Made by a program: the position numbers and the translations under genes
Source of the DNA: an uncultured Gammaproteobacteria bacterium
GTDB taxonomy: Bacteria > Pseudomonadota > Gammaproteobacteria > JAURND01
Assembly: GCA_963714975.1 (NCBI GenBank)
Contig: CAVQQD010000002.1
Span: 1,152,001-1,216,000, forward strand
Direction: 5' to 3'
Length of the DNA: 64,000 nucleotides
The notes under the pieces: model-generated
What the model was told of the DNA's origin: nothing
The model's input: the letters and a program-made list of their open reading frames with translations, nothing else
Database searches by the model: none
Shown here: piece after piece, positions 1 to 64,000 of the stretch
Position numbering within the stretch: the stretch's first letter is position 1
Layout of the letters: each line of letters starts with the position of its first letter

Positions 1-332
1 GAGGGCGTACCACCTGAAGTGACCCGTTCATCTATGCATTGAACCCCCACTCCAAGATCAACTGCTGACTGTAATTTAGATAAAGCTGATTCAATCTCTG
101 GATTGGGCTTGAGTACAGCACCCAGGCCAATTAAGTACTCCACCTCACAACAAAAACCGTACGCTAGTTCCTTAGGGATCGGTTCTCGATTCGACAGGAT
201 TTTGGAATGCTTCTCCAAGTCCTGGAAAGCACCCCCATCCTGAATTAGCACATCCCAATGAGAACCTTGAGACTTTTTAATAGCCTCATAGCACTCCTGC
301 ACCAGCTTGTACTCGATAGTTTGCTCACGCAT
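1..332 (-). CDS. Partial hypothetical protein, fourth paralogue of the tandem family (runs off left edge)
   Basis: Manual translation from ATG at 332: MREQTIEYKLVQECYEAIKK..., open to the window edge. Matches the family motif IEFRLIEECYKAI / IDLQYITSCYTAI / IAFQLVTDCYLGF. Not in the ORF track. Confidence 0.65.
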   Translation of the reverse strand, partial: MREQTIEYKLVQECYEAIKKSQGSHWDVLIQDGGAFQDLEKHSKILSNREPIPKELAYGFCCEVEYLIGLGAVLKPNPEIESALSKLQSAVDLGVGVQCIDERVTSGGTP

Positions 333-432
333 AGATTATTTCCTACATCGCCCTCGATTTTTTAGGTCGTCTTAGATTTCACCATCGTAGACCGCTCTAG
401 CTTCCCCTTGCTGTGAACTGCGGCGTCAGCCC

Positions 433-1770
433 CTAATTACCGGTTGGGGAAATCCGGTAGCCGTCATTACTGCTGTCAGTGTCGGGAAAGGAGCCGCTCA
501 CATTAAAATCAGGCTCCCGAAGGATGAGGTTGACCTGAGGAGGGATGTTACCGAAGAAATCTTCTGGTGGTGAATCGTTCTCTGTTGACTGTGCTGAATC
601 ATTGTCCTGACTTGGTTTAGCAGCAGGGGAACGCTCCCTCCAAGCCCAAATTGCCAGTGTAGCAGCCAATATCAGCACCACCCCAACCGCAACTGAACCA
701 TAAATTCCCTCTGGAGTCATAAGCCTTTCTGATGCAGAGCCCGCATCCCAAATGTGCTTATTAACGAAAAATTCGGATACTGATCTATAAGCGTCAGTTC
801 CATACCTAAGATCGTAAATAGCTGTGCCCACTAAACTACAGCTAAACGAAGTTGCCATTGCGGCCAAGGTTACACCCACGGTGCCTAAAGCTACTTCGGT
901 CTTAGAATATTTCTTGCCGGATTCCTCTTGAGTTTGTTTATTATGCTTATTAAACTCCCCTATAATATGTTGGTTAAGCTCCGAAGCGCTCATTTTAGGG
1001 TCCGAATTACCTATTAAATTGCTTGCACTTGAATCATTAAAAGCACTATTGAAAGTGCTTGCCGATCCTAAATTACTAACATCATTACTGCCAAGACTTT
1101 CACGACTAGCACCCCCCTGCCCTAAACTAGACAAATTATTGCTCTGCTGTGGTGCAGCAGTAGGGGAACGCTTCCAGAAACCCCAAAACCGGGAGGCGCC
1201 ATCACCCTGATTTACATTTATCTTGGGCTTGATAAAGCTTTTATTAATAGCCGCCGCTAAAAGTCTGAAACTCTCTTTTGTCTTTTCTGCCCAATCAGCT
1301 GTAAAGCATGACTCCTGCATGAGACTTCTAACACTAAGATAAAAACCATTCGCTACGGTTACCTCGACTTTTTCAGACTCTATATCTTGCGCATTTTTAG
1401 GCAGGTAGTCATAACGAATATTGTGATAAAGAACCTTTACACTGTTGGCTGCAGTGTTTTGCTTACATAAATCTTCCCAATAATTTTCTCCCAAATTTTT
1501 CTCTTTAGCAGTAGCGTTTATATACGTAGTGATTGCTTTGTAGCATTCCTCTATTAACCGGAACTCTATTTTAGGAGTACTATCATTTGATTTATCCTCG
1601 GGTTGTGCTTGGGGTTGCTGATCATTTGAGTCGCCAAAACTATCCGATAACTCGTGTTTTACACCACTACTGTTATCACTAGAAAAGTTACTACCACTAC
1701 CATTTTGCTTAGATTCATTAGTAACAACACTTCCATTATCATCCAAGGGATTTGTTAGTTGATCAGCCAT
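433..1770 (-). CDS. Hypothetical two-TM membrane protein, tandem paralogue, candidate secreted effector
   Basis: 445-aa ORF with S/N-rich low-complexity segments and a C-terminal TM hairpin. Motifs SVSEFF..IWDA.S and EGIYGSVA.GVV are shared with neighbours. Confidence 0.8.
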   Translation of the reverse strand: MADQLTNPLDDNGSVVTNESKQNGSGSNFSSDNSSGVKHELSDSFGDSNDQQPQAQPEDKSNDSTPKIEFRLIEECYKAITTYINATAKEKNLGENYWEDLCKQNTAANSVKVLYHNIRYDYLPKNAQDIESEKVEVTVANGFYLSVRSLMQESCFTADWAEKTKESFRLLAAAINKSFIKPKINVNQGDGASRFWGFWKRSPTAAPQQSNNLSSLGQGGASRESLGSNDVSNLGSASTFNSAFNDSSASNLIGNSDPKMSASELNQHIIGEFNKHNKQTQEESGKKYSKTEVALGTVGVTLAAMATSFSCSLVGTAIYDLRYGTDAYRSVSEFFVNKHIWDAGSASERLMTPEGIYGSVAVGVVLILAATLAIWAWRERSPAAKPSQDNDSAQSTENDSPPEDFFGNIPPQVNLILREPDFNVSGSFPDTDSSNDGYRISPTGN

Positions 1771-1872
1771 AAATTATCTCTCTCAATACTTATATTCTAA
1801 GAAAAATATCACCTACTATTTTTCGCCTTACAGCCTTCGCTGTTCCTGCACAAAATAAACTTAATAGCTTGT

Positions 1873-1904
1873 ATATTACCAAACCAGGCTTAATAAACTA
1901 TTAA
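1873..1904 (-). promoter_or_regulatory. PmrA-type box (TTAA-N7-TTAA) plus -10 element
   Basis: Minus strand gTTAAtagtttaTTAA, then 11 nt, then TAATAT. Same geometry as the Legionella/Coxiella PmrA element. Confidence 0.6.
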
Positions 1905-2040
1905 CACCCTCATTTTTCAACAAAAATACCTCTGTAGAGGACAAATACCCGGACAATAAGAGTTACGGTTCTATAAATTCTTCTGGGAGGATCAACTCGT
2001 TGAAAGAGAGAAATTGCCCAGATTAGGGAGAGGAGGAACA

Positions 2041-2958
2041 TTACTGAGGGGAACTAACTTCGCGAGCTGCAGGAGTTTCTGCTGGCTCTTCTTCCACGGG
2101 TATCGTTACCGAAGCACGCGCCACACGCCGCTCTGGAACTTGTTTAGCAGCATGGGAATGCTCTTTCCAAGCCATCCATAACAGCAACAATACCACTCCA
2201 ATCGCCACTGAACCATAAATTCCGCCTACAGTCTTAAATCCTTCCGATGCCGAGCTAGCATCCCAAATGCGGTTGTTGAAAAAATCGGATACTGAGTTAT
2301 AACCCTCGGTTTTGAATATATGATCATAAAGCTTTGTGCCTAATAAGCTAAAGCCAACCGAAGCGACCATTCCAGCAAAAGCGCTCGCAGCTACTGTGGT
2401 CTTAGGGTTTCTTTTTGCCGCGTTCTTAGTCGCATTTAACTTTTTACAAAACCAGGACATGGAGGACGCCTTGGGGTCTCGAGAATCTGCAGAGAGATTT
2501 TGACTATCCTGCTTTTCCTCTGCCTGGTTGTTGTTGCTGTTATTAATAGCCTGCCGTAATACTTCTATCTTCTTTTTTACCGCTTCAGTGATGTCTGTTC
2601 TATCCTCCACTAATGAATCTGCGTCCTCCAAAAAGTCCTCCGCTGCACCTACGTCAACTTTTTTAGACTTTCCAAAGCGTGTCGTAATGTCTTCATAGCT
2701 ACTTTGCAAACTACGGACATCCCCACCCTTATCCTCCAATAATTTATTCCAAGCCTTTTGGTTACCAGCTATCCCCTTTACAATAGCAGTATAGCAACTC
2801 GTTATATACTGCAAGTCTATGGTAGCATTACCCGTTGATATGTAATTATTAAATGGTGCAGCACTTACCCCTGAGACGGTACTAGCAGCTGAGCCTGTAC
2901 GCGACCTTACACTACTTCCAAACTGTGATTGTGGTTCTTCCTCAGATTCACTTCCCAT
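2041..2958 (-). CDS. Hypothetical two-TM membrane protein, tandem paralogue
   Basis: 305-aa ORF with shared C-terminal motifs (SLLGT.LYD, SVSDFF, IWDASS, GIYGSVAIGVV) and a Glu-rich C-terminal tail. Confidence 0.8.
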   Translation of the reverse strand: MGSESEEEPQSQFGSSVRSRTGSAASTVSGVSAAPFNNYISTGNATIDLQYITSCYTAIVKGIAGNQKAWNKLLEDKGGDVRSLQSSYEDITTRFGKSKKVDVGAAEDFLEDADSLVEDRTDITEAVKKKIEVLRQAINNSNNNQAEEKQDSQNLSADSRDPKASSMSWFCKKLNATKNAAKRNPKTTVAASAFAGMVASVGFSLLGTKLYDHIFKTEGYNSVSDFFNNRIWDASSASEGFKTVGGIYGSVAIGVVLLLLWMAWKEHSHAAKQVPERRVARASVTIPVEEEPAETPAAREVSSPQ

Positions 2959-3062
2959 AAGTTACCTCTCTACAATGCTTATATCTAAGAAAAATACCAC
3001 CTGTTATTTTTCGCCTTAGAGCCTTCGCCATATCTGCACAAAAATAGGCTTCAATAGCTTGT

Positions 3063-3094
3063 ATATTACCAAAAAATTCTTAAAAAACTCTTAA
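3063..3094 (-). promoter_or_regulatory. PmrA-type box plus -10 element
   Basis: Minus strand gTTAAgagttttTTAA-N11-TAATAT. Confidence 0.6.
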
Positions 3095-3120
3095 CGTCCC
3101 CCATTTTTTCAACAAAAAAC

Positions 3121-3335
3121 TCTATAGGGACAAAAATAATCTCTCCTTTGGAAAAGGGAGGTTAGGGATTTAAAGAAGCAGCTCTCCGTCATCCCGAGGA
3201 ACTTGCGACGAGGGATCTCCATGCCAGTTGCATGGAAATCCCTCGCTTCACTCGGGATGACGAGGACCCTTTCTTTTTAAATTCCCCTTAATCCCCCATT
3301 TTCAAAGGGGGAAATTATTTTTGTCCCCTACAAGA
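3121..3335. repeat. Composite REP-like palindromic element
   Basis: Outer inverted repeats (tagggacaaaaataat / attatttttgtccccta), CCTTTGGAAAAGGG-type hairpins, and an inner GTCATCCCGAG...CTCGGGATGAC palindrome. Confidence 0.75.
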
Positions 3336-3366
3336 GCAAAAATACCCGGAAAATAAAGGTTAAGCC

Positions 3367-4266
3367 CTATAAATTTCTACCGGGAGGGTCTATTCCTGGC
3401 AGAAGACCCTCACTCTCCCGATTTATTTCATCATTTACTTCTGTCTTACCTTGCTTAGCATGAAAACGATCCCTAAGAGCCCAAGCTGCCAGCATCAGCC
3501 CCAGCAACACCACCACCCCACCGCCAACTGAACCATAAATTCCCTCCACGGTGTTAAATCTACCTAATCTCGAACTTGCATCCCAAATGCTATTGTTGCA
3601 GAAAAACTCAGATACTGACTTATAGGCCTCAGTTCCATGATGAAGATCATACAGGTAGGTGCCTAATAAGCTAAAACCAACTGAAGCTCCCATTGCAACC
3701 AAAGTGCCGCTCAAGGTGCTCACCGCTACTTTGGCCTTAGGAGAATTTTTGAAGGCATTGGCTGCTTGGTTTACTTTGTTTTTAAAAACCTCACACATGG
3801 AGTAAGTATTAGGGCGTGCAACCAAATCTTCATTATTTGAGCTAAAACTAGACCTTTTACTGTCACTATTACTGTAGCAGAAATCGCTCTCATAATTTGG
3901 ATTCCCTCTTTTAATAGCGGCATATAGCTCGCTTAAAGGGTTTAGCCATCCATTAGTTGGAGAAATTGCTCCACTTTTCGCGAAATTAGCTGCAGCTTTT
4001 TCAAATTGCTCTGCTGACGTTACCTCGACCTCTTTCGAATTGCCAAGTTGACCTGTAAGACCTTTATAAAGACCACGTAATCTATCGGCATGCGGATCAT
4101 AGTTTGGATTTGTAAATCCATTTTCCTCATGCCAGCATATTGCTTCCAAATTATCATCCCCACCTATAGCTTCTTTAAAGCCTAGATAGCAATCCGTTAC
4201 AAGCTGAAAGGCTATTTTTGGGCTGCCATCACTTGAATCACTCTCTCGTCGTACTTGGTCACCCAT
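3367..4266 (-). CDS. Hypothetical two-TM membrane protein, tandem paralogue
   Basis: 299-aa ORF with the same family motifs. Confidence 0.8.
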   Translation of the reverse strand: MGDQVRRESDSSDGSPKIAFQLVTDCYLGFKEAIGGDDNLEAICWHEENGFTNPNYDPHADRLRGLYKGLTGQLGNSKEVEVTSAEQFEKAAANFAKSGAISPTNGWLNPLSELYAAIKRGNPNYESDFCYSNSDSKRSSFSSNNEDLVARPNTYSMCEVFKNKVNQAANAFKNSPKAKVAVSTLSGTLVAMGASVGFSLLGTYLYDLHHGTEAYKSVSEFFCNNSIWDASSRLGRFNTVEGIYGSVGGGVVVLLGLMLAAWALRDRFHAKQGKTEVNDEINRESEGLLPGIDPPGRNL

Positions 4267-4368
4267 AAAATATTTCCACCCAAATCGCTTTTCATATGCT
4301 CTAAATCTACAAGAACACCTGCTATCCTGCTCTTTGTGCTGTTAGTTTTAAGCCTAAAATAAGCTTCT

Positions 4369-4400
4369 ATTTTACCAAACCAGGCTTAATAAACTCTTAA
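4369..4400 (-). promoter_or_regulatory. PmrA-type box plus -10 element
   Basis: Minus strand gTTAAgagtttaTTAA-N11-TAAAAT. Confidence 0.6.
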
Positions 4401-4586
4401 CACTAGGGATTTTTCAAGCGAAATACTCTGTAGGGGACAAAAATAATCCCTCCCTTGACTAATTTGTTTGGAACAAATTAGCCACGCGAAGCGACCCAAT
4501 TGCTGCTTCTTGACAAGCTCAGAAAAAAGGTAAAAAATTCGTTATCAACAACCAGGCTGCTTGTAAAAAATTTCCTATAAGGAGGA

Positions 4587-5927
4587 ATGTCGGCTATGAC
4601 TAGTGAAGCTTACTCCACTGCGTACAAAGAGGTATATACCACTAACGAGGTGTACACCACTACTTACAACTATGTAGTCACTTTCTATCCTCGTTGGTTT
4701 ACGTTTATGCAGTCTCTCGGCCCAGCGAACCGGTTAATTGGCCCCAACCGGATCAGTCCGCTGTACCACGCTGTGGTAGCCATTAACGATGACACGGTAT
4801 ACGCCAGTGCCTTCATCTCCATTACTGACGAGCCCATTATTGTCAGAATACCTCACACGACCGACAACTATTCCGTGTTGCAGCTTGACCAGTACGGTGA
4901 CGTGTTCGAGGGTATACCTGGCAATACCCCGGGCTTGTTCGCGTTGGTCCTACCGAACTGGAACGGCACGCTGCCTCACGAAGTGGCCCATATCGTCCGC
5001 ATCCCCTATATGCACAGCGTTCTGATAGTCCGCGCCGATAAATACGTCAAAGACCAAAATGGCAACTATCACGACATGCGCGCCGAAGCCGATCGGTTCC
5101 GCCGCAACATAAGTATTGGGACGCTTAGCGAATTTCTCTCCAGACAGATGACACCTACCCTGATCGCCCCGGAGCTGCTCTTCTCCGTACCCTACAAAGC
5201 CGTTGCTGTTCACATGATTGGCAATGAGCCGCTGTCTTTCCTGCACCTGTTACAGATGTCCGTGTTGTCTCCCAAAACCAACACGCTCACTCCCGATGAG
5301 CAGGAGCTTTCTGGTGCTTTCAACCAATGCTTTAGTAATCCGGCCAATTACTCGCAAATGACCGCTGCTGTTCAGGCGGCCCACGCTGACATTGATAACG
5401 ACTACCTCACCAAAACAATTGGCGGAACAACTTGGATCCATTTCAGCAACATTGGTGAATGGCTGGATCCACCGCAATACCTCGATCGCTCTGCCATTAC
5501 TGATTACATACAGTATGGAAACAACATTCAGGCGGCCGCTTACTACCATTCTTTCAACGACACCCATGGCAATCAGCTCGATGGCAGCAAACATAGCTAT
5601 ACTCTGAGATTTTCCAAGGACCAGATACCCGACGTTTCGCGCTTCTGGTCCGTAACGGCTTACCTTCCCCTTGGAATCGAGTTGGTACCGAACTCAGCCG
5701 ACAAATACGTCGTGGCCAGCTACACGCCCGAACTGGTTCTGGACGCTGATGGCTGCTCCATCACAATCTACATGTCGGTGACAAAGCCCGAGTCAGTTCC
5801 GCAGCCGAATTGGCTGCCGATTCCACCAGGGCCGTTCAATATCTTACTGCGAGCGTATGGCCCCGGACGCGACATCCAGAACAACCGATACATTCCGCCG
5901 CCAATCAATCCTGCGCCGATGATTTGA
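4587..5927 (+). CDS. DUF1254/DUF1214 family protein
   Basis: NDDTVYASA, G..LDG...YTLRF, FWSVTAY, NWLPIP.GPF..LLRAYGP motifs; AGGAGG RBS. Confidence 0.85.
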   Translation: MSAMTSEAYSTAYKEVYTTNEVYTTTYNYVVTFYPRWFTFMQSLGPANRLIGPNRISPLYHAVVAINDDTVYASAFISITDEPIIVRIPHTTDNYSVLQLDQYGDVFEGIPGNTPGLFALVLPNWNGTLPHEVAHIVRIPYMHSVLIVRADKYVKDQNGNYHDMRAEADRFRRNISIGTLSEFLSRQMTPTLIAPELLFSVPYKAVAVHMIGNEPLSFLHLLQMSVLSPKTNTLTPDEQELSGAFNQCFSNPANYSQMTAAVQAAHADIDNDYLTKTIGGTTWIHFSNIGEWLDPPQYLDRSAITDYIQYGNNIQAAAYYHSFNDTHGNQLDGSKHSYTLRFSKDQIPDVSRFWSVTAYLPLGIELVPNSADKYVVASYTPELVLDADGCSITIYMSVTKPESVPQPNWLPIPPGPFNILLRAYGPGRDIQNNRYIPPPINPAPMI

Positions 5928-5975
5928 GCTAGGATGGCAGAAAGTTTTAATCCTAAACTCATAAATGACGGGGTC

Positions 5976-6626
5976 TTACGGCACGATGGATAAGGATTCA
6001 AATTTGGCAATCATGCGTTGCCTTAATGCGGCCAGCAAATTTGGATCAGCCTTGGCAGGTGAGCCCGCATCAAAGGGCGGCATGGGATCGTATTCGACAG
6101 CCAATTGTAAGGTTTTGGCAACATTTTCTCCTGAAATTTTAGCAGCCAAGATTAAGGCCATATCGATGCCTGCGGATACGCCTGCTGCTGTTATGATTTT
6201 TCCCGATTCAACAACGCGTTCAGTGGTAGGAATTGCGCCAAAAATAGCTAAACGGTCCATCACGGCCCAGTGTGTCGTTGCTTTTTGCCCCAATAAAATG
6301 CCAGCTGCACCTAAAATAAGGCTGCCGGTACATACTGAAGTTGTCCAGGTTGTACTGCCATGGATGGCACGAATCCAGTCTAAAACTTCGGGATATTGTT
6401 GTAATGTGGTCGCTTTACCCCCTCCTGGAATTAACAGCACATCAGCACTTGATACATCCGCAATAGCAACCTCAGCCTGTAGAATCAAGCCAGAATCGGT
6501 ATGAATAGCCCCTGGGGTTTGCGCAGCCAATTTAACTGATGCGCCTGGCAAACGATTAAGAATTTCATGAGGGCCGATGGCGTCTAGGGCAGTCATGCCT
6601 TGATAGAATAAAAATACAATCTGCAT
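5976..6626 (-). CDS. DJ-1/PfpI family protein (isonitrile hydratase-like)
   Basis: LDAIGP.E, SVCTGSLIL, ATTHW, TAAGVSAGID, EYDP.PPF.AGSP motifs. Confidence 0.9.
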   Translation of the reverse strand: MQIVFLFYQGMTALDAIGPHEILNRLPGASVKLAAQTPGAIHTDSGLILQAEVAIADVSSADVLLIPGGGKATTLQQYPEVLDWIRAIHGSTTWTTSVCTGSLILGAAGILLGQKATTHWAVMDRLAIFGAIPTTERVVESGKIITAAGVSAGIDMALILAAKISGENVAKTLQLAVEYDPMPPFDAGSPAKADPNLLAALRQRMIAKFESLSIVP

Positions 6627-6643
6627 AGGGGAGTCTCCTTAGA

Positions 6644-7005
6644 TTATTGACTCGGTCTTTTCAATGGGCGACCTATTAACCGACCCAGCATTTGGATGGG
6701 ATAGATGCACCCACCCACCGCAGCAAAATTGACGGGCATGTGGTTAACCATATCAGCTACTTGACCCCAATGGATGGGGTGAATGCACTCCGAATATTGA
6801 ATGTAGCTGACGGCACATCGCTTGAAGTCATTCATATGGCCTATAATTTTTCTATCGATTGTTTTGCAAAAGTTTACTGTTCCGGAAAATAATACATCAA
6901 CCTGTTTAGCCCATTCTGATAAATTATGGACGCATAAAAATTCTTTGAGCAAAATGCCAATGTATTTAGGAATAGCAGTAGCACCACCCACTTCAGCATA
7001 AGGAA
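6644..7005 (-). CDS. Hypothetical protein, probably lacking its 5' end
   Basis: Open frame with protein-like composition (TIDRKIIGHMNDFK, NHMP); start unclear because it abuts the GNAT fragment. Confidence 0.4.
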
Positions 7006-7200
7006 TGCAGCTAATCGTACTTGGGTTTCGGATTCTGCAACACTCGGTTTTTTCGTTGCCCAATCCATCCACTGGGAAAGGGTAGCAAATGACTCTAGAA
7101 TGGCAGCATTAAGCACAGCTCCATCGCCTGGGGCGGGTGGCCGAATGATGAAGCGTGGCGTTGTGATGGGCATAGGTAAATCCACTAGAATCGGTTGCAC
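7006..7200 (-). pseudogene. N-terminal fragment of a RimJ/RimL-type GNAT acetyltransferase
   Basis: PILVDLPMPITTPRFIIRPP.PGDG..LNAAILESF..L..WM.WA is the typical N-terminus; similarity stops after about 65 aa. Confidence 0.65.
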
Positions 7201-7289
7201 AGGATATCCTCGTTAATTTAGTCTGTGGTATTATAAATTAATAGCAATTGACTGGGTACTATTACTGACTGCGTACAAGAGATAATCGA

Positions 7290-8183
7290 ATGACCAAAAT
7301 GCACCCCAATGAATTGACTATAGATGCTGCCTTAGTTAATGCCCTGCTTCAGCATCAATGCCCACAATGGGCTCATTTACCACTCACTACAATCCCTTCT
7401 ACCGGCACTGACCATGCTTTATTTCGTTTAGGCTGTGATTATTTGGTACGTTTGCCACGAATTGACTGGGCAGTAACCTCTATCGATCAGGAATATGAAT
7501 TGCTGCCACAAATCGCCACTTACTTAACAACACCGATTTTCACTCCTATGTTTAAAGGCCATGCAACGTCTGTTTATCCCTGGCCTTGGCTTATTGCTAA
7601 GTGGCATGAAGGCCATAATCCTGAAGCCGAAAAAACCAACGAGTATGCCGCTTTGGCCCAAGACTTGGCAGGTTTTCTCAACCAATTTCATGCAATTCCA
7701 CTTACATCAGGCCCAGCTTCACGTCGCGGAGTTCCTTTAAGCCATCTCAATGCAGACACTCAGAAAGCCATAAATCAATTACGTGGCGAAATAGATGTAC
7801 TTGCTGTTATGGATTTATGGCACGAATTAATGGCAACACCGCAGTGGCAACAAAAATCTGTCTGGGTACATGGTGATTTTTTGCCTGGTAATATTTTGGT
7901 ACAACACAATCGTTTAAGTGCAGTTATTGATTTTACCGACCTTGGGGTAGGTGATCCAGCTTGTGATTTAGTGATTGCTTGGAGTCTGTTAAATTCCCAA
8001 TCAAGAAATTTATTTAGAAATTGTCTAGCACATGTCGATCACAACACGTGGGCAAGAGGCAAAGCTTGGGCACTATCGATCGCGCTCATTATGTTGCCGT
8101 ATTACAAAAATAGTAGTCCGGCATTGGCACAACTCGCTAGACGCATGATCAATCAAGTGTTAAGCGACCAAGACGAGCAATGA
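7290..8183 (+). CDS. Aminoglycoside phosphotransferase (APH) family protein
   Basis: HGDFLPGNIL, VIDF, GDPACDL motifs; GTDHALFRLG..YLVRLPR N-terminus. Confidence 0.9.
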   Translation: MTKMHPNELTIDAALVNALLQHQCPQWAHLPLTTIPSTGTDHALFRLGCDYLVRLPRIDWAVTSIDQEYELLPQIATYLTTPIFTPMFKGHATSVYPWPWLIAKWHEGHNPEAEKTNEYAALAQDLAGFLNQFHAIPLTSGPASRRGVPLSHLNADTQKAINQLRGEIDVLAVMDLWHELMATPQWQQKSVWVHGDFLPGNILVQHNRLSAVIDFTDLGVGDPACDLVIAWSLLNSQSRNLFRNCLAHVDHNTWARGKAWALSIALIMLPYYKNSSPALAQLARRMINQVLSDQDEQ

Positions 8184-8197
8184 TATTTGGGTACTAA

Positions 8198-9238
8198 ATG
8201 ATGCTGACAAAACCCGCACTGAAGGATGAAGAAATTGTCAGATGCATAAAGAATGCGTATGGATTGACCCTAGAAAAAATCTCTTTCTTGCCGCTTGGCG
8301 CTGATTTCAATACGGCCGTTTATCGCGTTACAACAAGCAGCAAAGTGGATTATTTTTTGAAGTTACGGCGCAGAGAATTTTTTGATGCTGCAGTATCGGT
8401 TCCTAAATATTTAGCTGACATTGGTCTCAAATCAGTGATCCCACCTCTCGCAACCAGGATAGAGCAATTTTGGACAAGCTTGGCATCCTTTAAAGCGATT
8501 CTCTACCCTTATGTAGAGGGGCGTAATTGCATAGAAGCAAAATTATCAGACCAGCAGTGGATTGAATTTGGCACAAGCCTTAAAAAATTTCACAGCACCG
8601 ATATTCCTAGCGCAATAACAAAAGACGTATCACAAGAAACATTCTCCCCTAAATGGCGAGAGATGGTAAAGACGTTCCTTAACTGCATTGAAAATAAGGT
8701 GTTCGAAGAGCCTGTTGCCGCTAAAATGGCATTGTTCCTTCAATCCAAAAGTAGCGAAATACTTAAACTTATCAGGCGCACTGAAAATCTTGCCTACTTA
8801 CTGAAAAAACAGCCTATCGAGTTTATTTTATGCCACGCGGACATTCATGGATGGAACTTGCTTATTGATCAAGAAGGCGCGATGTATATGGTCGACTGGG
8901 ATACGCTTATTTTTGCCCCTAAAGAACGCGATCTTATGTTCATTGGCGCTGGCATTGGAGACAGCGGGCGTACGCCGCTTGAGGAGGAAGCACTATTTTA
9001 CCAGGGATATGGCAAAGCAAATATCAATCAGACTGCGGTTGCATACTATCGCTATGAACGCGTTATCGAGGATATCGGGGAGTATTGCAAGTAAATTTTT
9101 CTATCTGACGAAGGCGGTGCAGACCGTATACAGTCGTTCGAATATTTGCAATCCAATTTTCTGTCGAACGGGCCAATAGAGAGAGCTTATCAGGCCGACA
9201 AAGGATTAACAGCTATTCAGTGTAACGGCCTGTTATGA
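8198..9238 (+). CDS. APH(9)/spectinomycin phosphotransferase-like protein with a premature stop at 9092-9094
   Basis: FLPLGAD, YFLKL, LCHADIHGWN, VDWD..IFAPKERDLMFIG motifs. The same frame continues after TAA (IFLSDEGGADRIQSFEYL...) to TGA at 9238. Confidence 0.8.
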
Positions 9239-9337
9239 TTCATTATTAGTCAATACACATTGTTCGAAAACGAACAAATTAACGATTAAAAAATGGCTAA
9301 AGTCCGGTATATGTAATCATTTTAGCACCTATATGGC

Positions 9338-9577
9338 TTGATTATCACTCTATTATCAGAGTTATTCCCAGCTAAAATTCGTAATACGGGCGCTGCATTG
9401 AGTTATAATGTTTCGCTTGGTATATTTGGTGGTACAGCGCCATTAGTTGCAATTAGCTTCACACATGCCCTGCACAGTGGATTTGCACCTGGCATATATT
9501 TGATTTTTGGCGCCTTGGTGTCGGGGGGGGGGGGGTGTCTATTCTTAAAGAAGGGAGACTTTTTAAATGTTGGTTGA
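9338..9577 (+). pseudogene. C-terminal fragment of an MFS (ProP-like) transporter
   Basis: ELFPAKIRNTG..LSYN....IFGGTAP motif; the rest of the gene is absent. Confidence 0.75.
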
Positions 9578-10343
9578 TTCACATTGCCATTTAGACAAAC
9601 TAGCACTAGACAAATACCAAGGCAGCCTGGATTTGGCCTTGCAACAGGCAGCGCAACAAGGAGTTGAATATTACCTTTGCGTCTGTATAGATCTGTTGCA
9701 TTTTCCAGATATTCTGGCAATTGCCAATCGCTATCACAATGTGAAAGTAACGGTTGGTTTGCATCCCAATGAAAAAGTGTCAATGGAGCCCACAGTTGCT
9801 GAATTAGTGCAATTAGCTGAGCATCCATTGGTGCTGGGAATGGGTGAAACGGGATTAGATTACTATCGCAGTGAAGGTGATTGTGCATGGCAACGAGCGC
9901 GATTTCGCAGGCATATCAACGCTGCAAAAACAGTTAAAAAACCTCTCATTGTACACACCCGGCAAGCACCTGAAGATACCTTGCAGATTTTAAAAGAAGA
10001 AAATGCAACTAGCGTTGGTGGTGTGATGCATTGTTTCACTGAAAGCTGGGAAGTGGCTAAGCAAGCATTGGATTTAGGATTTTATATTTCGTTCTCGGGG
10101 ATTGCGACCTTTCAAAATGCAAGAGCATTGCATGAAGTCGTCAAAAAAGTACCCCTAGAAAAAATGTTGATAGAAACCGACGCACCTTACCTTGCTCCTG
10201 TGCCTTATCGTGGAAAACCCAACGAACCTGCTTATGTGCGATACATTGCAGAAGCGATTGCAATATTAAAAAATGTTGATTTTGATACAGTAGCTAAAAA
10301 AACTACGGAGAATTTTTATAAGCTATTTTCCGTTCCTTTGTAG
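9567..10343 (+). CDS. tatD: TatD family hydrolase (YcfH-like)
   Basis: DSHCHL, GETGLDY, IVHTR, HCFT, ETDAPYLAPVPYRGKPNEP. Confidence 0.95.
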   Translation: MLVDSHCHLDKLALDKYQGSLDLALQQAAQQGVEYYLCVCIDLLHFPDILAIANRYHNVKVTVGLHPNEKVSMEPTVAELVQLAEHPLVLGMGETGLDYYRSEGDCAWQRARFRRHINAAKTVKKPLIVHTRQAPEDTLQILKEENATSVGGVMHCFTESWEVAKQALDLGFYISFSGIATFQNARALHEVVKKVPLEKMLIETDAPYLAPVPYRGKPNEPAYVRYIAEAIAILKNVDFDTVAKKTTENFYKLFSVPL

Positions 10344-10370
10344 GGTACAATTTGTCTGTGGTGAATTAAA

Positions 10371-12437
10371 ATGAATGAATCAAAAGAAATATCATCTCAT
10401 GCTCCCGTCACCTCCGCTCTTATACACATAGAGAAATCTGCCGCAAAATCGGTAAAATCCGATTTGTCGGACGTTTTGCTAAGATTGATAAAGGAAGATC
10501 CCAGTAACAGTATAATAGAAAAACTACGGAATGTATTTACTTCTACTAAGTCGACGCATCATTCATTTTTTACCCCCTATGTTCAAAAGAAAACGCTGGA
10601 CTTAAATACATTTTTTAATGCATTGGAGACGCACGCTAGAGGTTTATCTGCAGCTCAATTATTACAAAACCCATGCTTTGCCCGCATTATTGCTTGGTTG
10701 CATTATGCTGAGCTTTCTGTGATAGAAAAAGAAATTAAAATCCCTGAAAATTTCGTTGAAGCGTTAAAGGAATATCAAATTCAACATCTTCTGACCTATA
10801 TAAAAGACGAGACACAATCTCTAGATAAGAGAGAAAAAATAATAGATGTTTTAGCTCAATATGCTTGCAGTGTCAATTTAAGCCCTCAGCAATCCCAAAA
10901 CCTTTTAGGGGCCTGCAAATCCCTAAATTTAGGTGGTTCAAGAGCTGATTTAAAAGGGAGTTCAAGAGCTTTCATTGGAATACTGCCAAAATTATCTGAT
11001 CAAGTTAATGACGGGGAGGCGATTAACAGGATGAAAGAAATAATAAAGTCGTACAATGATCCATTGCTCAGAACAAGGGCAATAATGGCTCTTTATTCAT
11101 TGGGAATGAAAGTTAATAGTGCTAGCTGCCTGCAGATCATCCGATTTTTGGAGAAACTTTTGCCTACATATTCCTCCCATACACTAATTAAAACTATCAT
11201 TAACTTAGGGCAAGATGCCATCGGCCAACGCGCAGGGATTATTGATCGCATGAAAACAATAATAATAAAAAATAATAAAGATGATGACTGGAAAAACTGC
11301 GCTGCAGTTGAAATCCTTGGCGAATTAGCGAGGGGTGTTGATAGTATTCAGCGCGGAGAAATTATCCAATTTTTGCAGAAAACTATAGCAGCCGAAGATT
11401 TAAGCTATAAAAATCAGAAGTTTCTCTCTACACTAATTGCTGCGCTGGGCAACTTAGCTGCTATCAGTACTGACGATCGGCCGCGCACACAAATTATTTT
11501 GGATCTAAAAAACCTTTTAAATAATAAAGGATATGTGCAAGGTATTGAGGGGGAGGTAATTCTGGCTCTTGGCCGAGTAGGAGCTAGCATTACCACGCGT
11601 CAAAATCAGCTTGAAATCATTCAATTTTTAAAAGGATTTACAGATGATAGGGATAACAACAAAAAAATTTCAGATAATAAGAATTACGTTTATCGTCGTA
11701 ACTTTTGCCAGGTCTGTGTAATTGAAGCACTTGGCGAATTAGGGGCTTCTAGTACTGATGATGATATTCGCACAGAAGTTACTGATTTTATGAAAAAAAT
11801 TTTTCAGGAGATGCCTTCCTTCAAGGAGCACACAATTAAAGCGCTTGGAAAATTAGCTGTTAAGGCGACAATCTCCCAGCGTAGGGATATTATTACGATA
11901 TTGCAAAAAGTAGTACAGTTTAACAAACGGGATGAGGGCGCCATAAATGAGGCTGTAGTTGCTCTTTGTCAGTTAGCTGTTAATCCTAATACTAGTCAGC
12001 ATCAGTGCCAACTGATTGTTCAGACGCTAATCTGTTTTTTAAATAACAAGACAGAGTTCGCAAAGCGTCCCGCAGTCGGGGGAGGGATTGTTCTGTCTCT
12101 TTGTCAACTAGATCTAAGCGCTCTTCAGTGCAAAGAGCTAATTGAGTTTTTACGTTCCATGTATAAAGCTAAGGGGGAGGATGAGGATGCTTGGAGTGCA
12201 GTGGAGCCTCTTGTACAACTCATCAACCATCCAAGCTTGAGGGATGAAAGATCCTCCTTAATTTGCCAAATAGCTATAGATTTTAATAACGATCCAATAA
12301 AAAAGATGAGGTTTGTTTACAGCGCTCAAACGGAATTACGGGCTACTACCTATGAAAAAATTGCTAAGGAAACTCTAAATGAAATATGTCTGAAAATATC
12401 TGATCTTACAAATATTGCGATGTCCTATGTGAAGTAA
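10371..12437 (+). CDS. HEAT/ARM-like helical repeat protein, candidate effector
   Basis: Recurring ALG.L(A/G).....R..II..L..(I/L) units about every 45-55 aa. Confidence 0.7.
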   Translation: MNESKEISSHAPVTSALIHIEKSAAKSVKSDLSDVLLRLIKEDPSNSIIEKLRNVFTSTKSTHHSFFTPYVQKKTLDLNTFFNALETHARGLSAAQLLQNPCFARIIAWLHYAELSVIEKEIKIPENFVEALKEYQIQHLLTYIKDETQSLDKREKIIDVLAQYACSVNLSPQQSQNLLGACKSLNLGGSRADLKGSSRAFIGILPKLSDQVNDGEAINRMKEIIKSYNDPLLRTRAIMALYSLGMKVNSASCLQIIRFLEKLLPTYSSHTLIKTIINLGQDAIGQRAGIIDRMKTIIIKNNKDDDWKNCAAVEILGELARGVDSIQRGEIIQFLQKTIAAEDLSYKNQKFLSTLIAALGNLAAISTDDRPRTQIILDLKNLLNNKGYVQGIEGEVILALGRVGASITTRQNQLEIIQFLKGFTDDRDNNKKISDNKNYVYRRNFCQVCVIEALGELGASSTDDDIRTEVTDFMKKIFQEMPSFKEHTIKALGKLAVKATISQRRDIITILQKVVQFNKRDEGAINEAVVALCQLAVNPNTSQHQCQLIVQTLICFLNNKTEFAKRPAVGGGIVLSLCQLDLSALQCKELIEFLRSMYKAKGEDEDAWSAVEPLVQLINHPSLRDERSSLICQIAIDFNNDPIKKMRFVYSAQTELRATTYEKIAKETLNEICLKISDLTNIAMSYVK

Positions 12438-12809
12438 TAATCTTCACCAACAAAATCTGTGGTCCTCTCACCTTAACTACTACAATATCAAATTCTGTGG
12501 ATGTGAAAAAGATTACATAAAATTAGATAGATGGAGAAAAAATTTTAAATTATTGAAGAAATATAATTTATCATTTGACATGCAAATCTATCCTGAACAA
12601 GTAGATGAGATTTTACCTTATTGTAAATCAGGCGGATTGCACAGATATAGGTAAGCGTCCAACCACTAACGTCATTCCCCCAATAGCGATTCCGTGCTAT
12701 TTTTAAAAAAATCCAAGTCTTTCACGTGATAAGGCAGCAATTTTTCGAAATCTGTTACGTGTTTGCAATTGGGCAGTTCTTTAAAAATATAAGTGAGATA
12801 GAACAAAAG

Positions 12810-14517
12810 ATGTCCCTTATCAAGTCACCATTCTCGCCTGCTCAATTAAATCAATTAGAGCATATGGTTATGTCTCAAGGGGGACATGCTCTCAGTGAAG
12901 ACGCTGCGATCTTACTCTCCGATCGACATTGGTTCTATATTTATGAATTGGCGCAGGCCTTAAACAATACAGGTAATTGGATTAATTACTATACGAGACA
13001 GCCATTTAATACCTATGATGTAACTAGAATCAAAGAACTCATTAAAAATAAAAAAATCGGTATGAATGCACCTAACGAGCAGAAATTACCTACTTCCACA
13101 GAAGATGATCCTTTCCTAACTGCTGCGCTAAATATTGCCCAAGCAGAAGGCTACGAAATACCTTTTGCCAATAATTTTTTAGTAGATGAGCATATTAGGA
13201 ATCTAGTTTCATCAGGCAGATTAACCCAGGAACAAAGTTTGCCGACCGTTAGACAAATAGTACGGGCAATTGAGATGAATGAACGGTTGAGCGCCTGTTT
13301 TAGCCGAAACCTATTGAGTCTTACCCAGCTTCATGAGTGGGGGTCAATGGAGGCTACTCGTATAGCTAATATCGCTTACTCTGACTATACATGGGTCTTC
13401 GTTTGTGATGGTGCCCTTAGTCTCCGAACAAATTCGTGCATGGGGGGAAGCAGAAACTCTGAGGGTAGTTAATATTGCTAAACAATCCCATATTAGTAAA
13501 TATTTTGAACCCCCTCGTCCAGACCTACTTGATCCCTTACGCTTTGAACAAGAAATGACTCTTGCCGAAATTAAAATGTGGAATCCTCGTCAAATAGAGG
13601 TGGCGACTCGGGATTACAGGAATATTGATTTAAGTAATGAGGATTTAAGGGGCCTTGATCTTCGTGTGGCAAAAAATTTATCTCGAGCCTCTTCCTTGAG
13701 AGGAGTTAATTTATCCCACGCTAATTTGTCGGGCGTTAAGTTAGATAATCAAGATCTTCAAGGTGCGAATCTTTCCCATACTAACTTAAGCTTGGCTTGC
13801 CTCAATGGAGCCAATTTGCAAGGCGCAAATCTCTCCGGTGCCAACCTAAGTGGAGCTACATTTCGAGGAGCTTATTGTCAACAAGCCAACTTTTCGGCAG
13901 CTAATTTTAGCAGGCAGCGAATTCGAATATTTAATCAGCCAGGGAACAGGCTTTTAACAAGCTATCATGATCGAAGTGTAGACTTGACTGCTACAGATTT
14001 ACGCAATACAGTTGGAATGCCAAGACTAAGCACTCTGGGGGTTTACTCACCAGGTGCGCGCATAGACCATGATTTTTTTTGGCGCCCCCACTCGGATTGT
14101 CAAATAGCTACACATCAATTGACAGCAAAAGCTCATCATTTACGCGCACGAGGATATCTAAGAGAAGCTACAGCTGCAGAGCGGTTAACTTATTCCGATT
14201 CACACCCCAGAGAGGAACATCAGCTTGTAGAGTCGAGGAAGTTATTGTCGAAATTACGCGACAATAAAAAAACAGCTGGGCATCTGCTATTTGGCTTGAT
14301 TATTCTTTCTATGGTTACAGAAGGTAGTTTACAATTTACTCACTCGGGTAATATTTTTGAGCTAGAACCTCAAGCCGAGATATATTTAGCAATTGCTTTG
14401 TGTAGTACAGCTGTTTTAGCCCTCATGATCAAAAAAGCAGTGACTGGTAATGTATTCTGCTTTACTTCAGAAGCAGGAGAAATTGCTGATACGCTGTATG
14501 CATTAAAAGGCAGTTGA
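12810..14517 (+). CDS. Pentapeptide-repeat protein with C-terminal TM segments (frameshift near 13420)
   Basis: ANLSG/ANLQG pentapeptide repeats; two overlapping ORFs (12726-13472, 13405-14517) that look like one gene. Confidence 0.75.
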
Positions 14518-14835
14518 CATCCTCGCCCTGAAGAGCGAGGATTTCTACTGCTTTTAACCATCACCCCAAACCTGCACGATTCCTGCACGCTACTTCTATT
14601 TAAGGATCAATTTCCAAACTGTGTTTCTAGCCTTTCCTTGTTGCTCCAATAAACCTAAAGATTTTAAAACCGTAAAATCAGCTTTTATAGTCCTAAGACT
14701 TAATTTTTCCCCTAAACGATTATAAATTTCTTGAGCATTTAAAGCTTCTCCATAAGCAAGAATCTCCATTATTTTTTGCTGCCTATCGGTTAAAGTAATA
14801 TTTTCTTGCTTCTCAATTGATATTATTGGAGGCTT
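14235..14835. repeat. 601-bp direct repeat, copy 1 (copy 2 at 29172-29772)
   Basis: Near-identical sequence at constant offset 14937, with scattered substitutions. Confidence 0.95.
14596..14835 (-). pseudogene. C-terminal winged-helix fragment of a RecG-C/ATP-binding-type protein
   Basis: Manual translation: ...LTDRQQKIMEIL...LSLRTIKADFTVLKSLGLLEQQGKARNTVWK*. Confidence 0.55.
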
Positions 14836-14854
14836 TATATTTAGTTACGAGATT

Positions 14855-15139
14855 TTGGCTACTGAAAAACTATTGCTGCAAAGGGGCCTTATCCCTTCTG
14901 TATTTTTCCGTTATCCAGGCTTAGTTGCTAATGAAACACTACTGTTAAAATTAAATAAGTTAAGCATTATTCCTTTAGGAAGTGATGCTTGGTTGGCGAA
15001 GAAAGAAATTCCAAAAGCTGGTAGTATTATCTTAGTGCATGGCAATTCCAATGAACATGAAGGTATAGTGGCTGCTATGGAATTACTGAAAAAAAGCAAT
15101 CTTACTTTTTTACCCTTGCAGCAGGCCATAGTGGAGTAG
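14855..15139 (+). pseudogene. C-terminal fragment of a polysaccharide deacetylase-like protein
   Basis: PSVFFRYPGL, PLGSDAWLAK, GSIILVHGN.NE motifs. Confidence 0.7.
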
Positions 15140-15226
15140 ATCAGCCACTTTCTAATAAATCATTGAGAAAACTGTTTATCGCTTCAACAATCCATTTCTA
15201 AAAAACTCATGTAACTATTTGATTTA

Positions 15227-15272
15227 CTGGTGGGCCCACTAGGACTCGAACCTAGGACCAAGGGATTATGAG
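15227..15272 (-). repeat. att site: 46-bp copy of the 3' part of tRNA-Ile2
   Basis: Identical to 30430-30475 (ctggtgggcccactaggactcgaacctaggaccaagggattatgag). Confidence 0.95.
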
Positions 15273-15404
15273 GCTCAAAGTTGTGTCGTAACTATCTAAT
15301 TTTAAACAATTTTATTAGGCGGGCACCCCACTGCAAATGCCTAATAAAGCAGAGTGGAGCAGCACCGAATCGCGCAAAAGTCGCACAGGGTCAAACTAAA
15401 GTTT

Positions 15405-15701
15405 TCATGCTGCCTTAGGATGTTTTTTAACCCATGCTCTCAATACCTCGTCCATACGTGTTTGCCAACCCTCCCCTGTTGATTTGAAATATTCTATGAC
15501 TTCAGGGCTATAGCGTATTGTTATAGCTTTTTTAATTGGCTTTTTCTGATGCCCACGCTGGCCAATCTTACGTTTAGGCAAGGCCTTGAATAACTCTTTA
15601 GGCAAAACTTCAGCAGCAGAACGCATGACACTGATATCGTCATTTTTTAGTTCTCTAACATCCCCTTCTTTATTCGTCAGCCGGCTCTCTCTTTTGCTCA
15701 T
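15405..15701 (-). CDS. brnA: BrnA antitoxin
   Basis: K..ITIRYSPEVIEYFKSTGEGWQTRMDEVL motif; overlaps the toxin gene. Confidence 0.9.
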   Translation of the reverse strand: MSKRESRLTNKEGDVRELKNDDISVMRSAAEVLPKELFKALPKRKIGQRGHQKKPIKKAITIRYSPEVIEYFKSTGEGWQTRMDEVLRAWVKKHPKAA

Positions 15702-15954
15702 ATCTTTTCACCTCTCTTAAGTTAGCTTTACGAAAACTAATGATACGTACACCACCAGCGATTGGAGTAAAACATATTACATGAAGCCTATCTCCTAAAT
15801 ATCCCATTGTCACAATGCGCTTTTCAGGGTACGGGTTTCGAGCATCCTCAACATAAGCTGCTGTTTCCCAATCAAATTCAATTACCTTATCAAATGGCAA
15901 ACCGCGTTTTTCCTTGTTTTTATTAGATTTTTTAGGATCGAACTCAAGTTTCAT
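15670..15954 (-). CDS. brnT: BrnT ribonuclease toxin
   Basis: EFDPKKS..N..KRGLPF, Y.E.R, RIISFRKAN.RE motifs. Confidence 0.9.
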   Translation of the reverse strand: MKLEFDPKKSNKNKEKRGLPFDKVIEFDWETAAYVEDARNPYPEKRIVTMGYLGDRLHVICFTPIAGGVRIISFRKANLREVKRYEQKREPADE

Positions 15955-16094
15955 ATGTTTAATTGTAGCCACAAATAATTATATGTCAAGCACTTAGGGT
16001 GACTTGGCCAACCATATTTCTTGTCTGAGCATCAGCCAATTCTTTTTTTTAAGAAAAAATTCTTAGTTTTTGTTGTTTTTCAATTTTGCATGAG

Positions 16095-19000
16095 TCACCT
16101 AATGCAGGGGCAGGGGCCATGAGGTTGAATTGATTGGATCAGCTGCAGATAAAAACTCGCTAATTCTTCAACAGTGTGAAACGGCACCGTACCTGTACCT
16201 ACTTCAATGCCCGGATCTTGAATGCCATATAAAGGCCGTTCTGGATCTAAGTATTTAGTTAATGAAATGTACCAAAATACCGTACCTCCAATGGGATGAA
16301 TCAAAAATAACGGTTTTTTTGAACCCTTTGGGTTTAAAGGAACTAGGCAACGAGGTAAAAGGTTTTTTTCGGCAATGGCTGTAGCGGCTAAAAAAGCCTG
16401 TTTTCCTCCCTAGATCGCGATACCAATTGGGCAAGCTGCGCAATCGTAGGGTTGGGTAAAAAATCACTCAAGGCGATAGGTGTTTTGAATTCCGCTTCGG
16501 TGACAGATAATAGTTTTAATGCCGAAAAAGAATTCCCTCCTAATTCAAAAAAGTGATCTTGTACACTGATAGAATGAATTCCTAATAGCTTTGACCAGAT
16601 AGATGATAGCGTTTTTTCTTCTAGGGTTTGAGGTGATATAAATTTTCGCTGTACATAATGCCCTTCCTCGGGCTGGGGGAGCGCTTTCTTATCAATTTTG
16701 CCATTCTTCGTTAATGGGAATTCAGCTAAAAACACATAAGCCCCTGGGATCATATAGGACGGTAAATAGTCCGCTAAATAATGACGCAATTGATTCGCCG
16801 TGATGGCTTGACTGCACGTCATATAGGCCGTTAAAAACGAGATCCCCTGCTGGATTAGAATGCGTAGTCACCAGAGCTTGTTTTACGCCTTGAAAATCAA
16901 GAATTCGTGCTTCAATTTCTCCCAGCTCAATGCGAAAGCCACGAATTTTCACTTGATCATCACTCCTGCCTTTATAGGCCAGCGTGCCATCGGGTAACCA
17001 CATGGCCAAATCACCTGAACGGTATAACGGTTCTGAGGGATGATCGATGAAAGGATTCGCCACAAATTTGTCTTGAGTCAACTGAAGTTTATTTAAATAT
17101 CCTTTCGCAACGCCACTGCCCCCTACATAAATCTCCCCGATCACATAGGGGGGCACAGGCAGCTGATTTTTATCTAAAAGATAAATAGCACGTTCCGGTA
17201 GCGGTTTACCAATAATCGAATACTCGGAGGTTTTGACATTTTCCTCGGTGAGAACATGATAAGTCGCATGAATCGTGGCTTCGGTGATTCCATACATATT
17301 GATGAGCTGAGGCTGTCGATAATCATGCCGTGCAAACCAAGGAGATAATGCAGATATTGATAATGCCTCTCCACCAAAAATGACATAACGCAGCAATAAC
17401 GATTGAGGCTGCATTTGGTCGATAGTCATCAATTGATAAAATACAGAAGGCGTGACATTCAATACTGTGATCGACCGCTCAACCATCCAACGATAAAAAT
17501 TTGAGAGGTCTTGCTGCATCGATGCAGGGACAATTTCTAATTTTCCACCATTTAGCAAGGCACCCCACATTTCCCAGACGGAAAAATCAAAATGAAACGA
17601 ATGAAACAACGACCAAGTATCTTGATCCGTAAAATGAAATAAAGATTGCGTAGCCACCATTAATTGTGTCACATTTCGATGCGTGATTAGCGTTCCTTTG
17701 GGATCACCAGTAGAACCTGAGGTGTACATCACATAGGCCAAATCATCAACGCTGACTCGAGGTAAAGAGAAAGAATTTTTCCCGACAAAACGACAGTCTT
17801 CGAGATAAACCACTCGCACAGAGCTTTGCAAATTGAGCGATTTTGAGGACAAAGTCTTCTTCTCGGTCAGTAAACAAGTTGCTTGACTGTCTTTGATTAG
17901 GTATTCAATGCGCTTGGGTGGATTCTGCGGATCGATAGGAAGATAGTGAGCACCCGCTTTTAAGCTGGCTAGAATCGCTACCAGCATCGATATACCACGT
18001 TCTAGATACAGGGCTAGTAACGTTCCAGACTTCACTCCCGCTTGCTGCAAGGCACAAGCCAGCCGATTGGCTTGATTTTCTAATTCACGATAGGTCAATT
18101 GTTTTTGCTCAAACACCACCGCTATTCGATGCGGATGCTTTTTGGCTTGTTGTGCAAATAAAGCGTGAATCGTTTGGGCAGAATCTCTAGAAGCTTGGTG
18201 TGGATTCCAATCATAGAGAATTTGTTGATATTCTTGAGTAGATAGCAAGGGTAATCTGTGGATGAGTTGCTCGGGATTCTGCAATAAAGTCGTCATTAAC
18301 CCTGCATAATGCGCAATCACCTGCTTTAATTTAGCGCTCTCCACCTTGGATACGTCATAAGAAAATTTAATCTGCGTTTCCTCCTGTTGAAAAACAGAAA
18401 TCGTCAAAGGGTAATGCGTAGAATCAACAATCGTAATATCATGAAAATTTATTTTTAAGGCAGAAATTCTTGCTTTGGGGTAATTTTCAACCACCAACAA
18501 GCTTTGTAATAAGTCTTGTAAATTTCGTGAAGCTGGATTCCAGGTTTGTATTTCCGATAAAAAAACATAACCATATTCCAGCACTTCGAGAATATTGCGT
18601 TGCACGTGCTTTAAATAATTTAAGGCAGTGTGTTCATTAGCAAAACGGATACGCAAAGGTAACGTATTGACCATTAAGCCAAGGATACGATCCCCCTGAA
18701 TATCACTTGGCCGCAACGAAAAGGAGATTCCAAAAATAACGTCATCAGTTTGAGTATATCGATGTAATAGTAAAGCCCAAAGCGCTTGGAAAAAAGTGTT
18801 AGCAGTTAAATGGTGAACCTTTAAAAAATTGTGAATCTCTTGTGTTAATTGCACCGGTAGCTTTAAAACATGATCAGCTGTTTGGTGTATTAAAGAAGAA
18901 GCGTTTTTTTCTTTCAACAAAAAATTTTGATAGCTTTCTTGATGCTCTATTCCCGACAAATACTGACTCCAAAATTGTCGAGCTCGTTCTTTTGGTTGTA

Positions 19001-22000
19001 ATTGTAACCAATGCACATAGGATGAAAAAGGAAGTGCCGGCGTTAATTTTAGCGTTTGTTGCTGCTGAAAACGGTGATAAATGGAATCCAATTCCTGCAT
19101 AAACAGAGAAAAAGACCAACCATCTAATAAAATATGATGAGTGGTTATCACCAAAATCCCTTGTCCTGGTCTGAGGTGAATCCAAGTTACACGAAGCAAG
19201 GACACTTCATCAAGAGCAAATCCTGCCTCTCGGTCGGCTAGGAGGAATTCTTGTAACGCTGTTTGTTGTTCTTTTCTAGAAACTCTTTCCCAGTGGTACT
19301 GATGCCAATGCAAATTACCTTTCGGTTCGGCCACTTGCAAAGGTTCACCACCTTGTTTCCACACAAAGCGGGTGCGCAGTATGTCATGGCGTGAAATCAA
19401 ATATTCAAACGATTGTTGTAGAATCGAAAGATTAATCGAAGCATCTAAAGTCCAATAAAATTGCACCACATAAGCGCTGGCATTCGGTGTAGATAATGCA
19501 TGGTAGAGCAAACCCTTTTGTAGCGGTGTGAGTGGATACCGCTGAGGGAAACTATTAGCTAGTTTATGAACTTGTTCTCTAATGCAGCTCAAAGATTGCT
19601 CTGGTTGGATCATCTGCAATAAATTTTTAAGATCAGCAAGAAAACGCTGCGCTAGTTTTGCGATGGTTGTGCGTCGATGAAAGTTGCGACTATAAGTCCA
19701 ACTCAACTCTAGCTGCTTATTTTTAATCACGGCATCGATAGTAATTAAATAGGGACGAATATTTTTGGGATGTGATAGCAATTTTAACTCGCCTATACTA
19801 AAGAAATTTTGTGCAAAGGCTTGATCCAATTGTCCCCAATAATTAAAAGCGATTTGTGATTGTTGATCTGCCGTACAGTCCGTCGTCTTGACAAAACGCC
19901 GTAAACCATAACTAATGCCATGGCGTGGTACCGCTTGCAATTGCTGCTGGACTGATTGGATGATTTCGAGTAGCGATAAATTTTTATTACAGCTTAATCG
20001 CAGAGGAAATACACTAGTAAACCAACCAAGAGTAGCAGATAAATTAATTTCCGTGGTTAATTCTTCACGACCGTGGCGTTCAATATCCAACGTGATGCAA
20101 TCTGTTTGACACCAGCGCATAAGGGATTTTGCCAACAAGGCAATTAGAATTTCATCGGTATTTAAGTGATGCGTTTTCGAAAATGTGCGCAGTAAGCTTT
20201 GAGTTTCTTCCACGGCTAATGTTACAGTGACATATTCAGCGGATTTTTCTATGTTAGTACCTTGTTGGTGATCAATAGGAATGGGCGTAAATGAATCAAC
20301 TCCTTGCCAATAGCCTTGCTCTTCTTTAAATTGCGAAGAAACTACATAGTTTTCAAGCGCGTAAACCCACTGTTGATAGGAAGTACTATTAGCAAATTTC
20401 TGCCAGTTAGTACCCCCCTCCTTCAATCCTGCATATAAACTTTGCAATTCATCTAAGAAAATTTGCCAAGAAACGCCATCCATAATCAAATGATGAGCCA
20501 CCAAAAGTAAATGGGTAATTTGCCCTTGCTGACGCACTAAGGCTACCTTGAGTAGATAGCCTGTCTCAAAATTAAAATTCTGGGCCACATTCATCGCCCA
20601 TTCATTCACAAAATCCTGAATTGGAACCAATCGGCTATCGATGACTGGAAAATCCGTACATAAGTCATGAACCTTATCGGCATAATATTGCTGCCAATTT
20701 CCTTGCTCCTTTTTAAATTGGAGGCGAAAAATTTCATGCCATTCAATAACTTCCCGCAAACAGCAAAGCAATAATTCTAAATCAACAGATTTTTGAAATT
20801 CTAACCAACAAATTTGGACAAATTGCTGCGGATGAGTGAATGATTGTTCAAAGAACCAGCGCTGAATCGGTGTTAAAGCAAAATTTTGGGCTAATGGCGC
20901 AGTTGGTTTTGTGGCGGTTTTTTCATGTAATCTTTTAACCAATTTTTTTATGGTGGATGCTTCAAATACATCTCGCACAGAACATTGCAAGCCTAATGCA
21001 TTGATTTTGGAAACCAAATGCATTGCTAAAATCGAGTCACCTCCCAGGAAAAAAAAGTCATCCTCTACACTGAGTGAATCAACCCCCAGTATTTTTTGGA
21101 AAATTTCTAGGAGTAATGTTTCTTTGGCTGACATAGGTCCTTGAACTGCTTGTTCATTAATGAGAGATGGTTTTTTGAGCAGTAAATTTTTATCAATTTT
21201 TCCATTAACAGTTCTTGGAAATCGAGCAACTTCAATTATTTTTGAGGGAACACTGTAACGAGCTAGCTGTTTTTTTAGAAAATGACTAAACTTCGCGATA
21301 TCGATTTTATTGCAGTTATTTTTCTTGATAAAAAAGAGTTTAATTTGGCTTTTTTCGGCTGTGGTATCTAGGCAAGCCACAGCTTGTAAAATATTCGGAT
21401 AAGCTACTGCTATTTGTTCTAATTCACTCAACTCTACCCGACAACCTAAAATTTTAATTTGTTCATCCATTCGGCCCATATATTCGAGATTACCATCCGG
21501 CAACCAACGAGCTAAGTCACCCGTTTTATACACTATCTGAGAGACCTCTTTGGTTCCATGCTCCAAAGACCAAGGTATAAATTTACTGTTAGTAAGGGCA
21601 TCTCGATTTAAGTATCCTTTTGCCAAACCATGTCCTGTGACGTACAACTCTCCAGTTATACCCATTGGTAAAGGTTGCATGTTATCATCTAAAATAAAAA
21701 TTTTAGTATTCGCAATCGGTTTACCAATAGTTATTTTGCTAATACTTGCACCCAAGGTTGCCATCGTGGCGCAGATCGTAATTTCGGTGGGCCCATAAGC
21801 ATTAACAAAAAGGGGAACGTTGACCCACTGCTTTACTATCGCCCTAGAACATGATTCACCCGCTGAAATAATTATCCGCAAATGGGAGGTAGAAGGTGGT
21901 GGAGTTATCGCTAGTATAGAAGGCACTAAAGTAGTGATAGTAATTTTATTTTTTTCTAGAAAATGCGTAAGTTTACTGCCTGGTAACAAATTTTCTTTCC

Positions 22001-24637
22001 TGGCCAGATATAAGGTTGCTCCTGCAAATAGACAGGGAAATATCTCCCACACAGAAGCATCAAAACTAAGGGTGGAAAAATTTAAGATTCTATCAGAGTG
22101 ATTAATGGCAAATTTTCGTAACTTTGCCAAGACCGTATTCACCACCGCCTGATGTTTAATAAGAACCCCTTTGGGTTTTCCCGTAGTACCTGAGGTGTAA
22201 ATGACATAAGCCAATTGAGAAGAGTCAAAATTTAAGCTAATAAATTCTTTGTTACGAATTTTGATATTTTTAATTTTATCAACCGTGATAATAGCGCCAT
22301 CTGTAATAGTATGTATTTTCTTAGCAAGACGAGATTGAGTAAGCACAAACAAAGCTCGACAATCCTCGAAAATGAACTTTATTCTCGCTCTTGGATACTC
22401 AGGATCAATCGGTACATAAACACCTCCAGCTTTTAAAATCCCCAAAATCCCAATAATCATTTCGATGCTGCGTTCCATGCAAATTGCGACTAAAGTTTCA
22501 GCTACCACCCCTTGTTGACTTAAGTAATGCGCAAGTTGATTGGCTTGTTGATTAAGCTCACGATAGGTGAGCGATTGATTTTCAAAACAAACGGCGATTT
22601 TATTGGGATGTTTTTGAACCTGTTCTTCAAATAATTGCGGAATAGTTTTATCGCGTGGATAGTCTGTTTCAGTTTGATTCCAATCAATTAAGATTTGCTG
22701 CTGTTCTTGGGGTGTAAGTAGCACTAAATCGGCAATGGGAGTTTCTGGTTGCGTGGTAATGGCGGTTAGCAAGGTTTCTAAATGGCCGGGCATTTGTTGC
22801 AGAATAGTTTTCAAATAGAGTTCTTGTGCTACGCAATTTTGATCGACATACCAAGACAAACTAGAATCCTTGGCAGATATTACCAACACTAAAGCGGCAC
22901 GAGATTTTTGTAGCTGTTCGATTTCTCGCATAACAACGGCAGTAAATACCGTTTCTTTGACTTCGGTTAAATTCGGATAACGATAAAATATATCGGGTAA
23001 ATAACTGCCTTTTTGTTGCATAGCAAGTAACTCAGCTTGTAATTGGGTCACAACTTGGCCGAAGTGTAATCCGTTTTGCAAGGCAGTGAAATACGGTAGT
23101 TCTAAATTTTGATCAGGTAATTGCAGCAGCACCCCTACTTTGGGTTGGTTGCCGAGACGATAGAGGTAGACGATCCAGAGGGCTAACAGCAAGGTGTTGA
23201 AATCATGAGTAGGGTAATGTTGGTGTAATAATTTTTGTAAAGGGGTGGGGAGGGTCCATTGTTGTAAATACCCCCTCTCCCTAACCCTCTCCCACCTTCC
23301 CTCGCTAACGCTCGGGCGGGGGAGAGGGGACTGGAGACTTCCTTCTCCCCTTGTGGGAGAAGGTGCCCCTTCGACAGGCTCAGGGTAGGCTGGCGGATGA
23401 GGGGTGAATTCTGAGGGTTCTCCCCTCATCCGGCCTGCGGCCACCTTCTCCCACAAGGGGAGAAGGAATGAGGACTTATTTTCGAGGTGATTAAAATTCA
23501 GGAAGGGAATTTTGGCAGGCTCTATGGATTGCCATTGGGAAACCCAGTAGGCTTCATCGCCTCCTTCGCTCCAGCATAATCCTTCGACCTTATTCCTTCT
23601 CCCCTTGTGGGAGAAGGTGGCCGCAGGCCGGATGAGGGGTGAACCATCCAAGCTCTCCCTAACCCTCTCCCACCTTCCCTCGCTGACGCTCGGGCGGGGA
23701 GAGGGGATAAAGACACTGCATCACCTTCTAAGGTACAAATCTGCCGAATAGCAATGTCGCAAGTAGCGGTCGCAATGCGCCAATAGTCCGCAGTAACAGC
23801 AACTATGGTTCCAGGAGCTTCAGTCGATAGCTCCGGTAATAGCTCTAATTGGGTGATAATGAATTCATCTTCCCAGCTTCCTTGCTGGGATGACGGTTCC
23901 TCCTGCTGGAACGACGGTTCGCCCAGCTGGGATGACGACAACTTAAATTTCGGGCAAGTAAAGCGATTAGGATAGGAGCCAAATTGAGTAGCCCGAAATA
24001 ATCGCTCAATAGCTTCGGCACTGGCATTCCAATCAATCCACCCATTACCAGCAGGTTTTTGATGGAGACCAAAATAGGTACGTTGACTTAAATCTTGGGG
24101 TTGGCGCTGGTAATCATGATTGACTAAGGATTTCACTAACTCAGAGAAGCTTTGCAGTGCCGCTTCGTAGCATTTGAGATTTAAGCTTAGTGCAGTTTCA
24201 TCTTCAGTAATCGGCACCATCACTTGCTGCAAAATATCACCGGCATCGACGGTTTCAATGGCCACATGCCAGGTGATGCCATGGGTCTTTTCTTGATTTA
24301 AGATCGCCCAGGAAGTGGCCTGAACTCCGGCATATCGCGGTAAAGGGGCATCATGAAAATTAATCGCCAATTGCCGAGGCAGATTGAGTATCGCCGCAGG
24401 CAAAATTTGCGAATTAACAATACTAAATAAATAATCAAAAGGAGTCTTGTTGAGTGCTTCTTGGGTGGCTGCTAATGATGCGTAGTGAGGAATTCCCTGT
24501 TGCAAGGCCCATAGTTCTGCGGCTTCATATGCAGAGATAATGCCTAGTATTTGCTGTCCTTGTTGTTGGATAATTTTGGCACATTCCAGATGGAGATTAT
24601 CCTCTCCAATGATAAAACAAGTGAAAATAGGGGACAT
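16095..24637 (-). CDS. NRPS: formyltransferase - partial C - A(Phe) - T - E - C - A(Thr) - T - truncated TE (frameshifted)
   Basis: INFHDAPLPRYAG (formyltransferase); two YTSG.TG.PKG A domains; GGDSI and GGNSF carrier motifs; HHLIMDGVSW/RHGRE/LGWFT epimerase; HHILLDGWS C domain; HPIGG TE start that ends before the GxSxG motif. Split over four ORFs. Confidence 0.9.
23271..23468. repeat. REP-like palindrome cluster inside the NRPS reading frame
   Basis: CCCTCTCCC...GGGAGAGGG unit plus an inverted pair of CCTTCTCCCCTTGTGGGAGAAGG...GGATGAGGGG units. Confidence 0.9.
23593..23707. repeat. Second REP-like palindrome cluster inside the NRPS
   Basis: Near-identical copies of the two unit types at 23271-23468. 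Confidence 0.9.
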
Positions 24638-24702
24638 AGGGTTGAAATGACTTCACGTTGGGTTTTTAAATTTTCCCTCCTCATAAATTCCTAACAAATT
24701 TG

Positions 24703-24858
24703 TCATTCTAAGCGAAGCGAAAGACCTCCCCCCTGACCTCCTAGTCCTTACAGGACTAATTTGTCAGGAACAAAACTGTCACATCCCTGTGGGTGGATCC
24801 TGACCTCCTTGCCAGGACGACGCTTACTAGGAGGCCCTTCGGTTCGCTCAGAATAACA
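24703..24858. repeat. REP-like intergenic palindrome
   Basis: gtcattctaagcgaagcgaaagacctcc ... ggaggcccttcggttcgctcagaataac imperfect inverted repeat. Confidence 0.7.
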
Positions 24859-25943
24859 ATAGGTTGGCCCTGTCGCACTTGCGGTGCTGCCCAACCACGA
24901 TGACAGTCTACTAGCTTAAGGAAAAATTAACAAGTGTAGCAAAAGATTTATAAAAGAAGCGGAAATGGAAAGCAGAGGGGTGATGGGCCACTTGAGAATA
25001 GATCAGTTGGATGAGAAGTCAAAATCTAAGATAAGCCGCCCTTAAGAAAAATTTGCATTTCAGTCAAAGTCAATGAATAATAGCAAACCTCGGGGGCTTG
25101 CGCCTCCGAGGCCGCGCCAAAAGAATGTTGATAGCATTCTTGAGGCACTTCCATAATCAATTAACCTAATACGAGGTTAACCGAAGATGGCCCAGAAAGC
25201 TTACTTCATTGCGTGTTCGTGTAAAACTCTTTTTTCGATGTTGCCCACATTTTTTTACCTGGATTCTCCTAGGCGAATTGTTCACGCCTGGGAAAATTCG
25301 CTTGCATCCCATGGAATTTCCTCGACTGTCTTCGGTGGATTATGGGCTTGGGGTGCTAAGTTACCGGTTTTTTGGTGGCCAACATCGATGCAGAGAGGGG
25401 TAAGCAAGTAAGAGAGGAACGGTATGGCGGGGTGATTTATATCGCCTCGCCATCCTAAAATCTTCTGCTTGCCTACCCTGGTTCGATGCTTTTTTCGCAT
25501 CCACCCAGGAACGCGCCGATGACTCCGAAAAAAATCAAACCCGTTTTCAAATACGAACAAACTAACGCGCCAATTCCGTTCGATCAGGCGCATTGTTTAC
25601 TGACGATTAGCGTCGGCCAAGAAGTGCATGAAGGCGAGCCATTCGCAGCGACCGTAGCTTTGGTGCGTCAGCAATTTGCGCGATGCACTCTGCTGATTGA
25701 CGATACCCTGCAGCGCCACACCCTGGCATTATTGCACCCTGAACGCCGGGCGGAAGATTTTTTAGCCAGCGCACAACAAGAAGGCGAAGCGTGGTTAGCA
25801 CGCAATCACTCTACTTATCAGCATTTACCACAGCTTAAAATAGTCCAGTGGGATGATTGGTTAAACCATCCGCGTTATCCCGCCACCTTTCGACGCGTTA
25901 ACTATTTAGTGACTCAACACTCCGCTTACCAACACGCTATCAA

Positions 25944-27655
25944 CCTAAAAACGGCAGTTGAAGGACTTCCTAACCGATAAAACTCTGATCAAATATCTTC
26001 CAACAAAGTACCTTTTTTTCAATTTTATGTGGGTGCTGATAAACCAAGTGGTGGCTGCAGCGACTTTCCATTTAAATATTTTCCTACTGCTTGGCTCAAA
26101 ATTCGATACCAACATTGATCATGTGTTAACTGCTCCGCATCTTTTTTTAATCCTTTAAAAAATTTCACCACGCGGCTTAATAACATTTGAACTTTATTAA
26201 TATTTCCATGCGTGCTGCTGATAACAATGTGTGTTTGTCTTGCATGGACAGTTTGTTTTGCCATAGCATGCAATAATAAGGGACGACTCGTAATAGCTTC
26301 TAAATGTTTGTCAGGTTCTGCCAGGCGAGCAAATATATTCCACCAATTATAAATAAGAGCAACCACGCGCGACATAAAGCGGCAACGCTTCATGTCTTGG
26401 GTTGTAAACCCGCTCCAACCCCATTGATTTTTCAATTCATCAAATATATTTTCACTGTCCGCACGATCGCGATAATGTTGCGCAATAGTCAGTATTTCAT
26501 CCGGTAATGAAGTAACTAATACAGCGTATTCATAAACATAGGTTTTATCATCAACCTCACCAAAACATATCTCTAATTGTTTTGTTCCTGCATGTTGTGA
26601 AATAAGCATTAAATTTTTTTGTATTTTTTTTCTCAACACGATGACTCGACGCGATCTTTCCCAACCATCTAATTTCAATAAGGCATCAGTCCCTTCCCAG
26701 CCCTGATCAGCAAAATACCAATCTTGACGAACCATTTTTACTTCTTCTATTAAACGCTTTACATTCTTCGTTGATTTCAATTTAAATAAATAGGGTATTT
26801 GCTTTTCTTCAGCAATTTTCATCACACCATCTGTACCAAAAGCACAATCACCTCGCAAAAATTGAGGCCACTGTGCACGCGGAATACGATCTAATAATTC
26901 CCATAAATCAGGCGCCGAATAACTGGATGCCATTTGATTACCAGGCTGTACTTCAACATCCAGTACTAAACGTAAATTGGCGATAAAATAGGAATGATAG
27001 GTATGAGAAGGGCGGCCAGGTTTTGTTGGATTATAACCCAATACAGCTCCTTCCTGTTTTCCATAAAGTACTTTAACTGTGGTATCAACATCTAATATCC
27101 ATGGCACACTCAGCAATGGCACATAACATTTATTTAAATGTTTTTGTAGCCATACTATTCCAGCTTCTTCTTCCATTTTTACAAAAGCACGCCGGAGTGA
27201 ATCTTCACTCACTATTTTTTTCATACCCAATAAATCTGGATTTACTCCATCACAACGCAATGTAGTGATATGAGCATAGCGACTATGACCTGCTAAAACA
27301 GCTAATAACAGCGTACCTAAAATGTCACGATTTGAAGGAGCGTTGGGACTTACTAATTGCAATGGACAATCTTCAACCCAAGGGTCAAATAAATTTCCAA
27401 TCTTTAAAAATTCAATAAAAAATGCCAATTGTCCTAGCGGAGTTACAGCAGCTTGAGGATCCCATTCCACATAGATGCGACCACCAAAAGTATCTAGGGC
27501 TAATGAGACATTTTTGGCTAATAAATTTTCTTCTTTTAAGTCTTCTGGCAGTTCACCCGTTGGGTGAAGAGGAGCCGGAGGTAGTTTCATGCGATTTCCC
27601 CTGTAATTTTGTTATAAGGGTCGCATTATCTCATAGTTCAACTGCTTTTTTTAGG
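25944..27655 (-). mobile_element. IS1380-family insertion sequence (1712 bp)
   Basis: Terminal IRs CCTAAAAACGGCAGTTGAA / CCTAAAAAAAGCAGTTGAA (17/19); 5-bp TSD ATCAA at 25939-25943 and 27656-27660. Confidence 0.9.
26025..27590 (-). CDS. IS1380-family DDE transposase
   Basis: ILDVDTT...YG.QEGA..GYNP.KPGRPS, LRGD..FG, YR.RADSEN.FDELKNQWG motifs. Confidence 0.9.
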   Translation of the reverse strand: MKLPPAPLHPTGELPEDLKEENLLAKNVSLALDTFGGRIYVEWDPQAAVTPLGQLAFFIEFLKIGNLFDPWVEDCPLQLVSPNAPSNRDILGTLLLAVLAGHSRYAHITTLRCDGVNPDLLGMKKIVSEDSLRRAFVKMEEEAGIVWLQKHLNKCYVPLLSVPWILDVDTTVKVLYGKQEGAVLGYNPTKPGRPSHTYHSYFIANLRLVLDVEVQPGNQMASSYSAPDLWELLDRIPRAQWPQFLRGDCAFGTDGVMKIAEEKQIPYLFKLKSTKNVKRLIEEVKMVRQDWYFADQGWEGTDALLKLDGWERSRRVIVLRKKIQKNLMLISQHAGTKQLEICFGEVDDKTYVYEYAVLVTSLPDEILTIAQHYRDRADSENIFDELKNQWGWSGFTTQDMKRCRFMSRVVALIYNWWNIFARLAEPDKHLEAITSRPLLLHAMAKQTVHARQTHIVISSTHGNINKVQMLLSRVVKFFKGLKKDAEQLTHDQCWYRILSQAVGKYLNGKSLQPPLGLSAPT

Positions 27656-27990
27656 ATCAAGCTAACCATTAGCACTTTTTTACAGCGTTACACTCAACGT
27701 CTGTCCCCTGAAATATTGAGACAATTTAATTACGCCCGTGCCCAGGAATTATGCCGGAATTATGTCCTGGAAGAATGCACCGCGCTTTGTTTATGGCCGG
27801 AATTGCAGTGCCATTATGAGGTCTACCCCAGCCCACACAATGCCGCGATGACTTATACGCATCAACAATTTCTGCTCCCGCGCTATCCCGATTTATTACA
27901 CCCGATCTCGATTAAGTTTAAGCAGCGCAAGCAGTTCAAGCCGCAGCGCTTTGACTGCTTACCGCCCACTCAAGCAGAAGGAGTGATGAA

Positions 27991-29171
27991 ATGACCCTCA
28001 ATTTATTTTATATTCCCGAAATTATTTTTAGCTCGGCGCTTTTTATCAATGCCCTGCTGTTTATTCCACAATTTATCAAAATCCTCAAAGAAAAAACTGC
28101 CCAGGAAGTTTCCTTGCTGACCTTCGTCGGCTTTTGGCTAATTCAAGCCACCATTGTCTGGCACGGTTTTTTGCAGAGGGATTGGTGGTTGGTGTGGGGT
28201 TATATCTTCAGCATGTTCACCTGTGGCGCAGTGATTGTGGGCATTATTTTATATCGACAGCGTCCGCCCCCTGCCTCGCTGCAGGACCAATACGAATTAC
28301 TCGACAATTTATTAGCGATCCTGCCAGAGCATTTGTATTGGATCGATCGCAAGGGGCGGTATTTAGGTTGCAATAATCAGCAAGCCGAATCCGCAGGCCT
28401 GGCTTCGCGTGAAGACATTGTGGGCAAGCGCAATAGCGATTTGCCCTGGAATATCAATGCCGGGCAATTACCCGAAACTTTAGATGCACTCCATCAAAAA
28501 ATCATGTGCACCGGTGAGGCACAGGTTGTCGAAGAACCAGCGGTGTTGCCCAATGGCCGCGAAGCAATTTTTCTCTCTCACAAAGTGCCGCTACATCGTC
28601 GCGGTCAAATTGTGGGGATGGCCGGTGTTTCGATTGATATTACCCGCCCGCATTGAAGCCGAAAAGGCGTTGCTGCAAGCCTTGCAAGCCAAAGACGATT
28701 TTCTGCACAATATCAGTCACGATTTGCGTACTCCGTTTTGTGGTCTGGTGACCATGACGGAATCACTGGCATTAAATGAGGAAAATCCAGAACGGAAAAT
28801 GGGACTGCAATGCATCATGGATTCGGCCGAAGCCTTACTCACTCATCTCAATGAAATTTTAGACTATGTGCGCTCCACAGCCGGCACCCCGGTGAGCCAA
28901 GTGGCTTTTGATTTACCGGCCCTGGTGCAAACCACCTATGCCATGTTGGCTCCAACCGCCCAAGCCAAGCAATTACATTTTACCTGGGAAGTGACCCAAT
29001 CCCTGCCCACCAGTGTTTGTGGTGATCGGCTGCGCACCCAGCAAATTTTGTTACATGTTCTTGCCAATGCAATCAAATTCACACCCAAAGGCTTTGTGCG
29101 CTTGCAAACCGCGGTTGAATCTGAACAAGAACACCACTGGTTAATTCGCTTCACCGTAAGCGACAGCGGCA
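27991..29171 (+). pseudogene. PQ-loop (SemiSWEET-like) - PAS - HisKA - HATPase sensor kinase; frameshifted and 3'-truncated
   Basis: FIPQFIKILKEKTA..VSL PQ-loop with 3 TMs; PAS (LYWIDRKGRYLGCN...GVSIDIT); ISHDLRTP; LANAIKFT. Cut at DSGRG by the 601-bp repeat. Confidence 0.8.
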
Positions 29172-29772
29172 GAGGAAGTTATTGTCGAAATTACGCGACA
29201 ATAAAAAAACAGCTGGGCATCTGCTATTTGGCTTGATTATTTTTTCTATGGTTACAGAAGGTAGTTTACAATTTACTCACTCGGGTAATATTTTTGGGCT
29301 AGAACCTCAAGCCGAGATATATTTAGCAATTGCTTTGTGTAGTACAGCTGTTTTAGCCCTCATGATCAAAAAAGCAGTGACTGGCAATGTATTCTGCTTT
29401 ACTTCAGAAGCAGGAGAAATTGCTGATACGCTGTATGCATTAAAAGGCAGTTGACATCCTCGCCCTGAAGGGCGAGGATTTCTACTGCTTTTAACCATCA
29501 CCCCAAACCTGCACGATTCCTGCACGATACTTCTATTTAATGATCAATTTCCAAACGGTGTTTCGAGCTTTTCCTTGTTGCTCCAATAAACCAAAAGATT
29601 GTAAAACCGTTAAATCAGCTTTAATAGTCCTAAGGCTTAATTTTTCCCCTAAACGATTATAAATTTCTTGAGCATTTAAAGCTTCTCCATAAGCAAGAAT
29701 CTCCAATATTTTTTGCTGTCTATCGGTTAAAGTAATATTTTCTTGCTTCTCAATTGATATTATTGGAGGCTT
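29172..29772. repeat. 601-bp direct repeat, copy 2
   Basis: Matches 14235-14835. Confidence 0.95.
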
Positions 29773-29958
29773 AATGCTTTTGGGAAATCGAAATATGACT
29801 TTAAATTCGGATGTGGATGGGAGTGAGACATATTTAGTTGTTTGGATTTGCTCCGTAGGGTCCCGGGATCAAAATATTGGCTCTTTAAGGCTTGGGCCAT
29901 CACGAAATTAAATTCCGTCAATTCTTTGACTAAATGTTCCATTTCTTCGGCGGATTCA

Positions 29959-30258
29959 TTACTGGGTAAGGGCTTGGGGTAATTCGCTTTGACAACATGG
30001 ACCAAGCGCGGCCGACAAGGCTTGCAGTTCCTCGGTCCCGGTAATGCCACGCACGATATCGCCAATGGCGGGAAAAAAGCGCCCACGCTCCTCCGGGCTG
30101 GTAAGGTGCTGATAAATCGCCTGCTCTACAGCAGCAATGTCGTATTTTTGTAAGGTGATCCAGTACAGTTCACTGACCTCTTCGGTTAACGGCCACCGAT
30201 AGTGATCCCCTAAAATTTTGAGCAACTTGGCAAAGCGCAGCATGTCCTGAGTATTCAT
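29959..30258 (-). pseudogene. Phage-type hypothetical protein fragment (DUF6475/replication-associated-like)
   Basis: LYW..L..YDI.AV..A...HL..P..GRFFP..GDIV resembles this phage family; lies just inside the tRNA-proximal island end. Confidence 0.55.
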
Positions 30259-30430
30259 GGGCGGACTCCTAGCTGCTCCGCTTTGGTGTTTAACCAATTC
30301 TGCAGGGTCGCGGCATTGCCCTGCGCCTTTTGTTGGAAAGTCGCGCAAAACTCGCGCAAGCGATTTTGGTGTTACACAAAACGAAAGGGGATAGTTCGAT
30401 ATAACTGATTGATTTTAAATGAATTTTAGC

Positions 30431-30507
<77 letters not shown>

Positions 30508-30553
30508 ATTGGGGCTGAAGGTCTCAAAGTATAGTTAGTCATTGATTAGCTGT

Positions 30554-32429
30554 CTATTCCTTTTCTAGATCAGTGAAACTAATAAGCCTTTCCGCACGGC
30601 TGGGATGACGCAATTTACGTAGCGCTTTAGCCTCAATTTGACGAATGCGTTCGCGGGTGACATCAAATTGCTTTCCTACTTCTTCTAAGGTGTGATCCGT
30701 ATTCATATCAATACCAAAGCGCATACGCAAGACTTTAGCTTCGCGCGTGGTGAGAGAAGAAAGCACATCCTTAATTGCTTGTTGCAAACCAGCAATCGTC
30801 GCCGCATCAATGGGCGATTCTTGATCACCTTCAATAAAATCACCTAAATGAGAATCATCATCGCCATCTTGCCCAATCGGGGTTTCCATCGATATAGGTT
30901 CTTTAGCAATTTTCATTACTTTACGAATCTTATCCTCGCTCATCTCCATTAAAACGCTGAGTTCTTCTGGGGTGGGTTCTTGACCAGTCTCTTGCAAAAT
31001 TTGTCGCAGCAATGCGGCTCAACTTATTGATTGTCTCAATCATGTGAACCGGAATGCGGATGGTACGGGCTTGATCTGCAATTGAACGAGTAATGGCTTG
31101 ACGAATCCACCAGGTGGCATAAGTTGAAAATTTATATCCGCGGCGATATTCAAATTTATCGACCGCTTTCATCAAACCAATGTTACCTTCCTGAATTAAA
31201 TCCAAAAATTGCAAACCTCGGTTCGTATATTTTTTCGCAATTGAAATGACCAAACGCAGATTAGCTTCAATCATTTCTTTTTTCGCACGTCGTGCTTTCG
31301 CCTCCCCAATCGACAAGCGACGATTAATTTCTCTAATCTCGGGTATCATTAACCCTGCTTCTTCTTCTAGTGCAATCAATTTTCGTTGCAATCGAGCTAC
31401 ATCTTGCGCGAATGGTTTTAACAAAGATGCTCGATTTTTATGGATTTTGATATAAGAATCAAACCATTCTAAATTGGTTTCATTGTTGGGAAAAGAACCA
31501 ATAAAAGATTTGCGGGGAGTATTACCTTGAACGACACTAATATTTAAAATAGCTCGCTCATGCGCCCGTACCTGATCCAGCATGTCGCGTATCTTGCGGA
31601 TTTGGCGGGAAAATAATTTAGGTGCTAATTTACATCCTGAAAATACCTCTTGCAGCTTTTTCAAAGCTTGATCAGTATTTTGATGTTTCTTACCATACTG
31701 ATTGCGTGCAGCTAGATATCCCTGCTGCAATGCGGCCAATTCCTGAAAATATTGCTTGGCGACTTCAGGATCTGGGCCGGTATCGAGTATTCCACCTTCT
31801 TCTCCTCCACCACCGCCTTCTTCATCTTCCTCTTCTGCTCCAGCAGGCAAAGCAGCCACTTCTTCTGGCATTGGAAGCTCACCTACCACCTCAGTGCTAG
31901 CTTCTTCACTGGCTAAGAAACCAGTAATCACATCACTTAAGCGCTTTTCATCTTTTAAAGCTTTTCCATATTCTGATAATACCGAATCAATAATCTTGGG
32001 GTATTGAGCCAAAGAAAACATGACATTCTTCGTGCCTTCCTCAATACGTTGCGCAATAGCAATTTCACCCTGGCGTGTAAGCAGCTCTACACTGCCCATC
32101 TCTCGCATATACATGCGCACCGGGTCCGTAGTACGCCCAAATTCTGCATCAACGGGAACCAAAGCAGCTAATTCTTCAACAGCAACTTCCTCATCTGCTT
32201 CTACGCCTCCTTGAGGTAAAAGCAAAGCCTCACCACCACCTTCTCCTCCTTCATCTTCACGGACTTCAATCCCCATACCATTGAATACGATAATAATTTC
32301 TTCAATGCGTTCCGGATCCATCAATTCAGGTGGCAAGCCATCATTAAGATCAGCCGTGGTCAGATACCCCTTGGCAATTCCCTTACTGATTAAAGCCTTT
32401 ATTTCAGATTTGTCAGTTTCAAAGCTCAT
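30554..32429 (-). CDS. rpoD: RNA polymerase sigma-70 factor (apparent frameshift near 31010)
   Basis: [59 protein letters not shown]. Confidence 0.97.
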
Positions 32430-32595
32430 ATAAACGCATTTGCCTTCTTAAGATGGATATAATACTTTCCTTAGAGAACTGGGAGCCGTCACTGGCCTAC
32501 TCTTCTTTCTTATAATGCTATTCATCCCCTACCTCAAGTATAGTAGGGCCCAAAGCTGGAAAACTGATCATTTTAACGACATATTCACTATTAAG

Positions 32596-34320
32596 CTAGC
32601 CGTTGTGATGTTCTTTTATTAATTCCAGCAAAAAACCCTTCTCCTCAGCTGTCAGTAGCTGGCTTTTTGCTTTTGCAATTAACTCTTGGATTTTTTGCTC
32701 TCGCGTCAAAATGACTAATTTCTTGAAAATAGCTGATAATTCTGCCTGAATCCCTGATGTTGGAACCAGCAATTCTATAAAACTTAGCTGAACTAAATAT
32801 TTATAGCTTTTGCTATCACGCCAATACTCTAACAACTGTGCCGTAATAAGATTGGGGTTTATACGGAGCAATTCAAGTAACTTGAGTAAAATATCAATCC
32901 CGGGTAAATTCACTTGGGCTAATTCTCCGGGCGGTTCGCTTTCTAGCACAAGTTGCGGATATTGCAAGATTAGGGCGATAGCCAATTGCATCGGGGATAG
33001 TATTTTCTTTGGCAATTTAGTCTTTGCTGGGTTTTGGGTTTTTGCTGCCTTGACCACATAGTGACTTAAGTCAGCCGCATGGACACCCACTACGGAAGCT
33101 AATTTTTCCAGCATTAATTGTTTAAACACTCCATTTCTAATTTTCTGGATTAACCCTAAGCCGAGCTTTGCTAGCTTTGCTTTCCCGTCCATAAATTGTG
33201 GATTTGCCAAGGAACAAAGTCGTTTGAAGAAAAAATCAGCCAGCGAAATTGCTTGTGACATACGCTCTCGAAAAAGCTTTTCGCCCTCTTTACGAATTAG
33301 ACTGTCTGGATCTTCAGCTTTAGGAAGAAACATAAAACGAACCTGCCAACCATCTTGTATTACCTCCAAGCTGACTTCTAGGGCCCGCCATGCAGCTTCT
33401 TGCCCTGCCCGATCCCCATCAAAGCAAAAAATCACTTCAGGGGTGTATCGAAATAGTTTTTGTAAATGCCTTTGGCTCGTTGCAGTTCCCAAGGTACCCA
33501 CCACATTGCTGATGCCAAATTGCCACAGAGCAATAACATCCATATAACCTTCGACTACTAACACCTGATCCAAATGAGCATTATTTTGTCGCGCTTCATA
33601 CAAACCATAGAGCTCATTGCCTTTATGGAACAATTCAGTTTCAGGAGAATTTAAATACTTCGGTAACTCTTCTCCCAACGATCTGCCTCCAAAAGCAATC
33701 ACCCGACCCCGGCTATCTTTAATCGGAATCATAATGCGATTGCGAAACCGATCATAAATCTTGCCCTGCTTCGACTTAAGAAACAGACCACTTTCAAGTA
33801 ATTGCGATTGCGATAAGGAATTGAGTTGCCGTCGAAGATTGTCCCAACCTGCTAGGGCAAAGCCTATCGCAAATTTTTGCATAATTTCAGGGCTGAGCCC
33901 CCGCGAATGCAAGTAAGATTGCGCTTGAGATGCACGCATCAGTTGAGATTGATAATAGCGAGCAGCTTGATCGAGCACCTTATATAAAGGAGCTTGGGAA
34001 ACTTGGGTAGGCTGCAATGCGGCTTGCGGCATGGGGAGCCCAAGAAAATTAGCTAGCTCCTCAACCGATTCAACAAATTCCAGCTTATTATAGGCCATTA
34101 AAAACCCGATGGCATTGCCATGGGCTCCGCAACCAAAGCAGTAATAAAATTGCTTTGGCTCACTGACAGTAAAGGAGGGAGTTTTTTCGTTGTGGAAGGG
34201 GCAGCAAGTTACAAAATTGCTCCCCATTTTTTTCAGACTGACACGCCGGTCAATGAGTTCGACAATATTAACCCGTTCCAACAGCTCATGAATAAAATCC
34301 TGAGGGATTGATGGGTTCAG
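32596..34320 (-). CDS. dnaG: DNA primase
   Basis: CPFHNEKTPSF zinc finger, KYLNSPET, VEGYMDV, FDGD.AG. The conserved N-terminus extends to a CTG at 34320. Confidence 0.97.
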   Translation of the reverse strand: MNPSIPQDFIHELLERVNIVELIDRRVSLKKMGSNFVTCCPFHNEKTPSFTVSEPKQFYYCFGCGAHGNAIGFLMAYNKLEFVESVEELANFLGLPMPQAALQPTQVSQAPLYKVLDQAARYYQSQLMRASQAQSYLHSRGLSPEIMQKFAIGFALAGWDNLRRQLNSLSQSQLLESGLFLKSKQGKIYDRFRNRIMIPIKDSRGRVIAFGGRSLGEELPKYLNSPETELFHKGNELYGLYEARQNNAHLDQVLVVEGYMDVIALWQFGISNVVGTLGTATSQRHLQKLFRYTPEVIFCFDGDRAGQEAAWRALEVSLEVIQDGWQVRFMFLPKAEDPDSLIRKEGEKLFRERMSQAISLADFFFKRLCSLANPQFMDGKAKLAKLGLGLIQKIRNGVFKQLMLEKLASVVGVHAADLSHYVVKAAKTQNPAKTKLPKKILSPMQLAIALILQYPQLVLESEPPGELAQVNLPGIDILLKLLELLRINPNLITAQLLEYWRDSKSYKYLVQLSFIELLVPTSGIQAELSAIFKKLVILTREQKIQELIAKAKSQLLTAEEKGFLLELIKEHHNG

Positions 34321-34335
34321 CGGGATTTCCTCGTC

Positions 34336-34782
34336 TTACTTACTTAAATACTCTTTCACCTTGGCGCTGACTAAACCTACATCAACACGTCCTTGAAGCT
34401 TGGGCTTTAATTCCGCCATGACCTTACCCATATCCTTGATCGATTGAGCCTGGGTGGAGGTAATAACTTGTTGAATTAATGCCCCCACTTCAGCCTCTGT
34501 GAAAGGAGTAGGAAGGTAACTGGTAATGACCGAGATTTCATAATTTTCTTGATCGGCCAAATCAGTACGCCCAGCACCGGCAAATAGAGCAGCGGCATCC
34601 TGACGCTGTTTGATCATCTTGTGGATTACCGCAAACACCTCAGGATCATCTAAAACAATGCGCTCATCAACTTCACGCTGTTTTATGGCAGCAAGTAAAA
34701 GACTAGTAGCGTCTTTACGCCTTTTATCATGAACCTTCATGGCTGCGATCATATCTTTGTGTATTTGTTCCTTTTTTAACAT
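34336..34782 (-). CDS. GatB/YqeY domain protein
   Basis: AIKQREVDERI.LDD, DMGKVM..LKPKLQGR; usual position between rpsU and dnaG. Confidence 0.93.
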   Translation of the reverse strand: MLKKEQIHKDMIAAMKVHDKRRKDATSLLLAAIKQREVDERIVLDDPEVFAVIHKMIKQRQDAAALFAGAGRTDLADQENYEISVITSYLPTPFTEAEVGALIQQVITSTQAQSIKDMGKVMAELKPKLQGRVDVGLVSAKVKEYLSK

Positions 34783-34784
34783 GA

Positions 34785-35063
34785 CTATTCTTGATCGTGA
34801 TATCGTCTTGATTTGGTGTCTTTGCCACCACGCTTGCGCTCTCTACTCCGGCTACTATAGGAGGCGCCCTCTTTTTCCTTAAACAGTTTTTTCTCCCAAC
34901 GCTTCACTGCAGCGGCATGTTTACGCTTTCGCTTGCTCGTTGGCTTTTCGTAAAATTCGATTTGTCTTAGTTTGGCAAGTATTCCTGCTTTCTCACAGGC
35001 ACGCTTAAAACGTCTTAATGCGACATCAAAAGGTTCGGTCTCCCTAATGTTCACTTGTGGCAT
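34785..35063 (-). CDS. rpsU: 30S ribosomal protein S21
   Basis: [25 protein letters not shown]. Confidence 0.97.
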
Positions 35064-35212
35064 TCGTCTTCTCACCTCTATCATTTATAGGTTGTAGGTT
35101 AATGGTTAAAAACTCAAACCGCGATGTTAAACAGGATCATCACAGAATGCAAGAGTCTTGCGAATGATGATAAAGCATCCTAAGATAACCGTTTTGAAAA
35201 AGGACATTAGCC

Positions 35213-37867
35213 ATGCCTTCGCGCAACACCTTAAAAACCAAACGATCGCTCGTATTAAACCACGAAACTTATTACTACTACCATTTACCAACCGCCTACC
35301 AAGTACTCGGTGACTGCTCCCGCTTACCCAATTCATTAAAAGTGCTGCTTGAAAACCTCCTGCGCCATGAAGATGGAGAAACAGTCACGATTGAAGATTT
35401 GCAAGCCATCGCCCGTTGGCTAACAGCGCGCAGTTCCCAGCGCGAAATTGCTTTTCGCCCGGCCAGGGTGTTAATGCAAGATTTTACCGGCGTCCCGGCG
35501 GTGGTTGACCTAGCAGCAATGCGTGATGCGATGGTAAAGCTGGGAGGAGATCCCGCAAAAATCAATCCCTCAACTCCTGTGGACTTAGTCATTGATCATT
35601 CAGTACAAGTCGATGAATTTGGATCTGCGCAAGCCTTTAAACACAATGTTCACCGAGAAATGGAACGTAATTATGAGCGCTACGCTTTTTTGCGCTGGGG
35701 ACAACAGGCCTTTGATAACTTCAAAGTAGTTCCCCCGGGCACGGGAATCTGTCATCAAGTCAATCTGGAATACCTAGCAAAAGCCGTTTGGAGTAGCGAA
35801 GTGGCGGGGGAACTACTAGCTTATCCAGATACCATCGTTGGCACCGATAGTCACACCACGATGATTAATGGCTTGGGAGTATTGGGCTGGGGTGTAGGAG
35901 GTATCGAAGCTGAGGCGGCTATGTTGGGCCAACCCATTTCTATGCTCATCCCAGAAGTGGTTGGCTTTAGACTTTCTGGCCAACTACGCGAAGGCGTTAC
36001 TGCCACTGATCTTGTTCTCACCATCACCCAAATGCTACGGAAACAAGGGGTGGTGGGTAAATTTGTCGAATTCTACGGGCCTGGCTTGGCCCAATTACCC
36101 GTGGCTGATCGCGCCACTGTGGCTAATATGGCGCCTGAATATGGGGCTACGTGTGGCTTTTTTCCCATCGACGAACAAACTATTAATTACTTACGCCTCA
36201 CCGGGCGTGATGAAGCGACGCTTACCTTAGTAGCAGCCTATGCGAAAGAACAAGGCCTGTGGCACAGCATTGAAAGCCCTGAGCCGGTATTCACTGTTAC
36301 CCTGAGTTTAAATTTAAGCGAAGTCGAACCAAGCTTAGCTGGACCTAAACGTCCCCAAGACAAAGTAGTTCTAGCGGATTCTAGCGGATAGTTTTGACCA
36401 ATCAGTACAAGAAGCAGGAAAACGCATTTCGAGTCCCAGCGGCAGTGTCGATGAACTCGACGATGGTGCCATCGTAATTGCCGCCATCACGAGCTGCACC
36501 AATACCTCAAACCCCAGTATATTAATGGCCGCTGGCCTACTCGCCAAAAAAGCACTGGAAAAAGGCCTGCAAAAAAAGTCCTGGGTTAAGTCATCACTAG
36601 CCCCAGGCTCTAAAGTAGTAACTGACTATCTCGAAAAAGCTGGACTCCAAACTTATTTAAATCAGTTAGGCTTTTATTTGGTAGGCTACGGCTGTACTAC
36701 CTGCATTGGTAATTCAGGTCCACTACCCGAATCAGTCCAACAAACTATCACTGATAAAAATCTTATCGTCTGCTCTGTTTTGTCAGGCAATCGCAATTTT
36801 GAAGGCCGGGTGCATCCCGCCACCAAAGCCAATTGGCTGGCTTCTCCTCCTTTGGTCGTTGCCTTGGCACTAGCGGGCACAATCCGCATTGATTTAAACA
36901 CCGAACCTTTAGGAAAGGATCAAGCAGGTAATCCGGTATTTTTAAAAGATATTTGGCCCAGCCAGATAAAGAAATCGAACAGGCCATGGTCCAAATTAGC
37001 CAAGCTATGTTTACCAAAGAATACGCCGATGTTTTTGCTGGAGATGCCGAATGGATGGCAAATTCCAGTTATCGAGGGTAATACCTATCAATGGCGAACC
37101 GATTCCACCTACGTAAAAAATCCGCCATTTTTTCAGGATATTGGTTTAAAACCCGCGCCGCGTTCAGATGTATTAGGAGCACGCGTTTTGGCTTTATTTG
37201 GCGATAGCATTACCACGGATCATATTTCCCCGGCGGGTAATATCAAAGCCGATAGTCCTGCCGGAATATATTTACGTGCCAAGGAGTAGCGCCGCAGGAT
37301 TTCAATTCCTATGGTGCTCGCCGCGGTAATCATGAGGTAATGATGCGCGGTACATTTGCTAATATCCGCATTCGCAATGAAATGACTCCCGGGGTTGAAG
37401 GCGGGGTGACGCAGATATTTCCCACTGGAGAAGTGCTCTCTATTTATGATGCCGCGATGCGTTATCACGCAGACAAAACCCCATTAATTGTTATTGCTGG
37501 GAAAGAATATGGCACAGGTTCCTCACGCGATTGGGCGGCCAAAGGACCTTGTCTATTAGGGATTAAGGTGGTGATTGCAGAAAGTTTTGAGCGCATTCAC
37601 CGCTCTAATTTGATTGGCATGGGGATCTTACCATTGCAATTTCCAGAAGGTATTAGCCGCAAAATCTTGTATCTAGATGGCAATGAACATTTTGACTTTC
37701 TAGGATTAAGCAATTTGGAACCAGGAACGAAAATCAAAGTGTTCATCACCAGGACTGACGGGCAAACCCAAGAGCTAACTCTACTCTGCCGAATCGATAC
37801 CCGCAACGAGTTAGAATACTATAAACACGGCGGCATTCTCGCCTATGTACTGAGGAACTTGCTGTGA
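35213..37867 (+). CDS. acnA: Aconitate hydratase A (several apparent frameshifts)
   Basis: [48 protein letters not shown] across three ORFs. Confidence 0.95.
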
Positions 37868-38400
37868 ATGATCTCCAAAAACCACTGCTTGGTGTTGTCA
37901 TGGGATCCAAATCCGATTGGGAAACCCTGCAACATAGTACACTTACCTTAGAGCAATTACATATTCCTCATGAAGTGAAAATTGTTTCAGCTCATCGCAC
38001 GCCCGATTTATTATTTCACTATGCTGAAACGGCAGAAAATAGGGGGCTACATGCCATCATTGCTGGAGCTGGAGGTGCAGCACATTTACCTGGAATGTTG
38101 GCAGCAAAAACCGCTTTGCCGATTTTAGGGGTGCCAATTTCCGCAACGTCTCTGCAAGGTTTAGATGCGCTACTCTCAATCGTGCAAATGCCTGGGGGAA
38201 TTCCGGTTGCCACTTTTGCTATTGGTAAAGCAGGCGCGATTAATGCGGCTTTATTTGCTGCAGCATTACTAGCACGGGAATTCCCAGAGATTCATGCCGC
38301 TTTAGCACACTATCGCGAGCAACAAACTCAGCAGGTTTTAAATCAATCCGGCATGTTCCCCCTACCCCCCTCTGAAAAAGGGGAAACAGGGGGGATTTGA
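37864..38400 (+). CDS. purE: N5-CAIR mutase
   Basis: [37 protein letters not shown]. Confidence 0.97.
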
Positions 38401-38428
38401 AAAGTAAGAGAAGAAGAAGGACAGTTAT

Positions 38429-39517
38429 ATGAAAGTGGGTGTCATTGGTGGTGGACAATTAGCACAGATGCTCGCCCTCGCAGGCTATCCATTAGGTATT
38501 AAAGTAATTTGCGTGGAAGCAACACAGGATTGTCCAGCAGCCCTAGTGACGGATGTGATTGTTGGCGCTTATGAAAACACGGAAAAGTTAGCTGAATTAG
38601 TGCAGCAAGTCGATGTGCTCACTTATGAATTTGAAAATATTTCACTCGCAAGTATAAGCACCCTGCAGAATATTAATTTATATCCGCCTTTAAATGCCTT
38701 AAGCATCGCCAAAGATCGTTTACTGGAAAAGCGCTTCTTTCAGCAAACTTCAGTACCAACGACGCATTACTTAGCAGTGAATTCACGCAACGAACTTCAG
38801 CAGGCTGCCGCAGAAATTGGGTTACCTGCAGTATTGAAAACCCGTTCTTTTGGCTATGATGGCAAAGGACAATATGTCATTCAAACTGCAGCAGAAATTG
38901 CAACGGCTTGGGAAAAATTGCAAGGCACCGCACTTATTTTGGAAAATTGGGTAAAGTTTGACTGTGAAGTTTCCTGCATTGCAGCACGCTCTCTGAGTGG
39001 AGAAATTTTGTTTTATCCATTGGTAAAAAATCAACATAAAGACGGCATTTTACGCATCTCGGAAGTCACTGCCTTCAATCCGCAGGTTACTAATTTAGCT
39101 CAGTCCTACGTGCGGCGTATGTTAAATGAATTAAACTACGTCGGAATTTTAGCCGTAGAATTTTTTCTCGAAGGGGAGCAATTATTTGCTAATGAAATGG
39201 CGCCTAGAGTGCATAATTCGGGACATTGGACTATTGAAGGTGCGCAAATCAGCCAATTTGAAAATCATTTACGCGCAGTTTGTGGCTTGCCACTTGGCTC
39301 AACAGCCACCCGAGGTAAAGTTGCGATGTTTAATCTGATCAGTTCCGTTCCACCTCTTGACGAAATTTTAAAAATTTCTGGCGCCCATTGCCATTTATAT
39401 GGAAAGACAGCCCGGCCAGGACGCAAATTAGGCCATGTGACGTTGTGTACCGAGGATGAGCAAATTTATCATGAAGAGCTAACAGCACTAGATACATGCC
39501 TAGAGAACTATTCCTAA
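38429..39517 (+). CDS. purK: N5-CAIR synthase
   Basis: GGGQLAQM, TYEFEN, GYDGKGQ, NEMAPRVHNSGHWT. Confidence 0.97.
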   Translation: MKVGVIGGGQLAQMLALAGYPLGIKVICVEATQDCPAALVTDVIVGAYENTEKLAELVQQVDVLTYEFENISLASISTLQNINLYPPLNALSIAKDRLLEKRFFQQTSVPTTHYLAVNSRNELQQAAAEIGLPAVLKTRSFGYDGKGQYVIQTAAEIATAWEKLQGTALILENWVKFDCEVSCIAARSLSGEILFYPLVKNQHKDGILRISEVTAFNPQVTNLAQSYVRRMLNELNYVGILAVEFFLEGEQLFANEMAPRVHNSGHWTIEGAQISQFENHLRAVCGLPLGSTATRGKVAMFNLISSVPPLDEILKISGAHCHLYGKTARPGRKLGHVTLCTEDEQIYHEELTALDTCLENYS

Positions 39518-40611
39518 AGTTTTCCCAATTATTACTCAAATGGTACGACCGAAACGGCCGTAAAACCTTACCCTGGCGTGAGGATATCAGTCCTTATCGA
39601 GTATGGGTGTCAGAGATCATGCTGCAGCAAACTCAAGTAAAAACGGTAATTCCTTATTTTTTACATTTTATCCAACACTTCCCTAGTGTAGATGATCTTG
39701 CTAACGCGCACGAAGATGAAGTATTGCACTTCTGGACTGGGCTGGGTTATTACAGTCGTGCGCGAAATTTACACCAAGCAGCTAAGATTATCCAAGCCAA
39801 ATACCAAAGCTTAATTCCCAATCAGCTGGAAACGTTAATGAGTTTACCCGGGATAGGCCGCTCAACAGCCGGAGCAATTTTATCTATTGCCTTTAATCAA
39901 GCCACTCCCATTCTCGACGGAAATGTTAAACGAATTTTAACTCGTTTCCATGCGATTGAAGGCTCTCCAGAACTATCTGTAGTAAATCAGCAATTATGGC
40001 ATTGGGCGCAAGTGTATACTCCAATGAAACGTGCGACTGATTATACTCAAGCCATCATGGATCTGGGCGCTTTAATCTGCACCCGCAGCAATCCGCTGTG
40101 CTCAGCTTGTCCCCTGCAAGATCATTGCCAAGCCCACCAACAACAGCGGGAAACTGCCTTTCCTAGTCCTAAAAAACGCAAAGAAATTCCGCTGCGCCAT
40201 GTACACATGCTCATTTTTCACGATCCGATTTCTAATCGTGTATTACTTGAAAAACGCCCGCCAGTTGGCGTTTGGGGAGGATTATGGAGTTTTCCAGAAT
40301 GCTTAGACCCTCAAATTTTGCTTCAATGGAGCGAACAGCGCTATGGGCTACAAATCAGTCAAATCCAACAGCTGCCAATAATTATGCATAAATTTAGTCA
40401 TTTTCAGTTGAATATCACTCCTCTTTATATTAAAGTACTCTCTAAATTAAGTGGCATACGGGATTCTGAACGCCAAACCTGGTATCACTTAGAAAAATCC
40501 TCGCCACGCGGCTTGCCTGCACCCGTAAAGCGCTTGTTGGCCGAGTTGACAGAAATTCTCCCGAAAAAGGGAGTGCTGGCAGAAATCCCTCCTTTGAAAA
40601 AGGGGGGTTAG
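39496..40611 (+). CDS. mutY: A/G-specific adenine glycosylase
   Basis: [33 protein letters not shown]-x6-C-x2-C-x5-C. Confidence 0.97.
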
Positions 40612-40624
40612 GGGAAATTTAAAA

Positions 40625-40894
40625 ATGACACGACCCAAAGTTTATTGCACTAAACTCAAACAAGATTTAGAGGGACTGGCAGCACCACCCTTGCCTGGAG
40701 AACTTGGGGCGCGAATTTTTACAGAAATTTCCAAGCAAGCTTGGAACATGTGGCTTAGACACCAAACCATGCTCATCAATGAATATCGTCTCTCTTTAAT
40801 TGATCCCAAGGCACGAAAGTTTTTACTCGAAGAAGCAGAAAAATTTTTATTTGGAGGCGGCAGTGAAACACCTGCTGGTTTTGTAGAAACTTAA
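40625..40894 (+). CDS. yggX: Fe(II) trafficking/oxidative damage protection protein
   Basis: [23 protein letters not shown]; follows mutY. Confidence 0.95.
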
Positions 40895-40908
40895 TTTTGG
40901 AGGCATTT

Positions 40909-41199
40909 ATGCAAAACCAAACACTGCGTGAAAGTATTGCAGATGGAGCAGGTAAAGGAACTGTTGCAGGTATGTGTATTTTTATTCTCTTGACATTAGG
41001 GGTTATCGTCGGTGACTCTCCTTTAGATCTCCAAACGGCCATTTTAATTACTGTTCCGCCTATCATCGGCGGTATGATTCTAGGAGCTATTGCGGGTTGG
41101 CATTGTCATTCCCACCGACATGATAGGCAAGCTGGGCTACCACAAAGACCAGTACCACCACGTCCAGGTGACGCGGCCCAACAGCCTTTACTGAGCTAA
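40909..41199 (+). CDS. Small two-TM membrane protein (paralogue A)
   Basis: GGAGG RBS; ESIADGAGKG and TVPPIIG.MILGA shared with the next gene. Confidence 0.75.
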   Translation: MQNQTLRESIADGAGKGTVAGMCIFILLTLGVIVGDSPLDLQTAILITVPPIIGGMILGAIAGWHCHSHRHDRQAGLPQRPVPPRPGDAAQQPLLS

Positions 41200-41275
41200 T
41201 GAATACCCATAAACTAAAGAACCCGAATTATCGAGTTAGCCACCGAATATCTAGAAACTTAATTTTGAGGCATCC

Positions 41276-41644
41276 ATGAGTGAACTAACAAATGACGAAA
41301 AGTCTGAAATTTATGAAAGTATTGCAGAAGGAGCAGGTAAAGGCGGTGCTGCAGGAATTACATTGATTGTTTGGATATCGTTAATGGCGCTTAAGCTCCA
41401 TGATAATCTTGATGCCCGAACGGCCACTTTAGCTACTGTTCCACCTATTATTGGCCTTATGATTCTGGGTGCGCTTTGGTATTATTATTCTAAACACAAG
41501 GAATTTACAGCTATGAACGAAGCATATCAAGAATTCAATCCAGATAGCGACAAGGAAGAGGGGGCAGTAAATGGCAAAAAAAACCTCGATTCATCTCAGC
41601 TTGTTGCTCTTACAGGTTCTATAAACGGAGGAACATGGCTGTAA
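41276..41644 (+). CDS. Small two-TM membrane protein (paralogue B)
   Basis: ESIAEGAGKG, TVPPIIGLMILGA; upstream junction sequence is duplicated. Confidence 0.75.
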   Translation: MSELTNDEKSEIYESIAEGAGKGGAAGITLIVWISLMALKLHDNLDARTATLATVPPIIGLMILGALWYYYSKHKEFTAMNEAYQEFNPDSDKEEGAVNGKKNLDSSQLVALTGSINGGTWL

Positions 41645-41733
41645 AACCCCTTTTCCTCTGCTAAAATTTGTAGCAAAGACTATTAAATCCCTGATTCCGC
41701 TTGTGGGAGAAGGGAAGCCAAAAGGAGAATTTT

Positions 41734-42384
41734 ATGCCAAAAAAATCAGCGAAACCTGATATTGTCCAAGAAGCTTCAGAAGAATCCTTCCCAGCCAGTG
41801 ATGCCCCAGCCTGGGGAACCCGAGAATCCCCCCCTCCTACTGTCGACCACAATACCGCAGAAATTTTGCTGCACGAGCACCAGGTAATCCTTAAGATGAT
41901 CAAAGGCATAGATCAGCTAGTCGAAAATCTACAGCGCAACAAGCCTATCGGGAAAGAAAAAATATCTGATACCCAAGAATTTATTCATACCTTTGTAGAA
42001 GGTTATCATCATCGCAAAGAGCGTCGATCTTTACTTCATGCCATTAAAAGTGGACAACTCAAAGCCAAGGAATATCCTCACGATTTTTTTATCCAAGAAC
42101 ACAAGAAAGCTCGGCAATTAGAACAGAAACTCGAACAACTTTCGCAGGTCATGCCAAATGATTCTTCTTCACAAAATGATCAATTAATTAAAACCCTCTT
42201 GGAAATTAAAGGACTTTATTTTACCCACATTCAAAACGAAGAACAGCTGATTTTTCCTCTGATCAAATTATTAGATAAAAACCTGCAAGAATCTTTGTTT
42301 ACGCAAATTCAAAAAATCGAGCAGCAATTTGGCCCTGAGATTCAAAAACACATTCTTCAGATTACCGAAAATATTTCTAAATAA
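41734..42384 (+). CDS. Hemerythrin/HHE domain protein with N-terminal EASEESFPASD.PAW motif
   Basis: EH, HH.KE, EH and HI.NEE..IFP ligand motifs; AAGGAG RBS. Confidence 0.8.
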   Translation: MPKKSAKPDIVQEASEESFPASDAPAWGTRESPPPTVDHNTAEILLHEHQVILKMIKGIDQLVENLQRNKPIGKEKISDTQEFIHTFVEGYHHRKERRSLLHAIKSGQLKAKEYPHDFFIQEHKKARQLEQKLEQLSQVMPNDSSSQNDQLIKTLLEIKGLYFTHIQNEEQLIFPLIKLLDKNLQESLFTQIQKIEQQFGPEIQKHILQITENISK

Positions 42385-42565
42385 TCAATTTCGTATACCA
42401 ATAGTTAGAAGTTTAAAAGGTTCTATATAGAACCTTTTTCTTTGACATCACTTTAATGGTTTGTTAAGATGAGACAGTTTCTTCGAAGAAATGCTTTAAT
42501 AGATTTAAAAGCCATATTTCTGGCATTTAAATATGTTTATTAATTTTTTTTGAAGGAGAAACTCA

Positions 42566-43087
42566 ATGATAGCAATATTAAAAAGAGCAATAATTATCTT
42601 CTTATTCTTATCGCTACAATCTTTTGCTTCCGACATTACCGATAGTGACATTGCTTCAAGCATTCAAAAGCAAATTTCTTTCAATCCCGTCACTTCCTCC
42701 ACCCATGTTAAATTAATCAGTAATGCAGGCACTATTAGCTTCTCAGGTGTAGTTAAAACAGATCAACAAGCTAGTACTTTAATTGAAATTGCCCAGGCTA
42801 CTCCTGGAGTTGTTGATGTGAATATAGAAGATCTTAGGGTCAAAGAAAGTAAACAACCTTTAGCTGATACCTTGATTACTGCCAAAATAAAAGGATTATT
42901 TTTACGCGATAAATTATTTTCCGAAAAATCTATTGCTTCAGGTAGCTTAGTAGAAACTAAGAATGGAGTTGTTCATTTAGCAGGTGAAGCTAGTTCGGAA
43001 GATGCTATTAAAAATGCTATTGAATTGGCTCAATCTGTGAAAGGAGTCAAGAAAGTAGAATCTCATCTGGTGATAACTCAAAAGTAA
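42566..43087 (+). CDS. Dual BON-domain protein (OsmY-like)
   Basis: Signal peptide; D..ITAKIK, VETKNGVV.L.G, A.SVKGVKKV. Confidence 0.85.
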   Translation: MIAILKRAIIIFLFLSLQSFASDITDSDIASSIQKQISFNPVTSSTHVKLISNAGTISFSGVVKTDQQASTLIEIAQATPGVVDVNIEDLRVKESKQPLADTLITAKIKGLFLRDKLFSEKSIASGSLVETKNGVVHLAGEASSEDAIKNAIELAQSVKGVKKVESHLVITQK

Positions 43088-43124
43088 TTTCGAAAACTAT
43101 TCTAACCCTATAGGAGGAATTGAT

Positions 43125-43439
43125 ATGAGCAAATTAAATAATCAGTTACATTTGGAACAAGAAAAACCAATAAACTTTCAATCAAGAGACAACAAGTCTC
43201 TGGAATCATCTCAAAATGATCAAGATAATCCAGGCAATTTTATTGAAAGGGGAAAAGATATGATTAAAAACTTTAAAAATGAAGCTAAAGATAAGCTAGA
43301 GGAAGCAGTGGATCAAGTGAAGGATAAATCATCAGAGACTCAAGCTGCTTTAGGTAATTATATAAAGAAGCATCCTATTTTTTCTTTAGGTTGTGCTGCG
43401 TTGGCTGGTGTTGTACTTGCTGCTATATTGCGAAGATAA
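43125..43439 (+). CDS. DUF883/ElaB/YqjD-like protein
   Basis: YIKKHP..SLG.AALAGVVLA.ILRR C-terminal anchor. Confidence 0.8.
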   Translation: MSKLNNQLHLEQEKPINFQSRDNKSLESSQNDQDNPGNFIERGKDMIKNFKNEAKDKLEEAVDQVKDKSSETQAALGNYIKKHPIFSLGCAALAGVVLAAILRR

Positions 43440-43496
43440 ATCTAGCAGTATCTGGGAAGTTACGAATAGTTAAATTTCAAACATAATGGAGGTAAG

Positions 43497-43712
43497 ATGA
43501 TGAATAAAGACATTTTTGAAGGGCGCTGGAAAACACTTAAAGGTAAATTTAAACAACAATGGGGTCTTTTCACCGATGATGAAATTGACATGATGAAGGG
43601 AAAATCCGAGGAATTGGAGGGCAAATTGCAAGAAAAATATGGATATACTAAAGAAAAATCCAAACAAATGTTGAAAAATTTTTTGGAGCACAATACAGAT
43701 GACAGAAAATAA
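43497..43712 (+). CDS. CsbD/YjbJ family stress protein
   Basis: MNKDIFEGRWK.LKGK.KQQWG..TDD.......L.GKLQEKYG. Confidence 0.9.
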   Translation: MMNKDIFEGRWKTLKGKFKQQWGLFTDDEIDMMKGKSEELEGKLQEKYGYTKEKSKQMLKNFLEHNTDDRK

Positions 43713-43869
43713 TTACTAATCACTCGTCATCCCGGCATGGATGCCGGGATCAACCTCGAGGAAATGAATTTTTCGGAAAATGGTGAACTGGATCCCAAGA
43801 CCCTACAAGATGACCAGTACTTAAATGCGATCTGCGCATCGAATAGATATTTGAGAGCTTTCAAAACTA

Positions 43870-43898
43870 TTGACTCTGGACAAAGTAAACGGTTTAAT
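43870..43898 (+). promoter_or_regulatory. Sigma-70 promoter of tRNA-Phe
   Basis: TTGACT-N17-TTTAAT directly upstream of the tRNA. Confidence 0.55.
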
Positions 43899-43916
43899 CT
43901 GCTTTCTTCCCACTTC

Positions 43917-43992
<76 letters not shown>

Positions 43993-44310
43993 ATAAAATC
44001 AAATACTTACAGAAACGGTCAAACTGCAAGGTTTCCTTATGTAGAATATATGTAGAAGAATTGAGGTCTTCATTCTAATTTGAATCCCGATTCAAATTCA
44101 TTAAAGAACTGGTTTTGAGCAGGATTATTGGATGCCAATTGTCTAACAAGGAAAGAGTAGATGGAGTAGTTGTAGCTACTTTAACCTCCTCAGCTAACTC
44201 GTACTATGAATCAGACTCACCGACTGATTGGTTTGTGCCACCTGCAACCCCTCTCTCCTGCTTAATTTGATCCCTAAAATCTCATACATAGATTCGGTAC
44301 CGCCCATAGC

Positions 44311-44850
44311 CTTCAACGCTCATTGAAAGAGAGCCACTTATACTCACTAAAAGTGATCCACCATTGATTAAATATTTATTTCCACTTAATGCCGATAAAA
44401 AAACAATTGACACAACGATAGTTACTAATTATTCTCATATGGTATAGTAACAAGGTTAGGTCTTATGGCGCGCGCCATAATTCTTGTAACACCATGATTT
44501 TAATGGGCCATTTGATTTTATTATTAATATACTAATAAAAGAAAATCTCTTACCCCATAATCACAAATTAAAACTCTTCTGCCACTCTACCTATGGACTT
44601 CGTGAATAATGGGGATAACTAAAAAGCCAGTTATCCCCATTATTCACAAGGGCCCACAGGTCAAAACAATAATTTTTTAATTTAAATATTCGTTATTGTT
44701 TATATGAAACTTTTACCCAAGCCATCCCCAGGGCGTCTGTCTAAGTAACCAATAAACTGATTTTGGTAGCCTCAACAACCTAAAGTAAGTGCGCACATAG
44801 TGGATCACTTTTAGTGAGTATAAGTGGCTCAGTTTTGGTAAGCGCCGAAG
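44311..44850. mobile_element. 540-bp non-autonomous IS21-like element (MITE)
   Basis: About 51-bp imperfect terminal IRs with a perfect 31-bp core GAGCCACTTATACTCACTAAAAGTGATCCAC; 7-bp TSD CCATAGC; no ORF. Confidence 0.85.
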
Positions 44851-45379
44851 CCATAGCTGGTATAGCAGTCCCCTTCCAAGCGCACAGAAACCTTGAGGAA
44901 TTTGCGTGGTTGTATTGCGCCAATACATCAAAATTGTTCCAACCATCCCCTACCAGGCCCGAACTCCTCAACGCTAAAAATTTTTGACTGACTGCGACAC
45001 GAAGTCGCACAGTAGGGTTGTCCCACCAATCCATAAGGACATCGGGACGGGACCATTCGTACCACCCAATGAAGCCTAGGAGCTTGAATCAAAGAGCAGC
45101 CGGGATTCAAAGTCGGGAGACACGAATCCTCCTGGTAGTCGCAATACTGGGTAAGTGCTAGGCATGTTAGATGGGGTGAACATATGTGAATCCGCAATAA
45201 AGATCGTGATTTTAAACAAGCGAAAGCGACACCGCTATATTCCTATTCAAGTATTGTATTCGCTCCATCCAGACTATGATGGGCCAAATATTATGGGATG
45301 CTTATGCAGACTTTTACCTGACCATGATCTATTGGATAAAAACAATTTTGTCAAATTTATTTTGTGAGTAATATTGTCA

Positions 45380-45841
45380 TTATGGAATACCCAATATAGC
45401 TTTCACTTGGCCTCTAGTCATTCCATATTTTTTGGCTGTATATTCTAAATTTTCAGGAGTAACATAAAAATATTTAGATTTTGCAGAATCGCCACCTGAA
45501 ATAATGTACTCTCCTGCCTGTGTTTCTCGCGCACCCAATTTAGATTTGACTTGATCTAAAGTCAAGCCATACTTCTTAGCGGTATACTCTAAATCTTCTT
45601 GAGTAAATTTTAAATCTTTTCTGCCAAGAGTATTAGGCTCTTTAGGCTCATCACGAAGCCCTAAAGGATCATTAGAATTAGCTGTACCAATAAATTGAAT
45701 TTTTGGTTTTTGTTTTTCATGATCAAAAAGGCATAATTGAACACATTTATCTTTACAGGCTTGTAACCATAAACTGATTATTATGACTAAAATCATTCGA
45801 CATATTGCTTCTTCTTTATTGTTTCGAAAAAATTTAATCAT
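45380..45841 (-). CDS. Putative lipoprotein with two T.E.LEYTAKKYG.T..QVK..LG repeats
   Basis: Hydrophobic leader ending in LQAC; internal repeat; likely start overlaps the upstream stop. Confidence 0.6.
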   Translation of the reverse strand: MIKFFRNNKEEAICRMILVIIISLWLQACKDKCVQLCLFDHEKQKPKIQFIGTANSNDPLGLRDEPKEPNTLGRKDLKFTQEDLEYTAKKYGLTLDQVKSKLGARETQAGEYIISGGDSAKSKYFYVTPENLEYTAKKYGMTRGQVKAILGIP

Positions 45842-46253
45842 CATTTTCGTCTTTGCCATCATCTGTATTCGATGAATTAACCATTTGAATAATATAATTT
45901 TTATAACTCTTCTCGTCTCCGGAGGGCTTGCCCAAGGGTTCATGTTCACCACATGGATCTTCATATATAAAGAAATACTTGTGATCTTTTTTGTTGATAT
46001 ATTTACCAGAAGCTTCAAAAAATTTCTTTTGACGCAATTTTATAATTCGCAATTGCCTAATGATCACATTGCCGATTTCGTACAGATTGTTTGCAATCTT
46101 CATTAACAAACAAACAGTTAAAATAGCAAAAATAAGAAAATCCCACTTTGGGAAATAAAGATGACAGATTACAAAAGCTACGACAACAATAATAACTTTA
46201 ATTGAATGGTACTCCCCATTGTCAGACACCTCATGGCGCTGACGCGCCGCCAC
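45834..46253 (-). CDS. Hypothetical two-TM membrane protein
   Basis: 139-aa ORF with two hydrophobic segments; start uncertain. Confidence 0.5.
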   Translation of the reverse strand: MAARQRHEVSDNGEYHSIKVIIVVVAFVICHLYFPKWDFLIFAILTVCLLMKIANNLYEIGNVIIRQLRIIKLRQKKFFEASGKYINKKDHKYFFIYEDPCGEHEPLGKPSGDEKSYKNYIIQMVNSSNTDDGKDENDD

Positions 46254-46534
46254 ATCCTAAAAATAACCTGCTCCCAAATAGACGGAAAGCGTATTTGGAA
46301 GACAGAAAAATAATTTTTTACACTCTATTTTTTAATATTTAGCCACAGCACAGGCGGGAGAGCCGATGACTGTGACGTGATTTAGGGCGGCATTGTCCGC
46401 TCTAAAAGCTTTACCATGAATAAATCACGTCAGTAAATATCCTGCGGTTAGGACAAATCCCCATATAAATAAATGTCCTTAGGGGTGCAACACTAACCTA
46501 TGCACCGGGCCTATTCAGCGATTCAGTAAACTTA

Positions 46535-46760
46535 AAAATATCAGCTGCTCCATACCACCAAGCGGCCTCCAGAACTTCCATACAAAACACCGCAGCCAAT
46601 GTCGTACTCAATCTCCACTCAGCACATAGCGACTAACCAGTCAATGACAGCAGCCACCAGGTAAACAAACCCTTTGTGTAGGCGGATATGTGACATCCCT
46701 GCACCATACCTGGTTGCAGCGAACAATCAGTACATTCCTCAATAAATAAGCATCTACAGG
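46535..46760 (-). pseudogene. IS3-family transposase (integrase core) remnant
   Basis: Manual translation with frameshifts: YLLRNV.I...NQVW..DVT...KGFVYLV.VIDW..RYVL.W.LS.TL...FC.E.LE.A. Confidence 0.7.
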
Positions 46761-47302
46761 ATACTCAAGGGTATCTCTTTTGATCACCTAATCTTTATAT
46801 ATGGTATCACTAACCAATAGAATTATTACATAAAATAATTGTTTTTTATTGCAAGCTTAGTTAACCAGAACTACTCCATACTTTCAGAAGAATTGATTGA
46901 TTAACAAGCACGGAGTTGTCTAGTAACTAGCTGATTTTAAAAATTTTTATTAGACGGATATTTCACTGCAAAGGCCTGACAAAACTCATTAGAGCAGCGT
47001 TGAATCACGCAAAATTCAAGCAAGAATAATACTGTCCTTACTTGATGAGTCTAGATTCAAAATAGTAACCCAAACTTCAAGCTTCTACAGGAGAGGTAGT
47101 AAAGCGGGCGTAAGCGTTCACGCTAAACCCCTGTAACCATACTCGCAATCAGGCTCGAGGCACTAATGCTCTACCGGCTTTTACATCACAAACATACCGG
47201 CTTATATTTTACCTATCTCCAGCGTCTTTTCTAATATTCCCTCACGCTTTTTGTGAGGTGGGTTGCTCGCAATGACGTCAGACGGAGAAGAGAACTTTGA
47301 GC

Positions 47303-47818
47303 TTAAGTTCTTCTTTGTATATGTCTTGGTCCTACTTGGACTTGATTATCAGTTATTGGTTTATCTTCAACAGTTGTTTTTCCTGCTTTATAAAAACCAT
47401 ACGCTGCACCCAGCAGTGCTCCAACTAAAATGCAGCCGGCCAGAGTAAGGAGAATCTCTGGGAAATGATCTGGCCCGACATTTTTAGATAAGAACAGAAT
47501 AGGGATACTTGCAAACATTCCCGCAAATCCCCCAAAAAGAGTAGAACCATTAAAATTATTTACTGCTTGTTTACATTTTTCTTTGGAAAGATCATTTTCT
47601 AACTGGTCATTCAATAATTTTCCTGCCGCAGCGGCGGCTAATAGACCTATTAAGACAGCTCCAAAAGATATAGTTCCTACAAAAACCATCTTATCAAAGT
47701 AAGCTAATTGACGTGCAGCTATGATAGCCAAAGCAGATGTTCCAAATATTGCTAGGCCAACCATATATCCCTTCTCTACATGAGAGAAAAAAATATCAAA
47801 TTTATCCTGGCTGCTCAT
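47303..47818 (-). CDS. Hypothetical four-TM membrane protein
   Basis: 171-aa ORF, four hydrophobic segments, GAGGAG RBS. Confidence 0.7.
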   Translation of the reverse strand: MSSQDKFDIFFSHVEKGYMVGLAIFGTSALAIIAARQLAYFDKMVFVGTISFGAVLIGLLAAAAAGKLLNDQLENDLSKEKCKQAVNNFNGSTLFGGFAGMFASIPILFLSKNVGPDHFPEILLTLAGCILVGALLGAAYGFYKAGKTTVEDKPITDNQVQVGPRHIQRRT

Positions 47819-47862
47819 TGTAATTACTCCTCTAAGTTTAAAGAATTATCTTTTATCCATTG

Positions 47863-48023
47863 TGCCGTAAAACCTCGTCATTTATGACGAGATACACTAT
47901 AATGAACCCATGAAAAAAATACAAACATTTCGGTTTCGAATGGAACCGAATGGTGAACAAAAACGCCTGATGCAACGTATCCCACCAACAATCCCACCTA
48001 GCGACACATATGCGAATAAGTAA
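47863..48023 (+). pseudogene. IS200/IS605 end hairpin plus first codons of tnpB
   Basis: Hairpin ctcgtca-ttta-tgacgag followed by MKKIQTFRFRMEPNGEQKRLMQR, like the TnpB N-terminal HTH; similarity then stops. Confidence 0.6.
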
Positions 48024-48335
48024 TTGACATATTTTCATTAAAAATATAGTATTGTCACTATGTTTTATTAATTTTCATAACATTAAAGCATAAGAAAAAC
48101 CATATACTGATGATAAGCATAGTCAGCTGTAACTGCTAGGCATCCTCTTGACTTTATACTATGAGTGGACATTCAAATATCTGTAAGATCAGCATTTACC
48201 ACAGAAATAGATTGTGATTCATCAGATACTATTCTCAGCATGGTTAACCTTGTACCTTTCCGAAGCAAGGTGACATACAGTGATCTAATAGAGTAATTTT
48301 TAGGCATCAGGTTTATATTTTTAGCGAGGTGTTTT

Positions 48336-49055
48336 ATGGAAGAAGAAAAAACCCCCTTACCCCAGAGATTTTTTGGTGAGCATACTCGCCTCGAAAATCA
48401 TAATAATAGTCCTTCAGATGGCACTGGTTTTCAATCAAGCTCTAAGTGTAAATCAAAAATAGGTTTATTCGTCAGTTTTTTAGCATTATCCGCAAGTTTG
48501 GAGATATTGTTAACATCTTCTCTTGGTAAAAACGCATTTCCTGGTGGCGATAGTGTAGTTGTAGTTAATGAGTTCTTGACTAATACTTTAAATAGCAGTT
48601 ATAAGCATTTTACCAATGGAACCGTTATCGGGATGATAGGATTCCTGCTATCGTTGGTAGTTCTGGCATATTTTTTGAGGAGAATATATCCAAAAAATAC
48701 GGAAAAAGTGGACCCTATACAAGCCTGCCGTCCTAAAAATGCTTTTAGTCTATCAAGGCCAGCTTTAAAAACTGTACAAGAACTTTATCGTTGCGAAGGT
48801 ATTAATCCCGATTATTGGACATATGCAGGCGTTCCAGAGGATAGTGGTGGTAGATTATATTTAGGCATACCATTTGAGCAATATAAAAATATTTCATGGG
48901 AAGAAGCATTAGAAAAAGAACTTCAAATTCACGCTCCTCAATATAAGGGCTTTCACGATTATATGATCGTTCCAGTAAAATACTGCAAAAACTTATCGCT
49001 ATTTAATGCAAATAATTCCAATGGAGCAGATCATGATAATGAGCGAAGAATCTAA
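48336..49055 (+). CDS. Two-TM partner protein, module copy 1
   Basis: Paralogous to 50025-50741 and 55886-56611 (CK..IGL..SFL.LSAS.E.LL.SSL, Y.HF, Y.GIP...Y, VP..KC.NL). Confidence 0.8.
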   Translation: MEEEKTPLPQRFFGEHTRLENHNNSPSDGTGFQSSSKCKSKIGLFVSFLALSASLEILLTSSLGKNAFPGGDSVVVVNEFLTNTLNSSYKHFTNGTVIGMIGFLLSLVVLAYFLRRIYPKNTEKVDPIQACRPKNAFSLSRPALKTVQELYRCEGINPDYWTYAGVPEDSGGRLYLGIPFEQYKNISWEEALEKELQIHAPQYKGFHDYMIVPVKYCKNLSLFNANNSNGADHDNERRI

Positions 49056-49661
49056 AGATACTCTTCCCACTCTGGTTGCGCGATCTACAGATAGTTTTAT
49101 ATTAAAACCAGATCTGGATCGGCCTGGTAAGACACTTACAACTACGGATGGATCTTCTCCCAGCAATCAATATTTCGAGGAATCAACTGGACAGTTGTGG
49201 GTTGGTAAGTGCAGTAAACAATCTATCTCAAAACCTTATGAGAGAGAACGCGTAATTGATAAATACTATTACGAATATAGAGAATGGCTAGGCTCAGCTT
49301 TATATCATGTTTTAGGGATAGAAACTCCTTTCCTTGTATTAAGTTTACAAATGCCAAAAAAGGAAGATGACTTAGTTGCAGATATTTTGGAATTCAACCA
49401 GCCCTGCATGCATGTTATGTCACAGTTTTTCCCTGGATTTAGCCCATATGGAGAAACTTTCGTAACAAAATATTTGAAAACTGTAGGACAACAAAAAGAA
49501 ATTATGATTATGATTGTTTTGGCAGAAGTGGAGGTAATATGGGTTATGTGATTGTAAGTGATGAGTTTGGGAAAAGGTATGCAAAATCTGTCAAAATTGA
49601 TCCAGCTTTTGCTTTTACTTTTTTAGACAATCATCAAGATAAGGATTACCAACATGATCCA
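49039..49661 (+). pseudogene. Kinase-like effector, module copy 1 (internal deletion, truncated)
   Basis: LWVGKC, EYREWLG, HVMS; in a second frame YDYDCFGRSGGNMGYV...VKIDPAF. Confidence 0.75.
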
Positions 49662-50024
49662 CTTGATTCTTTTAAAGATTTTTTTAATAATGCCATGATA
49701 ACTTAAATTGGATCATTAATGATCGTAGGAGCTTTAACTTGGATTTGTGTTGCTAAAAATACCCCACATATTCCTGAGGCAATGCTGCAAAATGCTCCTG
49801 CCTAAACAATAGGTTGTAGAACATTGTTATAAATTAATATATTGTATTTGGATAGAAGGGAGCTTTGTATAGCTTAAGATTAATTGCAAAAATTTTCCTA
49901 CTGTTTTTTATAAAAAATTGAGAATTCGTTTTTTTCCTTGCCAAGCAATTGGTGAGGCTTCTAACTTCTTTAAAGCGAAGTTGACATACAGTGTCCTGAA
50001 GAGTAATTTTTAGCGAGGTGTTTT
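49662..50024. repeat. Repeated upstream block of the module (copy at about 55521-55885): 3' gene remnant plus TTGACA-N17-TAATTT promoter
   Basis: Direct alignment of the two segments; promoter at 49981-50009 and 55842-55870, degenerate copy at 48270-48299. Confidence 0.8.
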
Positions 50025-50741
50025 ATGGAAGAAGAAAAAACCCCCTTACGCCAGGGATTCTTTGGTGAACATACTCGCCTCGAAAATCATAATAATCCTT
50101 CAAAAGGTGCTAGCTTTCAATCAAGCTCTAAATGTAAATCAAAAATAGGTTTATTCCTCAGCTTTTTAGCATTATCCGCAAGTTTGGAGATATTGTTGAC
50201 ATCTTCCCTTGATAAAAACGCACTTCCTGGCGGCGATAGTGTAGTTGTAGTCAATGAGTTCTTGACTAATACTTTAAATAGCAATTATAAGCATTTTACC
50301 TATGGAACTGTGGTGGGAGTTGCGGGATTTGCACTGTCGTTGATAGCGCTGGTTTGTTTCCTAAAAATATTAAGCAAAAAATTAGATAAACAAGCCTATC
50401 GTCCTCACGGCATTCGTTTTTTTGAATCCGGTATAGATGTAGTCAAAGCACAAGGAGGCTTTAAAACACACGAGTACTTTGAACTGTGTGGTATAAATCC
50501 CAAAACACAGACATTGGCGATAATAGTGCAAACAAATTCCGATAAAATGTATGTGGGTATACCCCATGATCAATATGAAAAAAATAATTGGTGTGGCTAT
50601 ATCTTACAAGAAGAAATCGACAAATTAATAAACAAGGGACTTTTACCTGAAAAATGTTACTACGACCATTTTATTATTGTCCCTGTTGAAAAATGCTTCA
50701 ATTTAAACAAAGATCCTTCATCCACTCCTATAGTTTCATAA
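50025..50741 (+). CDS. Two-TM partner protein, module copy 2
   Basis: N-terminal half nearly identical to copy 1; C-terminal half divergent. Confidence 0.8.
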   Translation: MEEEKTPLRQGFFGEHTRLENHNNPSKGASFQSSSKCKSKIGLFLSFLALSASLEILLTSSLDKNALPGGDSVVVVNEFLTNTLNSNYKHFTYGTVVGVAGFALSLIALVCFLKILSKKLDKQAYRPHGIRFFESGIDVVKAQGGFKTHEYFELCGINPKTQTLAIIVQTNSDKMYVGIPHDQYEKNNWCGYILQEEIDKLINKGLLPEKCYYDHFIIVPVEKCFNLNKDPSSTPIVS

Positions 50742-50811
50742 TGTTTTTTAAGGTGGAGCAATCAATGAGTCAACAACAAGTTATACCCCCTGTCCTTCCT
50801 TGTATCTTAAT

Positions 50812-51005
50812 TCCAATCACTCAATGTGGTTAAATATCCAAGGGCACTTGGATAGGGGTAAATATGCCGGTGACTTCCTAAGGCATTAAGCCTGTAGAGG
50901 AGATTTTAGCAATTTACTCCGTACTTTATTCATACAGACCGGACGGTATCTTAGGACTTGAGGTAAATATCAATGATCCTGTATTCACAAGGTTGGTCCG
51001 AATAA
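50812..51005 (+). ncRNA. IS110 bridge RNA (ends approximate)
   Basis: 5' hairpin. Target loop has guides GACTTCCT (50872-79) and GTAGAGGAG (50894-902). Donor loop has ACGGTATCT (50943-51) and ACAAG (50987-91). Confidence 0.85.
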
Positions 51006-51042
51006 AGCTATCCAAGCTATTCGCAACATGTAGGATACTACT

Positions 51043-52008
51043 ATGAAGAAAGCATTTCTAGGCATTGATATCAGTAAAAATACATTTGATGTAGCTGTGC
51101 TAATGGAAGATAAGATAAAAACTCAAAAATTTAACAATAACGAGCAAGGCTTTAATAAATTACTTGTATGGATAAACCAGAAGGAAATCGTGTTGTCTCA
51201 AGCTTGTATGGAAGCAACCAGTATTTACGGGCAGGCATTAGCCGAATTTCTTTATGCTCAAGAAATCCCTATAAGCGTTGTTAATCCTGCGAGAATTAAA
51301 GGATTTTCTCAAAGTGAATTAGCCCGCTCTAAAAATGATATTCTTGATGCAAAATTAATTGCAAGATTTTGTAAGTTGATAGGCCCAGAATTATGGCAAC
51401 CAACTCCTGAACCGATTAAAATATTACAGCAATGGGTTAGGAGATTGGATGATTTAATCGCTATGCACAGGCAAGAAGCAAACCGATTAGAAGTCTCTGA
51501 TGATTGTTTAAAGGAGCACATACAAGAGAACATTAGCCACTTAGAAAACAATATTAAGGAAGTTAAAAATGTCATTAAAAATCACATAAATAGCGATCCT
51601 GACATGAAGAAAAAAAGCAAGCTATTGCAATCTATTCCTGGTATTGGAGAAGCAACTACAGCGCAGATATTGGCTTTTATTGGGAATGTGAGTAAATTCA
51701 ATAATGCGAAAGAATTGGCGGCATTCGTTGGTCTTAATCCCAAGCAACGACAATCAGGAACCTCTATCAATGGTAGAGCTAGACTCTCTAAAACAGGTGA
51801 TTCGGCTCTAAGAAAAGCATTTTATATGCCCGCTGTTGTCGCCATGAGACATAACCCAATACTCAGAAATTTTTCTATGCGACTAGAAAAAACCGGCAAA
51901 CACAAAATGGTTATTATTGGCGCAGTAATGAGAAAGCTTGTTCATATGATTTACGGGATACTAAAATCTGAAACCGTGTTTGATCAAAATATATTAAAAT
52001 TAGCTTGA
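51043..52008 (+). CDS. IS110 DEDD recombinase/transposase
   Basis: GIDISK, MEAT, VVNP, KND..DA, SIPGIG, GL.P...QSG.S. Confidence 0.95.
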   Translation: MKKAFLGIDISKNTFDVAVLMEDKIKTQKFNNNEQGFNKLLVWINQKEIVLSQACMEATSIYGQALAEFLYAQEIPISVVNPARIKGFSQSELARSKNDILDAKLIARFCKLIGPELWQPTPEPIKILQQWVRRLDDLIAMHRQEANRLEVSDDCLKEHIQENISHLENNIKEVKNVIKNHINSDPDMKKKSKLLQSIPGIGEATTAQILAFIGNVSKFNNAKELAAFVGLNPKQRQSGTSINGRARLSKTGDSALRKAFYMPAVVAMRHNPILRNFSMRLEKTGKHKMVIIGAVMRKLVHMIYGILKSETVFDQNILKLA

Positions 52009-55000
52009 CAGATGAGACGGTATCTCCTCTACGCCCAACAAAGGATTTTAAGCTTCTACCTGAGCGAAAACGGCCCAACTCTAGTTCGTCTTCAATTCAA
52101 TTTTTTGAAGAGTTAACCACAGGCTTATTATGGATTGGAAAGTGTAGCGAAAGTGCTATAAATCCAAATATTGGCTCGTCTTTTGCACGTTACTATGAAG
52201 AATATAGAGAATGGTTAGGTCTTACGTTTTATCAATTATTAAATATTCCAACATCATTACATATTGCCTTAAGCGACCAACCGTTAAATGAGCAAAATGT
52301 TAATTGCCTTCACCTAATGTCAGAATATATCCTCAACTTTCAAGAATTAGGGGAAGATTTTATAGAAGATTATTGTATCGCAGCCAAGAGCCAGCCATCG
52401 TACCATGTTTCTTTGTCAGATAATGTTGCTGCTTTGCGTGGATTTGGTGCTGCAATGGCAGCTGCTTGTTTCTTATATGATTTAGATTGTATTGGAAGAC
52501 GAGGATGTAACATAGGGTATGTCCCCGTGAAGGAAGAAGATGGGCAGTACTATGCCAAACTGGTGAAGATCGATGCAGGGTATGCATTTAGCTTTTTGGA
52601 AAGTCATAAAAATAAGATTTATGATCACAATCCTCAAACCCGTGATTTTTTTTATTCAAATCATCGTGCTCATATAACTTGTGATTTTATTATACTGCCA
52701 TCTGTTTCTATAAATGAAGTTGAGGTTTGGAAATTACCCGGTAAATCGATAACAGCCTATGTTAGCACAGGAAGCAAACTTTTTTTCTTTGACAAAATTA
52801 ATGAATTATGTACTGAAATTCCCATTTCCGACGATCAACTAAAAGATTTAATGCTAAATTTAGTTAAAATAGAGCCACATAAAGTTCCTTTAGAAATAAA
52901 AGAAAGTTCTGGTACCCTGATTAAAGAATTATCCCTTTATCAAGCAAAATTTATTACCTCGGTCACTGGTCATTTTATAAAAAAACAATATAATATACTC
53001 CGATACGATGAATTAACTGAATCCGATAAAGAAGAATTTGCACAAACAGCGCGTCACATCTTACAAATTCCTGCATCCACTTTTAAAGCATTAATTGACC
53101 AAGCGGTCGTGCCTGATGGCTTTACGCGTGCGCAAGGGGATCGACTCTATAATGATTTGTTAATTCGCAGGTCAAAATTTATTGCGGCTTATCCTGAAAT
53201 CGGCGTAACGTTACAGCAGGAAATATACGAAGCACGCCAAACACTTAAAATGCTTTTATCCACGTTAGTTTCGCCTTCTTCTCCCTCCAAATCACCAATA
53301 CAAAATTCGGAACCTTTAATGATGACAAACAACGAAAAGTGGAAACCTCAGATTCATCAATTCGTGTTGTAGAGAATTTCAGCAGTGACTTATCATTTTT
53401 AACTTTAACTTCATCCAGCATTGCTTCTTTTTCGCCTAATATGAGCAGTCCATTCATCCGCTTGTCAAATCCTAGCTTAAGTCCAAACAGTACTCGGTTT
53501 CCCCTGAATGATCCATTGACCAATACCACCTCTGGGCTATTATCTCTGGTGGATTCTCCTACCGTGTTTAGAATTATGGCAGATCAAAAATTGAGTCAGC
53601 ACGCAATTGATGGCAATAATAATTGCTTATTTAATGCCTTTGCTTTGGGATTAATGGGTTTAATCGCGCAGGGGTCACTTTCTAGCAAGGAAATATTTAC
53701 GAAGCTTGCCACCGAAAAAATCAAAGAGGAAAAAGCCAAGCTGAGTAAAGAACAATGGGGTGAGTGCTTGGGAAAAATGCAGGATTATTTGCAAACCAAA
53801 AACCCTCAAGCTTCTTTAGCAGTGCAACATAGCCTGGCGCCTTGGCTCAGACAAATAGCTGTGGCCAAATTAGCGGATGAGGATTTGGGGATTCGTGACT
53901 CCTTTACGGATGAATTATGTGCCCATATTTTAGATGGTACGCCCTCTGACTTGTTGCGGGATAAGTCCGATTTTGTACAAAGTTTTGAGTCTATTAAACA
54001 GGCATTACTGCTAAAAAAACCTCAGGAGGCGAAGTCACTCACTGCCATAAAAAAGTTTGAAACCGAAGTTCGAGAAAGAATCCGTACCTGGTTTGACGAG
54101 GGTATTGGTTTTAAGTTATATCGAGATCATATGGCCAAGGAAGAGGTCTGGAGTGGGGGTCCTGAGGCGAGGGTCTTAGCTGAGTTCTTGGGGATAACCC
54201 TGATTCTCGCCCATGGCCACAATCCGATGCGATTGGATATCGGTCATGAATGTGATTTTGGACAAATTTCTACCGATAATTTTACCGAGGCAGAATACCG
54301 TCAACTGAGAAGTAAAGAACTCATTCTCGGAAAAGCCTGGGATCCCTCCCACCCCGTGTTGAAGTTAGCTTATGTAAGTGAAAGTTATTTAAATCAAAAG
54401 CTAGCAGAATTGCCTGCAGAGTTAAGTAAAAAATTTTCCGATGCCAGAAAAATGCATTATCGGCCCCCAGCTCAGTCAATGCTCATCCATAATCCTTACA
54501 GTATTCATTGGATTACCAGGAGTACCTGGGAAGGAAGTTTTAATGTTTTAGACAACTTTAATACACCGGATTCCAAAACTACTCTCAGCCGCTTTTCTTC
54601 AATCGAAACTACTCAAGGCACACCACTCGCCAATTATTCAGGGAGCGAATCTACCTCACCTGCACTCGATGAACGTAAACTAAACACCCCTATGGATCCT
54701 GCTTCTCCTGGCTTTGTTGAGATGGAGGAGGATGAGCCTACCAAAATCGAATGTAACCAAAATCTTATGGATGGATTCCAGTCGACTACCGACCCTTTAG
54801 AAACCAGCCCTTTTACTAGCAATCTCCCAAGCCATGAAAATCTGAGTTTTACTGCTTCCTCTTCTCGTTCTTCCATCGAAAGTCTAGTACCACAAGTTTT
54901 ACTACTACGCTTTGGGATCTAAAAGAATCCGCTCGCTCCTCGGGTAGTCAAACCCTGAGCCCACTTCACCCAGACCAGAAAAAGCCAGCATTCCTGATAG

Positions 55001-64000: not shown

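Follow-up and report, generated by a model that had tools for sequence, protein, structure and literature searches.

Does a mobile element that carries its own guide RNA sit in the gene at which it was aimed, or in a gene that it entered while aimed at something else? This question is raised by a locus in the window (the whole 64-kb stretch of DNA that was analysed), for which an earlier note had claimed an IS110 element with a readable bridge RNA whose guides match its insertion site in an effector gene. The element and the architecture of its RNA were confirmed, every sequence statement about them being found at its place, while the match to the gene held in part and the naming of the gene as an effector found no support. 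Taken as a whole, the locus is best explained, with a probability that we put at about 85%, by an IS621-type element whose bridge RNA targets the right end of TnpB elements and of which the window copy is an off-consensus insertion. All features of the window described below lie on the forward (+) strand.

The element and the gene that it interrupts

Judged by its sequence, the stretch from 50801 to 52025 is an IS110-family insertion sequence of the IS621 type that had no name before; the copy is intact and 1225 bp long including the right CT core. Its genome (2.56 Mb, 43-45% G+C) holds four full copies that are 99-100% identical and have the same exact ends, each with the CT core on both sides (...CT/TGTAT...GTATCT/..., the slash marking the junction) and with no further target duplication. 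For PurK of this genome the nearest relative has 69% identity and the nearest named one, a Gammaproteobacteria bacterium MAG, 59%; nothing pointed to a named pathogen. In the window copy the left flank reads GTCCTTC-CT (50792-50800) and is followed by the element start TGTAT at 50801; the right end is ACGGTAT plus the CT core (52017-52025; the left donor), after which the right flank opens with CCTCTAC (52026-52032). The flanks thus read exactly as the target GTCCTTC-CT-CCTCTAC that had been reconstructed before, and the junctions are exact, with CT on each side and no other duplication or deletion.

The element lies after codon 12 of a gene whose two pieces share one reading frame across it: a 5' piece of ATG plus 11 codons (50765-50800), the last two bases of which are the left copy of the CT core, and an open 3' piece of 448 codons (52026-53372). 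A Pfam scan of the interrupted gene gave no family and a word-indexed protein search with the 3' piece gave no match. A full HMMER search found 125 relatives of the first ~210 residues of the gene, and NACHT or NB-ARC domains scored above cut-off in five of the seven best relatives scanned out of these 125. The domain at the N-terminus of the gene product is also present at that end of NACHT/NB-ARC-TPR proteins; the scores of 0.91 for LepB_N and PI3_PI4-kinase clusters are a weak kinase-like lead only. The label 'effector gene' is therefore not borne out by a protein with no Pfam family and an N-terminal domain that fronts NACHT/NB-ARC-TPR proteins, and for annotation the message is that of an uncharacterised gene split by an insertion sequence. 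In IS621 itself, excision has been described as less efficient than insertion (PMC13626964) and as mostly copying out one strand, the donor site staying occupied (10.64898/2026.08.31.748434).

The recombinase

The recombinase gene (51043-52008) encodes 321 amino acids with an N-terminal DEDD RuvC-like domain (PF01548, DEDD_Tnp_IS110; E 4.7e-24, 85.4 bits against a cut-off of 29) and a C-terminal Tnp domain (PF02371, Transposase_20; E 9.5e-29, 100.1 bits against a cut-off of 21.3), i.e., the domain order expected of the IS110/IS621 group. Among solved structures the best match is ISCro4 (PDB 9t56; E 1.7e-73, residues 4-315), and IS621 (PDB 8wt6) matches over residues 5-315 with E 9.2e-72. Residues D9, E57, D99, D102 and S238-G239 line up with the catalytic D11, E60, D102, D105 and S241-G242 of IS621, respectively, the roles of which are described in PMC11208158. 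Among the matches listed, 13 recombinases other than the window's own are at least 60% identical to it. The 321-codon frame is open in all four full copies. Its stop ends at 52008, 17 bases short of the end of the element, and the guide loops lie upstream of the gene. In the IS1111 group the guide RNA lies downstream of the recombinase gene; such a layout, with the guide region in the right end, was not found here.

The bridge RNA and the putative junction promoter

The left end of the element consists of 242 non-coding nucleotides with a predicted fold of -58.9 kcal/mol (z -3.61), in which two small 5' hairpins (50815-50853) precede a bridge RNA core with target- and donor-binding stem-loops (50854-51007). 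This core was recognised by a covariance model, R1, which was made for this analysis from the left ends of 18 relatives with the window sequence left out: the check that had been proposed, comparison of the left end with a bridge-RNA model, gave 63.6 bits and E 1.5e-15 over model positions 1-152 of 152 at 50854-51007, and the runner-up matches across the 64 kb had E values of 0.31 and 1.9. In an alignment of 19 left ends, compensatory double changes keep 8 of 17 predicted pairs. The AGGC/GCCT stem that had been reported between the target guides was found as the inner stem-loop of the target-binding loop (50881-50893), with compensatory changes in the aligned pairs among relatives. A search of Rfam over 50600-52200 returned 0 matches at E values up to 10; because no family in the library matched, this result says nothing against a bridge RNA, and for the same reason the self-built model is the sole covariance model used.

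The two ends of the element also carry the halves of a putative promoter that would form only across a circle junction. When the right end is joined to the left end, a -35-like TTGACA (52005-52010) and a -10-like TATCTT (50803-50808) are separated by a 17-nt spacer, so that the predicted circularisation motif TTGACA-N17-TATCTT is indeed present at the joint, and TTGAC occurs at the same place in the right ends of 13 relatives. A promoter scan of the linear sequence found five sites where 5.0 were expected, none of them at the element ends. By analogy with IS621 (PMC11208160), the element would leave as a circle whose joined ends form a sigma-70 promoter, and this promoter would drive transcription of a bridge RNA of ~190 nt from the left end.

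The guide segments

Four guide segments can be placed in the two loops. The target-binding loop carries a left target guide, TGACTTCCT (50871-50879), which has the sense of the left flank and core, and a right target guide, GTAGAGGAG (50894-50902), complementary to the core plus right flank. As had been noticed, the final six bases of TGACTTCCT equal the left flank at the window site and GTAGAGGAG is a 9/9 reverse complement of CT+CCTCTAC. The donor-binding loop carries a left donor guide, ACGGTATCT (50943-50951), which equals the last nine bases of the element (9/9), and a right donor guide, ATTCACAAG (50983-50991), whose AT..ACAAG pairs discontinuously (7/7) with CT-TGTAT at the left end, a discontinuous 9-on-7 pairing like that described for IS621 (PMC11208160). 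The match of the donor junction ACGGTAT-CT-TGTAT to these guides, which was part of the original claim, therefore stands. Each right guide is followed by two bases at the places of the IS621 handshake guides (PMC11208158): AT after the right target guide (50903-50904), which can pair with donor bases 6-7 (AT), and GT after the right donor guide (50992-50993), whose G can pair with target base 7 (C), and by analogy these bases may serve the same role.

Counts of the guide words in the window give a measure of chance. ACGGTATCT occurs twice, both times within the element (0.15 expected; 0 of 100 shuffles reach two), and CTCCTCTAC occurs twice, once in a guide and once in a flank (0.23 expected; two of 100 shuffles reach two). 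The IS621 donor string that the earlier note quoted has 0 occurrences in the main text of PMC11208160; all 13 relatives examined (13/13) do end in ACAGTATCT. In the mechanism proposed here, one loop of the RNA (ACGGTATCT plus AT..ACAAG) would hold the element's own joined ends and the other (TGACTTCCT plus GTAGAGGAG) the target TGAC[A/T]TC-CT-CCTC, and the recombinase, once bound to the RNA, would swap strands at the CT core by means of its DEDD and Ser residues.

Guides and flanks in relatives

The guides of related elements fit their flanks in the same register as those of the window element. The left guide equals the left flank in 9/9 bases in L024, L028, L032 and L036 and in 8/9 in L027, and when the junction GCCGTGTCCCT/TGTATG of L025 is read by eye, its left guide also fits 9/9; these left-flank counts are without L033, whose left end lies outside the searched stretch, and L035, which is cut by a contig end. 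In 8/8 relatives the right guide changes along with the right flank (CTAC, CTAG or CTAA; CTCC here). For the relatives of the Microcoleus group (L007-L023 and others) no left end fitting the left guide was placed, and their use was confined to the RNA alignment and the right ends. The right flanks of the relatives begin with CT-AC, CT-AG or CT-AA, whereas the target of the window element is TGAC[A/T]TC-CT-CCTC, in agreement with the different target specificity that had been claimed.

The closest comparison is provided by L060, an element on an unrelated metagenome contig that is 81% identical in DNA and 76% in its recombinase to the window element. It is inserted in the right end of a TnpB gene that is 49% identical to that of this genome (E 3e-127). 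Its right guide GTCGGGGAG fits the flank CTCCCCGCC in 8/9 bases, seven of them contiguous, and this pairing has G:C where this genome has A:T, a compensating change. Two further compensatory swaps relative to L060 (G-C to A-U and A-U to G-C) occur in the basal stem of the target loop.

Target choice within the genome

The right end of a TnpB (IS1341-like) element of 1240 bp is the site of five of the six insertions in this genome. At these occupied ends the left guide fits 8-9/9 and the right guide over six contiguous bases (7/9 overall); at the window site the left guide fits 6/9, the three mismatches being its outermost bases, and the right guide 9/9. Inspection of the flanks of other copies, a check that the earlier note had proposed, thus gave TnpB ends that fit the left guide well, although one copy has a mismatched guide base (see below), and the claimed match to the gene (13/16 overall) holds for the right guide and falls below the TnpB ends for the left. 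IS621 is reported to tolerate target mismatches poorly (PMC11208160). A 16-nt target was predicted from the pair of target guides, and each of the 288,916 CT sites in the genome in its present state was given a score against it; the top score, 13/16, was reached by 10 sites and exceeded by none, and the window site, taken as its two flanks, ties with them at 13/16.

These data bear on two other accounts of the window copy. If the gene site were the cognate target and TnpB right ends secondary, the 9/9 fit of the right guide there, as against 7/9 (six contiguous) at the TnpB right end, and the tie for the best genome score would be accounted for. This is nevertheless quite improbable, as the gene site holds only one of six insertions and is fitted worse by the left guide (6/9 against 8-9/9), L060 also lies in a TnpB right end that its right guide fits over seven contiguous bases, and an X3 contig joins a right end 95-99% like that of the window element to the right end of a second TnpB family. 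That the copy arrived without guides, by illegitimate or homology-driven recombination, and matches by coincidence is hardly credible: the three left-guide mismatches speak for it, but a score of 13/16 is a rare one in this genome and the junctions are exact, with no duplication or deletion beyond the CT on both sides. With a left guide that fits 6/9 here against 8-9/9 at TnpB ends, and with five of six insertions and L060 at TnpB elements, the guides are on this evidence not mainly fitted to the gene site, and the usual target is the TnpB right end. The most fitting reading of the window copy is an off-consensus insertion to which the long right-guide match contributed, i.e., an event in which the site would have been accepted through the six core-proximal bases of the left guide and the nine bases of the right guide.

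Differences among copies and among sites can be compared with the guides base by base, in a small sample of six insertions and six empty family-1 ends. Among the genome copies compared, the right target guide is identical in every copy, and guide base 50875 is T in the window copy and A in L003 and L004. This base equals the flank in three of four readable copies (L003 A/A, L004 A/A, L005 T/T) and differs from it in L002 (T/A). In five of the six empty family-1 right ends, right-target base 5 or an earlier one is mismatched or the CT core is lacking; the sixth has an occupied-type right half and a G in its left half.

Could the elements be immobile relics whose guide-flank matches record past activity only? 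The genome does contain one truncated copy and one 31-nt remnant, and one TnpB element adjoining an insertion carries an internal deletion. Moreover, the short contigs from four public sequencing runs, which cover parts of the element, contained no circle junction, empty site or joint; no public run contained the locus (highest share of sampled words 0.09), and no RNA run was listed for it. Against this, the four full copies share 99-100% identity and have kept open frames and the whole catalytic set, the polymorphic guide base agrees with the flanks, and near-identical fragments of the element are present in the contigs of those four runs, which belong to three studies. We regard relics as rather unlikely, and favour the reading of an IS621-type element that is aimed at TnpB right ends.

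The TnpB element as target

The protein of the target element has the domains OrfB_IS605 (E 2.1e-28), Cas12f1-like TNB (E 3.5e-23) and HTH (E 6.9e-16). The target of the lineage would usually be the last few bases and a hairpin arm of the right end of this IS1341-like element; it adjoins the hairpin CCTCGCCC/GGGCGAGG, and the window site is without such a hairpin. The insertion point falls within a stretch that looks like the guide-RNA gene of the TnpB element, a resemblance taken from two Rfam matches below their gathering scores (HgcC, 29.6 bits, E 7.1e-5, gathering 50; sot0042, 19.1 bits, gathering 88); the fold has z -3.26.

A tentative proposal, which we hold possible though doubtful, is that this IS110 lineage has specialised in parasitising TnpB (IS1341-like) elements. 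The bridge RNA would be directed against the final bases of the TnpB right end, and insertion would therefore sever the guide-RNA scaffold of TnpB from the flanking guide; guide bases would be re-tuned to variants of this end, and hits in genes would be collateral. The guide bases that differ are 50875 (A/T within the genome) and, in comparison with L060, two bases of the right guide. If true, this would be a contest of two RNA-guided mobile elements in which guides are reprogrammed naturally, and if general, the TnpB-targeting pattern would tie together the two main families of RNA-guided transposons. A full-text literature search, in titles and abstract openings, gave no IS110 element aimed at a TnpB/IS1341 right end; the supplementary target tables of Durrant et al. 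may hold cases.

Independently of this proposal, the locus contributes a natural example of a bridge-RNA element in which all four guides, the handshake bases and the junction promoter are readable from sequence alone. Its targets form a natural specificity series, made up of single-base differences between occupied and empty TnpB ends, a guide polymorphism, an 81%-identical relative with compensating changes and one off-consensus hit in a gene. Pairing of the right guide seems to extend over 6-9 bases, and IS621 work links longer pairing to better specificity.

Comparison with known systems

The kinship to the IS621 bridge-RNA mechanism that had been claimed is supported at the levels of protein, RNA and guide matches. 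The element shares with IS621 of E. coli (PMC11208160, PMC11208158) the domain order, all catalytic residues and the CT core; a non-coding left end that combines a 5' hairpin region with two stem-loops for the target and donor guides; the placing of the -35 box in the right and of the -10 box in the left end; AU and G as the handshake bases; and a natural target that is a repeated hairpin element. A blastn search of the element against 5,426 E. coli genomes gave no DNA match, and because of this the enterobacterial elements L035 and L036 serve as stand-ins for IS621 DNA, which was not aligned. The donor is ACAGTAT-CT-TGTAT in relatives and ACGGTAT-CT-TGTAT in the window element, a difference of one base. 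The two systems differ in that the protein match is distant (E 9.2e-72), the enterobacterial relatives being 44% identical to the window recombinase, in that the right guide of IS621 pairs over four bases whereas that of the window element appears to use 6-9, and in that IS621 targets a REP sequence and this element the right end of a TnpB element (TGAC[A/T]TC-CT-CCTC). The likeness to ISCro4 (PDB 9t56) is one of protein comparison alone.

Two other systems resemble the present one in their choice of target. All insertions of ISPpu10 of Pseudomonas putida (10.64898/2026.03.19.712850) lie in one repeat, with a GC-rich stem-loop beside the paired bases, much as the TnpB target adjoins a hairpin; the window site, which is without a hairpin, differs from this pattern. 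IS4321/IS5075 and the attC-targeting IS1111 group (cited in PMC11208160) are likewise IS110-family specialists for ends or sites of other mobile elements, but they belong to the IS1111 group, and their targets are Tn21 inverted repeats or attC rather than TnpB elements.

The element and its recombinase

The IS110-family element at window positions 50801-52025 is a discrete segment of 1225 bp, of which the host assembly contains four full copies, with identical ends and 99-100% identity. The PurK protein of the host is 69% identical to its nearest relative and 59% to the best named hit, a Gammaproteobacteria MAG. A fifth copy (L005; G000 C1:90926-91636) stops after base 711, and a sixth (L006; G000 C2:270049-270080) is a 31-nt remnant of the left end. 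Every full copy is bounded as ...CT/TGTAT...ACGGTATCT/..., with the CT core on both sides and no other duplication. The window copy differs from all others at three positions, one of which (50918) turns a G-C pair of a basal stem into G-U, and a 257-nt contig identical to its left end is present in a soil-metagenome run.

The sole ORF of the element (51043-52008, + strand) encodes a recombinase of 321 aa and is open in all four full copies. Its product matches the Pfam families DEDD_Tnp_IS110 and Transposase_20 and aligns along its full length with the solved structures of IS621 (E 9.2e-72) and ISCro4 (E 1.7e-73). Residues D9, E57, D99, D102 and S238-G239 align with D11, E60, D102, D105 and S241-G242 of IS621, of which G242 is given as conserved and the others, S241 included, as essential by Hiraizumi et al. 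(PMC11208158).

The bridge RNA and its guides

The fold of the 242-nt left end is more stable than that of 200/200 shuffled sequences (z -3.61). In it, a pair of small 5′ hairpins precedes two long stem-loops that both contain a large internal loop, which is the layout given for 103 IS110 left ends by Durrant et al. (PMC11208160). The earlier note had suggested comparing this fold with a bridge-RNA covariance model. Because no Rfam family matched the left end, a model was built, with the window excluded, from the aligned left ends of cyanobacterial relatives and two enterobacterial ones, 18 in all, with 38-54% identity at the protein level. This model matched positions 50854-51007 of the + strand over its full length (63.6 bits, E 1.5e-15), with no other match below E 0.3 in the 64-kb window, and in the resulting 19-sequence alignment 8 of the 17 predicted pairs are kept through double changes.

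Guides were read by the rules of Durrant et al. (PMC11208160), in which left guides have the sense of the top strand, right guides have its complement, and every guide contains the core. The left donor guide ACGGTATCT (50943-50951, + strand) is the same as the final 9 bases of the element. The right donor guide ATTCACAAG (50983-50991, + strand) pairs through AT..ACAAG with CT-TGTAT in a discontinuous 9-on-7 arrangement, as reported for IS621. In the target loop, the left guide TGACTTCCT (50871-50879, + strand) and the right guide GTAGAGGAG (50894-50902, + strand) are separated by an AGGC/GCCT stem. The two bases after the right guides, AT in the target loop and GT in the donor loop, occupy the positions of the IS621 handshake guides (PMC11208158) and could form pairs with donor bases 6-7 and target base 7, respectively. 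Joining of the element ends produces TTGACA-17 nt-TATCTT, and TTGAC is found at a similar distance before the ACAGTATCT end in 13/13 right ends of relatives examined. The element class, the guide places and the circle junction TTGACA-N17-TATCTT proposed in the earlier note were thus all located in the sequence.

The usual target is the right end of a TnpB element

The left flank of the other five insertions is TTGAC[A/T]TCCT (5/5), and the right flank of the three other full ones, CCTCGCC(C)TAAAGGGCGAGGATTCC..., forms the end of a repeat of 1240 bp, with about 10 copies in the host genome, whose opposite strand encodes a TnpB of 405 aa with OrfB_IS605, Cas12f1-like TNB and HTH_OrfB_IS605 domains. 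The insertion point therefore lies 10 bases inside the right end of this TnpB element, beside its subterminal hairpin. L005 and L006 are preceded by the 10 terminal bases of the TnpB right end, with no TnpB element adjoining. At L058, a locus with a TnpB element, positions 89-245 (- strand), over the tnpB 3′ end and the right end, give two sub-threshold Rfam matches, one to HgcC (29.6 bits, E 7.1e-5, full model), which reaches 13 bases past the end of the element, and one to sot0042; the IS insertion point falls inside the stretch with these matches. We take HgcC and sot0042 to be RNAs that overlap IS1341-type tnpB genes at the 3′ end. In this locus a 617-aa Sel1-repeat protein (L058:1377-3230, - strand) adjoins the TnpB element.

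At occupied TnpB ends the left guide fits in 8-9 of 9 bases and the right guide in six contiguous bases. The flanks of the other copies, which the earlier note had proposed to inspect, thus agree with the guides, but they are TnpB right ends and not a gene like the one split in the window. A single guide base (50875) is polymorphic. It equals the flank base in L003 and L004 (A) and in L005 (T) but not in L002 (guide T, flank A). Among the six unoccupied ends of this family, three have C instead of T at base 5 of the right target, one is degenerate, one lacks the CT core, and the sixth combines a right half of the occupied type with a G in the left half. The six ends of a second TnpB family share TTGACATCCT, match the right guide in three bases only and are all empty.

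A relative on an unrelated metagenome contig (L060; 81% DNA and 76% protein identity to the window element) likewise lies at a TnpB gene, inside its right end; this gene is 49% identical to that of the host genome. Its right guide GTCGGGGAG matches the flank CTCCCCGCC in 8/9 bases, seven of them contiguous, with a G:C pair between guide and flank at the exact place of the host genome's A:T, and its target-loop basal stem differs from that of the window by two compensatory swaps. From the 50875 polymorphism, the empty ends and L060, the guide fit at TnpB ends is judged to be beyond coincidence. Among relatives further removed, the left guide matches the left flank in 9/9 bases in four and 8/9 in one, the count being limited to the five whose ends the script placed correctly, and the right guide tracks the flank in 8/8. 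The bridge-RNA loops are well conserved in the Microcoleus group (L007-L023 and similar loci), with the left guide CCCGCCCCT; the upstream sequence (…AAATCTAAAGAAAC) contains no left end fitting the guide within 300 nt, and the right flanks carry target-like hairpins (AACCCGCCCCTAC).

Several further TnpB-like ends were observed. The second TnpB family (protein 43% identical; G000 C1:107994, C1:96068, C2:507718, C2:660857, C3:71439 and C3:193130) has a right end that starts with TTGACATCCT and forms a different hairpin (CTCCGGCAT/ATGCCGGAG), and on a contig of sequencing run X3 (organism label blank) a right end 95-99% like that of the window element is joined to the end of this family. One TnpB right end in the G000 C1:120425 region has the sequence TTGACTTCCT-TGTCC-TAAAGGG in place of the CCCCGCCC of others; its TGT corresponds to the first bases of the IS and, speculatively, this end may be the scar of a lost copy. 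In the window, a 601-bp segment duplicated at 14235-14835 and 29172-29772 (97% identity) contains TGACATCCTCGCCCTGAAG[A/G]GCGAGGATTTC, a hairpin resembling that of the TnpB right end, with 3 bases fewer. Neither copy is occupied, and in each the match to the right guide covers three bases only.

The site and the gene interrupted in the window

The left flank of the window copy is GTCCTTC-CT, and its right flank is CT-CCTCTAC. The earlier note held that the guides match this site: the right guide does so in all nine bases, but the left guide only in the six core-proximal ones, and the site is not the consensus target, which is the TnpB end. It agrees with the 16-nt predicted target in 13/16 positions. 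Since only 10 of the 288,916 CT sites in the host genome as it stands score 13/16 and none scores higher, the site was almost certainly chosen through the guides. The seventh base of the right guide, an A, mismatches the TnpB end and fits the window site; in L060 the same base is C, which fits the TnpB end.

The 5′ piece of the interrupted gene starts with an ATG at 50765 and ends after 12 codons at the core, and the frame resumes at 52026 for 448 codons; the pieces on either side of the element were analyzed separately. No Pfam family was found in its product or its neighbors. For the first ~210 residues, a full HMMER search retrieved 125 relatives, and many of these proteins are very long; among the best seven scanned, five have NACHT or NB-ARC domains above cut-off and TPR repeats, one has such domains weakly and one has DUF294. 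Among the language-model neighbors are LepB_N and PI3/PI4-kinase clusters, at 0.91, no more than a lead. Because of this combination, the earlier designation as an effector, i.e., a secreted virulence protein, is unproven. A 1978-aa NACHT-DUF7779-TPR protein is encoded 3.4 kb downstream (56776-62712), and the interrupted gene has an N-terminal domain of a kind fused elsewhere to NTPases like this one. Segments 48336-49706 and 50025-53372 are tandem copies of one two-gene unit, which encodes a protein of ~239 aa containing a hydrophobic stretch and then one of ~460 aa; the second gene is fragmented into ORFs of 181 and 55 aa in the first unit and is the IS-split gene in the second. A 527-aa ORF (53339-54922) without a Pfam family overlaps the end of the interrupted gene and contains DGNNNCLFNA, which we take to resemble the catalytic-cysteine motif of OTU-type proteases.

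Comparison with IS621

All features of IS110/IS621 membership that can be read from sequence are present, and we infer that the element works like IS621 in expression, RNA binding and recombination. The original observation was thus correct, in that this is a well-formed IS110/IS621 element with target biology of moderate interest. Excision, which according to the earlier note would restore the interrupted gene, is described for IS621 as inefficient and mostly single-strand in the abstracts of PMC13626964 and of the preprint 10.64898/2026.08.31.748434. In the titles and abstract starts from full-text literature searches, no paper described an IS110 element aimed at a TnpB end; it is still an instance of homing to repeated hairpins and other mobile elements, a habit familiar in this family. 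The specificity distinct from IS621 that had been predicted is supported: the target sequence is different, the right guide is apparently longer in the window element, and the target is the end of a TnpB element here and a REP sequence in IS621.
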